From: a virus | Lineage: Duplodnaviria; Caudoviricetes | Virus record (IMG/VR): IMGVR_UViG_3300049164_000142 | Location: 1-41,317 of that record | Length of the DNA: 41,317 nt | Reading direction: 5' to 3' (one strand) | Shown here: piece by piece, positions 1 to 41,317 of the stretch | How the letters are laid out: the number at the start of each line of letters is the position of its first letter | Position numbering within the stretch: the first letter of the stretch is position 1 | Program-made: the position numbers and the translations under genes | The notes under the pieces: generated by a model | What the model was told of the DNA's origin: nothing | What the model saw: only the letters and a program-made list of their open reading frames with translations | The model's database searches: none

Positions 1-39
1 GATCATGATCTTCGTTACTCTGAGTCATGATCATCTGGG

Positions 40-100
40 GGATGATCCTTTAGAAACGATCTTGGCGGACCGCCGGGGAGGGCCGCGTCCGGTCTGCCGG
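40..100. other. Candidate cos/packaging initiation region
   Basis: Non-coding stretch just upstream of the small terminase with GGGGG...GGCGGACCGCCGGGGAGGG; the position fits cos-type actinophages. The exact cut site cannot be determined. Confidence 0.35.
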
Positions 101-176
101 GTTCAGAACTCCGAAGATGATCAACACCGGTCACGCGATGTGACGGTGTACTGAGCCGCGCGACGCGGCAGTTGGA

Positions 177-656
177 GTGATCGACATGCCGAAAGGCGGC
201 GCACGCGCACGCTCAGGACCCGCACCCGACCCGACCGCCCTCAACCGGGACCGGGACGCCGGCGAGTGGACCGTTCTGCCGGCCGAAGGACGCAGCGGAA
301 CGCCGCCGCGGTGGCCGCTGACGAAGCAGAGCCCTCGTGAGAAGACTCTGTGGACGAAGCTGTGGGCGAAGCCGCAGGCGATCATGTGGGAGCGGCTCGG
401 GCAGGAGCTCGAGGTCGCGCTGTACGTCCGCCGGTTCACTGAGGCAGAGCTGATGGACTCGACCGTGAGCCTGTCGACGCTGGTTCGCCAGATGGGCGAC
501 TCTCTGGGGCTGACCACGCCGGGGCTGCGCGCGAACCGGTGGCGGATCGACCGCGGCGAGGACGCTTCGAAGCCCGTCGGCGCGCGTCGGCCGGCCACGG
601 CCAGGACGTCGGCGAGGTCGCGGCTGAAGGTCGTCTCCGGTGGCGACGGCGACTGA
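177..656 (+). CDS. terS: Terminase small subunit
   Basis: GGARARSGPAPDP N-terminus, WxxLWxxPQAxxW, LGLTTPGLRANRWRI; overlaps the terL start. True start may be ATG 186. Confidence 0.85.
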   Translation: MIDMPKGGARARSGPAPDPTALNRDRDAGEWTVLPAEGRSGTPPRWPLTKQSPREKTLWTKLWAKPQAIMWERLGQELEVALYVRRFTEAELMDSTVSLSTLVRQMGDSLGLTTPGLRANRWRIDRGEDASKPVGARRPATARTSARSRLKVVSGGDGD

Positions 657-2277
657 GTTCGTCGTCGACTTCCCGACCCTGTGGGTCGCCTGCGACTGGA
701 TCGAGCAGCACTGCATCGTGCCGGACGGCTTCCGCAAGGGTGAGCCGTTCAAGATGTACGACTGGCAGCTGTGGTGCACGGCGAACCACTACCGGATCAA
801 GCCGGGAGTCTCGCAGTGGCGCGAGAACGGGGAGCGGCGCCTGGCCGCGGCGTTCCACAACCGGCGCTCGCAGGTCGTGGCACCGCAGAAGACCGGTAAG
901 GGTCCGTGGACCGCGGGTATCTGTGCGCTTGAGGCGGTCGGGCCGGCCGTGTTCGACGGCTGGGCTGAGGGCGGCGAGGTCTACGACTGCCGGGACCACG
1001 GCTGCGGCTGCGGCTGGGCGTTCGAGTACCAGCCGGGCGATCCGATGGCGATCCCGTGGCCGACGCCGCTCATCCAGATCACGGCGTTCTCCGAGGACCA
1101 GACGGACAACGTTTATCGGCCGCTCCAGTCGATGATCCGGAACGGGATCCTCGGTGAGCTGATGAAGGTCGGCGAGCAGTTCATCCGCCTGCCGAACGAC
1201 GGCCGGATCGACGTCGTCACCAGCTCCGCGCAGAGCCGTCTGGGTAACCCGGTCACGTTCGTCCTTCAGGACGAGAGCGGCCTGTGGACGCCGGACAACA
1301 AGATGGACAAGGTGGCCGACACGCAGCGGCGCGGCGCGGCCGGCATGGGCGGCCGGACGATGGAGACCACGAATGCGTGGGATCCGTCCCAGAACTCGGT
1401 GGCTCAGCAGACGTCCGAGTCGAAGGTCAAGGACGTCTTCCGGTTCCACCGGCCGCCGCCGGCGTCGCTGTCGTACCGCAACAAGGCGGAGCGGAGACGG
1501 ATCCACCGGCACGTGTACGCCGGGTCCCGGCACGTCGACCTGGACGCGATCGAGGCCGACGCGCTCGAGCTGCTCGAGAAGGACCCGGAGCAGGCGGAGC
1601 GCTTCTTCGGTAACCGGATCGTCTACGGCAAGGGCAGCTGGCTGGACGGTGCCGCGTGGGACGAGCTTGCGGAGCCGCGCGACGTGCCTGAGGGGACGGC
1701 GGTCGTCGGAGGGTTCGACGGTTCCGACGTCGACGACTGGACCGCGCTGCGCCTCGAGACCCTGGACGGCTACCAGTTCACGCCCACGTACGGGCCGGAC
1801 CGGCTGCCGACCATCTGGAACCCGGCCGACTACGACGGCCAGGTGCCGCGCCTGGAGGTCCTGGCCGCGATCGACGAAGTGTTCACGCGCTACAACGTCA
1901 TCCGGTTCTATGCCGACCCGCCCTACTGGGAGTCGGAGATCGACGCAGCCGCGGAGAAGTACGGCGAGAAGCGGGTCGTGCGCTGGTACACGTACCGCAC
2001 CGTGCAGATGCACGCCGCGGCGGAGCGCCTGCACACCGACGTCACCAAGTCGGACGCCAGCTTCCGGCACGACGGCTGCGAGATCACGAAGATGCACATC
2101 CGCAACTGCCGCAAGGCGGCCCGAACGGGCGGCCGGTACGTCCTGGCGAAGGCCAGCCCCACACAGAAGATCGACGCCGCGATCCCGTCGATCCTCGCCC
2201 ACGAAGCCGCCGGTGACGCGATCGCCGCCGGCCAGGCCCGCCCCAAGAAGAAGTCCCGAATGCTGATCATCCGATGA
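640..2277 (+). CDS. terL: Terminase large subunit
   Basis: Walker A-like PQKTGKG, Walker B VLQDE, coupling motif TTNA, nuclease GFDGSDVDD and KIDAA. Confidence 0.95.
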   Translation: MATATEFVVDFPTLWVACDWIEQHCIVPDGFRKGEPFKMYDWQLWCTANHYRIKPGVSQWRENGERRLAAAFHNRRSQVVAPQKTGKGPWTAGICALEAVGPAVFDGWAEGGEVYDCRDHGCGCGWAFEYQPGDPMAIPWPTPLIQITAFSEDQTDNVYRPLQSMIRNGILGELMKVGEQFIRLPNDGRIDVVTSSAQSRLGNPVTFVLQDESGLWTPDNKMDKVADTQRRGAAGMGGRTMETTNAWDPSQNSVAQQTSESKVKDVFRFHRPPPASLSYRNKAERRRIHRHVYAGSRHVDLDAIEADALELLEKDPEQAERFFGNRIVYGKGSWLDGAAWDELAEPRDVPEGTAVVGGFDGSDVDDWTALRLETLDGYQFTPTYGPDRLPTIWNPADYDGQVPRLEVLAAIDEVFTRYNVIRFYADPPYWESEIDAAAEKYGEKRVVRWYTYRTVQMHAAAERLHTDVTKSDASFRHDGCEITKMHIRNCRKAARTGGRYVLAKASPTQKIDAAIPSILAHEAAGDAIAAGQARPKKKSRMLIIR

Positions 2278-2291
2278 GAGCGAGGTGAGCC

Positions 2292-3743
2292 GTGGAGCGC
2301 ACCGAGCTGGAGTGGCTGAAGCACCTGATCCAGTGCCACGACCGGGACAAGCCCGACCTGAAGCTCATGGACTCGTACTACGAGGGCGAGCAGCCGCTGT
2401 CCTACCTCGCGCCGGAGCTGCAGGCGGAGATGGACGAACGGATCCGGCAGGTCGTCATCAACTGGCCCCAGCTGGTCGTCGACTCCCTCGAGGAGCGCTT
2501 GGACGTCGAAGGCTTCCGGTTCCCGGAGGAGGCGGAGGCCGACGCGGAGCTGTGGCGGATCTGGCAGGCGAACCGGCTCGACTCCCAGTCCCACCAGGGG
2601 CATCTGGACGCCTTCATCGCTCGCCGCTCGTACGTCATCGTCGGTGCCCGCGAGGACGACCCGGCCACGCCGCTGATCACGGTGGAATCGGCACTGGACG
2701 TGTACGCGGAGCACGATCCGCGCACCGGCGAGGTGGCGGCCGCCGTGAAGCGCTGGTGCGTGGAGCACGAGGGCAGGTCGCCGACCGACTACGCCACCCT
2801 CTACCTACCGGACTCCACCAGCTGGTGGGTGAAGGACAGCGCCGGCGTGTGGGTCGAGGACCCGGACCAGGAGCGCGACGACCACGAGCTCGGTGAGGTG
2901 CCGGTCGTGCCGCTCGCGAACAAGGCCCGGCTGAAGAAGCCCGGCGGCGTCTCGGAGCTGAAGGCCGTCATCCCGCTCTCGGACGCTGCCTGCAAGATCG
3001 CCACCGACATGATGGTGTCTGCGGAGTACCACGCCACCCCGCGCCGCGTGGCTTTCGGGTTTGGCGAGGAAGATTTCCAGGACCAGCAGGGCCGGCCCGT
3101 GAGTGCCTTCTCTCGGATCATCGGCCGGGTGTGGGCCACCGAGCGGCGCCGCGGATCCGGCGACGACGGCGGCGCGGACGTGCTGCAGTTCCCCGAGGCG
3201 CAGCTCAAGAACTTCCACGACACGCTCAACCAGCTCGCCAAGCTTGTGGCCAGCCTCGCGGGCCTGCCGCCGCACTTCCTCGGCTACTCGACCGAGAACC
3301 CCGCGAGCGCGGACGCGATCCGCTCGAGCGAGTCGCGGCTCGTGAAGCGCGCGGAGCGCCGGCAGCGCGAGTGGGGGGAGTCGTGGGAGCGGGTCATGCG
3401 GCTGGTGCTGCGCATCCGCGACGGCGCCTGGGATCCGCGGGTCCTGTCGCTGGAGACGATCTGGCGCGACGCGTCCACGCCGACGGTCGCGCAGAAGGCC
3501 GACGCGGCGGTGAAGCTCCACACGGCGAAGATCGTGCCGCTGCGGCAGACCCGCGAGGACATGGGCTACACGCAGGCGCAGATCGCCCGCATGGAAGAGC
3601 AGGACGAAGCGGCGGCGAGCAGCGTCATGCAGCGCATCCTCGCGGGCGACCTGTCCGCGCTCGGGGCCGGGCCGAAGCGCCGCGACGACGACCCTGGCGA
3701 GCTCGAGGACGACCCCGAACTCGAGCCGGCGGACGCGGCGTGA
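2292..3743 (+). CDS. Portal protein (SPP1 gp6-like)
   Basis: YYEGEQPL, NWPQLVVDSLEERL, VPVVPLAN, NPASADAIR; follows terL. Confidence 0.93.
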   Translation: MERTELEWLKHLIQCHDRDKPDLKLMDSYYEGEQPLSYLAPELQAEMDERIRQVVINWPQLVVDSLEERLDVEGFRFPEEAEADAELWRIWQANRLDSQSHQGHLDAFIARRSYVIVGAREDDPATPLITVESALDVYAEHDPRTGEVAAAVKRWCVEHEGRSPTDYATLYLPDSTSWWVKDSAGVWVEDPDQERDDHELGEVPVVPLANKARLKKPGGVSELKAVIPLSDAACKIATDMMVSAEYHATPRRVAFGFGEEDFQDQQGRPVSAFSRIIGRVWATERRRGSGDDGGADVLQFPEAQLKNFHDTLNQLAKLVASLAGLPPHFLGYSTENPASADAIRSSESRLVKRAERRQREWGESWERVMRLVLRIRDGAWDPRVLSLETIWRDASTPTVAQKADAAVKLHTAKIVPLRQTREDMGYTQAQIARMEEQDEAAASSVMQRILAGDLSALGAGPKRRDDDPGELEDDPELEPADAA

Positions 3744-4810
3744 CGACCGCCCCGGAGACGTTGTCGACGACGCAGCTCGCTGAGGCGTACTACGTTGCCC
3801 TGTCCGGCCTGTCACGGCGGGCGGCCGACCGTGTGCAGGCACTGTGGCAGGAGCTTGACCGCCGCGACCTGACCGGCTCGTGGGAGGCGCTGGTGGGGCC
3901 GCGGATCGTGGAGACCGTCGCCGCGGGCCAGGCCGCAGCCGCGGCGCTCGCCGACCCGTACCTGAACGCCGTGGTGGCCGCCGACGGAGCCGACCCGCAG
4001 GCGGGCGGCCGCATCCAGCCGGGCGCGTTCGCCGGGTACGCCGCCGACGGCCGCGACCTCGAGTCCCTCATGTACCTGCCGGTCGTCACCACCAAGCAGG
4101 CCATCGGCGCCGGGATGAGCGACGTGGAGGCGATGATGCGCGGCCTCAACCAGCTGCTACGCACCGCCGCCTCGGAGGTGACCAGCGCCGGCCGTACGGC
4201 CACCGGCGCGGGAATCGCCGGGCGGCGCACCATCTCCGGCTACATCAGGGTCGCCATGTCGCCGTGCTGCGCCCGCTGCGCCGTGCTGTCCGGCAAGGAG
4301 TTCGGCTGGAACGCGGGCTTTCAGCGGCACCCGCGGTGCGACTGTGTGCACGTCCCCGCCACGTTGATCGCCCGCAGCAGCCTGCGGCGCGGCTTCCTCG
4401 AGCAGCGCGAGTTCTCGCCCGCCAGCCGGGCCGGCCGCCGCGGCTTCGTCGACGCGCAGACGTACTTCAACTCGCTGTCGCCGCGCGAGCAGGCTCGCAT
4501 CTTCACCGCGGCCGGGGCGCGCGCGATCCGCGACGGTGCCGACATCACCTCCGTCGTCAACGCCCGCCGCGGCATGTACACCTCGACCGCCTACCGGCAG
4601 CGGGTGCGCGCCACCCGCGACAGCACCACCCGCCACGGCAGCTTCTACCGCTCCGAGCGGGCCCGCGCGATCGCCCGCGGCCAGGTGCCGGCCTCCGGCC
4701 GGGGCTTCCGCCTCCGCAGCCCCCGACTGCTGCCGGAGGAGATCTACAGACTCGCCGCCACCCGCGATGAAGCCATCGGGATGCTGCGGCGCTTCGGCTA
4801 CCTCGCCTGA
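3740..4810 (+). CDS. MuF-like minor head / capsid morphogenesis protein
   Basis: GTG overlaps the portal stop; CCARCAVL...FQRHPRCDC motif; lies between portal and scaffold. Confidence 0.75.
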   Translation: MTTAPETLSTTQLAEAYYVALSGLSRRAADRVQALWQELDRRDLTGSWEALVGPRIVETVAAGQAAAAALADPYLNAVVAADGADPQAGGRIQPGAFAGYAADGRDLESLMYLPVVTTKQAIGAGMSDVEAMMRGLNQLLRTAASEVTSAGRTATGAGIAGRRTISGYIRVAMSPCCARCAVLSGKEFGWNAGFQRHPRCDCVHVPATLIARSSLRRGFLEQREFSPASRAGRRGFVDAQTYFNSLSPREQARIFTAAGARAIRDGADITSVVNARRGMYTSTAYRQRVRATRDSTTRHGSFYRSERARAIARGQVPASGRGFRLRSPRLLPEEIYRLAATRDEAIGMLRRFGYLA

Positions 4811-4877
4811 GGCAGTCGGCCACCGGCCGTACGCGACGTGCGGCCGTTCCTCATTCCCGCGACGGGAGACGCACCAC

Positions 4878-5582
4878 ATGTTTCTGCGTAACCGCTGGCT
4901 GTCCGCTGCCCGGAGCAACGGCTGGTTCAGCATCACCCGGCACGACGACCCCCAGCCGAAGGACCCGCCGGCACCGGAGCCGAAGGACCCGGAGCCCAAG
5001 GACCCAGAGCCGAAGGACCTCGAGCCCAAGGATCCGGACGACCCGGAAAGCCAGCTGGGTGACGCTGGCAAGCGGGCGCTCCAGAAGGAGCGCGCGGAGA
5101 AGGCCGCGGCGAAGAAGGCCGCCGCGGAGGAGAAGAAGCGCGCCGACGAGCTCGCCGCGAAGGTGGCGGAGTTCGAGGACCGTGACAAGAGCGAGCTCGA
5201 GCGGGCCACCAGCAAGGCGGAGGCCGCGGTGAAGCGCGCGGAGGCAGCCACACAGCGCGCCGTGCGCGCCGAAGTGAAGGCCGCCGCAGCCGAGTTCGCC
5301 GACCCCGAGGACGCCATCGCGTTCCTCGACCTGACGGCCTACACCGACGACGCCGGCGAGATCGACACCGAGTCGATCGCCACGGCCCTCGAGGACCTGC
5401 TCGAGCGCAAGCCCCACCTGCGCAAGCAGACCACTTCGCAGGACCCGGCCCCCAAGCCCGGCCCCAAGCCGGACCCCAGCCAGGGGCCGCGCAAGGACCC
5501 GCCGCCGACCGACTGGCGCAAGGCCGACCGCAAGGACGTCGACGCCGAGCTCGCCAAGTACGGCGTACGGCTGCGCCGCTGA
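4878..5582 (+). CDS. Capsid scaffolding protein with N-terminal leader
   Basis: GGGAG upstream of ATG 4878; LGDAGKRALQKER, coiled coil, ALEDLLERKPHL, KPDPSQG. Confidence 0.88.
   Translation: MFLRNRWLSAARSNGWFSITRHDDPQPKDPPAPEPKDPEPKDPEPKDLEPKDPDDPESQLGDAGKRALQKERAEKAAAKKAAAEEKKRADELAAKVAEFEDRDKSELERATSKAEAAVKRAEAATQRAVRAEVKAAAAEFADPEDAIAFLDLTAYTDDAGEIDTESIATALEDLLERKPHLRKQTTSQDPAPKPGPKPDPSQGPRKDPPPTDWRKADRKDVDAELAKYGVRLRR
4977..5036 (+). repeat. 4 x 15-bp coding tandem repeat (EPKD[P/L]) in scaffold
   Basis: gagccgaaggacccg gagcccaaggaccca gagccgaaggacctc gagcccaaggatccg. Confidence 0.9.
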
Positions 5583-5583
5583 C

Positions 5584-5772
5584 GTGATCCGCATCCGCGC
5601 CCACCTGGGCGACGGCCGCACCTCGATCGAGGTGGACGGCCACGAGGAGCACGCAGAGCACGGGCGGGTCTGCGCGGCGGTGTCAGCGATCACGCAGGCC
5701 GCGCTGCTGGGCCTCGAACAGATCGCCCTCCAACACCCGGACCTCGTGTCCATCTCGATCGAAGAGGAGTAA
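5584..5772 (+). CDS. prp: Prp-family (ribosomal-processing, DUF464-like) cysteine protease, minimal 62-aa form
   Basis: IEVDGH...GRVCAAVSA with catalytic His/Cys spacing; C-terminal GLEQIALQHPDLVSI resembles the Prp C-terminus; lies between scaffold and capsid. Confidence 0.8.
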   Translation: MIRIRAHLGDGRTSIEVDGHEEHAEHGRVCAAVSAITQAALLGLEQIALQHPDLVSISIEEE

Positions 5773-5776
5773 GACC

Positions 5777-7108
5777 ATGAGCAAGACCAGCACGCGTCTG
5801 CGGGCGTGGTTCCGGCTCGGCAGGCACGACGTCCGGTCGACCCTGCCCGCCGCGATCCAGGCGATGATGCAGGACGGACTCCTGGACCGCACGTTCCAGG
5901 AGTCGCTGATGCCGGAGCTGCTGTTCCCGCAGATCGCCGACTCGGAGCCCTGGCAGGCCGGCCTCGGTGACCGGCGCATCATGACCCGCAACGGTCTGAT
6001 GGACCCCGACCCGACGCCGATCACCGGCTCCGACACCACCGCTGCGACGTACGACATCGAGCAGTGGGAGGTGGTGATGGACCAGTACGGCAAGTCCGTC
6101 GACACCAACATGCTCCAGAGCCGCATGACGCTCGCGTCGAAGTATCTGAACGACGTCGGCCGCCTCGGCATCCACGCCGGACAGACCATCAACCACCTGG
6201 CGCGCAACAAGCTCTACCGCGCCTACGCCGGCGGCCGCACCTATGCCACCGCCGACGGTGTCAGCGACTCGAGCATCGTCGTCGCGTCCGTCGACGGCTT
6301 CACCCACGTGATCGTCAACGGCGTGCCGACCGCGGTGTCCGCGTCGAACCCGCTGGACGTCACCATCGAGGGCGTGGCGAACACCGTCACCGGCGTGGAC
6401 GCGGGCACGAACACCCTCACGCTCGGCTCCGCCCGCGTCGACACCACAGGCGACTCAGTGGTGTCCTCGCAGGCACCGGTACAGGTCATCGCGGGCGCGT
6501 CGAACGACTCCGCTTTCGACCTCGCCGCCGGCGACCTGATCACCTTCGCGCACTTCCGGGCCGCGGTCACCCGGCTGCGCCGCATGCACGTCCCGTCGGC
6601 GGAGGGCTCCAGCTACATCGCCCACATCGACTCGGTGACGGAGTCGCAGCTGTTCGAGGACACCGAGTTCCAGAACCTGTACCGGGGCCGTGCCGAGTCC
6701 ACGACCTACCGGGACCTGGCGCTGGGCGTCTTCGGCGGCATCGTGTGGGTCCGCAACGAAGAGGTGCCCTACCTCGACGACACCATGGCGGGCTACGAGG
6801 ACCTGACCACCACGGTGCACCGCCCGATCGTCATGGGCGGCGGAGCCCTCGTGTCGGCGCCGTTCGAGGACATCGCCGGCCTGCTGCGCGAGACCGGCGT
6901 CGCCGACGTCCCCGACATCGCGATGCTGAACGTCGCGCCCGGCGTCGACGTCGCCCGCATCGTGCGCCCGCCCCAGGACCGGCTCCAGCAGATCGTGTCC
7001 ACGTCCTGGTCGTGGACCGGCGACTACGGCGTCCCGTCCGACTCGCTCGCCAACGGCGACTCCGCTCAGTTCAAGCGCGCGGTCGTCCTCGAGCACTCCG
7101 CGAACTGA
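5777..7108 (+). CDS. Major capsid protein with N-terminal leader and beta-rich insertion
   Basis: Strong GAGGAG RBS, 443 aa, position after scaffold, C-terminal FKRAVVLEH. Confidence 0.88.
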   Translation: MSKTSTRLRAWFRLGRHDVRSTLPAAIQAMMQDGLLDRTFQESLMPELLFPQIADSEPWQAGLGDRRIMTRNGLMDPDPTPITGSDTTAATYDIEQWEVVMDQYGKSVDTNMLQSRMTLASKYLNDVGRLGIHAGQTINHLARNKLYRAYAGGRTYATADGVSDSSIVVASVDGFTHVIVNGVPTAVSASNPLDVTIEGVANTVTGVDAGTNTLTLGSARVDTTGDSVVSSQAPVQVIAGASNDSAFDLAAGDLITFAHFRAAVTRLRRMHVPSAEGSSYIAHIDSVTESQLFEDTEFQNLYRGRAESTTYRDLALGVFGGIVWVRNEEVPYLDDTMAGYEDLTTTVHRPIVMGGGALVSAPFEDIAGLLRETGVADVPDIAMLNVAPGVDVARIVRPPQDRLQQIVSTSWSWTGDYGVPSDSLANGDSAQFKRAVVLEHSAN

Positions 7109-7114
7109 CCCAGT

Positions 7115-7142
7115 CCCCGTCCGGCCGTCGCGCCGGGCGGGG
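7115..7142 (+). terminator. Stem-loop after the capsid gene
   Basis: CCCCGTCCGGC / GCCGGGCGGGG, 11-bp stem with one G-U. Confidence 0.5.
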
Positions 7143-7162
7143 CCCAGATTGGAGGTGCTCAC

Positions 7163-7540
7163 ATGCGAGTGCGCATCAACGAGAAGTGCAGGGTCTTCCA
7201 CGGGCACGTGCCCCACGACCTCGAGGAGGGTCAGGAGGTCACGGGCAGCCTTGCCGAGATGCTCCTGACCCGGGCCCCGAAGAAGGTGACCCGCGTCGAC
7301 GCCGAAGCTCCCGAAGAGCCGACGGCGCACCGGGAGCCGTGCGTCGACGGCGATGTCTGCGGAGGCGAGCTCTGCCCGCCCCTGCTGGACATCACTGCGT
7401 CGGTGGCCAAGGTCCTCGAGTGGGTGGGCGAGGACACCGGGCGTGCCGGCGAGGCGCTGGACGCGGAGCAGGCCAAGGAGAAACCGCGGGCGACGCTCGT
7501 GAAGGCGCTCGAGCAGATCCTCAAGCCGGCCGAGGACTGA
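7163..7540 (+). CDS. Hypothetical head-associated protein
   Basis: GGAGG RBS; C-terminal VLEWVGED...ALDAEQAKEKPRATLVKAL module often seen after actinophage capsid genes. Confidence 0.7.
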   Translation: MRVRINEKCRVFHGHVPHDLEEGQEVTGSLAEMLLTRAPKKVTRVDAEAPEEPTAHREPCVDGDVCGGELCPPLLDITASVAKVLEWVGEDTGRAGEALDAEQAKEKPRATLVKALEQILKPAED

Positions 7541-7553
7541 GGGGGCGGCTGCC

Positions 7554-8189
7554 GTGGCTCTTCCACCGCTGGCGACGGCGGCCGACCTCGAGGCCGCGAT
7601 GCGACTGGACCCGGGCACGCTGCCGGCTGCGCAGGCGGAACTGGCGCTGAAGCGGGCGTCTGCTCGGGTCCGCGCCTACACCCGGCAGGACATCACCCTC
7701 GTGGAGAACGAGACGATTCTCCTGCGGGGCGGGGACCGGGTCCTGGCGCTGCCGCAGCGGCCGCTGGTCGTCGATGCCACCCACCCGCTGACCGTGGTGG
7801 AGCTCGGGGAGATGGGCGGCATCGAGGTGCCGGCCATCGAGGACCGGGACTTCACGCGGCTCGGCAACGAGCTGACCCGCGGCTATCCCTGGTACGCCCC
7901 GACCCGCACCATGGGCTGGCCGTGGCGGCAGCAGCAGGGCGTGTGGGCGCCCCGTGTGCGGGTCACCTACAGCCACGGCGACCAGGAGGTGCCGGACGAT
8001 ATCACGGACATTGTCCTCGACCTGGCATCCATGAACCTCAGCAATCCGGAAAACCTCCGGTCGGTCGCGATCGACGACTACAGCCGCACCTTCGCCTCCG
8101 AGACGATCGGCAACGCCAAGCTCACCCCCGGACACAAGGCCGACCTGCGCCAGTACCGGCGGCCTGCGTTCTCGGTGAAGCAGTCGTGA
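7554..8189 (+). CDS. Head-to-tail adaptor
   Basis: LATAADL..ASARVRAY, VRVTYSHG, VPDDI, IDDYSRTF. Confidence 0.85.
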   Translation: MALPPLATAADLEAAMRLDPGTLPAAQAELALKRASARVRAYTRQDITLVENETILLRGGDRVLALPQRPLVVDATHPLTVVELGEMGGIEVPAIEDRDFTRLGNELTRGYPWYAPTRTMGWPWRQQQGVWAPRVRVTYSHGDQEVPDDITDIVLDLASMNLSNPENLRSVAIDDYSRTFASETIGNAKLTPGHKADLRQYRRPAFSVKQS

Positions 8190-8602
8190 GCGCGCTCGAG
8201 GCGGCGCTCGCCGCGGGCCGGCGCGAAGCCGAAGCCCTCATGATCGACGCGATCGACTTCTACCGGCCCGGCGAGGACGTGTTCGACCGGGAGACCGGCG
8301 TGACCTCTCCCGGGCCCCGGCTGGTCACCTTCTACACCGGCCCGGCCCGCGTGAAGGTCGCGCAGCTCGCCGACGCCGAGGTCCAGGCGGGCGAGCAGGA
8401 AGTGACCCTGCGGCAGTACCGGGTCACGATCCCGTTCTCGACCGAGCTGCCGGCGTCGGGGGAGCGGCCCGAGCCCGGCGACCTCATCGACGTGACTGCG
8501 GCGCTCGACCCCCGCATGACGGGGATGCGGCTGTGGGTCGCAGGCATCCAGTACAGCTCCACGGCCACAGCGTGGCGAGTCATTGCGGAGGACCGGTCAT
8601 GA
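8186..8602 (+). CDS. Head closure/stopper (DUF6093-like)
   Basis: GTGA overlap; GRREAEALM, YTGPARVK, ATAWR; synteny. Confidence 0.75.
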   Translation: MSALEAALAAGRREAEALMIDAIDFYRPGEDVFDRETGVTSPGPRLVTFYTGPARVKVAQLADAEVQAGEQEVTLRQYRVTIPFSTELPASGERPEPGDLIDVTAALDPRMTGMRLWVAGIQYSSTATAWRVIAEDRS

Positions 8603-8991
8603 GCATCAACGCGAACACCCGTCAGCTCGATGAGCTCGCCGCCGTGTTCCGTGCGAACGCGGTGAGGGCGCAGGTACAGGCCGTCGCGGTCGTCAACCGC
8701 GGTGCGCTGAACGTCAAGAACGGGTGGAAGGCCAACGCGCGAATCACCGCGCGGCAGCACGCGCGCCTGTATCCGAACTCGATCAGCTACGACATGCGGC
8801 CGTACCCCACCGGCGCGCAGGCGGAGATCGGGCCCGACAAGACACGGCCCCAGGGCGCGCTCGGCAACCTGCTCGAGTTCGGGTCGGTCAAGAACCCGCC
8901 GCACAACGACGGCGGCCGCGCTCTACAGGCGGAGGCGGCCGCGTTCACGTTGCACGTTGCCGCGATCGGCCTGCAGATGGGCCGCGGATGA
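8599..8991 (+). CDS. Neck protein (HK97 gp10-like)
   Basis: ATGA overlap; AEIGPDK...LGNLLEFGSVKNPPH. Confidence 0.8.
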   Translation: MSINANTRQLDELAAVFRANAVRAQVQAVAVVNRGALNVKNGWKANARITARQHARLYPNSISYDMRPYPTGAQAEIGPDKTRPQGALGNLLEFGSVKNPPHNDGGRALQAEAAAFTLHVAAIGLQMGRG

Positions 8992-9392
8992 GCACGCCGC
9001 CGGCGGTCCTGCCGCATCGGGACGCGATCGTCGCGGCGCTCGAGGGCGTCGGCCTGACCGTGGGCCTGGGCGTGGCACCCGATCCGGCCCCCGCCGCCGG
9101 CCTGTACGTCGTGCTGTACACGAGCCCCGGGCAGACCATGTCCGAGTCGCTCGCCGACCAGCGCACCGACATGCAGGTCATGTTCCAGGTCACGTGCGTC
9201 GGCGCCGATGAGGAGCGCTGCCTGTGGGCCGTCGACAGAACCCGCCAGGCGCTGCACCCCCGGCTCGAGGTGACCGGCCGGCAGGCGTTTCACGTGGAGG
9301 AGCTGGGCGGGCCGCCGATGCTCCGCGACGACGACCTCACACCGCCCCTGATGTACCTGCCGATCCAGTTCATGCTCCGCACCATCAGCTAA
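8988..9392 (+). CDS. Tail terminator
   Basis: YVVLY, FQVTCVG, RDDDLTPPL; synteny. Confidence 0.75.
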   Translation: MSTPPAVLPHRDAIVAALEGVGLTVGLGVAPDPAPAAGLYVVLYTSPGQTMSESLADQRTDMQVMFQVTCVGADEERCLWAVDRTRQALHPRLEVTGRQAFHVEELGGPPMLRDDDLTPPLMYLPIQFMLRTIS

Positions 9393-9404
9393 GGAGGAGC
9401 GGCC

Positions 9405-9752
9405 GTGGCCACTCTCACGACCCAGACCATCACGGCCGGCGGGCTCAGCCCCACCTACGCGCCCGCAGACGTAGCCGGTGACAAGCTCAAGCCCGGCAAG
9501 ACGACCTTCCTGCACGTCAAGAACGAGGATGTCGCGGCGATGACGGTGACGCTGGCGACGCCCGCCACCGTCGACGGGCTGGAGATCGCCGATCGGCCCG
9601 TGACCGTCGACGCCGGCGACGACCAGATGATCCCCGTCCCGGACAAGGACTCGATGGGCCGGCCGCTGTACGGCGACCCGGCGGATTCCGGTCTCGCGTC
9701 CGTCTCCTACTCCGCGACCACCAGCGTCACGGTCGCCGCCCTGCGTATCTGA
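9405..9752 (+). CDS. Beta-rich virion protein, function unknown
   Basis: AAGGAGG RBS; FLHVKN, VSYSATTSVTVAAL. Confidence 0.7.
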   Translation: MATLTTQTITAGGLSPTYAPADVAGDKLKPGKTTFLHVKNEDVAAMTVTLATPATVDGLEIADRPVTVDAGDDQMIPVPDKDSMGRPLYGDPADSGLASVSYSATTSVTVAALRI

Positions 9753-9772
9753 CCACTGCCTGCACTACCCGT

Positions 9773-9801
9773 GCCCCGCCGCTCCGGCCGGGGCCTTCTT
9801 T
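9773..9801 (+). terminator. Intrinsic terminator-like hairpin
   Basis: GCCCCGCCG-ctc-CGGCCGGGGC followed by CTTCTTT. Confidence 0.55.
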
Positions 9802-9823
9802 ATGCCCCGAAGGAGGCACTGCC

Positions 9824-10306
9824 GTGTCTGATGTGATCAACGACGGCAAGACCCGGGTCGCCTGGGTCACCAGTATCGCCAACATCTCCGCCCCGACCGT
9901 CGCAGAACTCGAGGCCGGTGAGGACTTCACCACGCGCGTCACCCCGGACGGGCTGAACATCCCCGCGGAGACCGCCGACGTCGACAACAGCTCGCTCGCG
10001 TCGACGTTCACCACCAACCGGGCCGGCCGCCGCGGCTTCTCGCCGGAGGTGACGTTCAAGCGGGGCGACAACGCCACGGACGACCTGCCGTGGACGACGC
10101 TGACCTACCAGACGATGGGCTTCCTCGTGGTCCGCCGCGTCCTCCCGTACACCGAGGCGTGGGCGGCCGGGCAGGAAGCTGAGGTCTACCCGGTCGAGTG
10201 CGGCGAGCGGAACACCATCGCGCCGGCCCCGAACGAGGTCGCGAAGTTCACCTCCATGATGAAGCTCAGGGAGGAGCCGGACACCTCTGCGGTGGTGGCG
10301 GCCTGA
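9824..10306 (+). CDS. Major tail (tube) protein
   Basis: AAGGAGG RBS; IANISAPTVAELEAG, GFLVVRR, VYPVECGE. Confidence 0.88.
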   Translation: MSDVINDGKTRVAWVTSIANISAPTVAELEAGEDFTTRVTPDGLNIPAETADVDNSSLASTFTTNRAGRRGFSPEVTFKRGDNATDDLPWTTLTYQTMGFLVVRRVLPYTEAWAAGQEAEVYPVECGERNTIAPAPNEVAKFTSMMKLREEPDTSAVVAA

Positions 10307-10821
10307 TGCCCGACATCAAGGACGTCCTGAAGAAGGTCCGGCCGCGCGAGTTGACGGTGCGGATCTGCCTCGCGGGGGACGTGGCGGCAGAGGTCGAGCG
10401 GCTCGAGGCGCAGCTGTCGTCGCTGTCGGAGTGGAGGCCCGACAGCATCGCGGACCAGAACCCCGGCGTGGAGATCGCCGAAAAGATCGCCGCCGCCCGG
10501 GAGCAGATGCGCGAGGCAGAGGTCGAGTTCACCTTCCGGTCGCTGGGCGCCGAAGCATGGTCGGACCTCGTGGCCATGCACCCGGGCAAGACCGAGGACG
10601 CGGCGTGGGACGACGACACCCTGCCGCCTGCCCTGGTGGCCGCGTCCTGCGTCGACCCGGAGATGACCCCGGAGGACCTCGAGCAGCTCTTCGAGGCCCT
10701 GAACCTCGGGCAGCGCCAGCAGCTCATCGAGGCAGCCTGGCAAGTCAACGGGGAGGCGACCTCTGTCCCTTTCTCGCTGCACGCCTCCGCGATCCTCGCC
10801 TCCCACACCGACGGGAAGTAG
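10306..10821 (+). CDS. Tail assembly chaperone (gpG-like)
   Basis: TGATG coupling to the tube gene; acidic helical protein ending GGG AAG TAG. Confidence 0.8.
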   Translation: MPDIKDVLKKVRPRELTVRICLAGDVAAEVERLEAQLSSLSEWRPDSIADQNPGVEIAEKIAAAREQMREAEVEFTFRSLGAEAWSDLVAMHPGKTEDAAWDDDTLPPALVAASCVDPEMTPEDLEQLFEALNLGQRQQLIEAAWQVNGEATSVPFSLHASAILASHTDGK

Positions 10822-11126
10822 AGACCGCGCGGGCGTGGGGCGTACCCCGTTCGATCTTCCTCGGCAGGCCGTGGCCGCAACCGGGCGAGCCGCTGTGGAC
10901 GGACGACGACCGGGGCTGGGCGCTCGCCCTGCAGCTGGTCGAAGCACAGCGGTGCCCGGACTGCGGCCAGGACTGGGCAGAGGCATCCGACCCGAAGAAC
11001 GAGTTCGCCTGGCGCGGTGAACTCGCCAAGTGCCACGCCTGCGCGGCCGCCGCCCGGGCGCTGAGCAACCACGAGAAAAACGGCGGGGACACCCGCGGAC
11101 TGCACGTCCGCGTGACCAAGGGCTGA
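10812..11126 (+). CDS. -1 frame extension of the tail assembly chaperone (gpGT-like)
   Basis: Open -1 frame (EPLWTDDDRGWALA...CPDCG...CHAC) with no evident RBS; CGGGAAG precedes the gpG stop. Confidence 0.65.
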   Translation, partial: REVETARAWGVPRSIFLGRPWPQPGEPLWTDDDRGWALALQLVEAQRCPDCGQDWAEASDPKNEFAWRGELAKCHACAAAARALSNHEKNGGDTRGLHVRVTKG

Positions 11127-11184
11127 CAGCGGGGACACTCCGCTCTGCACGACCCACCTGACCTAGCACCGAAGGGGGTGGGCC

Positions 11185-14163
11185 GTGGCCGTCCGTACCG
11201 TCTCGGTGCTGCTCACGGCGGACATCGCCGCGTTCCGGGCCCGCATGAACGACGCGTCCCGGACAGCGAACCGCACCAGCCGGGACATCCGTACCCGCAT
11301 GCGGGACGCGGGCCGGGCGATGAACCGCGTCTCGCAGAACCAGAGGACCACCCTCACCGCGATCCGGAACACGTCGATCGGGTTGATCGCCGCGTTCGGT
11401 TTCGCGGTCGCCGCCTCCGCGCGGTTCGAGAAGGCCATGGCCTCGGTGCAGGCCGTCACCGGTGCCACGGCCGGAGAGATGGGCGTGCTGCGGGCCTCCG
11501 CGCTCGAGGCCGGCCGCACCACCAAGTTCAGCGCCGTGCAGGCCGCCGACGCGCAGCACGAACTCGCGAAGGCTGGCGTGTCGACGGCGAACATCGCCGG
11601 CGGCGCGCTGAAGGGCGCTCTGAACCTGGCCGCGGCGGCGGAGATTAACGTCGCTGAGGGCGCGGAGATCGCCGCGAACGCCATGACGGTGTTCGGCATG
11701 GAGGGTAAGGACGTCAGTCACATCGCCGACGTCCTGGCCGCCGCCGCCAACAAGAGCACCACCGACGTCCACCAGATGGGCCTGTCGCTGCGTATGGCGG
11801 GCCAGGTCGCCTCGCAGGTCGGCCTCAGCTTCGAGGACACGGCCGGCACCCTGGCGCTCTTCGCCGCGGAGGGCCTGAAGGGCTCTGACGCCGGCACGTC
11901 GCTGAAGGTCATGCTCCAGCGCCTCACGCCCAACTCCAAAGAGGCGCAGCGCACCATGGACGCGCTGGGCTTCTCCGCGTACGACGCGAACGGCAACTTC
12001 GTCGGCCTGCACGAGATGGCGCAGCGGATGAAGATCGCGTTCAGCGACCTGACGCCGGAGGCCCGCAACGCCGCCATGGGCGTCATCTTCGGCTCGGACG
12101 CGGTCCGCGGCGCGAACATCCTGTACAAGCACGGCGAGGCCGGGGTCAAGAAGTACACCGACGCCGTCAACGACAACGGCTACGCCCAGCGCGTCGCGTC
12201 CGCCCGGATGAACCATCTGCTGGGCGACCTCGAGCTCCTGAAGAGCGCGCTCGAGACGGCGCTGATCCAGACCGGCACCGCGGCCAACGCGGCACTGCGG
12301 GACATGGTGCAGTGGGTCACCCGCCTGGTGAACGTCTACAACACCTTGCCGCCCGGGCTGCAGCAGTCGGCCGGCCTGCTCACCGGAATCATCGGCATCC
12401 TCGGACTCGTCGGCGCGAGCATCCTGCTGTTCCTGCCGCGGGTCATGCTGGTGCGCCGCGAGCTGGTCGCGCTCGGGATCACAGCCCAGGTCGTGCGGGG
12501 GAAGCTTCTGCTGCTCGGCAAGTTGGGGCTCACGTTGGGCGTGCTCGCGGCGCTCAGTTGGGGCATCGACAAGCTGGTCAGCAGGTTCACGGCGGCGCCG
12601 CCCAGCGTCACGAAGTTGACGAACTCGCTGGTCACGTTCGCGCAGAAGGGCAAGATCGCGGGCGAGGCGGCGCGCCTGTTCGGCGACGACCTGGACGGCT
12701 TCGGGGATGCGGTCGCGCGCATCGCCCACCCCGGCGCCCTCGACCGCGTTGAGGACTTCTTCGGCACGTTCGACCCCGGTACGGATGTGGGCGGGCCTGG
12801 CCTGGACGCTGCCACAAAGAAGGTCGAGGCGTTGGACCAGGCGCTCGCGGAGCTCGTGCAGAACGGCGGGGCGAAGGAGGCCGGTGAGGCGTTCAAGCGC
12901 TACGCGGCCGCGGCCGAGGCCGGCGGTACCAGCACGGAGAAGTTCCGCACGTTGCTGCCCAAGTACGAGGAGGCGCTGCTCTCCGCCGACACGCAGACGA
13001 AGCTCGCGGCCAAGGGGCAGGGGGAGCTCGGGGACGCTGCCCTGACGACCAAGGACGCGATGGAGGACGAGCGGACCGAGGCGGAGAAGCTCACCGAGGC
13101 ACTCGCGGCGCTCAACGGCGTCGCCATCAGTAGTGCCCAGGCGGAGATCAACTTCAGGGACTCCGTCGCAGAGGTCACCGAGGTCGTCAAGGACAACGGC
13201 AAGACACTGGACGTCAATACGGCCAAGGGGCGGGCGGTCCGCTCGTGGTACCTCGATGCCGCAGATGCCGCGATCAAGCACGCGGAGGCCGTCGGTGAAC
13301 AGACCGGCTCCGTAGAGGCGGGCAACGCCGTCTTCGAGGCGGACATCGCGCTCCTCAAGGGCGCGATGAAGGCGGCCGGTTTCACCACGGATCAGATCAA
13401 CGAGCTGACCAGCGCCTACGCACAGCTGCCCGGCGCGAAGGACACCAGGGTCGCCGCGCCCGGCGCGGAGAAGACGATCAAGGACATTCAGACCTTGCGC
13501 GACAAGGTGATCGCCGTCCCACCTGGCAAGACCATCACCATCAAGGCCCCGACCGGGGAAGCGATCAAGGCGCTGCAGGCTGCCGGGTACAACGTCAAGA
13601 AGATCCCCGGCAGCAAGAACGTCAAGATCACCGCGCCGACGCACGGGCCTGTCGAGAACGCGAAGGCCCTCCGCCGCGAGCTGGACCGGCTCCGGGACAA
13701 GCACCTGAAGGTGAACACCCACTTCACCGTCACCGGCACCGGCGAGGCCCGCAACATGGCCCGGCTGCGCGCCGGGCACTACGCACGTGGCGGCCTGGTG
13801 CGCCGCTACGCCGACGGCGGCGCCGTGCGGGGGTACCCCGGCGGAGGGGCCGTCTTCGGTCCCGGCACAGCAACCTCCGACAGCATCCCCGCCTGGCTCA
13901 GCAACGGTGAGTTCGTCATCCGCGCGGCCGCCGTCCGAAAGTACGGTGCGGACCTGTTCGAGCGGCTCAACAACATGGCCGGCCCGCCTCTGTCGGGGCG
14001 GATGTTTGCTTCGGCCCCGGCGGCCGGACTGGTGGACCACGGCTCATCGAGCCCGCAGGTCACCTACAACGTGTATCCGCGCAAGTCCGTCATCGACGCC
14101 TCCGACCTGCGGCTGATCCAACGCCAGGAGGAGGCCCGTGCCAGGGTGGGGAGGCCGCGTTAA
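11185..14163 (+). CDS. Tape measure protein
   Basis: 992 aa, Ala-rich; TP901-type core (FSAVQAADAQHELAKAG, GLKGSDAGTSLK); C-terminal GPGTATSDSIPAWLSNGEFV. Confidence 0.95.
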   Translation: MAVRTVSVLLTADIAAFRARMNDASRTANRTSRDIRTRMRDAGRAMNRVSQNQRTTLTAIRNTSIGLIAAFGFAVAASARFEKAMASVQAVTGATAGEMGVLRASALEAGRTTKFSAVQAADAQHELAKAGVSTANIAGGALKGALNLAAAAEINVAEGAEIAANAMTVFGMEGKDVSHIADVLAAAANKSTTDVHQMGLSLRMAGQVASQVGLSFEDTAGTLALFAAEGLKGSDAGTSLKVMLQRLTPNSKEAQRTMDALGFSAYDANGNFVGLHEMAQRMKIAFSDLTPEARNAAMGVIFGSDAVRGANILYKHGEAGVKKYTDAVNDNGYAQRVASARMNHLLGDLELLKSALETALIQTGTAANAALRDMVQWVTRLVNVYNTLPPGLQQSAGLLTGIIGILGLVGASILLFLPRVMLVRRELVALGITAQVVRGKLLLLGKLGLTLGVLAALSWGIDKLVSRFTAAPPSVTKLTNSLVTFAQKGKIAGEAARLFGDDLDGFGDAVARIAHPGALDRVEDFFGTFDPGTDVGGPGLDAATKKVEALDQALAELVQNGGAKEAGEAFKRYAAAAEAGGTSTEKFRTLLPKYEEALLSADTQTKLAAKGQGELGDAALTTKDAMEDERTEAEKLTEALAALNGVAISSAQAEINFRDSVAEVTEVVKDNGKTLDVNTAKGRAVRSWYLDAADAAIKHAEAVGEQTGSVEAGNAVFEADIALLKGAMKAAGFTTDQINELTSAYAQLPGAKDTRVAAPGAEKTIKDIQTLRDKVIAVPPGKTITIKAPTGEAIKALQAAGYNVKKIPGSKNVKITAPTHGPVENAKALRRELDRLRDKHLKVNTHFTVTGTGEARNMARLRAGHYARGGLVRRYADGGAVRGYPGGGAVFGPGTATSDSIPAWLSNGEFVIRAAAVRKYGADLFERLNNMAGPPLSGRMFASAPAAGLVDHGSSSPQVTYNVYPRKSVIDASDLRLIQRQEEARARVGRPR

Positions 14164-15405
14164 ATGCCCATCATCACCACGGCCAGTGTGGTCGAGCAGC
14201 CCCCGGTCACCGTGCCGGATGTCGGCTACATCTCCGCCACCTATTACGACCCCGCCGGCGGCGTCTGGCCCCTGACCTCGCGCCGTCTGGGCTGGTACAC
14301 ACTCGCGGACGGGGTGTCGGGCCTGGGTGCCGTCCCCCGGGAGCTGACGACTGACCCGCACCCGCGGGGCGGATCACGACTGCGGCACGCGCAGCCGCTC
14401 AGCCGCGCGATCGTGTGGCCCCTGCACGTGTACGGGGCCACACACTTGGAGTTCGTGGCCCGTTGGCGGCAACTGGCCCGCGGGTTCACCCGCACCCTGC
14501 GCGACGGTCCCGGGGTCCTGGAGGTCGCCCGCCCGGACGGTACCCGTCGCTGGATCGACGTGCACTACCAGGACGGCTTCGACGGGCAGGGCAACCGCAA
14601 CGCCAGCGGGACCACATTCGACAGTGCGATCATCACCCTGTACTGCGAGGACCCGTACTGGTACGACCCGACACCGAGGATGCTGCACCGCGAGCACGGT
14701 GCCGGGGAGGACTTCCTCCAGCCGTACCCCTCGGTCTCCTCGTCCCAGGTGCTCGGCGCAACTACCGTCATGAACCCCGGCGAAGAGGTCGTGTGGCCGG
14801 TCTGGACGGTCACCGGGCCTGCCACCTCGGTGACGTTCACCCGCGACGACAGCGGCGAGTCCTTCGTGATCGACCCGTCGCAGGTGTCCGGGTCACTGCT
14901 GGCCACCGAGCAGGTCATCGTCTCGACCGACCCGCCGCGGGTGACGAAGAAGACCGCGGAGGTGCAGACCGTCGACCTTGGCGCCGCGACCGCCGGCACC
15001 ATCACGATCGGCTTCGACGGTCAGACCACCGCAGCCATCGCGTACAACGCGGACGCCGCCACTGTGCGCGCCGCGCTGGAAGCCCTGCCCAATGTCGAGG
15101 CCGGGGACATCGCGGTCAGCGGCGGGCCGCTGCCGGGCACGATCACGCTCTCCTTCGCCGGGCAATACCTCGGCATCGACGTGCCCGAGGTCACCGTCAC
15201 CCCGACCGGGCTGACCGGCGGCACGGTCACCGTCGCCACCACCACCGAGGGCGCGACCGTCAACTGGATCGGCGCCCTCGACTGGCCCGGCGCTGTTCTG
15301 TGGGGCCTCGACCCGGGCGACAACGAGGTCAACTTCCAGCTCGACGGCGCCGCCGCAGGCAGCTCTGTGGACATGTCGTTCAACCCGCGCTACGAGACCG
15401 CATAA
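14164..15405 (+). CDS. Distal tail protein (Dit) with inserted domain
   Basis: Follows TMP; LYCEDPYWY, NPGEEVVWPVWTVTGP, WGLDPGDN. Confidence 0.8.
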   Translation: MPIITTASVVEQPPVTVPDVGYISATYYDPAGGVWPLTSRRLGWYTLADGVSGLGAVPRELTTDPHPRGGSRLRHAQPLSRAIVWPLHVYGATHLEFVARWRQLARGFTRTLRDGPGVLEVARPDGTRRWIDVHYQDGFDGQGNRNASGTTFDSAIITLYCEDPYWYDPTPRMLHREHGAGEDFLQPYPSVSSSQVLGATTVMNPGEEVVWPVWTVTGPATSVTFTRDDSGESFVIDPSQVSGSLLATEQVIVSTDPPRVTKKTAEVQTVDLGAATAGTITIGFDGQTTAAIAYNADAATVRAALEALPNVEAGDIAVSGGPLPGTITLSFAGQYLGIDVPEVTVTPTGLTGGTVTVATTTEGATVNWIGALDWPGAVLWGLDPGDNEVNFQLDGAAAGSSVDMSFNPRYETA

Positions 15406-15414
15406 GGGGGGGCC

Positions 15415-16578
15415 TTGGCGATCCAGCTTCTCGTCACCGACCAGGACCTCACCGTGCAGGGCGACCCGCTCGCCGACTGGACGAGCCTCGATGTCACGGT
15501 CCGCTTCAACGAGCCCGGATCCGGGACCGTCACCCTGGTCGCCCACCCGTACGTGATGGAGCAACTCCAGCCGGGCAACCGGCTCGTCGTCATCCGCGAC
15601 CGCAGCATCTGGATGGCCGGCCCCATGGAGATCACGCAGGACTACTCGTGGGGAATCGGCAGCGAGGGCGAGGCTCCTCCAGGCCAGGTCACCGTGAACT
15701 TCAGCGACGACCTCGCCGTGGTCGCCGGGTACCTCACCTGGGCCGACCCGGCAGCCACGTGGGCCAACCAGCCCGACACCGCCGCATATGCGCTCACCGC
15801 CACCAACGCCGAGACGATCATCAGGACGCTGGTCGATCTCAACTGCGGCCCCGGCGCGCAGGCGGCCCGGCAGATCCCCAACTTCGTCCTGGACGCGGCA
15901 GCTGGCGTCGGCACCACGACGACGGTGAGCACCCGCTTCGAGGGCCTGCTCGCTGCCTGCCGGCGGGTCGCCGTCGACGGCGGCGGGCTCGGCTTCCGTG
16001 TCCGCCAGGACGCCGGGCAGCTCCTGTTCGGCTGCTACGCCCCGGCCGACCTCACCGCCACCGCGCGCTTCAGCCCGGGCCTGGGTAACTTGCGGTCGCT
16101 CACCTACAAGCAGTCCGCGCCGACGGTCACGCACGCCCTGGTGCAGGGCTCCGAAGTCGAGTCCCCCGCCGACCGTATCTTCACCGAGGTCGCCGACACC
16201 GCGGCGGCCGCGGCCTGGTGGCGTGTCGAGCAGCTCGTCAGCGGCAGCGCCGAAACCGACGCCGCCGGCGAGCTCACCCAGGAGGGCACCGAGGCTCTGG
16301 CCGAGGGGGCCGAGCCGGTCGAGCTCGCGACCGTCACCGTCGACACCGAAGACCTCCGGGCTGGCCGGGACTTCGGGCTCGGGGATCGGGTGACGGTGGC
16401 CCTGCCGACCGGTCTGGAGGTAGCGGACATCGTCCGCTCCATCCACTTGCAGGCCACCCCCGGCAGCGGGGAGCACGTCACGTCGCTGGTCGGCTCGCCC
16501 TCGGCGACGACGAATCCGCAGATGGTGCGGCTGGTACGAGAACTGGGCCGCAGGCTCGGCAGAATAGAAGCGAGGTAG
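15415..16578 (+). CDS. Baseplate hub / minor tail protein (ReqiPepy6 gp37-like)
   Basis: RFNEPGSG, ARFSPGLGNL, GRDFGLGDRVTV. Confidence 0.8.
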   Translation: MAIQLLVTDQDLTVQGDPLADWTSLDVTVRFNEPGSGTVTLVAHPYVMEQLQPGNRLVVIRDRSIWMAGPMEITQDYSWGIGSEGEAPPGQVTVNFSDDLAVVAGYLTWADPAATWANQPDTAAYALTATNAETIIRTLVDLNCGPGAQAARQIPNFVLDAAAGVGTTTTVSTRFEGLLAACRRVAVDGGGLGFRVRQDAGQLLFGCYAPADLTATARFSPGLGNLRSLTYKQSAPTVTHALVQGSEVESPADRIFTEVADTAAAAAWWRVEQLVSGSAETDAAGELTQEGTEALAEGAEPVELATVTVDTEDLRAGRDFGLGDRVTVALPTGLEVADIVRSIHLQATPGSGEHVTSLVGSPSATTNPQMVRLVRELGRRLGRIEAR

Positions 16579-16580
16579 AC

Positions 16581-17501
16581 GTGGCCCAGAATTCTTGGCC
16601 GTCGCCCAACCACAACTCACGTAACGTCACCGATGCCGAATACGAGCAGCTTGCCGCGCGGTTCTCGGACGACGGTGTCTACGGGGACCCGACGGGTACC
16701 GCCGTCTGCGCGGCAGGTACCGGCCTGCAGGTGACTGTGCGCTCCGGCGTCTACGCCTCGGTACGCGGACACACCTGGTACTCGGGCTCCGCGGACGACA
16801 CCCTCACGATCTCCTCCAACACGTCCGGGCAGACTCGCAATGACCGGGTCGTGCTGCGGCTGGACCGCTCGACCTGGGATGTGCGCGCTGTCGTGCTCGA
16901 GGGCACGCCGGGCGCCGGGTCCCCGGCTCTCACGCAGGACACCGGCAGTACCGGCGTGTACGAGATCCTCCTCGCGGGCGTCGTCGTCCCCGACGGCGCG
17001 ACCTCGGTGACCGTGATCCGCGGTGAGCTGTATGTCGGATCGAGAGTGCGGCCGATCACCTTCGGACACCCCAATCCGCTGCCCGTCCTGGGCGAGATCC
17101 AGTACGAGACGGACTCCGGCCGCTGGACCGGGTGGAACGGGAGCAGCCGGGCCACCCTCTACGAGGACACGGGTGAGCTCGCCCTGAGCGCGGGCGAGTC
17201 CAGCTGGGAGAGCATCGCCGACCAGGTCGGCCGCCGTATCGGCAACACAGTGACGCTGCGCATCAGCAAGCGGCGCAAGAGCACGCTGTCGAGATCCGAC
17301 TCGGACGGCTCCAAGGTCGCCGTCGTCCCCAGCACCCTGCGCCCGATCACCCGGAGCCACTTCTTCGCCTGCACCTTCTCCAACGGCGCGACGGGCCGCG
17401 TGGATGTCGGGATCGACGGTGAGATGCGGGTCAAGTTCCTGTCGGGTGACGTCGGCACCGGCCACACCCTGACCCTGACCATGACCTACCTGCGGTACTA
17501 A
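16581..17501 (+). CDS. Minor tail protein
   Basis: GAGG upstream of GTG 16581; NTSGQTRNDRVVLRLD, YEILLA. Confidence 0.75.
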   Translation: MAQNSWPSPNHNSRNVTDAEYEQLAARFSDDGVYGDPTGTAVCAAGTGLQVTVRSGVYASVRGHTWYSGSADDTLTISSNTSGQTRNDRVVLRLDRSTWDVRAVVLEGTPGAGSPALTQDTGSTGVYEILLAGVVVPDGATSVTVIRGELYVGSRVRPITFGHPNPLPVLGEIQYETDSGRWTGWNGSSRATLYEDTGELALSAGESSWESIADQVGRRIGNTVTLRISKRRKSTLSRSDSDGSKVAVVPSTLRPITRSHFFACTFSNGATGRVDVGIDGEMRVKFLSGDVGTGHTLTLTMTYLRY

Positions 17502-17511
17502 GGAGCCTTGC

Positions 17512-19137
17512 ATGGCCAGACACAGATTCGGTGGCATCGCCGACTACGTCATCTCCCTCGGCACCGACGACGTCGCCACGCTGCAGCCGTCCGCGACCGT
17601 CACCGCATGGAACGCAGCGAGCGACGGCACGCAGTACACCGACCTGGTGGAAACCGACGGGACCACGCCGATCGCCACCCTGACCACGGACGCCACCGGT
17701 GCCATCCCCGAGTTCGCTGGCCCGGACGGGGTACGGAGCATGTACCTCGACGCCAACGGCGGCGCCGGGCCGCGCCGGCGCACGGTGGCCACCGACCTGG
17801 GCGACGACCTGACCACGGTGGAGAACGACCTCGCCTCACTGTCGGGCACCGCTCTGACGACGGATGCGGTCACGACGGCCGGGGACCTGCTGGCCGGGAC
17901 CGGGGTCACCACGGTGGCCCGGGTCGGTGTGGCCAGCGACGGCATGACGCTCGTCGCCGACTCACTGCAGACAACGAAGATGCGGTGGGGTGCCGGGTGG
18001 CGGCGCCGCGATCTGCCCGATCCGGTGCTCGCCGAGACCCTCACCGCGGACACGCCCACGATCCAGGTGAACGGCCCGCAGTCCACGTCGTCCATCCCCA
18101 GCGCGCAGGCCAAGATCACCCCGGATACCGGCCCGTTCCTGTACCTGGGCGCCGGGGACTTCGAGTTCGGTGGCGTGTTCCCTGACACGGAGCTGTACCT
18201 GCCGACGTCCCGCTACCCCAACACGTACAGCTCGGGACAGTCGAACTGGGCGCTGGAGTTCATGACCGACGCCGCGACGTTCGGCCTGCAGTTCAAGTAC
18301 ATCAGCTCGGCGACGAAGTACCGGCTCACGGTGGACGGGCGCCCGGTGACCGACCTGCCGCAGCTCACCGGCGCCTCGTCGGCCGGCTCCCGCCACGAGC
18401 TGCAGGTGACATTCGCGTCCGCCGTGCCGAGGCGGATCAGGTTCGATGTCACGACGATGCCGTTCGGCGGACTGTTTCTCGGGCCCGGCGCGACCGCGTG
18501 GAAGCCGGCCTCCCGGGGTGGCCGGCTCGGTGTCCTCGGCGACTCCATCTCCGACGGCTCGTCACAGAACGCGGGTGCCGGTATCGGCACATGGGTGTAC
18601 CGGGCTGGGCGGCTGCTCGGCTGTACGGACGTGTGGGACCAGTGCCGGGGCGGCACCGGCTACATCACCCCCGGCTCGTACACGACCTTCGGCAACCGCG
18701 TGGCCGGGGACATCGACCCGTACAGCTTCGATCGGCTGATCGTGTGGGGCGGCTACAACGACTCCGGCGGCGACCAGGGCGCGATCGGCACAGCAGCCGA
18801 GGCCCTCTTCGACTCGGTGAAGGCGGCGGCCGTACCGGGCTGTGATATCTACGTGCTGGGGTGTTGGTCCCCGCTCGGCTCGCCGACGGCCACCCTCACC
18901 AACACGGACGCCACCCTCAAGGCAGCCGCTGCGGCCGAGGGTCTGCCGTTCATCTCCCCCATCTCCGGCGCGGTCTACGACGCGGCGGGGACGCTGCTCG
19001 ACACCCAAGGCGCGTGGATCACCACGGCGAATGCGGCGGCGTACATCGGCGGCGACGGCGTCCACCCCACCGACGCCGGGCACGCGTACCTGGCGCGGCG
19101 GATCGTAGAGGCGCTCAAGGTCCTCATGCCCGCCTGA
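17512..19137 (+). CDS. Tail fibre/spike with C-terminal SGNH/GDSL hydrolase domain
   Basis: All four SGNH blocks: LGDSIS, GGTGY, GGYND, DGVHPTDAGH. Confidence 0.85.
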   Translation: MARHRFGGIADYVISLGTDDVATLQPSATVTAWNAASDGTQYTDLVETDGTTPIATLTTDATGAIPEFAGPDGVRSMYLDANGGAGPRRRTVATDLGDDLTTVENDLASLSGTALTTDAVTTAGDLLAGTGVTTVARVGVASDGMTLVADSLQTTKMRWGAGWRRRDLPDPVLAETLTADTPTIQVNGPQSTSSIPSAQAKITPDTGPFLYLGAGDFEFGGVFPDTELYLPTSRYPNTYSSGQSNWALEFMTDAATFGLQFKYISSATKYRLTVDGRPVTDLPQLTGASSAGSRHELQVTFASAVPRRIRFDVTTMPFGGLFLGPGATAWKPASRGGRLGVLGDSISDGSSQNAGAGIGTWVYRAGRLLGCTDVWDQCRGGTGYITPGSYTTFGNRVAGDIDPYSFDRLIVWGGYNDSGGDQGAIGTAAEALFDSVKAAAVPGCDIYVLGCWSPLGSPTATLTNTDATLKAAAAAEGLPFISPISGAVYDAAGTLLDTQGAWITTANAAAYIGGDGVHPTDAGHAYLARRIVEALKVLMPA

Positions 19138-19196
19138 CCCGCCATCCTCCGTCCCGGCACCGAACGGTCCGGGGCTCTCTCATGTCCGGAGGCTTC

Positions 19197-19472
19197 ATGT
19201 CCACGCCCACACCGGCTGTCGGCCGGATCGTCCACTACGTCAGCCACGGCACCCCCGTACGCGAGGACGGAACGCAGGCGTTCGCGCCACAGTGCCGAGC
19301 CGCCATCATCACCGAGGTCACAGAGCACCCGGACGCCGACGGCACCGTATCCCTGGCCGTGATGAATCCGACCGGCACGTTCTTCAACCAGGCGGTAGCG
19401 CACGCCGAAGACAAGGCTGAAGGCGCGGCCGCGCACCCGGGCGGCACGTGGCACTGGCCGGAGCGGGTGTGA
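19197..19472 (+). CDS. Conserved small phage protein
   Basis: GGAGG RBS; PAVGRIVHYVS...CRAAIITEV...GTWHWPERV. Confidence 0.75.
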   Translation: MSTPTPAVGRIVHYVSHGTPVREDGTQAFAPQCRAAIITEVTEHPDADGTVSLAVMNPTGTFFNQAVAHAEDKAEGAAAHPGGTWHWPERV

Positions 19473-20584
19473 TGGCCATGTCCGTCACGATCATCAGCCG
19501 CGCCACGTGGGGCGCCCGGCCGTGGGACGGCGACCCGGCCAGCAACGGCCCGGCACACGTCGCCCTCTCAAGCCGTATCGAGTTCTTCGTCCACTACGAC
19601 GGCGCCCACCACATCACCGCGACCGGCTACGCGATCCCCCGCGCCATCGACGCCCAGCACCACCGGCAGGGGTGGGCGGGGATCGGCTACAACTTCGTTG
19701 TCTCGCAGGCCGGCGAGATCTTCGAGGGCCGCGGATGGGACCGCCAGGGCGCACACTGCCCCGGCCACAACATCAGCGGCCTCGCCGTACAGATCGCCGT
19801 CGGCGGCGACCAGCAGCCCACCGAGGCCGCCCTCGCCGCGTGCCGATGGCTGTACGACGAGGCGTGCCGCCGCACCGGCCGGACCCTCGCCCAGAAGGGG
19901 CACCGCGACGGCATCGCCACGCAGTGCCCCGGCGGCATTCTGTACGCGTGGGTGCAGGCCGGCATGCCCGCCACCGGCTACACGCCACCGACGGGTACCG
20001 ATCCGCAGGGCGGCACGTCCGGCACCGTCCCGACCGTGGCCCGCTACCGCGTCACCATCGGCGGCCTCGCCTACGGGTACGGCGCCCACGGCGACCACGT
20101 GACACGGGTGGGCCGCGCCCTGGTCGCCCGCGGGCACGGCGACGCGTACAAGGTCGGCCCCGGCCCGACGTGGACGGACGCCGACACCCTCAACTACGCC
20201 TCGTGGCAGCGCAGCCTCGGCTACCGCGGTGCCGACGCCGACGGCGTACCGGGCGAGGCCAGCCTCGAGCGGCTGCTCGGCACCCGGCCCGGCAGCCGGC
20301 CGCCCGTCGACCTGTCGCAGCTGATCGCCGCCGCCCGCCGCGACCCCGCCAAGAAGGGCACCCCCGTCAGCTACAGCGGCGCCCGCATCGTCGAGCGGGC
20401 GCTCGCCGCCGAGGGACTGCTGGACGAGCGGTACGTCGACGGGCACTTCGGCACCGCGACCGTCACCGCCTACGGCCGGTGGCAGCGCCGCCTCGGCTAC
20501 GCCGGCCGCGACGCCGACGGCATCCCTGGCAAGACGTCGCTGACCAAGCTCGGTCAGCGGCACGGCTTCACAGTGAAGGGCTGA
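19472..20584 (+). CDS. Endolysin: Amidase_2/PGRP-like amidase plus two peptidoglycan-binding repeats
   Basis: IISRATWGA, VHYDG, IGYNF, GHRD...CPG Zn ligands; repeats WQRSLGYRGADADGVPG and WQRRLGYAGRDADGIPG. Confidence 0.92.
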   Translation: MAMSVTIISRATWGARPWDGDPASNGPAHVALSSRIEFFVHYDGAHHITATGYAIPRAIDAQHHRQGWAGIGYNFVVSQAGEIFEGRGWDRQGAHCPGHNISGLAVQIAVGGDQQPTEAALAACRWLYDEACRRTGRTLAQKGHRDGIATQCPGGILYAWVQAGMPATGYTPPTGTDPQGGTSGTVPTVARYRVTIGGLAYGYGAHGDHVTRVGRALVARGHGDAYKVGPGPTWTDADTLNYASWQRSLGYRGADADGVPGEASLERLLGTRPGSRPPVDLSQLIAAARRDPAKKGTPVSYSGARIVERALAAEGLLDERYVDGHFGTATVTAYGRWQRRLGYAGRDADGIPGKTSLTKLGQRHGFTVKG

Positions 20585-20589
20585 TCACC

Positions 20590-20835
20590 ATGAAGAACAC
20601 GACCAAGAAGACCGTGCGCACCGTCCTGCAGACCGGCGTCGGTCTCGCGCTGGCCGTGCCCGCGATCGTCGGCGTGTCCGGCATCCCTGAGCACTGGCCC
20701 TGGATCGCGGGAGGCGTCGCGGTCGCCGCCGGCTTCGCCCGGGTCATGTGCCTGCCCGCGGTCGAGCAGTTGCTCGACCGGTTCGGAATCGGACTGAGTG
20801 ACGACGGGCCGCCGCCGCAGGGCAGCCAGCAGTGA
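20590..20835 (+). CDS. Holin
   Basis: 81 aa, RTVLQT then two hydrophobic segments; directly after the lysin. Confidence 0.75.
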   Translation: MKNTTKKTVRTVLQTGVGLALAVPAIVGVSGIPEHWPWIAGGVAVAAGFARVMCLPAVEQLLDRFGIGLSDDGPPPQGSQQ

Positions 20836-21101
20836 CGCCCCCGGAGGCGGGGTCCGTAGCAGTCGAGTTGGAGCGCATGCGCGGCACCTTCGAGAAGGGC
20901 CTCACTGCCCTGAACGGCAAGCTGGACGTGCTAGTGGAGCGGTCCGACCACACCGAGCGGAGACTGTCCGCAGCTGAGAAGGAGGCGGCCAACCTGGCAA
21001 CGAGAGTCAGCGCCCTCGAGCGCCGTGTGTGGACCGCGTCCGGTGTCGCCGCCGCACTCGGAGCAGCTGGCGGCGTCGTCGCGGCGATCCTTGGACCGTA
21101 G
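20832..21101 (+). CDS. Coiled-coil membrane protein of the lysis module
   Basis: Heptad region plus C-terminal hydrophobic helix; GTGA overlap. Confidence 0.7.
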   Translation: MTPPEAGSVAVELERMRGTFEKGLTALNGKLDVLVERSDHTERRLSAAEKEAANLATRVSALERRVWTASGVAAALGAAGGVVAAILGP

Positions 21102-21144
21102 GAGCACTCGAGCCGGAACCGCCGCCCGAGGCACCGTCCGAGTA

Positions 21145-21188
21145 GCAGACAGGCCCCTCCCGCCCAACGGCGGGAGGGGCCTGTCTGC
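21145..21188. terminator. Bidirectional terminator ending the late operon
   Basis: Perfect 20-bp stem GCAGACAGGCCCCTCCCGCC-caac-GGCGGGAGGGGCCTGTCTGC between convergent genes. Confidence 0.85.
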
Positions 21189-21192
21189 GTGT

Positions 21193-21813
21193 CTACCTTA
21201 GGCGGGCACCGGGAAAGTAAGGGAGATCCACGTCGTAAGGGATGATCCAGGGCTCGAGCCCTTGACGCCGGCAGCTGATCAGCAACCGGACCGGGGACCT
21301 CAGCCATTGATCGCGCCACCGCTGGTTCACGTCCTGGCCCTCTTGCCACCGCGGCGGCCTTGTCTTCTCGATGGAGAAGGGACGCCCGCGGCCCACATGC
21401 ATGGGTACGGGGGCGACGCTCTGGCCGTCGACGTTGGCGCCGTCCGCTCCGTAAGTGAACTGGTATGGGCCCCAGACTTGCGCGTCGATCTCCTCTTGGG
21501 TGGGGCCTTGGCTGTGTCGCGGCGTACGGTCGGCGTCGTCGCTGCTGATGATCCGAATCGCGACCTCATCGAGAAAGCGCAGCGGCAACGGGCCAACGAG
21601 TTGCACATCCAGCATCCCCCTGTCGCCCTCGCCGCGCTTGAACGTGATGACGAACTCCGGAGTGAGTTCGGCGTGCCAGCGCTCGTGCTCGATCGCTGCA
21701 ACGGCTGCTGCGGTGGCACTCGACCGCCGTGCCGCGCGCCACGCCCCTAGCGCAGCTACTGCGCTCAGCCCAGCTGCGGAGATGCTCGCTATCTCGGTCC
21801 AGGAGATGTTCAT
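21193..21813 (-). CDS. N-terminally membrane-anchored hypothetical protein (moron)
   Basis: MNISWTEIASISAAGLSAVAALGAW hydrophobic start; TATTGT -10 box 7 nt before ATG. Confidence 0.7.
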   Translation of the reverse strand: MNISWTEIASISAAGLSAVAALGAWRAARRSSATAAAVAAIEHERWHAELTPEFVITFKRGEGDRGMLDVQLVGPLPLRFLDEVAIRIISSDDADRTPRHSQGPTQEEIDAQVWGPYQFTYGADGANVDGQSVAPVPMHVGRGRPFSIEKTRPPRWQEGQDVNQRWRDQWLRSPVRLLISCRRQGLEPWIIPYDVDLPYFPGARLR

Positions 21814-21920
21814 GAGCCGGACAATAGCGACCGCCGCAGACACCGCAGGTAGCTTGAGCCCAACCCTCACGGCGCCGAGGGCGCCTGCTTCTCGGCGCAG
21901 GCGGTGCACTGATTGGCGAA

Positions 21921-21942
21921 CCATCTCGGCATGCCGAGATGG
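21921..21942. promoter_or_regulatory. Perfect 22-bp palindrome between divergent genes
   Basis: CCATCTCGGCATGCCGAGATGG. Confidence 0.6.
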
Positions 21943-21968
21943 CCAGCCATGGGCCGTAGGCTGCCCCC

Positions 21969-22610
21969 GTGATTGAGACCATCGTGTTCGACGTCGGAGA
22001 GACCCTGACCCGGGACGACCGCTACTGGGCCTCCTGGGCGGACTGGCTCGGAGCACCCCGTCACACCGTCGCCGCCTTGGTGGGCGCCGTCACCGTGCAG
22101 GGCCGCGACAACGCACATGCGCTGAGACTGCTGCGCCCAGATATCGACATTGCAGCCGAGTACGAAGCCCGTGAAGCTGCCGGACGTGGCGAGCAGCTGG
22201 ACGAGAGCGACCTGTACGAGGACGTACGGCCCGCACTGTCTGCCCTGCGGTCTCAAGGAGTTCGCGTCGTCGTTGCTGGGAACCAGACCGTGAAGGTGGG
22301 GCGGCTACTTCGTGCCCTTGAGCTTCCTGCGGACTTGGTGGCGACGTCGGGGGAGTGGGGCGTCGCGAAGCCATCGCCGGCGTTCTTCGAGCGTGTTCTC
22401 GAGGTAGCGCAGGCACCCGCGGAGCGGACCCTGTACGTCGGCGACCACCCCGCCAACGACGTGTTCCCCGCGAAGGCGGCCGGACTGAAGGTGGCGCATT
22501 TGCGGCGCGGCCCATGGGGACACCTGTGGGCGGAAGACCCGAAGGTACTCGCAGCTGCAGACTGGAGTATCGGCGCACTTACCGACCTCATCCGCATCGT
22601 CGGCGAGTAG
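21969..22610 (+). CDS. HAD-superfamily hydrolase
   Basis: Motif I FDVGETL, motif II AGNQ, KPSPAFF, motif IV YVGDHPANDV. Confidence 0.9.
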   Translation: MIETIVFDVGETLTRDDRYWASWADWLGAPRHTVAALVGAVTVQGRDNAHALRLLRPDIDIAAEYEAREAAGRGEQLDESDLYEDVRPALSALRSQGVRVVVAGNQTVKVGRLLRALELPADLVATSGEWGVAKPSPAFFERVLEVAQAPAERTLYVGDHPANDVFPAKAAGLKVAHLRRGPWGHLWAEDPKVLAAADWSIGALTDLIRIVGE

Positions 22611-22618
22611 AGGCAACA

Positions 22619-22656
22619 GAACGGCCCTGCTTGGCATATGCCAGGCAGGGCCGTTC
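22619..22656. terminator. 38-bp near-perfect palindrome after HAD (terminator or operator)
   Basis: GAACGGCCCTGCTTGGCA-TA-TGCCAGGCAGGGCCGTTC, one G-T mismatch. Confidence 0.6.
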
Positions 22657-22716
22657 GCGTATCCCGCGCCCTGAGGCGTGGGTACGGTTCAGAGTGACGC
22701 CCTGAACGGAGCCAGT

Positions 22717-23889
22717 ATGCCCGCCAACTCACCGCGGGAGGTAGGCCGCCGGATTGCCGCGACCCGCCAGTCCCGCCGCATGACGCAGTCCGACCTCGCC
22801 CGCGCTGCTTTCGTCTCCCTCGCCACGATCAAGGGAATCGAGCGGGGGGCCCGCAACCCCGGCGATGCGACCCTCGACTCCATCGCCGCCGCGCTCGCCG
22901 TCGACCCCTCACGGCTCGCCACCGGCCACACCGGCACCGAACGCCGGGTACACAGCGCACTGCCCGAACTCTCCGCAGTGTTGGCCTCCTACGACATTCC
23001 TCTCGACCCGCCGCGCCGCACCGGTCACGAACTGCAGGCTGCCGTCAGCGAAGCGGTGAACTGGCGGCTCGCAGCCCAGTACAGCCTCATCGCCAAGCAG
23101 GCCCCTGCCTTGATCGAGGACACGCTCGCCCACCTGCACGCCCGTCCTGGCCCGAGCGCGGCCCGGCTGGTCGTGTCTGCGGCGCGCTGCGCGGACGCCG
23201 TCGCCTACAAGTACGGTGCCCACGACCTGTCCGCGCGCCTCATCGACGTGATGCGGTGGGCCTCCAATCAGGCAGACGACCTGCTGCTCGCATCCACCGT
23301 GGCGTACGTGCGAACGGAAACCTTCTTTGCCGCCCGAGCCCACCGGGCCGGGCTGCGCGCGCTCGAGCTGGCCGTTGACGTCGCGCCTGCGCCCAGCGAC
23401 CCGACCAGTACAGCCGCGCGCGGCGCGCTCCACATGCGTGCAGCCGTCATCGCAGGCCGCGCCAACGACGCCGACGCCGCAGCCACACACCTGGCGGAAG
23501 CCCGCGAATTGGGTGACACCATCCGTGAAGACGTGTATGGCGGCACCGCGTTCGGGCCGGACTCCGTCCGCACCCATGAAGTGTCCGTGGCCGTGAGTCT
23601 GGGCGGAGATCACGTCGGCCGCGCTCTCGATGTCGCGGAGGAGTGGAAGCCCGGCGACGCCCTCCCCCAGGAGCGCCGCTCGGGCTTCTACATTGAACTG
23701 GCCCGGGCACAGCTGTGGTCCGGACGCAGCGACGACGCTTTCGAGTCCTTGAAGGTGGCCCGCCACATCGCTCCCCAGCACACTCGTGAGCATCCGTGGG
23801 CAAGGGAAGACGCGGCCACCCTCCGCCGCCTGAAGCGCGCCGACGCGGAGAGCCTCACGAGCTTCGCGGAATGGATCGGCGCCGTGTAG
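22717..23889 (+). CDS. XRE-family regulator with long helical-repeat (TPR-like) C-terminal domain
   Basis: HTH MTQSDLARAAFVSLATIKGIERG; GALHMRAAVIAGR, FGPDSV, IELARAQ, ARHIAPQ. Confidence 0.85.
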   Translation: MPANSPREVGRRIAATRQSRRMTQSDLARAAFVSLATIKGIERGARNPGDATLDSIAAALAVDPSRLATGHTGTERRVHSALPELSAVLASYDIPLDPPRRTGHELQAAVSEAVNWRLAAQYSLIAKQAPALIEDTLAHLHARPGPSAARLVVSAARCADAVAYKYGAHDLSARLIDVMRWASNQADDLLLASTVAYVRTETFFAARAHRAGLRALELAVDVAPAPSDPTSTAARGALHMRAAVIAGRANDADAAATHLAEARELGDTIREDVYGGTAFGPDSVRTHEVSVAVSLGGDHVGRALDVAEEWKPGDALPQERRSGFYIELARAQLWSGRSDDAFESLKVARHIAPQHTREHPWAREDAATLRRLKRADAESLTSFAEWIGAV

Positions 23890-24001
23890 ACAACCCCCTC
23901 GGAGCGAGGATTCCAGGGCTACAGCTTGTAGTCCTTGTGTCCCTTGTAGCCGTCCATCATCGGTCTCACCACACGGGACCGATTGATGGACGGAGGGAAC
24001 G

Positions 24002-24187
24002 ATGGAGCACCAGCGCGGCCCCTCCCGGCCGGTCGAGCAGCGCGTGAGCATCGCCAGGCTCCACGGCCTGGCCTGCTTCTACTGCGGTGCTGTCGCCAGC
24101 GACCTGTTCGCGGCGGGCCACATCACACTGCCGGGCCGGGAGCGTTCCTGGCCGATCGTCACCTGCGGCTGCGAGGCAGCCCGGTGA
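24002..24187 (+). CDS. Small Cys-rich, putative Zn-binding protein
   Basis: GGAGGG RBS; CFYC...CGC. Confidence 0.65.
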   Translation: MEHQRGPSRPVEQRVSIARLHGLACFYCGAVASDLFAAGHITLPGRERSWPIVTCGCEAAR

Positions 24188-24270
24188 GCGGCGACAGACG
24201 GTTCCCAAAGGACCCCGGCGACCGCGGTCACGGCCCCGGGGCACGGCCAACGCTACGAGGGAGCGTCGAC

Positions 24271-24663
24271 ATGAAGAACGGTACTGCCGAGCAGACCGTG
24301 CCCACAGCCCAGGGCACTGATCCACGACCGGTGAACATCTCCACGATGCGCGAGACGGTGCGCCGCCTCTACGCATACGGCGTGAATAGTGCGTCGCCCA
24401 TCGAGGAGCTGGACGACCTCACCGAGGTCCTGCGGGCACACGTGCGTCTCATGGTCCCGGAGCTGCGAGCGCTGATCCGCTCGCAGCCGGCGGGTGATGT
24501 CAGCGCCCAGATCGCGGAGATCGGGGCGGATGAGGCGTGGCGCCGTCTGAACACCACGCCCGGTTTCGGGCCCGAAGCGGCGTACCGCCGGGCCCGGAAG
24601 CTGGCCATGTCCGTCCAGTCGCTGTGCGACCACTACGAGACGCTCAACCCGCCGGCTCACTGA
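24271..24663 (+). CDS. DUF6415-like protein (family linked to actinobacterial RiPP clusters)
   Basis: GAGGGAG RBS; TMRETV, LRAHVRLMVP, EAWRRL, ARKLAMSVQSLCDHYETL. Family recognised from memory. Confidence 0.7.
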   Translation: MKNGTAEQTVPTAQGTDPRPVNISTMRETVRRLYAYGVNSASPIEELDDLTEVLRAHVRLMVPELRALIRSQPAGDVSAQIAEIGADEAWRRLNTTPGFGPEAAYRRARKLAMSVQSLCDHYETLNPPAH

Positions 24664-24718
24664 GCCGCTGCTCCACACCCATGGCGACCGAATCGGGTTA
24701 AGGGTCGCACCCCCAGAC

Positions 24719-24857
24719 GCTCGCCCCGGCCGGTGGACCGGAAGCCCCAGTCGGGGCGAGCCCCCGCTCCAGGCCGATTCCAGGCAGGACCGTGCCCGGA
24801 GCGGGACCGCCAGTCCGCCTCGGTCCGGTTCCCTCAGGACTGTGACCGGGGCGGGCT
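24719..24857 (+). promoter_or_regulatory. Three consecutive stem-loops upstream of the radical SAM gene
   Basis: Stems 24719-30/24750-61, 24763-74/24794-805 and 24812-25/24844-57, with G-U pairs. Confidence 0.6.
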
Positions 24858-24896
24858 TCCTCATCTCTCCAAACACTTGAAAGGGGCTCAGCGCCC

Positions 24897-25766
24897 ATGA
24901 CCACAGTTGTCCGTCCCGCGCCGCTCGAGACCGCGGCCGCCGGGATCCTCTCGGTCGAGTGCGAGCTCACCGGCAACTGCCAGCTCGAGTGCTCGCACTG
25001 CTGCACCCTGTCCGGACCGAAGGTGAGCCACGGAGACATGACCCTCGCCGACTGGCAGCGGGTCGTCGACGACACCGCGGAGCTCGGCATCCCGGCGATC
25101 CAGTTCATCGGCGGCGAGCCCACCCGCTCGCTAAGCCTGCTGCCGTTGATCTCGCACGCGCTGTGCCGCGGCCTCGAGGTCGAGGTGTACTCCAACCTGA
25201 CCCATGTCCGGCCGGCGATGTGGGCCGCGTTCGAGCAGTACGGCGTGCGGCTGGCCACCAGTTACTACAGCAACCGGGCCGACGAGCACGATCGGATCAC
25301 CGGCGGTCGTGGCAGCCACGCCCGGACCCGCCGCAACATTATCGAGGCCCTCGAGCGCGGCATCCGGCTGCGGGTCGGGATCGTCCACGTTCACGACGGG
25401 CAGCGCGTCCACCAGGCCGAAGCAGAGCTCCGCTCGTTCGGCATCGAGGACATCCGCATCGACCGCGCCCGCGGAGTTGGACGCGCGGCCGCCGACTCCG
25501 ACACCATCCCGAGCGTGAGCGAACTGTGCGGCCGCTGCTTCCACAACCGACTCGCCGTCTCCCCGGACGGCGACGTGTACGGCTGCATCCTGTCCCGCTT
25601 CATGCCCACCGGGAACGTCCGCCGCGAGGGCCTGGCCGACATCGTGCGCAGCGAGCAGTTCGCCCAGGCCCGTTCGCTGATTCCTGCCGCGGGCGCTGCC
25701 TGCACGCCGGACGACTCGAGCGACTGCAATCCGGCCAGTACCCCCGCCTGCAACCCCAAGCACTGA
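24897..25766 (+). CDS. Radical SAM enzyme with SPASM/Twitch-like domain and C-terminal Cys-x-Pro repeat tail
   Basis: CQLECSHC (CxxxCxxC), FIGGEPT, CGRC...SPDGDVYGC...GNV; tail CTPDDSSDCNPASTPACNPKH. Confidence 0.92.
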   Translation: MTTVVRPAPLETAAAGILSVECELTGNCQLECSHCCTLSGPKVSHGDMTLADWQRVVDDTAELGIPAIQFIGGEPTRSLSLLPLISHALCRGLEVEVYSNLTHVRPAMWAAFEQYGVRLATSYYSNRADEHDRITGGRGSHARTRRNIIEALERGIRLRVGIVHVHDGQRVHQAEAELRSFGIEDIRIDRARGVGRAAADSDTIPSVSELCGRCFHNRLAVSPDGDVYGCILSRFMPTGNVRREGLADIVRSEQFAQARSLIPAAGAACTPDDSSDCNPASTPACNPKH

Positions 25767-25774
25767 GGAGCACC

Positions 25775-26914
25775 GTGCACTGGAAACCTCACGCCGCTGC
25801 CCTGGCCGACGGCGCCACACATGGCGCCTCCCGGTGGCGGCCACTGGTCGCGGCCCTGCCGCGTCACGAGTTCGTGCCCCGGTGGTGGCAGCGCGCCGAC
25901 GACGGCTGGCAACTCCACGACGGCCCCGCGGATCAAGAGCAGTGGGCCGCCGCCGCGTACGCCGACCGGTCGCTGATCACCCGCGTCGGCCCTCTCCACG
26001 CCGACCTGGCCGAACCGGGGGAGCGGCCGCACGGAGCGCCCACCTCGTCGGCGACTCTGCCGAGCCTGGTCGTGCGCATGTTCCAACACGCCCGCATCGC
26101 CGACGGCGACCAGCTGCTCGACGTGGGCACCGGCTCCGGCTACGGAACCGCCCTGGCCACGCTGCGCCTGGGCGACGAGAAGGTCACCAGCGTGGACATC
26201 GACGACTACCTCGTGAACGCCGCCCGCTACCGGCTCGACCAGCTCGGGCTGCGCCCGCAGATCGCGACGGTCGACGCCACCGGGCCGCTGCCCGGCGTGT
26301 ACGACAGGATCGTCGCCACCGTCGGCGTACGGCCCGTACCGAGCAGCTGGCTTCAGGCGCTCAAGCCCGGCGGCCGCCTGGTCACCACCATCAGCGGCAC
26401 CACGCTCATCGTCACCGCGGAGAAGCAGGACGACGGCAGCGCCGTCGGCCAGGTCGAGTGGGACCGGGCCGGCTTCATGCAGGCCCGAGCAGGCGATGAC
26501 TACGCGGACACCCTCCCGCCCGGGCTGCTCGAACAGGCACGGCACGGCGAAGGCGAATCTGTCAGCGACGGCGACTACCCGCTCCTGGACATCCAGGAAG
26601 CCTGGGACGTGGCCGCCATGCTGGACATCGAAGCGCCCGGCACCGTCTACGGGTACGACGTCGACGGGCAACTGCGTACGACGTGGCTGGCACACCCGGA
26701 CGGCTCGTGGGCCCGCGCGATGAGCCTGAGCGGCCCGCGCGGCGTGCTCCCGCTCGTACATCAGAGCGGCCCGCAGCGCCTGTGGGACGTCCTGGACCGC
26801 ATCCGCTCCTACTGGCTCGAGCACGGCGAGCTGCCGCTGCGAGGCGCCCGTGTCTGGATCACCCCGGAGGGGCAGACCCGGCTCGCCCGCGGCTCCTGGC
26901 GCGCCGCTCTCTGA
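25775..26914 (+). CDS. PIMT-like O-methyltransferase, RiPP-associated type with C-terminal extension
   Basis: LPRHEFVP, TSSATLPSLVVRM, LDVGTGSGYGTA, YDRIVATVG, WLQALKPGGRLV, VHQSGPQRLWD; GAGGAG RBS overlaps the rSAM stop. Confidence 0.9.
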   Translation: MHWKPHAAALADGATHGASRWRPLVAALPRHEFVPRWWQRADDGWQLHDGPADQEQWAAAAYADRSLITRVGPLHADLAEPGERPHGAPTSSATLPSLVVRMFQHARIADGDQLLDVGTGSGYGTALATLRLGDEKVTSVDIDDYLVNAARYRLDQLGLRPQIATVDATGPLPGVYDRIVATVGVRPVPSSWLQALKPGGRLVTTISGTTLIVTAEKQDDGSAVGQVEWDRAGFMQARAGDDYADTLPPGLLEQARHGEGESVSDGDYPLLDIQEAWDVAAMLDIEAPGTVYGYDVDGQLRTTWLAHPDGSWARAMSLSGPRGVLPLVHQSGPQRLWDVLDRIRSYWLEHGELPLRGARVWITPEGQTRLARGSWRAAL

Positions 26915-26989
26915 CAATCCTGAGCACTTCTCCGAGTGGCCGGGCCGGGCTCGGCTCGCCGGCCAGCCTGCCCGATAGGCACCGATGCC

Positions 26990-27041
26990 GCCCCGCTCGG
27001 TCCGCGCCCCCCGTCGCGGACCGGGCGGGGCTTTCGCGTTT
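26990..27041 (+). terminator. Intrinsic terminator closing the rSAM-PIMT operon
   Basis: 17-bp stem GCCCCGCTCGGTCCGCG / CGCGGACCGGGCGGGGC followed by TTTCGCGTTT. Confidence 0.75.
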
Positions 27042-27175
27042 CACACCCCGTGTGTCCGCTCTGTTCCAGCACGCCGCCCGCGCACCCTGCTGAGCGATCC
27101 GTTCCGCTCGCAGGGTCGAGAGACAGGCCCCGCCGCGCGCCTGGTGGTCCCGGAAGCCTCGGGCCGGCGGGGCCG

Positions 27176-27433
27176 CTACTCGGGTTCGGGAAGCCGCAGG
27201 ACGAACGTTCCCTTGTTCGGCCGTGTGACGACCAGACGGCGCTCCCTCAGCTCCTGCACCGCGCGCCGGACCGTGCCGGGAGCCACGCCGTACTGGGCGG
27301 CCATCGCCCGTTCGTTCGGCAGCCGCGCACCGTACGGCAGGCGGCCGGAGCGGATCTCCGCCTCCACGCTGTCGGCCACCCGGACGTAGACGTAGGGGAA
27401 CTCATCGTCCGGGGATGGAACGTCCTCGCTCAT
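27176..27433 (-). CDS. Single-domain GntR-family winged-helix regulator
   Basis: YVRVADSVEAEIRSG, RLPNER, YGVAPGTVRRAVQEL, NKGTFV; TACGTT -10 box 6 nt before ATG. Confidence 0.9.
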   Translation of the reverse strand: MSEDVPSPDDEFPYVYVRVADSVEAEIRSGRLPYGARLPNERAMAAQYGVAPGTVRRAVQELRERRLVVTRPNKGTFVLRLPEPE

Positions 27434-27475
27434 GGGCGGAACGTATGGCGGCATCGCGCCCTGAGTGACGCTGGG

Positions 27476-27535
27476 TGGCCACATAGGGCGGCATGGGGCC
27501 CCCTGTAGCGGCATGGGGCGGCCTATAGCGGATGC
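27476..27535. repeat. Imperfect 10-bp tandem array upstream of gntR
   Basis: tggccacata gggcggcatg gggccccctg tagcggcatg gggcggccta tagcggatgc. Confidence 0.6.
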
Positions 27536-27657
27536 TAGTGTTCCGGTGCGTGATCCAGCAGGTCGCGCCCCTGATGCCCGCCCCGGGGAAGGTCCGGAAG
27601 CCTCCCTGGGGCGGGTCTGCTGCTTACTGTGGGCGGGGGGCAACCCCGGAAACGCCT

Positions 27658-27698
27658 GAAGCCCCGCTCGGCTGGATTTCTCCATCGAGCGGGGCTTC
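27658..27698. terminator. Stem-loop upstream of the integrase
   Basis: GAAGCCCCGCTCG / CGAGCGGGGCTTC, 13-bp perfect stem. Confidence 0.6.
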
Positions 27699-27707
27699 TC
27701 TGCTGTC

Positions 27708-27784
27708 GGGCGTTCGCGATGTACGGTCCCTCATACATTTTTCATCCGAAAGGTGCACGCAGAGCCGTACGTCACGCTACGCTC
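27708..27784. other. Candidate attP
   Basis: Imperfect inverted repeat GCGATGTACGG / CCGTACGTCAC around an AT-richer core, directly 5' of the serine integrase. Confidence 0.4.
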
Positions 27785-27790
27785 ATTCCT

Positions 27791-29296
27791 ATGCCAATTG
27801 ACCCCTCCTACCTGCACCTTGTGCATCCCGACGTCGTCTGGGACTGCTTCCTCTACGGCCGTAACTCGGTTGACCCGAAGAAGAAGGGGCGCAGCGTCGG
27901 CGATCAGCTGGACAGCGGTCAGGAACTCGCTGACAAGTACGGCTGGCCGGTGAAGGGCGTCTTCAAGGACACCGGGCTCTCAGCCAGCCGCCACGCCCGC
28001 AAGAAGCGTGACGACTTCGAGGACATGCTGGCACGGATCGAGGCCCGAGAAGCACGGATCGTCGTCGCCTGGGAGGCGTCTCGGTACTACCGCGACTTGG
28101 AGGTCTATGTGCGGCTGCGCAACGCCTGCTACGGCGCCGGCGTGCTGCTCTGCTACAACGGCACGCTCTACGACCTCTCGAAGCGCGAGGACCGGAAGGC
28201 GACGGCGATGGACGCCGTCGGTGCAGAGGACGAACTCGAGGGCATCCGCGACCGCAATCTGCGCACCACCCGCAAGTGGGCGTCGAAGGGCGCACCGCAC
28301 GGCCCGACCCCGTACGGCTACCGGCGGAACTATGACCCGGACACCGGCGACCTCGTCGACCAAGTCGCCGACCGCGATCAGGCGAAGAGGGTCGTGAAGA
28401 TGTTCGAGGCGGTGAAGGCCGGCAAAGCCCTGCGGAGCATCGCCAGGGAGATGAATGAGGCCGGTGAGGTCACGCGGCTCGGCAAGCCCTGGGTGGCGCG
28501 CAGCGTGTACATGGTGCTCCGCAACAAGGCGTACATCGGCATCCGGTCCCACAACGGAGTGGAACACAAGGGCACCTGGAAGGGGCTCGTGCAGCCCAAG
28601 CTCTTCAACGAGGTGCAGGCCATCCTTGATGGCCGGCTCAAGGGGCCAGGGGCCTCCACGGCGGTCAAGCACCTCCTGTCCGGGATAGCGATCTGCGGCT
28701 ACCACGAGGGGGCGGAGCAGCGGGACTTGTACGCCCTTCGGAAGACGACGACTGCCCGCGGCCGCTGGATCTATCGGTGCAAGAGCCTCGACATGTCGGT
28801 CAATGCGGAGCTGTTCGAGGCGTTCGTGGAAGAGTCCGTCGTCACCTGGCTGGCGACGAAGGAGGCGCGGGCGGCCTTCCGTAAGCCGACGGACGGCAAT
28901 GCCGCAAAGAAGGCCCGGGCCAGACTGACGGCGATCGAGCGCCAGCTGGAAGAGGCCCGGCAGCTCGCAAAGACCTTCGACGACGACGGCAACCCGGGCA
29001 TGTCGGCTGCATCCTTGGGATCGCTCGAGAAGGACCTCCGCCCTCTTCAGCAGAAGGCGGAGGCCGAACTCAAGAGGGCGGAGGCGACGATCCCGCCGAT
29101 CCTTCAGGACCTCTTGGGGAACCCGCTCGCCGACGAGGTGTGGGACAAGCTGGACGTGCACCAGAGGCGGTTCGTGCTGAACCAGGTCGTGACCGTCCGC
29201 CTGTTCAAGGCCAGGGCGCCCGGCGTGAAGCGGATCGAGCCGGGCCGGGTCACCCTGTCCTACTACGGCCAACCTGGGTTCGTGCCACCTCGCTAG
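27791..29296 (+). CDS. int: Large serine recombinase (phage integrase)
   Basis: Catalytic YGRNS, DTGLSASR, EASRYYR, PYGY recombinase domain, LLSGIAICG...YRC, coiled coil. Confidence 0.93.
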   Translation: MPIDPSYLHLVHPDVVWDCFLYGRNSVDPKKKGRSVGDQLDSGQELADKYGWPVKGVFKDTGLSASRHARKKRDDFEDMLARIEAREARIVVAWEASRYYRDLEVYVRLRNACYGAGVLLCYNGTLYDLSKREDRKATAMDAVGAEDELEGIRDRNLRTTRKWASKGAPHGPTPYGYRRNYDPDTGDLVDQVADRDQAKRVVKMFEAVKAGKALRSIAREMNEAGEVTRLGKPWVARSVYMVLRNKAYIGIRSHNGVEHKGTWKGLVQPKLFNEVQAILDGRLKGPGASTAVKHLLSGIAICGYHEGAEQRDLYALRKTTTARGRWIYRCKSLDMSVNAELFEAFVEESVVTWLATKEARAAFRKPTDGNAAKKARARLTAIERQLEEARQLAKTFDDDGNPGMSAASLGSLEKDLRPLQQKAEAELKRAEATIPPILQDLLGNPLADEVWDKLDVHQRRFVLNQVVTVRLFKARAPGVKRIEPGRVTLSYYGQPGFVPPR

Positions 29297-30051
29297 CGGA
29301 GCGCCGGGAGGCAGAGGTCGAGCATGAGGAGCGGCCGGAGGGTGGTTCCCAAGCACGAGCTGCTACTCGGCTCGGTCGACGGAAGTGCCGGCGAAGGACT
29401 GAGCGTCGGTCCCGGCGGGGCGGACGGTGTCCCCAGTGTCCTGGTCGTGGCAGGAGCCGACGGCGTTGTGCTGCCCGCCGGTAAGCTCGCCTGTCCGTCA
29501 GGCGTCGGTGAAGGCGCAGGGATCACCGTCCTCACGGCGATCCGGTGACGCGTCGCGGCGGCCTCGCTGACGGGCCCTCCGCCTGACCTGACGCTCGGTG
29601 TGTTGCTGGGCGCAGGCGGCCTTGCGGACAGCGTCCAGTCGGCGGTCGGCCTGGCCGTCGGTGACGGAGGCCGATGCGGTTCCCCGGCTCTCTCTCGTGC
29701 TCCTGGGGCGAGGATCAGGAGAGTGGCGATGGCGGCGATGAGGACTGCCGCGCCGGTGCTGGCGAGGGCGGTGGCCGGGTGAGCACGTATCTCGCGGCCG
29801 AAGGTAAGGACTGCAGCGGCGGCACCGCCGATGTACAGGTCCAAGTGGCGTTTACGCCTGACCGGCCGGTCAGGTACATGCGGTTCTGAAGAATCGTTTG
29901 GGCGCGCGCCGATGGCGCGGAGCATTCGGTCGGTGTCGCGATCTACGCGGAGCAGTGTGAGCTGCCAGCTGATGGAACGAAGCTGCCGGAAGAGCAGGTA
30001 CACACCCAGTGCCAACGCGCAGATCAGACCCGCGAGAAGGACGTTCAGCAT
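29293..30051 (-). CDS. Membrane protein with Pro/Ser/Thr-rich region
   Basis: Two to three hydrophobic helices, PST linker, terminal CLGTTLRPLLMLDLCL; stop overlaps the int stop (CTAG). Confidence 0.65.
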   Translation of the reverse strand: MLNVLLAGLICALALGVYLLFRQLRSISWQLTLLRVDRDTDRMLRAIGARPNDSSEPHVPDRPVRRKRHLDLYIGGAAAAVLTFGREIRAHPATALASTGAAVLIAAIATLLILAPGARERAGEPHRPPSPTARPTADWTLSARPPAPSNTPSVRSGGGPVSEAAATRHRIAVRTVIPAPSPTPDGQASLPAGSTTPSAPATTRTLGTPSAPPGPTLSPSPALPSTEPSSSSCLGTTLRPLLMLDLCLPALR

Positions 30052-30182
30052 CCTCAACCCCCCACAGGCTGTCTGAATTTGCACTGTGCATGGATGGCAA
30101 CAATGCGCCCGTTTGAGATCGATTTCACTGGCATATGCAGCGACCGTTACTGAACCGTGACCAAGCTTAGGGTAGGGGTTGA

Positions 30183-30677
30183 CTACCCGTGACCTGCGAC
30201 CTTGCGGACCTCCGGCGGGTCCTCTTGGGTTGCCTGCTGTTCGAGCTCCTGTACCAGAGTGCGAAGCACGAGCGCCTTCTCTCGCTTCGACCGCGGACGC
30301 TCATCGAGGATGTTGAGGATCGCCTTCCGCTGCCAGTCCTCGAGCCCGGCGAGCGGGTCGGGCATGTGGGCCGGCTCCGGTTCCGCGTCAGCGCTCTCGA
30401 TCTCTCTGAGGATCGCAGCCGCCTCCGGGCGCCCGGCAGTCGCAAGGCGTTCGGACGTCACGCCGACGGCGTGTGCCATGTGGGCGAGGGTGGGGTCCTT
30501 GGCGATGACTGGTTGGTCGGAGTCTGCCCGCCGGCCGGCCTCGATCTGCCGCCACCGGCTGCCGCTGAAGCGGATCGCCATCCTGGCCGCGGCTTTCTCC
30601 GGGCTGAGTCCCGCGGCTTCACGTGCGAGGCGGATGAGGGACGCCTCCGCCGGTGGGGGCGTCGCCGGTGTGGTCAT
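30183..30677 (-). CDS. Immunity repressor candidate (XRE-like HTH)
   Basis: IRLAREAAGLSPEKAA...SGSRWRQIEAG...TLAHMAHAVGV; divergent from the Cro-like gene. Confidence 0.8.
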   Translation of the reverse strand: MTTPATPPPAEASLIRLAREAAGLSPEKAAARMAIRFSGSRWRQIEAGRRADSDQPVIAKDPTLAHMAHAVGVTSERLATAGRPEAAAILREIESADAEPEPAHMPDPLAGLEDWQRKAILNILDERPRSKREKALVLRTLVQELEQQATQEDPPEVRKVAGHG

Positions 30678-30779
30678 GACCGTCCTTCCCCTGTGCGTCG
30701 CTGTATTGGACTTTCTTGAACTGTAGCGAACTGTCGCAGGTCAAGGGCCAGGGGACCGCACACAACCTCCACATCCGGA

Positions 30780-30801
30780 TGCGAACTTGTACAAGCTCGC
30801 A
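30780..30801. promoter_or_regulatory. Operator-like palindrome in the genetic switch
   Basis: TGCGAACTTGTACAAGCTCGCA, one mismatch. Confidence 0.65.
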
Positions 30802-30842
30802 CGCGCAGTCAAAAAAAGTGAGAGTTACTTCTTGGTACTGGC

Positions 30843-30871
30843 TTGTACTGTGCGACTTTGGCTCGTACTGT
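30843..30871 (+). promoter_or_regulatory. Sigma70-type early promoter giving a leaderless cro transcript
   Basis: TTGTAC-N17-TACTGT, 7 nt before ATG 30879. Confidence 0.7.
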
Positions 30872-30878
30872 CGTATAC

Positions 30879-31115
30879 ATGAAACCCCGGATAGACCCCA
30901 CGGCGCTGACGCGTAGGCGAGTCTTGGCGGGACTGAACCAGAGCGACCTCGCAGAACGAGCCGGCATCAGCAAGTCGCACGTCTCGATGGTCGAGAACGG
31001 CCAGTCCGGCCTTTCGGCCCGTGCTCTCGGTCAGGTCGCCAGAGCACTTGGCTGCGACATCGCGGATCTCCTGCTTGACGAAGAGCCGGCCGCCAGCGCT
31101 GGAAGCCCCGCCTGA
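30879..31115 (+). CDS. Cro-like XRE regulator
   Basis: GLNQSDLAERAGISKSHVSMVENG; first gene of the early operon. Confidence 0.88.
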   Translation: MKPRIDPTALTRRRVLAGLNQSDLAERAGISKSHVSMVENGQSGLSARALGQVARALGCDIADLLLDEEPAASAGSPA

Positions 31116-31300
31116 TGACCAGGGAAGAGCGCAGCCGCATCCTCAGCCCTGCCGAGATCGCCGACGCCCGCCGACAGGCCACCCAGGCCGTCGCCGAGGT
31201 CGGCATCCCCAGCGAGCTGATCGAACGCCTGCGGCCGGTCCTGGCCCCCGTCGCCGAACGCCTGGCAGACACCTCACCCCAACACGAGATGGCGGCCTGA
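31115..31300 (+). CDS. Hypothetical protein
   Basis: TGATG coupling on both sides. Confidence 0.7.
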   Translation: MTREERSRILSPAEIADARRQATQAVAEVGIPSELIERLRPVLAPVAERLADTSPQHEMAA

Positions 31301-31401
31301 TGTTCGCCTGCGCCTGGCTCTGCCCGACGTGCCGGCACCGCAATCCGGTGTGGCGGATGGTCTGCCGCCGCTGCCGTACCGAACGGCCTCTCGGGGCCTG
31401 A
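31300..31401 (+). CDS. 33-aa RanBP2-type zinc-finger microprotein
   Basis: WLCPTCRHRNPVWRMVCRRC matches W-x-C-x2-C-x3-N-x6-C-x2-C; TGATG coupling. Confidence 0.7.
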   Translation: MFACAWLCPTCRHRNPVWRMVCRRCRTERPLGA

Positions 31402-31472
31402 CAGATGAAAGGGCCCGCCGGACGCCCCCGGCGGACCCGGCCCACTGAGCTACCAGCGAGGAAGTGGACCCT

Positions 31473-31784
31473 ATGGAGTCCAGCATCCCACAGCCGCCCA
31501 AACCGGGGCCGCTGACCGACGACTACCTGCGCGCCGTGCAGGCCCGGGTCGTCGACACGCGGCACGGCCCCTGGGACGTGGTGCTCGCCGACGACGGTCA
31601 GCCGGTCGGATTCGGCCCGTTCTCCTGGGTGGAGGAGTGGCACCCGGACGAGCTGATACCCGCGGTCGAGTTCTGCCGCCACGCCCGCACCGACGTGCCC
31701 GCCCTCCTGGGCGAGATCGCCCGCCTCAAGACCCAGCTGCGCCTGCTCGACCCGCGCACCGTTCCGGTCGGGAGGCGCGTGTGA
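31473..31784 (+). CDS. Ead/Ea22-like phage protein
   Basis: GPW...EFCRHARTDVPALLGEIARL pattern; GAGG RBS. Confidence 0.6.
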   Translation: MESSIPQPPKPGPLTDDYLRAVQARVVDTRHGPWDVVLADDGQPVGFGPFSWVEEWHPDELIPAVEFCRHARTDVPALLGEIARLKTQLRLLDPRTVPVGRRV

Positions 31785-32194
31785 ACCTCCAACTCGGCAC
31801 CGAGCCCCACCCGCTGAGCGCCACCCGGCTCGCAGCGATCCGGGACGTCGCAGCCCGCGACACCTCCAGCCCGAGGGCGCGGGCCATGCGCGACCTGCTG
31901 GCGGAGGTTGACCGGCTGCGATCCGCTCCGGCGCCCTGCACGGCCCCCCGCCAACTCCCGCCGCCCACGTGCCCGCTGCGCCGCTCGGAGATTCCGATCC
32001 TCGTCGGCATGGCGCGCGGCGAGACCGTCTACGCCACCGCCCGCCGACTCGGGCTGGCCTCCGGCACCGTGCGGCAGCACCGGCACCGGATCAACAAGGT
32101 CGTCGGCTCGGTCAACACCGCCAACGCCGTCGCCCTCGCATTCGCTCGCGGCTGGCTCACCCGCAGCGACCTGTACCCGGAAGGGGACCACTGA
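31781..32194 (+). CDS. LuxR-type C-terminal HTH regulator
   Basis: LRRSEIPILVGMARG...ARRLGLASGTVRQHRHRINK...AVALAFARGWL. Confidence 0.8.
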   Translation: MNLQLGTEPHPLSATRLAAIRDVAARDTSSPRARAMRDLLAEVDRLRSAPAPCTAPRQLPPPTCPLRRSEIPILVGMARGETVYATARRLGLASGTVRQHRHRINKVVGSVNTANAVALAFARGWLTRSDLYPEGDH

Positions 32195-32544
32195 TGACCG
32201 ACCGACCCGACTACCGGGGCGTCGTTGACACCTCGGACGAGATGACGGCCGAACTCGCCGTGTTGGCCAAGCTCCTGCCGCTCGGTACCCGCATTCGCCA
32301 CCGCTCCGGCCGCGTGGGCACCGTCGTCATCGACCAGCCGCCGCACGTTCCCGGCATGTTCGACGGACGCCCCACGGCCTGGTGCTTCGCCAACGAGCAC
32401 TCGGACGAGGCGCTGGTGTGCGCCTCGTGGGACAACGATCGCGGCTTCGACCGCTGGATCTGCTGGACCTCGATCAACAGCGTCCAGAGGGTCAAGGGCG
32501 GCACGCGCTTCAACCGGCCCGCCGCGAAGGCAGGTGCCCGGTGA
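32194..32544 (+). CDS. Hypothetical protein
   Basis: TGATG coupling; high GC3. Confidence 0.7.
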   Translation: MTDRPDYRGVVDTSDEMTAELAVLAKLLPLGTRIRHRSGRVGTVVIDQPPHVPGMFDGRPTAWCFANEHSDEALVCASWDNDRGFDRWICWTSINSVQRVKGGTRFNRPAAKAGAR

Positions 32545-33005
32545 AGTACGCCGTCATCGACGCCACCTACGGCGGCCTCTCCCTCCGCGACGACGAACCC
32601 GACTGGGACACGCTGGTCGGCCCGCAGGGCAAGGACTGGGTCATCCTGCCGCCGTCGCTGAACGCCGCCGGCTGGGTCAACGGCTGCGGCCACCTCGACC
32701 CCGTCCTGCCCCGCAACATCGTCGGCTCCTGCCTGCTATACGCGATGGGCGCCAGGTTCCAGCCGCAGGCCGGGCCGGTCGTCATCACCGGCTGGGAGTG
32801 GGGCCGCGAGCCGAACGAGATCTGCTCCCTCACGCTGCCCGACTACTCGCTGCCCAGCCTGCACCGGCAGGTGCGTGAAGCGATCGACGGCCGTCACCGG
32901 CCGCGCTCACTCGATGAGCGCCGGTGGGGCGAGGAAATCCGTGAGGCAGCCTTCCGCGCCCGCTACGCCGCCCGGCCGCGCCTGACCGTGAGCGGAGGCG
33001 TGTGA
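32541..33005 (+). CDS. Hypothetical protein (DUF3846-like pattern)
   Basis: WVNGCG...LPRNIVGS...GPVVITG; GTGA overlap. Confidence 0.6.
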   Translation: MKYAVIDATYGGLSLRDDEPDWDTLVGPQGKDWVILPPSLNAAGWVNGCGHLDPVLPRNIVGSCLLYAMGARFQPQAGPVVITGWEWGREPNEICSLTLPDYSLPSLHRQVREAIDGRHRPRSLDERRWGEEIREAAFRARYAARPRLTVSGGV

Positions 33006-33196
33006 TGCCGATCCAGCCCATGACGGACTCCGAGCGCGTCCTCGGACAGATTGAGCGCGGCGAGATCCGCGCCGGTGCCGACGCCGCGCGCGAGGTTGCT
33101 GCCCGCCACCAGGCCGCCTACGGCGACGCCGTATGGCCGTCGTTCGACGACGTCCTCACGTCGGTCCTCGAGGAGAAGAAGGCGAGCTCGTCGTGA
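33005..33196 (+). CDS. Hypothetical protein
   Basis: GGAGG RBS; TGATG coupling. Confidence 0.65.
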   Translation: MPIQPMTDSERVLGQIERGEIRAGADAAREVAARHQAAYGDAVWPSFDDVLTSVLEEKKASSS

Positions 33197-34461
33197 AGCC
33201 AACCCGTCCGGCGTCAACGTCGTCTGCCGCCGGTGGACAAGGGCCCGCCGCAGAGGCCAAGGCGGGGGAGGAGCGTCGCTCCGCTGCTCCCGTGACCCCG
33301 CCTGCGCCGGGCGGGTTCCCGACCACCCGCCCGGAGTCAACGTCACCCGCCGCCGGTCTCCACGGGCCGGCCGCGGGAGCGAAGGCAGGAGAGGAGTCCT
33401 CCCGTTCCATGCGGACCCCCGAGACCCTGCCTGCTCCGGGCGGGCTCCCCACCGCCCGCGTGGTCCTGCCCGCTGACGCGCCGGAGGACGACTGGCACTC
33501 CGTGCGCCGCAGCGGGATCGGCGGCAGCGACGTCGCCGCGATCCTCGGCATGCACCGCTGGAAGGGGCCGCTGCACGTGTGGGAGGAGAAACACGGCCGC
33601 GGCGACCACTCCGACAGCGAGGCCGCCTACTGCGGGCGGAAGTTCGAGGGCGTCATCGCGGAGATGTTCTCCGAGCGCACGGGCCTCGAGATCGCGCCGT
33701 CGCCCGGCACGCTTCAGCACCTCGACCGGCCGTGGATGCTCGCCAACATCGACCGCCTGGTCCTCGAGCGCACCCCGGCCCCCGACCCGACCGTCGTGCC
33801 GCTCGAGGTGAAGAACCGCAGCGAGTACCAGGCGCGCCAGTGGGAGGACGACGTCCCGGATGAGCCCGCCCTGCAAGCCCACTGGTACACGGCGGTCACC
33901 GGGGCGAGCCACGCGTACGTCACCGCCCTCATCGGCGGCAACCGGCTGCGCTGGTTCCGGCTCGAGCGCGACGAAGAACTGATCGCGCATCTGTCGACGT
34001 ACTGCCGGGACTGGTGGCTCCAGCACGTCGTCGAAGGCACCCCGCCCCCGCCGGACGGGTCGAAGGCCACGACCGAGCTGCTGGCACACCTCTTCGACGT
34101 ACGCGAGGGAGCGACCACCGAAGTCGACCCGGTGGAGCACATGATCCTGCGCGAGCGCCGCCGTGAGCTGAAGGCACGCATCGAGGCCGACGGCGAAGAG
34201 CTCGCCGAAGTCGAGAACCAGCTGCGCGCCGCGCTGGGCGCGACAGAGGTCGCCACCATTGGCGGCCGGCCCGTCTACACGTGGCGGCAGAACGGCAACT
34301 TTGCCGTCGCCCGGTTCCGCGACGCGGAGCCCGAACTCGCCGCGCAGTACGTCCGCATGGTTCCGGCCGTCGACACCGAGCGTCTGGCCGCCGACCACCC
34401 CGAGATCTACCGCAGCTACCGAGCACGCCGCCTGATCGTGCCCTCGGAAGGAACATCATGA
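33193..34461 (+). CDS. yqaJ: YqaJ / lambda-Exo-like recombination exonuclease (start uncertain: GTG 33193 or ATG 33409)
   Basis: WHSVRRSGIGGSDVAAILG, WMLANIDR, LEVKN, QAHWY, ALIGGN. Confidence 0.9.
   Translation: MKPTRPASTSSAAGGQGPAAEAKAGEERRSAAPVTPPAPGGFPTTRPESTSPAAGLHGPAAGAKAGEESSRSMRTPETLPAPGGLPTARVVLPADAPEDDWHSVRRSGIGGSDVAAILGMHRWKGPLHVWEEKHGRGDHSDSEAAYCGRKFEGVIAEMFSERTGLEIAPSPGTLQHLDRPWMLANIDRLVLERTPAPDPTVVPLEVKNRSEYQARQWEDDVPDEPALQAHWYTAVTGASHAYVTALIGGNRLRWFRLERDEELIAHLSTYCRDWWLQHVVEGTPPPPDGSKATTELLAHLFDVREGATTEVDPVEHMILRERRRELKARIEADGEELAEVENQLRAALGATEVATIGGRPVYTWRQNGNFAVARFRDAEPELAAQYVRMVPAVDTERLAADHPEIYRSYRARRLIVPSEGTS
33202..33453 (+). repeat. Tandem 123/129-nt structured repeat, in frame with yqaJ
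   Basis: Two aligned units, each folding into three stems with compensatory substitutions between copies. Confidence 0.85.
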
Positions 34462-35372
34462 GCAACCTGAAGGCCCGCGTGCAGGAGGCCACCGCGGCTG
34501 TCCCGCAGCAGCCGGAGCCGTCCACCGACCTGGCCGAGCAGAACCCCACGCTCAAGTGGCTCGAGCGGCGCAGCAGCCTCATCGCCCGCGCCCTGCCCAA
34601 GCACATCGACGAGAGCCACTTCATCGAGGCCGCGCTCACGTCCATGGACAAGCTACGGAACTGCCACACCGACACCATCTACACGGCGCTTATGGCGTGC
34701 GCCCGGTTCGGCCTCGCACCGGACGGAGTACGGGCGGCGATCGTCCCCTTCGGGAAGACGGCCACGTTCGTGCCCATGTACCAGGGGCTGCTGGACGTGA
34801 TGCACCGCTCCGGCCAGGTGCAGTCCGTACGCGTCGACTTCATCCGCGAGCAGGACGTGTGGGACTACACGCCCACCGCGCCGACGCCTGGCGACTTCTA
34901 CCACCGGCCCCGCGTGGAGCTCCCGAAGGAGCAGCGCGGCGAGGTGATCCTCGCCTACGCCTACGCGTGGATGACGGGCGGCGGCCGCTCGCAGGTGGTC
35001 CTCCTGAACCGGCAGGACGCCATCGAGATCCGCGACCTGTACTCGAAGGCCTACGCGTACGCGGAGAGCACCGGCAAGCGCGACTCCGCCTGGCACACGC
35101 ACTTCGACCAGCAGTGGGGCAAATCCTGCGTCCGCCGCCTCGCGAAGCTCGTGCCCACCTCGCCCGAGGTGATCGACCTGCTGAAGGCCGACGTCGACGC
35201 CGACGAAGGCCGGCCGCCGCACATCATCCGCGCCGTCGCGCTCGACACCCAAGACGAGCAGGACGGCCAGGACGCGGAGCACCACCAGGCCCCGGAGACG
35301 ACGTCGTGGCCCGACGCTGCGAAGCCCGGCTCCGGCCGCCCGACGCAGACGGACGGAGGCGAGGAGCAGTGA
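34458..35372 (+). CDS. recT: RecT-family single-strand annealing protein
   Basis: ALPKHI, GLAPDG, IVPFG, YQGLLDVMHRSGQV, SAWHTHFDQQWGKSCVRRLAKLVP. Confidence 0.92.
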   Translation: MSNLKARVQEATAAVPQQPEPSTDLAEQNPTLKWLERRSSLIARALPKHIDESHFIEAALTSMDKLRNCHTDTIYTALMACARFGLAPDGVRAAIVPFGKTATFVPMYQGLLDVMHRSGQVQSVRVDFIREQDVWDYTPTAPTPGDFYHRPRVELPKEQRGEVILAYAYAWMTGGGRSQVVLLNRQDAIEIRDLYSKAYAYAESTGKRDSAWHTHFDQQWGKSCVRRLAKLVPTSPEVIDLLKADVDADEGRPPHIIRAVALDTQDEQDGQDAEHHQAPETTSWPDAAKPGSGRPTQTDGGEEQ

Positions 35373-35728
35373 GCCGCGACCAGGAAGAACATCTCCTGCG
35401 CCACCTCGCGGCTCACGGCATTCGTGGAGTGCGCGAGGCCCAGTGGACGCCCGAGATAGCCCTGGACCACGTGCGAGAGCAGCGCGCCCGGTACGCCGGA
35501 ACACCGCGCGTGGAGAAGCTCGGACAGGCCGGACGCGACCTGGTCGAGCATCTGGCTGGGCGGACCAGCCTGCCGCCCGGCGACGTCGCGATGGTGCTGC
35601 TGGTCGCCGGGGCGTACGCGGCGTCGATCGGCCTGCTGGGCGGTGCGTCCGGCACGGAGGTCGGCGAGATCATGCAGTGCGCCGCCGACGACCTGGACCA
35701 GCAGGCAAAGGCCGGTGAGCAGCCGTGA
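35369..35728 (+). CDS. Hypothetical protein
   Basis: GAGGAG RBS; GTGA overlaps on both ends. Confidence 0.7.
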   Translation: MSRDQEEHLLRHLAAHGIRGVREAQWTPEIALDHVREQRARYAGTPRVEKLGQAGRDLVEHLAGRTSLPPGDVAMVLLVAGAYAASIGLLGGASGTEVGEIMQCAADDLDQQAKAGEQP

Positions 35729-36213
35729 CCACCCTCGCCATCTGCCTGACCGTCTATGGTCTGCCCGCGCCGCAGGGCTCGAAGCGCTCGTACGGGCCCG
35801 GCCGCATGGTCGAGTCGTCGAAGAACGTGAAGCCGTGGCGCGAGGCCGTGAAGACGGCAGCCCGCGACGCGATCGGCCACGACACCGCCTGGGTCCGCCT
35901 CGACGGACCGGTGTCCCTGGACGTCGCCTTCTACTTCGACCGGGCCAAGCACCACTTCGGCACCGGCCGCAACGCGGGCCTGCTCAAGCCGTCCGCCCCG
36001 GCCTGGCCCACCTCGCCCCCGGACCTGTCCAAGCTCATCCGCTCCACCGAAGACGCCCTGACCGACGCGGGTGTGTGGCGGGACGACAGCCGCGTGGCCA
36101 CGGTCCGGGCCGCGAAGCGGTTCGTCGACGACGGCGCCGGAACCCTCAGCACGCCCGGCGCGGTGATCCGCATCTGGCGCCTGACCGACCAGACCAAGGA
36201 GAGCTGGCAGTGA
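35725..36213 (+). CDS. rusA: RusA-family Holliday junction resolvase
   Basis: PAPQGSK, PPDLSKLIRSTEDALT, WRDDSRV. Confidence 0.92.
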   Translation: MTTLAICLTVYGLPAPQGSKRSYGPGRMVESSKNVKPWREAVKTAARDAIGHDTAWVRLDGPVSLDVAFYFDRAKHHFGTGRNAGLLKPSAPAWPTSPPDLSKLIRSTEDALTDAGVWRDDSRVATVRAAKRFVDDGAGTLSTPGAVIRIWRLTDQTKESWQ

Positions 36214-36719
36214 CCCAGTTGAAGTTCGACGCCAAGGTGAGCGCGTCGGCACAGGAAGCCCTCGAGGCGCACGTACGGCCCGTGTACGACGTGCCCGCCG
36301 CCCGACGGCTGTTCATCGGCGAGTTCGCACACACCGAGCGCACCCAGCCGGCCCCCGGCTCCGAGAAAGAGCCGACGGTCAAGGTCCGCATCACGAGCCT
36401 CGAGGTGCCGAACCAGGAGCAGGAAGGCTACGTCCGCGAGGCGCTGCGCTTCCTGCACCTTCAGCGCACCGCACGCGGAACGCTCGACGACGACGGCCAA
36501 CTCGAGCTGGACGAGCAGACGCTGCGCCTGACCGGCGGGCAGCTCGCGTACATCGAGACCGCTCGCCTGCGGGCCGCGCTCCAGCACTGGAACAGCTACG
36601 CCCGCAGGGTCCTCCACACGCCGAACCTCACCGTCACCGAGGCCCTGCACGAGCTGAAGACCGTCGCTGACGGGCTCACCGCGGCGCTGGACGGCGCGCG
36701 CGACGACGACCGCGACTGA
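36210..36719 (+). CDS. Hypothetical protein
   Basis: AAGGAG RBS; GTGA overlap. Confidence 0.75.
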   Translation: MTQLKFDAKVSASAQEALEAHVRPVYDVPAARRLFIGEFAHTERTQPAPGSEKEPTVKVRITSLEVPNQEQEGYVREALRFLHLQRTARGTLDDDGQLELDEQTLRLTGGQLAYIETARLRAALQHWNSYARRVLHTPNLTVTEALHELKTVADGLTAALDGARDDDRD

Positions 36720-36749
36720 CCTGCATGTGACTCGCATGTGACCTGCATG
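36717..36749. repeat. 3 x 11-bp direct repeat upstream of the replication gene
   Basis: TGACCTGCATG TGACTCGCATG TGACCTGCATG. Confidence 0.85.
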
Positions 36750-36795
36750 ACGCTCCCCTGACCGCTCCACAGCGCCCACGAAGGAGGTGATCACC

Positions 36796-38031
36796 GTGTC
36801 TCGACCGCAGCGTGTCCGCGTGCCCTGGCGGGTGGTCACCTCCTGCCACTACGGCGACGCCGCCCTGGCCGTGTACGTGAAGATCGCGGCGCTCGGGCAG
36901 CGGCCGGAGGGCTGCACCGCCGGCGTCTCCTACCTGTCCGGCCTGCTGGGCGTATCCCGCTCGAGCGTGGAGCGATCGCTGACACAGCTCATGCGGCCGG
37001 CTCCGGACGACGACGTCGTGGAGGTCACCTCGTACCGGCGCACGATGCCGGGTGGCCGTGGCACCACCGCGGTGCGCCGGGTGCGCAAGCCGGGCCGGGC
37101 CGAGCTTGGGGCGTGGGTGCCGACCCGGGCGGCGGAGGCCCTGTCGCCGCGGCAGCTGCGGGCGTACGCCGCCCTGTCCTACGCCATGGCGACCGGGCAC
37201 CGGCTGACGCTCTCCGAGATCGGCACGGTGCTGCGGCACCGCACCGGGAAGCGGGCCGGGCAGCCGCTCGACAGCCGCTCCGTACGGCGCATCCTCCGCA
37301 GCCTCGCCGATCTCGGCTGGATCACCGTGGAGCAGCGCGCCGGCTACCGCGGCCGCCACGTCTACACCGTCCACGACGAGCCGTCGCAGCTGACACTGAC
37401 TGCGGATCTTGATGAGGGATCGGGTGCGGATCTTGAAGACGGGTCCCTCGCGATAGAGGAAGACCCGCAGATTGACTCACCTGATGACGAGCGGGCCGGT
37501 GGTTCCATCCGCCGGAGGCGAGAGCAGGTAGTAGCGGGGGACGCTGTGGAAAACCCGCCGCCCCTCGCGGTCAAGAGCCCGTACACGGGGCCTGAACTGA
37601 GTCTCGCTCCGCGGATCTGGCGAGTCCTCGAGCCGGTTCACTGCCTGCTGGCCGGGCTGTCGCCGTACATCGTGCGCAGCCTGGCGCGGGAGGCCGGACG
37701 GCAGCTGGACGCCGGGGTGGAGCCGGAGCGGCTGCGGCAACGCCTTGAGTTCCGGTACGCCTCCACCGACGACATCCGTGACCCGGGCCGCTGGCTGCTC
37801 GGTGCCGCGATCGTCCGCCACGGCTGCGGCCTCATCGCCTGCGAGTCCGGCCGGATCTGGCGCACCGGCGAACGCTGCCAGGTGTGTGCCGACCTCCGCG
37901 CGGGCGGCAGACCGCCTGCCCGGCCGCCCGGGCAACCACGGCCGCCGTACCCGGGCCCGCCCTACCCAGGGCCGCCGCGGGCCACCTGGTGCAGCTGCCC
38001 AGAGTGCGTCCCAGCCGGGAGCTCGTCATGA
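36796..38031 (+). CDS. Putative replication initiator: two winged-HTH-like segments and a C-terminal Cys cluster
   Basis: AAGGAGG RBS; LSGLLGVSRSSVERSLTQL, SVRRILRSLADLGWI; CGLIAC...CQVC; internal direct repeats. Confidence 0.65.
   Translation: MSRPQRVRVPWRVVTSCHYGDAALAVYVKIAALGQRPEGCTAGVSYLSGLLGVSRSSVERSLTQLMRPAPDDDVVEVTSYRRTMPGGRGTTAVRRVRKPGRAELGAWVPTRAAEALSPRQLRAYAALSYAMATGHRLTLSEIGTVLRHRTGKRAGQPLDSRSVRRILRSLADLGWITVEQRAGYRGRHVYTVHDEPSQLTLTADLDEGSGADLEDGSLAIEEDPQIDSPDDERAGGSIRRRREQVVAGDAVENPPPLAVKSPYTGPELSLAPRIWRVLEPVHCLLAGLSPYIVRSLAREAGRQLDAGVEPERLRQRLEFRYASTDDIRDPGRWLLGAAIVRHGCGLIACESGRIWRTGERCQVCADLRAGGRPPARPPGQPRPPYPGPPYPGPPRATWCSCPECVPAGSSS
37401..37445. repeat. 2 x 21-bp direct repeat inside the initiator gene (iteron-like)
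   Basis: TGCGGATCTTGATGAGGGATC and TGCGGATCTTGAAGACGGGTC, 24-bp period. Confidence 0.7.
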
Positions 38032-38354
38032 ACCACCCGAGACCGTCCCCGCCGCCGAACGTGCCGCAGCCGGCCTCCGCCGAACTGCTCGCCCTGGCCG
38101 CCAAGGCCCGGCCCGACTGGGACCCCAACGCCCTCCGAGACTGCCTCGCTCACGCCCGCTACCAGGGCATGACGTGGGGCCAGGTCCTCGCCGCCGTCGG
38201 CCGCCTCATGGCCGACCCGGTCGCCGAACCGGCGGACCTGCTTCCCGCCGCACCCGAGCCGTGGAGGCAGCGCCGCCCGGTTCCCCAGCCCGACACCGCA
38301 CACCGCGGGGCCGCCGCCGTACGCGCCGCCCTGCACACCAACCCCAACGACTGA
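38028..38354 (+). CDS. Hypothetical protein
   Basis: ATGA overlap; ARPDWD motif. Confidence 0.7.
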   Translation: MNHPRPSPPPNVPQPASAELLALAAKARPDWDPNALRDCLAHARYQGMTWGQVLAAVGRLMADPVAEPADLLPAAPEPWRQRRPVPQPDTAHRGAAAVRAALHTNPND

Positions 38355-38362
38355 GGGAGATG

Positions 38363-38791
38363 ATGGCGATGGTTGCAACGACGCACCACGTCGCCGGTAC
38401 CACCTCGCACCACCTGCTCACCACCATCCGCACCGGCCTGACCACCTGGACGCTGCGACACTCGCGCCGCGCCCAGGCCGTCTACTTCGAGCGGCTCCGC
38501 ACGTCGCTGCCCGTCCTAAACCCGGACCGGCACGCGCTCGAGAGCTGCGCCGTGGAGGCCGCGTTCGCCCGCCTGGCGATCGCCCACCCCGACAAGGTCA
38601 CCCCCGCCGACGGCGGCCAGGCCGCCCGCAGCATCGACCGCGAGCAGCAGCTGCTCGCCGCCTGCGACGCCTGGTTCCGCGAGGCCCACGGTCCCGAGCG
38701 CTCATGGCCTCCGGCCACCATCGCCGCGTACAACCGTCTGCTCGAGGACGTCCACGCCGTCTGCCTGCGGAACCGCGGAGGCGCATCATGA
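38363..38791 (+). CDS. Hypothetical protein (start 38360, 38363 or 38369)
   Basis: GAGGGAG RBS; coupled to the next gene. Confidence 0.65.
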   Translation: MAMVATTHHVAGTTSHHLLTTIRTGLTTWTLRHSRRAQAVYFERLRTSLPVLNPDRHALESCAVEAAFARLAIAHPDKVTPADGGQAARSIDREQQLLAACDAWFREAHGPERSWPPATIAAYNRLLEDVHAVCLRNRGGAS

Positions 38792-39126
38792 CCGCCCCCG
38801 CCCGGCCGCGTATCGAGCAGGCCGCCCCGGAGCTGCGGCTGCTGCTCCGCACCCGCCTCCACGCCGCCGCCGGCGCGCCCGTCACCGAAGTGCGCGTCAC
38901 TCACCACCGGCGCGCCGACGCCCGCCTGTACTGCGTGATGGCGCTCGGCACCGGCCGCCGGGAGATCCCGCTGCCGAAGGGCGCGGCGAAGGAGATCAGC
39001 GACGTGCTGCGGTCCGCGTTCCCCGCCGCCCGCTGGGGCCGCGCCCAGGACTACGACGTCACCACCGGCGTCCTGACCGAGCACGTCACGCCGATGCCGT
39101 CCTGCCTCCGAGGCGGTGCCCGATGA
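38788..39126 (+). CDS. Hypothetical protein
   Basis: GGAGG RBS; ATGA overlap; AFPAARWGRAQDYDVTTG. Confidence 0.7.
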   Translation: MTAPARPRIEQAAPELRLLLRTRLHAAAGAPVTEVRVTHHRRADARLYCVMALGTGRREIPLPKGAAKEISDVLRSAFPAARWGRAQDYDVTTGVLTEHVTPMPSCLRGGAR

Positions 39127-39848
39127 GCCCCTGGAAGACGGACCGGCCGCGCGCCGACCACTACGACACTGCGGCCCGCGCGAAGGCCGCGCCGGGCGAC
39201 TGGGTGCTCGCCACCACGTACGCCGGCCGCAACACGGCCGACTCGATCGCCCGGTTCGTACGGACCGGCGGGGGTCGGATCGCCCACGCGTACCGGCCCG
39301 CCGGCCGGTTCGAGACCAAGCAGGAGACGGTCGACGACGGCACCGAGCTGTGGGTGCGCTACCTGCCCACCACGGTGGACGCCCTGCGGGCCGGGCTGCG
39401 CTGGCTGTACGGCACGGAGCAGCCCGATGGAGCGATCGTGCACCACCGTGGCCCGGCGATCCCTGCGACTGGGAACCGCTGGTACGGCGTCTGTCCCGTA
39501 GGGGCGACTGGGCGCCCGGTGATCTCCGTCGATGTCGCCCGGGTCGAGTGGGTGGACCGCGGCGTGGAACGCGTGCCGGTCAACCCGCTCGAGCCCGGTG
39601 AGCTGGACCACCTGAAGTCCGTGCTCGCCGACTTGGGCGCAACCGTGCACAGCACCTGGAACGGGCATCCGTCGACGAACGGAAGCCTCGAGCTCGCCGA
39701 ACCCGCCCACCCCACGTTGCTCGCCGCTGTCGAGCGCTACGGCCAGGGCTGCCTCGAGCACCCGCACCGCTCCGTGTTCTGCGCCTGCGACGCCTGGAAC
39801 AACGGCCGCGACCTGGCCGTGAAGCCCGACCTCGCCGGAGGTGCGTGA
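39123..39848 (+). CDS. Hypothetical two-domain protein
   Basis: ATGA overlap; YRPAGRFET N-domain; C-terminal CLEH...CAC. Confidence 0.7.
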   Translation: MSPWKTDRPRADHYDTAARAKAAPGDWVLATTYAGRNTADSIARFVRTGGGRIAHAYRPAGRFETKQETVDDGTELWVRYLPTTVDALRAGLRWLYGTEQPDGAIVHHRGPAIPATGNRWYGVCPVGATGRPVISVDVARVEWVDRGVERVPVNPLEPGELDHLKSVLADLGATVHSTWNGHPSTNGSLELAEPAHPTLLAAVERYGQGCLEHPHRSVFCACDAWNNGRDLAVKPDLAGGA

Positions 39849-40063
39849 TGGCCGCCCGCATAGAGCGCCTGGACGTGCCACTGCACCGTCTCGAGGCGGA
39901 CGTACGGGCGCTGGTCGTCCGCCAGCGCCAGCAGGCCGCCGCTGAGCAGGACCGCGCTGCCGCCGACTTCCGCGCCTCGATGGCCGCCGGCTTCACCGAG
40001 TCCTTCGCCGACTACTGCCGCCGCACCGACGCGGCCAACACCCCAGCAGGGAGCACGTCATGA
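39848..40063 (+). CDS. Hypothetical protein
   Basis: GGAGG RBS; TGATG coupling. Confidence 0.65.
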   Translation: MAARIERLDVPLHRLEADVRALVVRQRQQAAAEQDRAAADFRASMAAGFTESFADYCRRTDAANTPAGSTS

Positions 40064-40191
40064 ACGACGTCGACGACTGTTACGCCGAATTCATCGACGG
40101 CTCGTGGACCAACTGCGGCTGCGACGACTGCGAGCAGCGCGCAGCCGACGAGGACCAGGACGAGGCGCTGCTCGAGATGGGGTGGGTGTGA
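40060..40191 (+). CDS. 43-aa acidic Cys-rich microprotein (absent from the ORF track)
   Basis: MNDVDDCYAEFIDGSWTNCGCDDCEQRAADEDQDEALLEMGWV; GGGAG RBS; coupled on both sides. Confidence 0.75.
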   Translation: MNDVDDCYAEFIDGSWTNCGCDDCEQRAADEDQDEALLEMGWV

Positions 40192-40439
40192 TGTCTGCCT
40201 CCACCGGACCCGAGCACTACCAGGAGGCGGAGGTGCTTCTCGCCCGAGCCCACAACCACGGCCACCAGTACACCGCGAACATCATCGCTGCCGCACAGGT
40301 CCACGCCACGCTCGCCCTCGCCGCGGCGACGGCGATGCAGGCCGCGGTCGACGGCTCGGAGCCCGGCATGTCCCCCCAGGAGTTCACTGCCTGGTACGCC
40401 GCCTGCGGCACCACGCAGCGGAAGGACGGTGCGTCGTGA
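40191..40439 (+). CDS. Hypothetical protein
   Basis: TGPEHYQEAEVLL...AQVHATLALAAATA pattern. Confidence 0.75.
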   Translation: MSASTGPEHYQEAEVLLARAHNHGHQYTANIIAAAQVHATLALAAATAMQAAVDGSEPGMSPQEFTAWYAACGTTQRKDGAS

Positions 40440-40729
40440 GCCCGATACCACAGGTGCCGCCGGGCGGAGCGCCGGACGTCGACCCGGTGAGCTGGGTGCG
40501 GCCGCCGCTGCCGGAGGACGTGCGGCTGCGTGCCGAGAACCGGTTGCTCCGCGAGCAGGTCGACAAGCTGACGAATCAGCTCGAGGCACTCCAGTCGGCG
40601 AATGAGGGCTGGTACCGGCTCGACCACGAGCGCACGGGCGGTTCCCGCTTCGACCGTAAGCAGACGTTTCCGTCGCACCCGAACAGCCCGGGCCCGACCA
40701 CCAAGTGGTTCGCCAAGGACGACGCATGA
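40436..40729 (+). CDS. Hypothetical coiled-coil protein
   Basis: GTGA overlap; LEALQSANEG. Confidence 0.7.
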   Translation: MSPIPQVPPGGAPDVDPVSWVRPPLPEDVRLRAENRLLREQVDKLTNQLEALQSANEGWYRLDHERTGGSRFDRKQTFPSHPNSPGPTTKWFAKDDA

Positions 40730-40848
40730 CCGGCCGCGAGATCACCGGCACCGTGATCGGACTCGTGTTCGCCGCCATCGCGGTGTGGCCGTCGATCCGG
40801 CCCCGCATCAAGCCCACCCACCGCCCCGGGAAAGGGGATCCGAAATGA
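40726..40848 (+). CDS. 40-aa single-TM microprotein (absent from the ORF track)
   Basis: MTGREITGTVIGLVFAAIAVWPSIRPRIKPTHRPGKGDPK; ATGA overlaps on both ends. Confidence 0.7.
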   Translation: MTGREITGTVIGLVFAAIAVWPSIRPRIKPTHRPGKGDPK

Positions 40849-41255
40849 AGTTCCGCCTGCCCCGGGGCACCGGCGCCCATCGCTCCGCCAGCCCTCGCCA
40901 ACTGCGCGCGGAGAACCGCGAGCTGCGGGCCCGCCAGGCCGCGGCGGACGACTTCTTCGCCCGGCTCATCGAGGACCGCGACGCCGTCCACGCCGCATAC
41001 GAGACCGCGAAGCAGCGGTATGTCGAAGCGGAGCTCGTGGTCGTGTGCCAGCAGCACGAGCTCGGGTTGCTCGAGGCGCAGGTGACCGCGCTCGAGTCGG
41101 ACCTCGCGAACCTGCGCGCCGTCTCCGCACCGGCCGGTACGCGCGACGTCGACCCGGACGACCAGCCGACCGAACCCACCGGCACCCCCGTGAAGACCCT
41201 GCACGAGGCGCTCGCCCTCGCAGGCACGAAGGCCCTCGCCGTCCGCCTCCCCTGA
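40845..41255 (+). CDS. Hypothetical coiled-coil protein
   Basis: AAAGGGG upstream; ADDFFARL, PDDQPTEP. Confidence 0.7.
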   Translation: MKFRLPRGTGAHRSASPRQLRAENRELRARQAAADDFFARLIEDRDAVHAAYETAKQRYVEAELVVVCQQHELGLLEAQVTALESDLANLRAVSAPAGTRDVDPDDQPTEPTGTPVKTLHEALALAGTKALAVRLP

Positions 41256-41258
41256 ACC

Positions 41259-41299
41259 GCCCGGCCGCCGGAACGCCCCCCAGCCCCCGGCGGCCGGGC
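41259..41299 (+). terminator. Intergenic stem-loop
   Basis: 13-bp perfect stem GCCCGGCCGCCGG / CCGGCGGCCGGGC; followed by AAGGAG for a gene beyond the window. Confidence 0.55.
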
Positions 41300-41317
41300 A
41301 CCCACCCCAAGGAGAAC

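Follow-up and report, generated by a model that had tools for sequence, protein, structure and literature searches.

The radical SAM (rSAM) enzyme of a temperate soil phage appears to carry its own precursor peptide: judged from sequence and predicted structure, its C-terminal Cys-x-Pro tail is read, with a probability of about 0.58, as a fused precursor that the rSAM would cross-link, probably through Cys thioethers, before a PIMT turns Asp273 into aspartimide/isoAsp. The window, that is, the whole 41.3-kb stretch of DNA analysed, is a temperate siphovirus-type genome (terminase, portal, head, tape measure, endolysin, serine integrase, RecE/RecT), and between its lysis genes and its integrase lie six plus-strand genes, for a HAD hydrolase, an XRE regulator, a Cys microprotein, a DUF6415 protein, the rSAM and the PIMT. 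The earlier note had described these co-oriented genes, together with a terminator and a convergent GntR gene, as one unit; the genes, their order and the terminator stand, but the single unit does not, because hairpins after the HAD gene (z -6.5) and before the Cys gene (z -4.9) split the region and a HAD gene occurs in only 4/98 rSAM loci. The cassette is two modules, not one seven-gene pathway.

The rSAM consists of a radical SAM core and a Twitch-type domain (24897-25700, plus strand, the gene running to 25766; PF13186), with both the CxxxCxxC core motif (C28/C32/C35) and the SPASM/Twitch auxiliary-cluster cysteines C211, C214 and C230, the latter invariant in 115/115 homologs. For its AF2 model (pLDDT 86.5), the closest solved structure by profile and fold alike is SkfB (6EFN; E 4e-17, TM 0.73, 22% identity), and the top NCBIfam match is the StsB model, at 68 bits against a cut-off of 625; the fold also matches viperins (TM ~0.62) and, closely, EpeE, an epimerase, and SuiB, which makes C-C links. 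With SkfB at 22% similarity and viperins among the matches, the reaction cannot be read off from the fold. Neither an RRE nor a separate leader-core precursor gene was found for the enzyme, and there is no room for an RRE because the catalytic motif, beginning here at residue 28, starts at a median of residue 25 (maximum 38) in 116 homologs. As previously remarked, the cassette contains no transporter, peptidase or RRE; PADLOC gave just generic HTH, rSAM and methyltransferase matches. Scanning viral contigs with the single rSAM sequence gave no match, and searching them with an alignment gave 18 loci.

That no free-standing precursor gene accompanies the rSAM had been recognized correctly, but the precursor-like tail fused to the enzyme was missed. 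This tail, the proposed core peptide, spans residues 269-289 (25701-25766, plus strand), with C269, C277 and C285 and with Asp273-Ser274 at nt 25713-25718. It is predicted to be disordered (AF2 pLDDT <50), its mean conservation is 0.82 (core 0.74, linker 0.60), and 107-115 of 115 homologs retain C269, P271, D273, S274, D276, C277, P279, C285 and P287; in the main clade it is almost invariant, with exactly three Cys at a fixed 8-residue spacing. Two or more C-x-P units are found in 94/98 loci (range 0-12), and three units in 50/98; in L056, L066, L069, L073, L084, P0019, P0040, P0072 and P0083 the whole three-Cys unit is present two or three times. Ala or Gly precedes the first Cys of a unit in 59/67 units. 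The TIGR04117 model for CXXX-repeat rSAM target peptides does not match the window tail and scores the long tail of L050 at 14 bits, where the cut-off is 50. A TGA at one Cys position (L127) raised the question of selenocysteine; with no second case in 98 loci, it was read as a nonsense change.

Tail and partner gene vary together. An Asp-[Ser/Gly/Thr] site flanked by the first and last Cys of the tail, a motif picked after the tails had been seen, is present in 70/72 PIMT-adjacent loci and 2/22 others, where shuffled tail residues give 46.3 and 3.8 loci, respectively; in the two PIMT-adjacent loci without the site, the motif is there but frame-shifted. This covariation amounts to only about four independent changes on the rSAM tree (a quick tree of 87 rows). 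In a PIMT-anchored sample, 24/24 intact upstream rSAMs (16 scored by script, 8 by eye) have a C-x-P tail with such a site, the strict spacing D-[SGT]-x-x-C being present in only 12/24, and in L088 a PIMT of another clade is paired with a D-G-C tail. A kinase-fold gene occurs in 12/22 PIMT-less loci and 0/72 PIMT loci, with tails of different types. Gly, Thr and Ser following the modified Asp have a precedent (PMC13001092).

The PIMT itself (25775-26914, plus strand; PF01135) is a RiPP-type PIMT/PAMT of 379 aa with a C-terminal domain, matched by TIGR04188 at 245.7 bits over model positions 4-362, under the cut-off of 380, and having near its C-terminus W347-x3-G-x2-P, one residue longer than the WXXXGXP motif in PMC13001092. 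The rSAM stop falls inside the PIMT ribosome-binding site, 8 nt ahead of the GTG, which bears out the proposed translational linkage, and genome neighbourhoods confirm co-occurrence, with a PIMT directly downstream of the rSAM in 72 of the 94 informative loci among the 98 of the rSAM set. The novelty suggested for a phage-borne system does not survive, as the pair is not phage-specific: actinomycete genome assemblies supplied most rSAM loci, and there are matches in 28 plasmid records. Nor is the pair undescribed, having been published as 249 orphan clusters whose substrate was not found (Lee et al. 2023, Adv Sci, PMC10787088), the 'rSAM-associated?' PAMT clusters of section 2.3, Fig. S13b and Dataset S1 of that paper, in which the word phage occurs 0 times. 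Two loci of the present set, L042 (WP_030546717.1/WP_030546715.1) and L041 (WP_086696666.1/WP_086696667.1), are by accession rows 5509 and 5515 of Dataset S1; their rSAMs are 50% and 49% identical, respectively, to that of the window, and the window PIMT falls with their PIMTs in the rSAM-associated PIMT clade (support 100). Label counts from this tree were not used because over-long gene calls produced most of the 'other' labels in the large clade. The published clusters resemble the window in their adjacent rSAM and PAMT genes and in a PAMT of >300 aa with a C-terminal domain; they differ in that the paper found no precursor or substrate for them, whereas here the rSAM's own tail is proposed and kinase-paired sister clades are seen.

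If the tail is a fused precursor, C211, C214 and C230 would hold an auxiliary cluster whose open iron may bind a tail thiolate, a 5'-deoxyadenosyl radical would activate the acceptor residue, and cross-links within the enzyme's own tail would result, most likely Cys thioethers; with the tail fused to the enzyme, an RRE or a separate precursor gene would be unnecessary. The ring would present the constrained Asp-Ser loop that the PIMT family needs, Asp273 would then be converted, and host proteases, cutting behind the small residues ahead of C269, may free the core, unless it remains attached to the enzyme. Counterpoints are that the near-invariant tail of the main clade fits a structural role too and that each 289-residue enzyme would yield a single core unless the tail is repeated.

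Such a structural role underlies the strongest alternative, which is nevertheless rather unlikely: the tail would belong to the enzyme proper and bind metal or Fe-S, with its three Cys as ligands of Zn or of a second auxiliary cluster, modification by PIMT or kinase would mature or regulate the enzyme, and the rSAM would act on a small molecule or nucleotide in a viperin-like manner. The exact three-Cys composition and regular spacing of the main clade, and the frequency of three-unit tails, agree with this, as does the predicted disorder, since AF2 shows metal-folded peptides as disordered. Viperins are among the fold matches, and pVip profiles match the rSAM weakly (5.9e-10, 37 bits), over residues 20-152 only and not full-length; in addition, cysimiditide PIMTs require a Zn-folded hairpin (10.1101/2024.10.02.616296). 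On the other side, the number of Cys ranges from 2 to 12 and whole units stand in tandem, neither of which a fixed cluster site needs, and conserved metabolic partner genes were not found nearby. The spacing of the tail is also unlike the Cx2Cx5Cx3C of SPASM domains.

The metal-binding alternative gains as well from the tail never having been found as a healthy free gene family. A search for a free-standing precursor among short proteins gave one candidate and no match, a profile search of 1.84 billion representatives gave 17 matches, mostly rSAMs or fragments and two unrelated, and no convincing C-x-P peptide was found elsewhere in the 98 loci. In L079, a 44-aa tail peptide stands with a PIMT without the rSAM core, a 1-nt loss restores the frame, and the same peptide occurs in two more genomes. 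It was rejected as strong evidence for a natural free precursor because five further cases of tail plus PIMT look like decay, showing the ends of insertion sequences, a deletion that breaks the frame or no obvious start, and because, among 49 PIMT-anchored stretches, 14 lack rSAM, tail and ATP-grasp while 2 have the tail only; most tail-PIMT copies that lack the rSAM core are products of decay. No conserved peptidase or transporter was present among 34 neighbour proteins scanned.

It is more improbable still that the tail is a fused substrate of non-thioether chemistry, such as epimerisation, Pro/Asp C-H functionalisation or C-C links, in which the Cys, by binding Zn or by pairing in disulfides, would shape the loop for the PIMT. 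EpeE and SuiB as close fold matches, a Cys-to-Asp distance varying from 3 to 6 residues and the invariant Pro two residues past every Cys, which is not a known sacti/ranthi signature, would fit such chemistry; however, the Cys are invariant in every tail type, the kinase-paired ones included, and a sactisynthase gives the best match in both sequence and fold. That all six genes form one pathway, with the Cys microprotein or another upstream product as rSAM substrate, is very improbable, for although the genes are co-oriented, the microprotein has four Cys, and DUF6415 and XRE genes lie near the rSAM in 13/98 and 37/98 loci, the microprotein motif occurs in 26/28 viral XRE loci, none of them with the rSAM of the window, and the microprotein in none of the 98 rSAM loci (phmmer), HAD genes are rare there, and hairpins divide the region.

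The upstream genes, which the earlier note had placed in the pathway, have a distribution of their own, by which HAD, XRE and Cys microprotein make up a front end common among Streptomyces phages, with 28 related viral loci. The HAD gene (21969-22610, plus strand; PF00702) is upstream of XRE in 28/28 viral XRE loci and, on this distribution, belongs to the front-end module, outside the rSAM pathway. The XRE regulator (22717-23889, plus strand; 390 aa; phrog_5823) has an N-terminal HTH (HTH_3) and a helical repeat domain; its AF2 model (pLDDT 91.8) has helical repeats and an all-helical, TPR-like C-terminal domain, and searching PDB sequences with a profile returned HTH proteins plus weak matches to repeat proteins. 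A minority of its Atlas neighbours carry TPR Pfams, a lead only. The microprotein (24002-24187, plus strand; 61 aa, motif CxxC...CxC), whose relatives are solely unnamed actinobacterial clusters, lacks the Gly pattern of the cysimiditide CxxCxGxG and is likely a zinc finger; its occurrence makes it part of the XRE front end rather than the precursor. The DUF6415 gene (24184-24663, plus strand, alternative ATG at 24271; PF19979, 8.8e-21) overlaps the microprotein stop with its GTG start at 24184. A perfect hairpin with z -9.4 (21145-21190, no strand; 0/200 shuffles as stable), likely a bidirectional terminator, ends the lysis operon. Another perfect hairpin lies between HAD and XRE (22619-22657, no strand), and a further hairpin (23950-23993, plus strand, scored on 23890-24005) ends at the microprotein ribosome-binding site and has a resembling stem in related phages by alignment.

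Behind this front the cargo varies across phages: some carry graspetide genes, one a triceptide maturase and others no maturase, while the window has the rSAM-PIMT pair, which may be a mobile unit in a phage cargo slot. A complete graspetide cluster (TIGR04186/04187/04188) is present in 4/28 viral loci, 3 of them distinct (L101/L125, L104, L115), and a triceptide maturase (NF041718) in 1/28, so that the suggestion of an rSAM in a maturase slot usually held by another enzyme is upheld. A slot alternately holding graspetide, triceptide and rSAM-PIMT unit points to a shared function of these orphan RiPPs. Nothing relevant to phage-borne graspetides or to the Mycobacterium prophage gene turned up in the literature searched.

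Among known systems, the SkfB/StsB sactisynthases share with the rSAM the auxiliary-cluster Cys pattern, a Cys-rich substrate and the best match, but the window has neither RRE nor separate leader-core precursor, the identity is low and the reaction is a prediction. Graspimiditides (group 13 graspetides) likewise end their operon with a related PIMT, but use a separate precursor and an ATP-grasp ligase that makes ester links, both of which one gene appears to replace here; TIGR04187 and TIGR04186 have no match among the cassette proteins, and the PIMTs of the phage graspetide clusters fall outside the rSAM-PIMT clade. Cysimiditides and type II pamtides have a Cys-bounded loop with a central Asp, a PIMT and HTH regulators nearby, but a free peptide and no rSAM, and the window tail has three C-x-P units instead of their two CxxCxGxG Zn motifs around the Asp. 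Borosins and burpitides are enzymes fused to core peptides, sometimes repeated, that they modify themselves, using methyltransferase or copper BURP chemistry and not radical SAM. A fused rSAM-precursor was not found in the accessible literature, mostly without subscription journals.

Lanthiphages (10.1101/2024.06.26.600839) are actinobacterial, often with a PIMT domain and few transporters, enriched in prophages or plasmids, and act intracellularly against phages. They differ in their LanB/LanC chemistry, free precursor and demonstrated defence; LanB/LanC and a lanthipeptide precursor are absent from the cassette. By analogy, intracellular protection of the lysogen from other phages is tentatively the likeliest use, at somewhat below even odds, ahead of signalling through XRE, which is doubtful. 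Unlikely as a whole, though broader in reach, is a class of self-processing radical SAM RiPPs in which the maturase would cross-link its own C-terminal Cys-x-Pro cores, an exchangeable PIMT, kinase or 2OG oxygenase would tailor the matched core type, and actinophages would load the unit into the graspetide/triceptide slot as superinfection defence. If the fused-precursor reading is true, the precursor for the 249 orphan rSAM-PAMT clusters would be supplied, and an open literature point becomes a two-gene, one-peptide mass-spectrometry question; mining that relies on precursors would overlook a family carried by at least 33 of the 401 genomes sampled from a single actinomycete genus, and a tethered cross-linker that works without an RRE would be of use in peptide engineering.

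At the borders of the region, a minus-strand ORF of 207 aa (21193-21816), absent from the earlier note, lies between the lysis genes and HAD. A terminator-like hairpin with a 17-bp stem follows the PIMT (26990-27031, plus strand; z -4.9) and was not listed by a simple promoter/terminator scan of the window. The large serine integrase (27791-29296, plus strand; family matches) forms the right border of the cargo slot. Between them stands the convergent, stand-alone GntR HTH gene (27176-27433, minus strand; PF00392); a GntR gene is near the rSAM in 26/98 rSAM loci, and in many related phages its position is taken by a small XRE.

The radical SAM enzyme (rSAM; 24897-25766, +) ends in a tail, residues 269-289 (25701-25766), that lies behind the Twitch domain and a helix and carries three C-x-P motifs at a spacing of eight residues, and this tail is probably (roughly 0.6) the substrate of both the rSAM and the neighboring methyltransferase (PIMT; 25775-26914, +), with Cys cross-links as the likeliest reaction. 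C269, C277, and C285 are each kept in 114/115 homologs, D273 in 112/115, S274 in 107/115, D276 in 113/115, and P279 and P287 in all 115; mean conservation is 0.82 in the tail versus 0.74 in the core and 0.60 in the linker. The AlphaFold2 model has a pLDDT of 86.5 for the rSAM and below 50 at residues 267-289. Across 98 rSAM loci (the best 80 of 528 confirmed genome stretches plus 18 viral), tails contain 0-12 C-x-P units, at least two in 94, and several Kitasatospora and Streptomyces proteins carry two or three copies of the complete three-Cys unit, much as core peptides are repeated in multi-core precursors. Ala or Gly stands ahead of the first Cys in 59 of the 67 units, a pattern similar to a cleavage site, although the internal linkers may be relics of duplicated gene ends. 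One ORF from the profile search (P0121), with three tail units fused to an unrelated N-terminal region, may be a rearrangement.

Tail type appears to track partner type, as expected of a substrate. The pairing of rSAM and PIMT pointed out in the earlier note recurs elsewhere, with a PIMT directly 3' of the rSAM in 72 of 94 loci (four of the 98, with <1.3 kb of downstream DNA, were omitted). Asp-[Ser/Gly/Thr] bounded by the first and the last Cys of the tail, a motif picked after inspection of the data, is present in 70/72 PIMT-adjacent loci versus 2/22 others, and the stricter D-[SGT]-x-x-C in 68/72 versus 1/22; shuffling of the non-Cys/Pro tail residues gives expected values of 46.3 (of 72) and 3.8 (of 22), so that composition accounts for part of the signal, and PIMT gain or loss amounts to only about four changes on the rSAM tree (a quick tree of 87 rows). 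In L001 and L016, the two PIMT-adjacent loci that lack the motif, the canonical tail lies in a shifted reading frame. L088, which recruited its PIMT from outside the clade and carries a D-G-C site in the tail, is one informative change. A search of 401 genomes from a single genus, anchored on the PIMT, found 79 matches spread over 65 of them; 29 of the matches were known from the tail search, one was without upstream DNA, and 49 were examined. A full-length rSAM match lies upstream in 24 of these 49, some duplicating loci of the first set, and all 24 (16 by script, 8 by eye) have a C-x-P tail with an Asp-[SGT] site, at the strict spacing in 12; the other stretches comprise 2 with the tail only, 9 with ATP-grasp, and 14 with neither rSAM, tail, nor ATP-grasp.

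A kinase-fold gene (HGDLHWxN...DWE or HTDINPSN...DWAW) is found nearby in 12/22 PIMT-less loci versus 0/72 PIMT loci, replacing PIMT in sister clades (L050, L064, L072, L074-L077, L080, L085, and L096; L090 and L094). Their tails are of (C-x-P-x)n or other types, each kinase group being paired with its own; an AAA_21 ATPase lies between rSAM and kinase-fold gene in six, one kinase-fold copy is convergent, and Pfam APH matched three of eight genes tested, one above cut-off.

No healthy family of free-standing precursors emerged from the 98 loci, from short proteins, or from a profile search of protein representatives. A 44-aa peptide at locus L079 (8515-8649), in which the rSAM core is deleted at a short repeat and the tail frame is regained via a 1-nt loss, is followed by a PIMT and then by another rSAM whose tail is poor in Asp, and identical copies exist in two more genomes. 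The L079 genome also has an intact copy elsewhere; the peptide was not taken as strong evidence for a natural free precursor, as five similar cases look like decay.

The best solved-structure match of the rSAM is the sactipeptide maturase SkfB, both by profile (E 4e-17) and by fold (TM 0.73, 22% identity), followed in the fold ranking by SuiB, DesII, and CteB, with viperins at ~0.62; the protein has no room for an RRE, an absence expected if the substrate is tethered. RiPP PIMTs mostly act after cyclization or folding, on Asp before Gly, Thr, or Ser (PMC13001092; cysimiditide preprint 10.1101/2024.10.02.616296). The SkfB likeness, the lack of RRE room, and this PIMT preference together lead to a proposed order in which the rSAM would form Cys-to-carbon cross-links in the tail, Asp273 would then be methylated and converted to aspartimide/isoAsp, and host proteases would release the product, or no release would occur. 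Besides the core cysteines C28/C32/C35, the Twitch cysteines C211, C214, and C230 are invariant. By analogy with MoaA-type Twitch domains, these would ligate an auxiliary cluster that leaves one iron open; the tail Cys would then not be required as ligands and could bind the open iron as substrate. It is possible, if doubtful, that the tail binds metal as part of an enzyme whose substrate is something else; the near-invariant tail of the main clade also fits a structural role. Other radical chemistry on the tail is improbable beside the SkfB match, and active-site profiling, as presented in PMC10288494, could classify the reaction type.

The earlier suggestion of a new RiPP class does not hold for the gene pair itself, which is already known: the available text of PMC10787088 (Lee et al.) describes 249 two-gene clusters of rSAM and PAMT, for which its authors state that neither precursor nor substrate was found. 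By exact look-up in the portion of its dataset available, L042 (WP_030546717.1/WP_030546715.1) is row 5509 and L041 (WP_086696666.1/WP_086696667.1) is row 5515, and the window PIMT falls inside the long-stemmed clade shared with both (72/83 rows, support 100, FastTree), separate from phage graspetide PIMTs; on these matches and this clade, the pair is therefore assigned, by sequence, to the published orphan group. No fused-precursor reading came up in the literature searched, a search outside which most subscription journals and preprint supplements fell. ATP-grasp-linked PIMTs of L188-L191 and L196 lie near the rSAM-PIMT profile (E 1e-155 to 1e-162), which suggests PIMT exchange between graspetide and rSAM units.

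The window, one virus record of 41,317 bases, encodes a terminase, portal, head and tape measure proteins, an endolysin, a serine integrase, and RecE/RecT, and is by this gene content a temperate actinophage. All cassette genes named previously were recovered, namely HAD (21969-22610), XRE (22717-23889), the 61-aa Cys microprotein (24002-24187), DUF6415 (24184-24663), rSAM, PIMT, and the convergent GntR (27176-27433), and the PIMT ribosome-binding site is overlapped by the rSAM stop codon. Strong hairpins lie 3' of the lysis genes (z -9.4), 3' of HAD (z -6.5), 5' of the Cys gene (z -4.9), and 3' of PIMT (z -4.9), so that the closing terminator of the earlier note is real but the region is subdivided. 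A 207-aa ORF (21193-21816, -) with a hydrophobic N-terminal segment converges on the lysis operon at the common hairpin and has no match in Pfam, NCBIfam, PHROG, or PADLOC and no counterpart among the 98 rSAM loci. A membrane-anchored, Pro/Ser/Thr-rich ORF (29293-30057, -), convergent with the integrase, is without any family match; the corresponding place in L101 and L125 holds an ORF whose start is similarly hydrophobic.

The cassette genes fall into two modules, a front end and its cargo. The 98 rSAM loci contain HAD in 4, DUF6415 in 13, GntR in 26, an XRE-like HTH in 37, and the Cys microprotein in none (phmmer). The scan of viral contigs with XRE yielded 28 loci, with HAD upstream in all, the microprotein motif downstream in 26, and a window-type rSAM in none within the stretch examined, several loci ending early downstream. 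Behind this front end, the cargo may be nothing but small Cys-rich proteins, DUF6415, a graspetide set of precursor, ATP-grasp, and PIMT (L101 (= L125), L104, and L115; L101 and L104 were checked against TIGR04186/04187/04188), a solitary PIMT (L110), or the triceptide maturase AmcB (L126, 6848-7984; NF041718 above cut-off). From these counts, the slot idea of the earlier note was right, and the microprotein, whose motif is present in 26/28 XRE loci, none of them with a window-type rSAM in the stretch examined, and which occurs in 0/98 rSAM loci, is not the precursor. The spacer 3' of the XRE stop (window 23900-24000; L099-L124) has a conserved layout in which CTTGT-type repeats precede a stem (mostly CATCTG...CAGATG) that runs up to the microprotein ribosome-binding site, possibly an operator plus translational control.

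As to function, a slot flanked by lysis genes and integrase, a cassette with no transporter, and the lanthiphage precedent would favor lysogen protection; lanthiphages, according to 10.1101/2024.06.26.600839, contain PIMTs, act intracellularly, have transporters in 18%, and are commoner on prophages or plasmids. PADLOC gave no system-level match for the cassette. The XRE couples an HTH to an all-helical repeat domain and could for that reason be a peptide-sensing regulator, but a dedicated signaling link is weakened because XRE is mostly found without any maturase.

Matches to the rSAM occur also in 28 plasmid records and in two identical Mycobacterium prophages, in the latter again between lysis genes and integrase. 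The homolog there (L127, 2071-2960; MW584209.1 gene 78), annotated 'oxidoreductase', has a TGA at a Cys-like position ahead of six C-x-P units, and the following gene weakly matches 2OG-Fe(II) oxygenases. An inverted element, GCGACC...GGTCGC, at window 24680-24705, ~200 nt 5' of the rSAM start, is kept in L009, L010, L011, L015, L022, and L081 and is a possible operator of the rSAM-PIMT unit.

Follow-up and report, generated by a model that had tools for sequence, protein, structure and literature searches.

What are the two folded units that open the reading frame of yqaJ in this phage, and what could they do for the genes around them? The window, which is the whole stretch of DNA analysed, is a viral record of 41,317 bases with a CheckV completeness estimate of 65%. 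It codes for terminase, portal, major head and tape-measure proteins, a serine integrase, two HTH regulators, yqaJ, recT and rusA. Since the closest named relatives of its YqaJ come from Streptomyces (79% identity), the record probably represents a temperate Streptomyces phage. Positions 32900-33900 also occur without any difference in a soil-metagenome contig, which may be the same DNA as the source of the window. A gene for a radical SAM domain protein (24897-25766, PHROG 1802) is located between the structural genes and the integrase.

The units are preceded by a 63-codon gene of unknown function (33005..33196, plus strand, PHROG 2660); the same PHROG is matched by a second early-region gene at 39123-39848. 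The TGA of the 63-codon gene (33194-33196) overlaps a GTG codon (33193..33195, plus strand) in a GTGA configuration. This GTG is located 21 nt 5' of the first unit core and, judging from the sequence, is likely the coupled start of a protein made up of the array peptide and YqaJ. Counted from it, yqaJ (33193..34461, plus strand) has 422 codons and codes for a RecE-like exonuclease (Pfam YqaJ, E 1e-26; PHROG 434, E 5e-91), and its stop codon is overlapped by recT (34458..35372, plus strand; Pfam RecT, E 5e-28). Approximately the first 84 yqaJ codons correspond to both units and read as a repeat rich in P, A, S, T and G, which is also present in YqaJ homologues. No sigma-70-type promoter was found in 30600-41317.

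Both units fold into a three-way junction on the plus strand. In unit 1 (33202..33316), P1 (33202-33214/33304-33316) is closed by a U.G pair, and the junction strands 33215-33222 and 33255-33259 flank P2 (33223-33254). P3a (33260-33266/33297-33303) carries a kink-turn arm (33267..33296) composed of GA 33268-33269, the C-stem 33270-33275/33285-33290, the loop L3 (33276-33284), which holds CUCC, a bulge (33291-33293) and a second GA (33294-33295). Unit 2 (33326..33444) follows after a linker (33317..33325, plus strand). It has P1 at 33326-33337/33433-33444, junction strands 33338-33345 and 33378-33382 around P2 (33346-33377), and P3a at 33383-33389/33426-33432. Its kink-turn arm (33390..33425) includes GA 33391-33392, the C-stem 33393-33399/33413-33419, L3 33400-33412 holding CCGUUC and ATG 33409, a bulge (33420-33422) and GA 33423-33424.

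Compared with shuffled sequences, the plus strand folds with z of -2.03 for unit 1 and -3.69 for unit 2, while the minus strand reaches only -0.28 and -0.85, respectively. In the ensemble of the two units together, P1 and P3 have pair probabilities of 0.8-1.0, with the exception of one terminal P1 position of unit 2, while the P2 values are about 0.67 (unit 1) and about 1.0 (unit 2). A scan of the 41.3 kb record with the family covariance model described below found these two copies only, with 103 and 99 bits; the next match scores 19.8.

An earlier note had described two like-folded units at the 5' end of yqaJ, and every stem was recovered where it had been placed, together with the shared TCAACGTC, the two GAGGAG motifs and the in-frame GTG 33292 and ATG 33409. 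Its unit lengths of 123 and 129 nt agree with direct-repeat spacings of 123 and 129. Two details had to be revised. The single G thought to separate P3 from P1 forms a pair with the T of TCAAC, seen as U.G in all 38 and all 44 rows of the two alignments considered below, so P1 and P3 abut. The invariance of TCAACGTC holds between these two units but not across the family, in which the junction strand CAACGYCR is dominant and CAAAG and TCACG variants occur. At 33307-33336, unit 1 could pair through its 3' arm with the 5' arm of unit 2 to give an alternative 10-bp hairpin. A role of this hairpin as a selected switch was rejected: adjacent arms are paired at 8.7 of 11 positions, compared to 8.8 of 11 for arms taken from different arrays.

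Candidate homologues were collected by searching viral, genome and metagenome collections, as well as 401 Streptomyces genomes, with sequence patterns; loose patterns yielded mostly chance matches. A covariance model was built from 38 units and run on 200 candidate loci, giving 87 and 84 matches. After matches from loci repeating the same contig or sequence had been dropped, 158 were kept, including the two of the window. The 146 matches that could be parsed (12 variants could not) comprise 142 distinct units, and a complete dissection was obtained for 141 of them, from 113 loci. Most later counts exclude two units whose parsing was faulty (L068, L405), which leaves 51 array units and 88 single copies. 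As defined by the pattern scans and the covariance model, the family therefore comprises at least about 140 distinct units, spread over 113 loci. When 23 candidates per genome were scored, and with the centre genome counted each time, model matches were found in at least 6 of 151 Streptomyces genomes and in at least 5 of 151 Actinomycetota genomes; in two of these five Actinomycetota genomes the match did not resemble a copy on inspection.

Named carriers include Streptomyces, Promicromonospora, Kribbella, Blastococcus and one Acidobacteriota bin. Among cultured phages, the element was found in the Arthrobacter phages Ranunculus (E 9e-13) and BruhMoment (E 7e-9). Each has one unannotated copy with a long P1 and without the anti-Shine-Dalgarno (anti-SD) loop discussed below (PQ362686.1, L441:1138-1273, and OM818331.1, L451:2498-2652, respectively). 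BLAST searches with units and arrays gave no carrier among cultured Streptomyces phages or plasmids, and a BLAST match in Attoomi is not a copy of it. Several of the other loci have features of their own. One genome (G640) contains three dispersed divergent copies (L454, L458, L459), one of which, L458, matches the 16S tail over 11 nt. In Streptomyces kronopolitis, copies follow two paralogous genes without phage-like appearance (L130, L147), with a hairpin after each. The copy in the Acidobacteriota bin (L154, 288-411, minus strand) is located between genes like those of locus L292 and, if the bin assignment is right, lies outside Actinobacteria. Two non-Streptomyces loci have three (L325:803-1343) and two copies (L359:2816-3111) at a spacing of about 180-225 nt.

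The homologues covary, and their paired changes bear out the earlier claim of selection on structure. Among the 38 training units 93.2% of cells were paired, compared to 75.0% after shuffling, and 22 of 28 pairs had changed on both sides; this pairing count is biased, because 33 of the 38 rows had been picked for a paired P1. A second set of 44 units from outside the training set, still found with the model, was aligned with MAFFT without structure. Here, 84.9% of cells were paired against 64.5% in shuffled alignments and 36-42% in slid controls, and both-sided change was registered in 22 of 31 pairs. G.U is not clearly commoner than A.C in most stems, so the case for the units acting as RNA rather than as single-stranded DNA rests on the invariant U.G pair and on the kink-turn rules.

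P3 is predicted to hold a standard kink-turn. Out of 141 units, 131 have GA on the 5' strand, 139 have GA behind a 3-nt bulge on the 3' strand, 130 have C-G at -1b:-1n (the first C-stem pair, beside the bulge) and 133 have C at 3b. The C-stem covaries in four of its five pairs in the 44-unit alignment, and both units of the window carry the kink-turn. C at 3b has been tied to kink-turn folding in ions without protein, the rule being either C at 3b or G at 3n, not both (PMC4382518). Unit 2 of the window (3b.3n = C.A) conforms to this rule; unit 1 (C-G, a combination present in only 9 of 141 units) does not. No tertiary covariation or pseudoknot signal between L3 and the junction was found across the family.

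The kink-turn also accounts for the ribosome-binding site and start codon which each P3 arm had been thought to hold. The non-bulged kink-turn strand together with the C-stem makes up GAGGAG, and GTG 33292 is the bulge, so the presumed initiation signals are two strands of one structure. An in-frame start codon is located 4-14 nt past GAGG in only 5 of 51 array units. Of the two proposed starts, GTG 33292 is 18 nt away from GAGGAG, and a close relative has T at 33409, the first position of the ATG.

In Streptomyces prophages, the array consists of one to four diverged units at a constant site in the early operon and lies within a frame that is translationally coupled. This frame is well kept. 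Spacings between array units are multiples of three in 30 of 32 cases, 49 of 51 array cores belong to one length class modulo three, and none of the 51 contains a stop codon, while singles have no frame bias (length classes 32/30/26). The only frame-breaking spacings (127 nt) occur in L039 (third unit) and L299, and may be due to prophage decay or assembly error. A start codon overlapping TGA precedes the first parsed core by 18-27 nt in 21 of 24 array loci, and the shorter array frames that are complete, 14 in number, all terminate in such an overlap of start and stop codons. The array frame continues into yqaJ in nine loci and into a rusA-like gene in two, and stops within 46 codons in seven. 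As arrays share ancestry, these counts do not represent independent events.

The link to yqaJ and recT which the earlier note had proposed is too narrow: arrays also lead into rusA-like genes or short stand-alone frames, and most copies are intergenic singles. Its view that selection does not act on the peptide was half right, as the residues vary but the reading frame is kept. In a quick YqaJ tree the repeat peptide, a label taken from gene-called N-termini, is present in 48 of 62 proteins on one side and in none of 57 on the other. No P1 arm is shared between units of one array (0 of 84 ordered pairs). P1 has 11-12 bp in 46 of 51 array units, and CCA is found one base past P1 in 20 of 51; these hints at a possible release by RNase P are not similarly enriched in 85 singles.

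Single copies have a different setting. They are located 3-45 nt after a sense stop codon in 36 of 74 cases, compared to 6 of 74 in a mirrored control, and 9 of the 37 upstream frames tested code for major capsid proteins. A terminator-like stem of at least 10 bp follows 29 of 84 singles (2 of 83 controls). For 18 singles with such a stem and enough flanking sequence, a sense gene lies within 260 nt in only 3 cases; many copies thus lack any gene that they could gate in cis. A Shine-Dalgarno-led gene is located downstream of 29 of 84 singles and mostly starts 33-56 nt past P1. In Ranunculus and BruhMoment the copy lies between the genes of a Rad52-like recombinase and a Cas4-like exonuclease, and L292 has the same recombinase upstream. 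No partner protein or gene is shared across the 113 loci. Eight singles (L081, L301, L328, L337, L349, L354, L366, L371) follow one protein family, the tested members of which have no Pfam match.

The loop L3 provides the most direct hint at a function. In 40 of 88 singles it has at least 6 nt in common with the 16S 3' tail, as read from an actinobacterial 16S rRNA locus, whereas shuffled loops give a mean of 4.7 and a maximum of 10 such singles. The match reaches at least 8 nt in 16 of the 88, and the longest one is 12 nt. None of the 51 array units, both window units included, has a 6-nt match to the tail. Array loops are instead enriched in UCCG (16 of 51 against 4.5), CUCC (14 of 51 against 6.2) and also CCGUU, which amounts to a loop drift from CUCCUUUC to CUCCG/CCGUUC. 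In one subfamily (L326, L379, L380, L385, L391) L3 carries the palindromic TGATCA, which resembles the 16S bases immediately ahead of the anti-SD, and pyrimidine runs such as TTCCTTT have moved to the P2 loop.

Searches for a partner of L3 close to the element were negative. The anti-SD loop is no commoner in singles with a downstream gene (16 of 29) than in those without (35 of 55, p 0.49), and L3 fits its own downstream ribosome-binding site no better than those of other copies (p 0.81). Own-versus-cross complementarity of L2, L3 and whole arms to the flanks was null in all but one test. The lone positive (p 0.005, the other seven of its eight being null) consists mostly of GC-rich stem matches inside coding sequences rather than of loop-to-RBS pairing. 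No antisense target within 500 nt survived inspection. The best matches of the window's arms in its own genome are 10-13 nt long, which we judged to be chance level, no control having been run. We also rejected a cis pseudoknot of L3 with the 3' flank (few copies, L422, L357, L378 and L067; null overall), antiterminator pairing of the element with the following hairpin (p 0.43-0.79), and an anti-start-codon CAU in L2 (27 of 88 singles against 15.8), which is unconvincing over 64 trinucleotides and absent in arrays.

Taken by its sequence features, the element is a real, uncatalogued family of predicted structured RNAs. As for its role, we tentatively favour one possibility, drawn by analogy: the predicted three-way-junction and kink-turn RNAs may be C4-like trans-acting small RNAs which cover ribosome-binding sites. 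The units would be released from phage transcripts as small RNAs, and the loop presented by the kink-turn would pair with and cover the ribosome-binding sites of their targets in the manner of C4 of P1/P7. The array frame would lead ribosomes through to yqaJ-recT, and coupling would thus survive the presence of an RNA cassette that would otherwise go untranslated; the drift of the array loops would retarget L3. This trans-acting reading is the most economical one; it would explain the copies at operon ends, the anti-SD loop, the tandem diverged copies and the coupling-keeping frame. Against it, the own-versus-cross tests gave no target in the same operon. As the window units have no 6-nt match to the 16S tail, the anti-SD argument has to be taken from their relatives. 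The hints of RNase P processing are confined to the arrays, which are related to one another. If unspecific, an anti-SD RNA would also strike the phage's own genes. Besides, the near-invariant junction and the ion-folding kink-turn exceed the needs of an antisense RNA and would suit an aptamer, a ribozyme or a protein site equally.

Those two features are, in particular, what riboswitches have, and a translational gate in cis, riboswitch-like or bound by a protein, would use the folded unit to limit initiation at or coupling into the next gene, in this case the recombination exonuclease. P1 begins about 9 nt past the coupled start codon, two recombination modules that are not homologous (YqaJ/RecT and Rad52-like/Cas4-like) both have the element immediately 5' of the exonuclease gene, and 29 of 84 singles do have a Shine-Dalgarno-led gene to act upon. 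We nevertheless consider such a gate unlikely, as no expression platform was found in L3 pairing with the own RBS (p 0.81) or in pairing of the element with the hairpin (p 0.43-0.79), L3 has no tertiary covariation, many copies end an operon, and downstream genes are unrelated across loci. The sense orientation just past stop codons would suit an mRNA processing or stabilising element, at which a cut by a host RNase or a stop to a 5'-to-3' exoribonuclease would set the ratio of neighbouring genes, namely capsid to downstream genes or annealase to exonuclease. The major capsid genes among the tested upstream frames (9 of 37) fit this, a host factor is indicated by the absence of a partner gene common to the loci, and tandem three-way junctions past a stop codon recall viral xrRNAs (PMC5760640). 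Such processing would, however, leave the anti-SD loop unexplained, it has no pseudoknot signal behind it, and a protected 5' end in arrays would be without a start codon; we hold it to be improbable. Cleavage could also be intrinsic. A near-invariant junction, a protein-independent kink-turn, varied gene contexts and tandem copies might be expected of a self-cleaving ribozyme of a new class cutting the transcript at the junction, but there is no match to an Rfam family, cleavage fits poorly with a reading frame that has stayed open for YqaJ, and the anti-SD loop is again unexplained, which makes a ribozyme very unlikely.

Alternatively, the units would be decoys which mimic the 3' end of host 16S rRNA (decoding site plus anti-SD) and titrate an rRNA-targeting nuclease, another 30S-binding factor or aminoglycosides. 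We find this improbable too, and give the same low credence to its full form, in which a phage mini 16S 3' end, with decoding-site strands at the junction and an anti-SD tail on the kinked arm, would have been expanded into in-frame arrays and would lure away ribosome-targeting defences or aminoglycosides. In a 5.8 kb Streptomyces rRNA operon, the junction strands find their best two-block match at the decoding site, in both strands of helix 44 and colinear with the anti-SD tail. A score as high as this (24.7) arose in 2 of 300 column permutations and in 3 of 200 shuffled operons. Under the 16S numbering and pairing which we presume for this mapping, adenines of the element correspond to the decoding adenines in 141 of 141 units. 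Streptomyces phages are reported to be inhibited by aminoglycosides (PMC9239200). The likeness is, however, post hoc, having been spotted by eye after several other comparisons, and the same score occurs 0.07-0.14 times per 5.8 kb of phage DNA. The covarying pairs place P2 in a register shifted by one base from that of helix 44 and link the adjacent P3 pair elsewhere, nhmmer gives no match to 16S, and array units have no tail match. The small palindromic in-frame mobile element also offered in the earlier note would, if taken as having no function in the phage, account for copy numbers of one to four, for the motif being present in unrelated elements and for the three dispersed copies in one genome. 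A dispersing element is hard to see in the rest of the data: the record holds two adjacent copies only, there is one array per phage and one site in each of five records, and sampled genomes have at most three sites. The array keeps its place in the early operon, the repeat peptide is confined to one side of the YqaJ tree (48/62 against 0/57), no P1 arm is common to two units of an array (0/84 ordered pairs), and singles lack frame bias. Mobility without function is thus highly improbable.

In line with the earlier note, which did not recognise the motif, it is absent from Rfam: no match was found over the whole window (Rfam 15, gathering threshold). With E up to 5-10, the window region, 7 loci and 20 loci gave scattered matches far below threshold, none of them recurring at the element; a dauA match on the opposite strand of L154 (E 4.8) was taken as chance. 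Likeness to the cobalamin riboswitch or to the hairpin, twister-sister or hammerhead core was dropped because Rfam gave no support. DNAVirus_2675 and DNAVirus_4072, two YqaJ-adjacent candidates of PMC10690425, were set aside since they come from Fusobacterium and Veillonella phages. We found no description of the element in the literature covered; the supplement of PMC5737381 and supplementary files 1-2 of PMC10690425 may also bear on it.

The family is spread over actinobacterial phages and phage-like elements and joins a conserved junction, a kink-turn and an anti-SD loop. Arrays in Streptomyces prophages, presumably translated, would escape screens of intergenic DNA, and gene callers read them as an N-terminal repeat of YqaJ. 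The element bears on the post-transcriptional regulation of early genes in Streptomyces temperate phages and on the true start of YqaJ proteins. Since the cultured Arthrobacter phages Ranunculus and BruhMoment carry a copy, its function is directly testable.

Among known RNAs, the kink-turn is shared with Actinomyces-1 (RF02928), drum, HOLDH and RAGATH-18, which have C:G at -1b:-1n, C:C at 3b:3n and C:G at 4b:4n (PMC8191799). The same signature is found here, with C-G at the first position in 130, C.A or C.C at the second in 111 and C-G at the third in 93 of 141 units, and Actinomyces-1 is of similar length (110 model positions). The element is not matched by RF02928 in this record or in four carrier genomes; the best scores, 17 and 25.5 bits against a threshold of 39.1, from a model run without positive control, are located away from the element. 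Riboswitches with kink-turns, such as SAM-I, resemble it in the ion-folding kink-turn beside a conserved junction and in tandem copies; the c-di-GMP-II and lysine riboswitches belong to this group as well. The element differs from them in having no Rfam match, expression platform or pseudoknot and no common metabolic gene downstream, and in being often located at an operon end or inside a coding frame. The 16S 3' end is similar in that L3 matches its tail over up to 12 nt and the junction strands resemble those of helix 44, but the pairing register is different, P3 is inserted at the junction and there is no profile-level homology.

For the preferred trans-acting reading the closest system is C4, beside which P4 CI RNA can be set. 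The element has a kink-turn in P3, and we know of none in C4. It is not matched by the Rfam C4 models, is about 115 nt long compared to about 77 nt for C4, is actinobacterial whereas C4 is proteobacterial, and has no cis-linked target found. C4 of P1/P7, as described in PMC5320573, is likewise a phage RNA with three stems, is processed from a longer transcript, covers ribosome-binding sites with one loop (b') and has homologues that occur in many copies.
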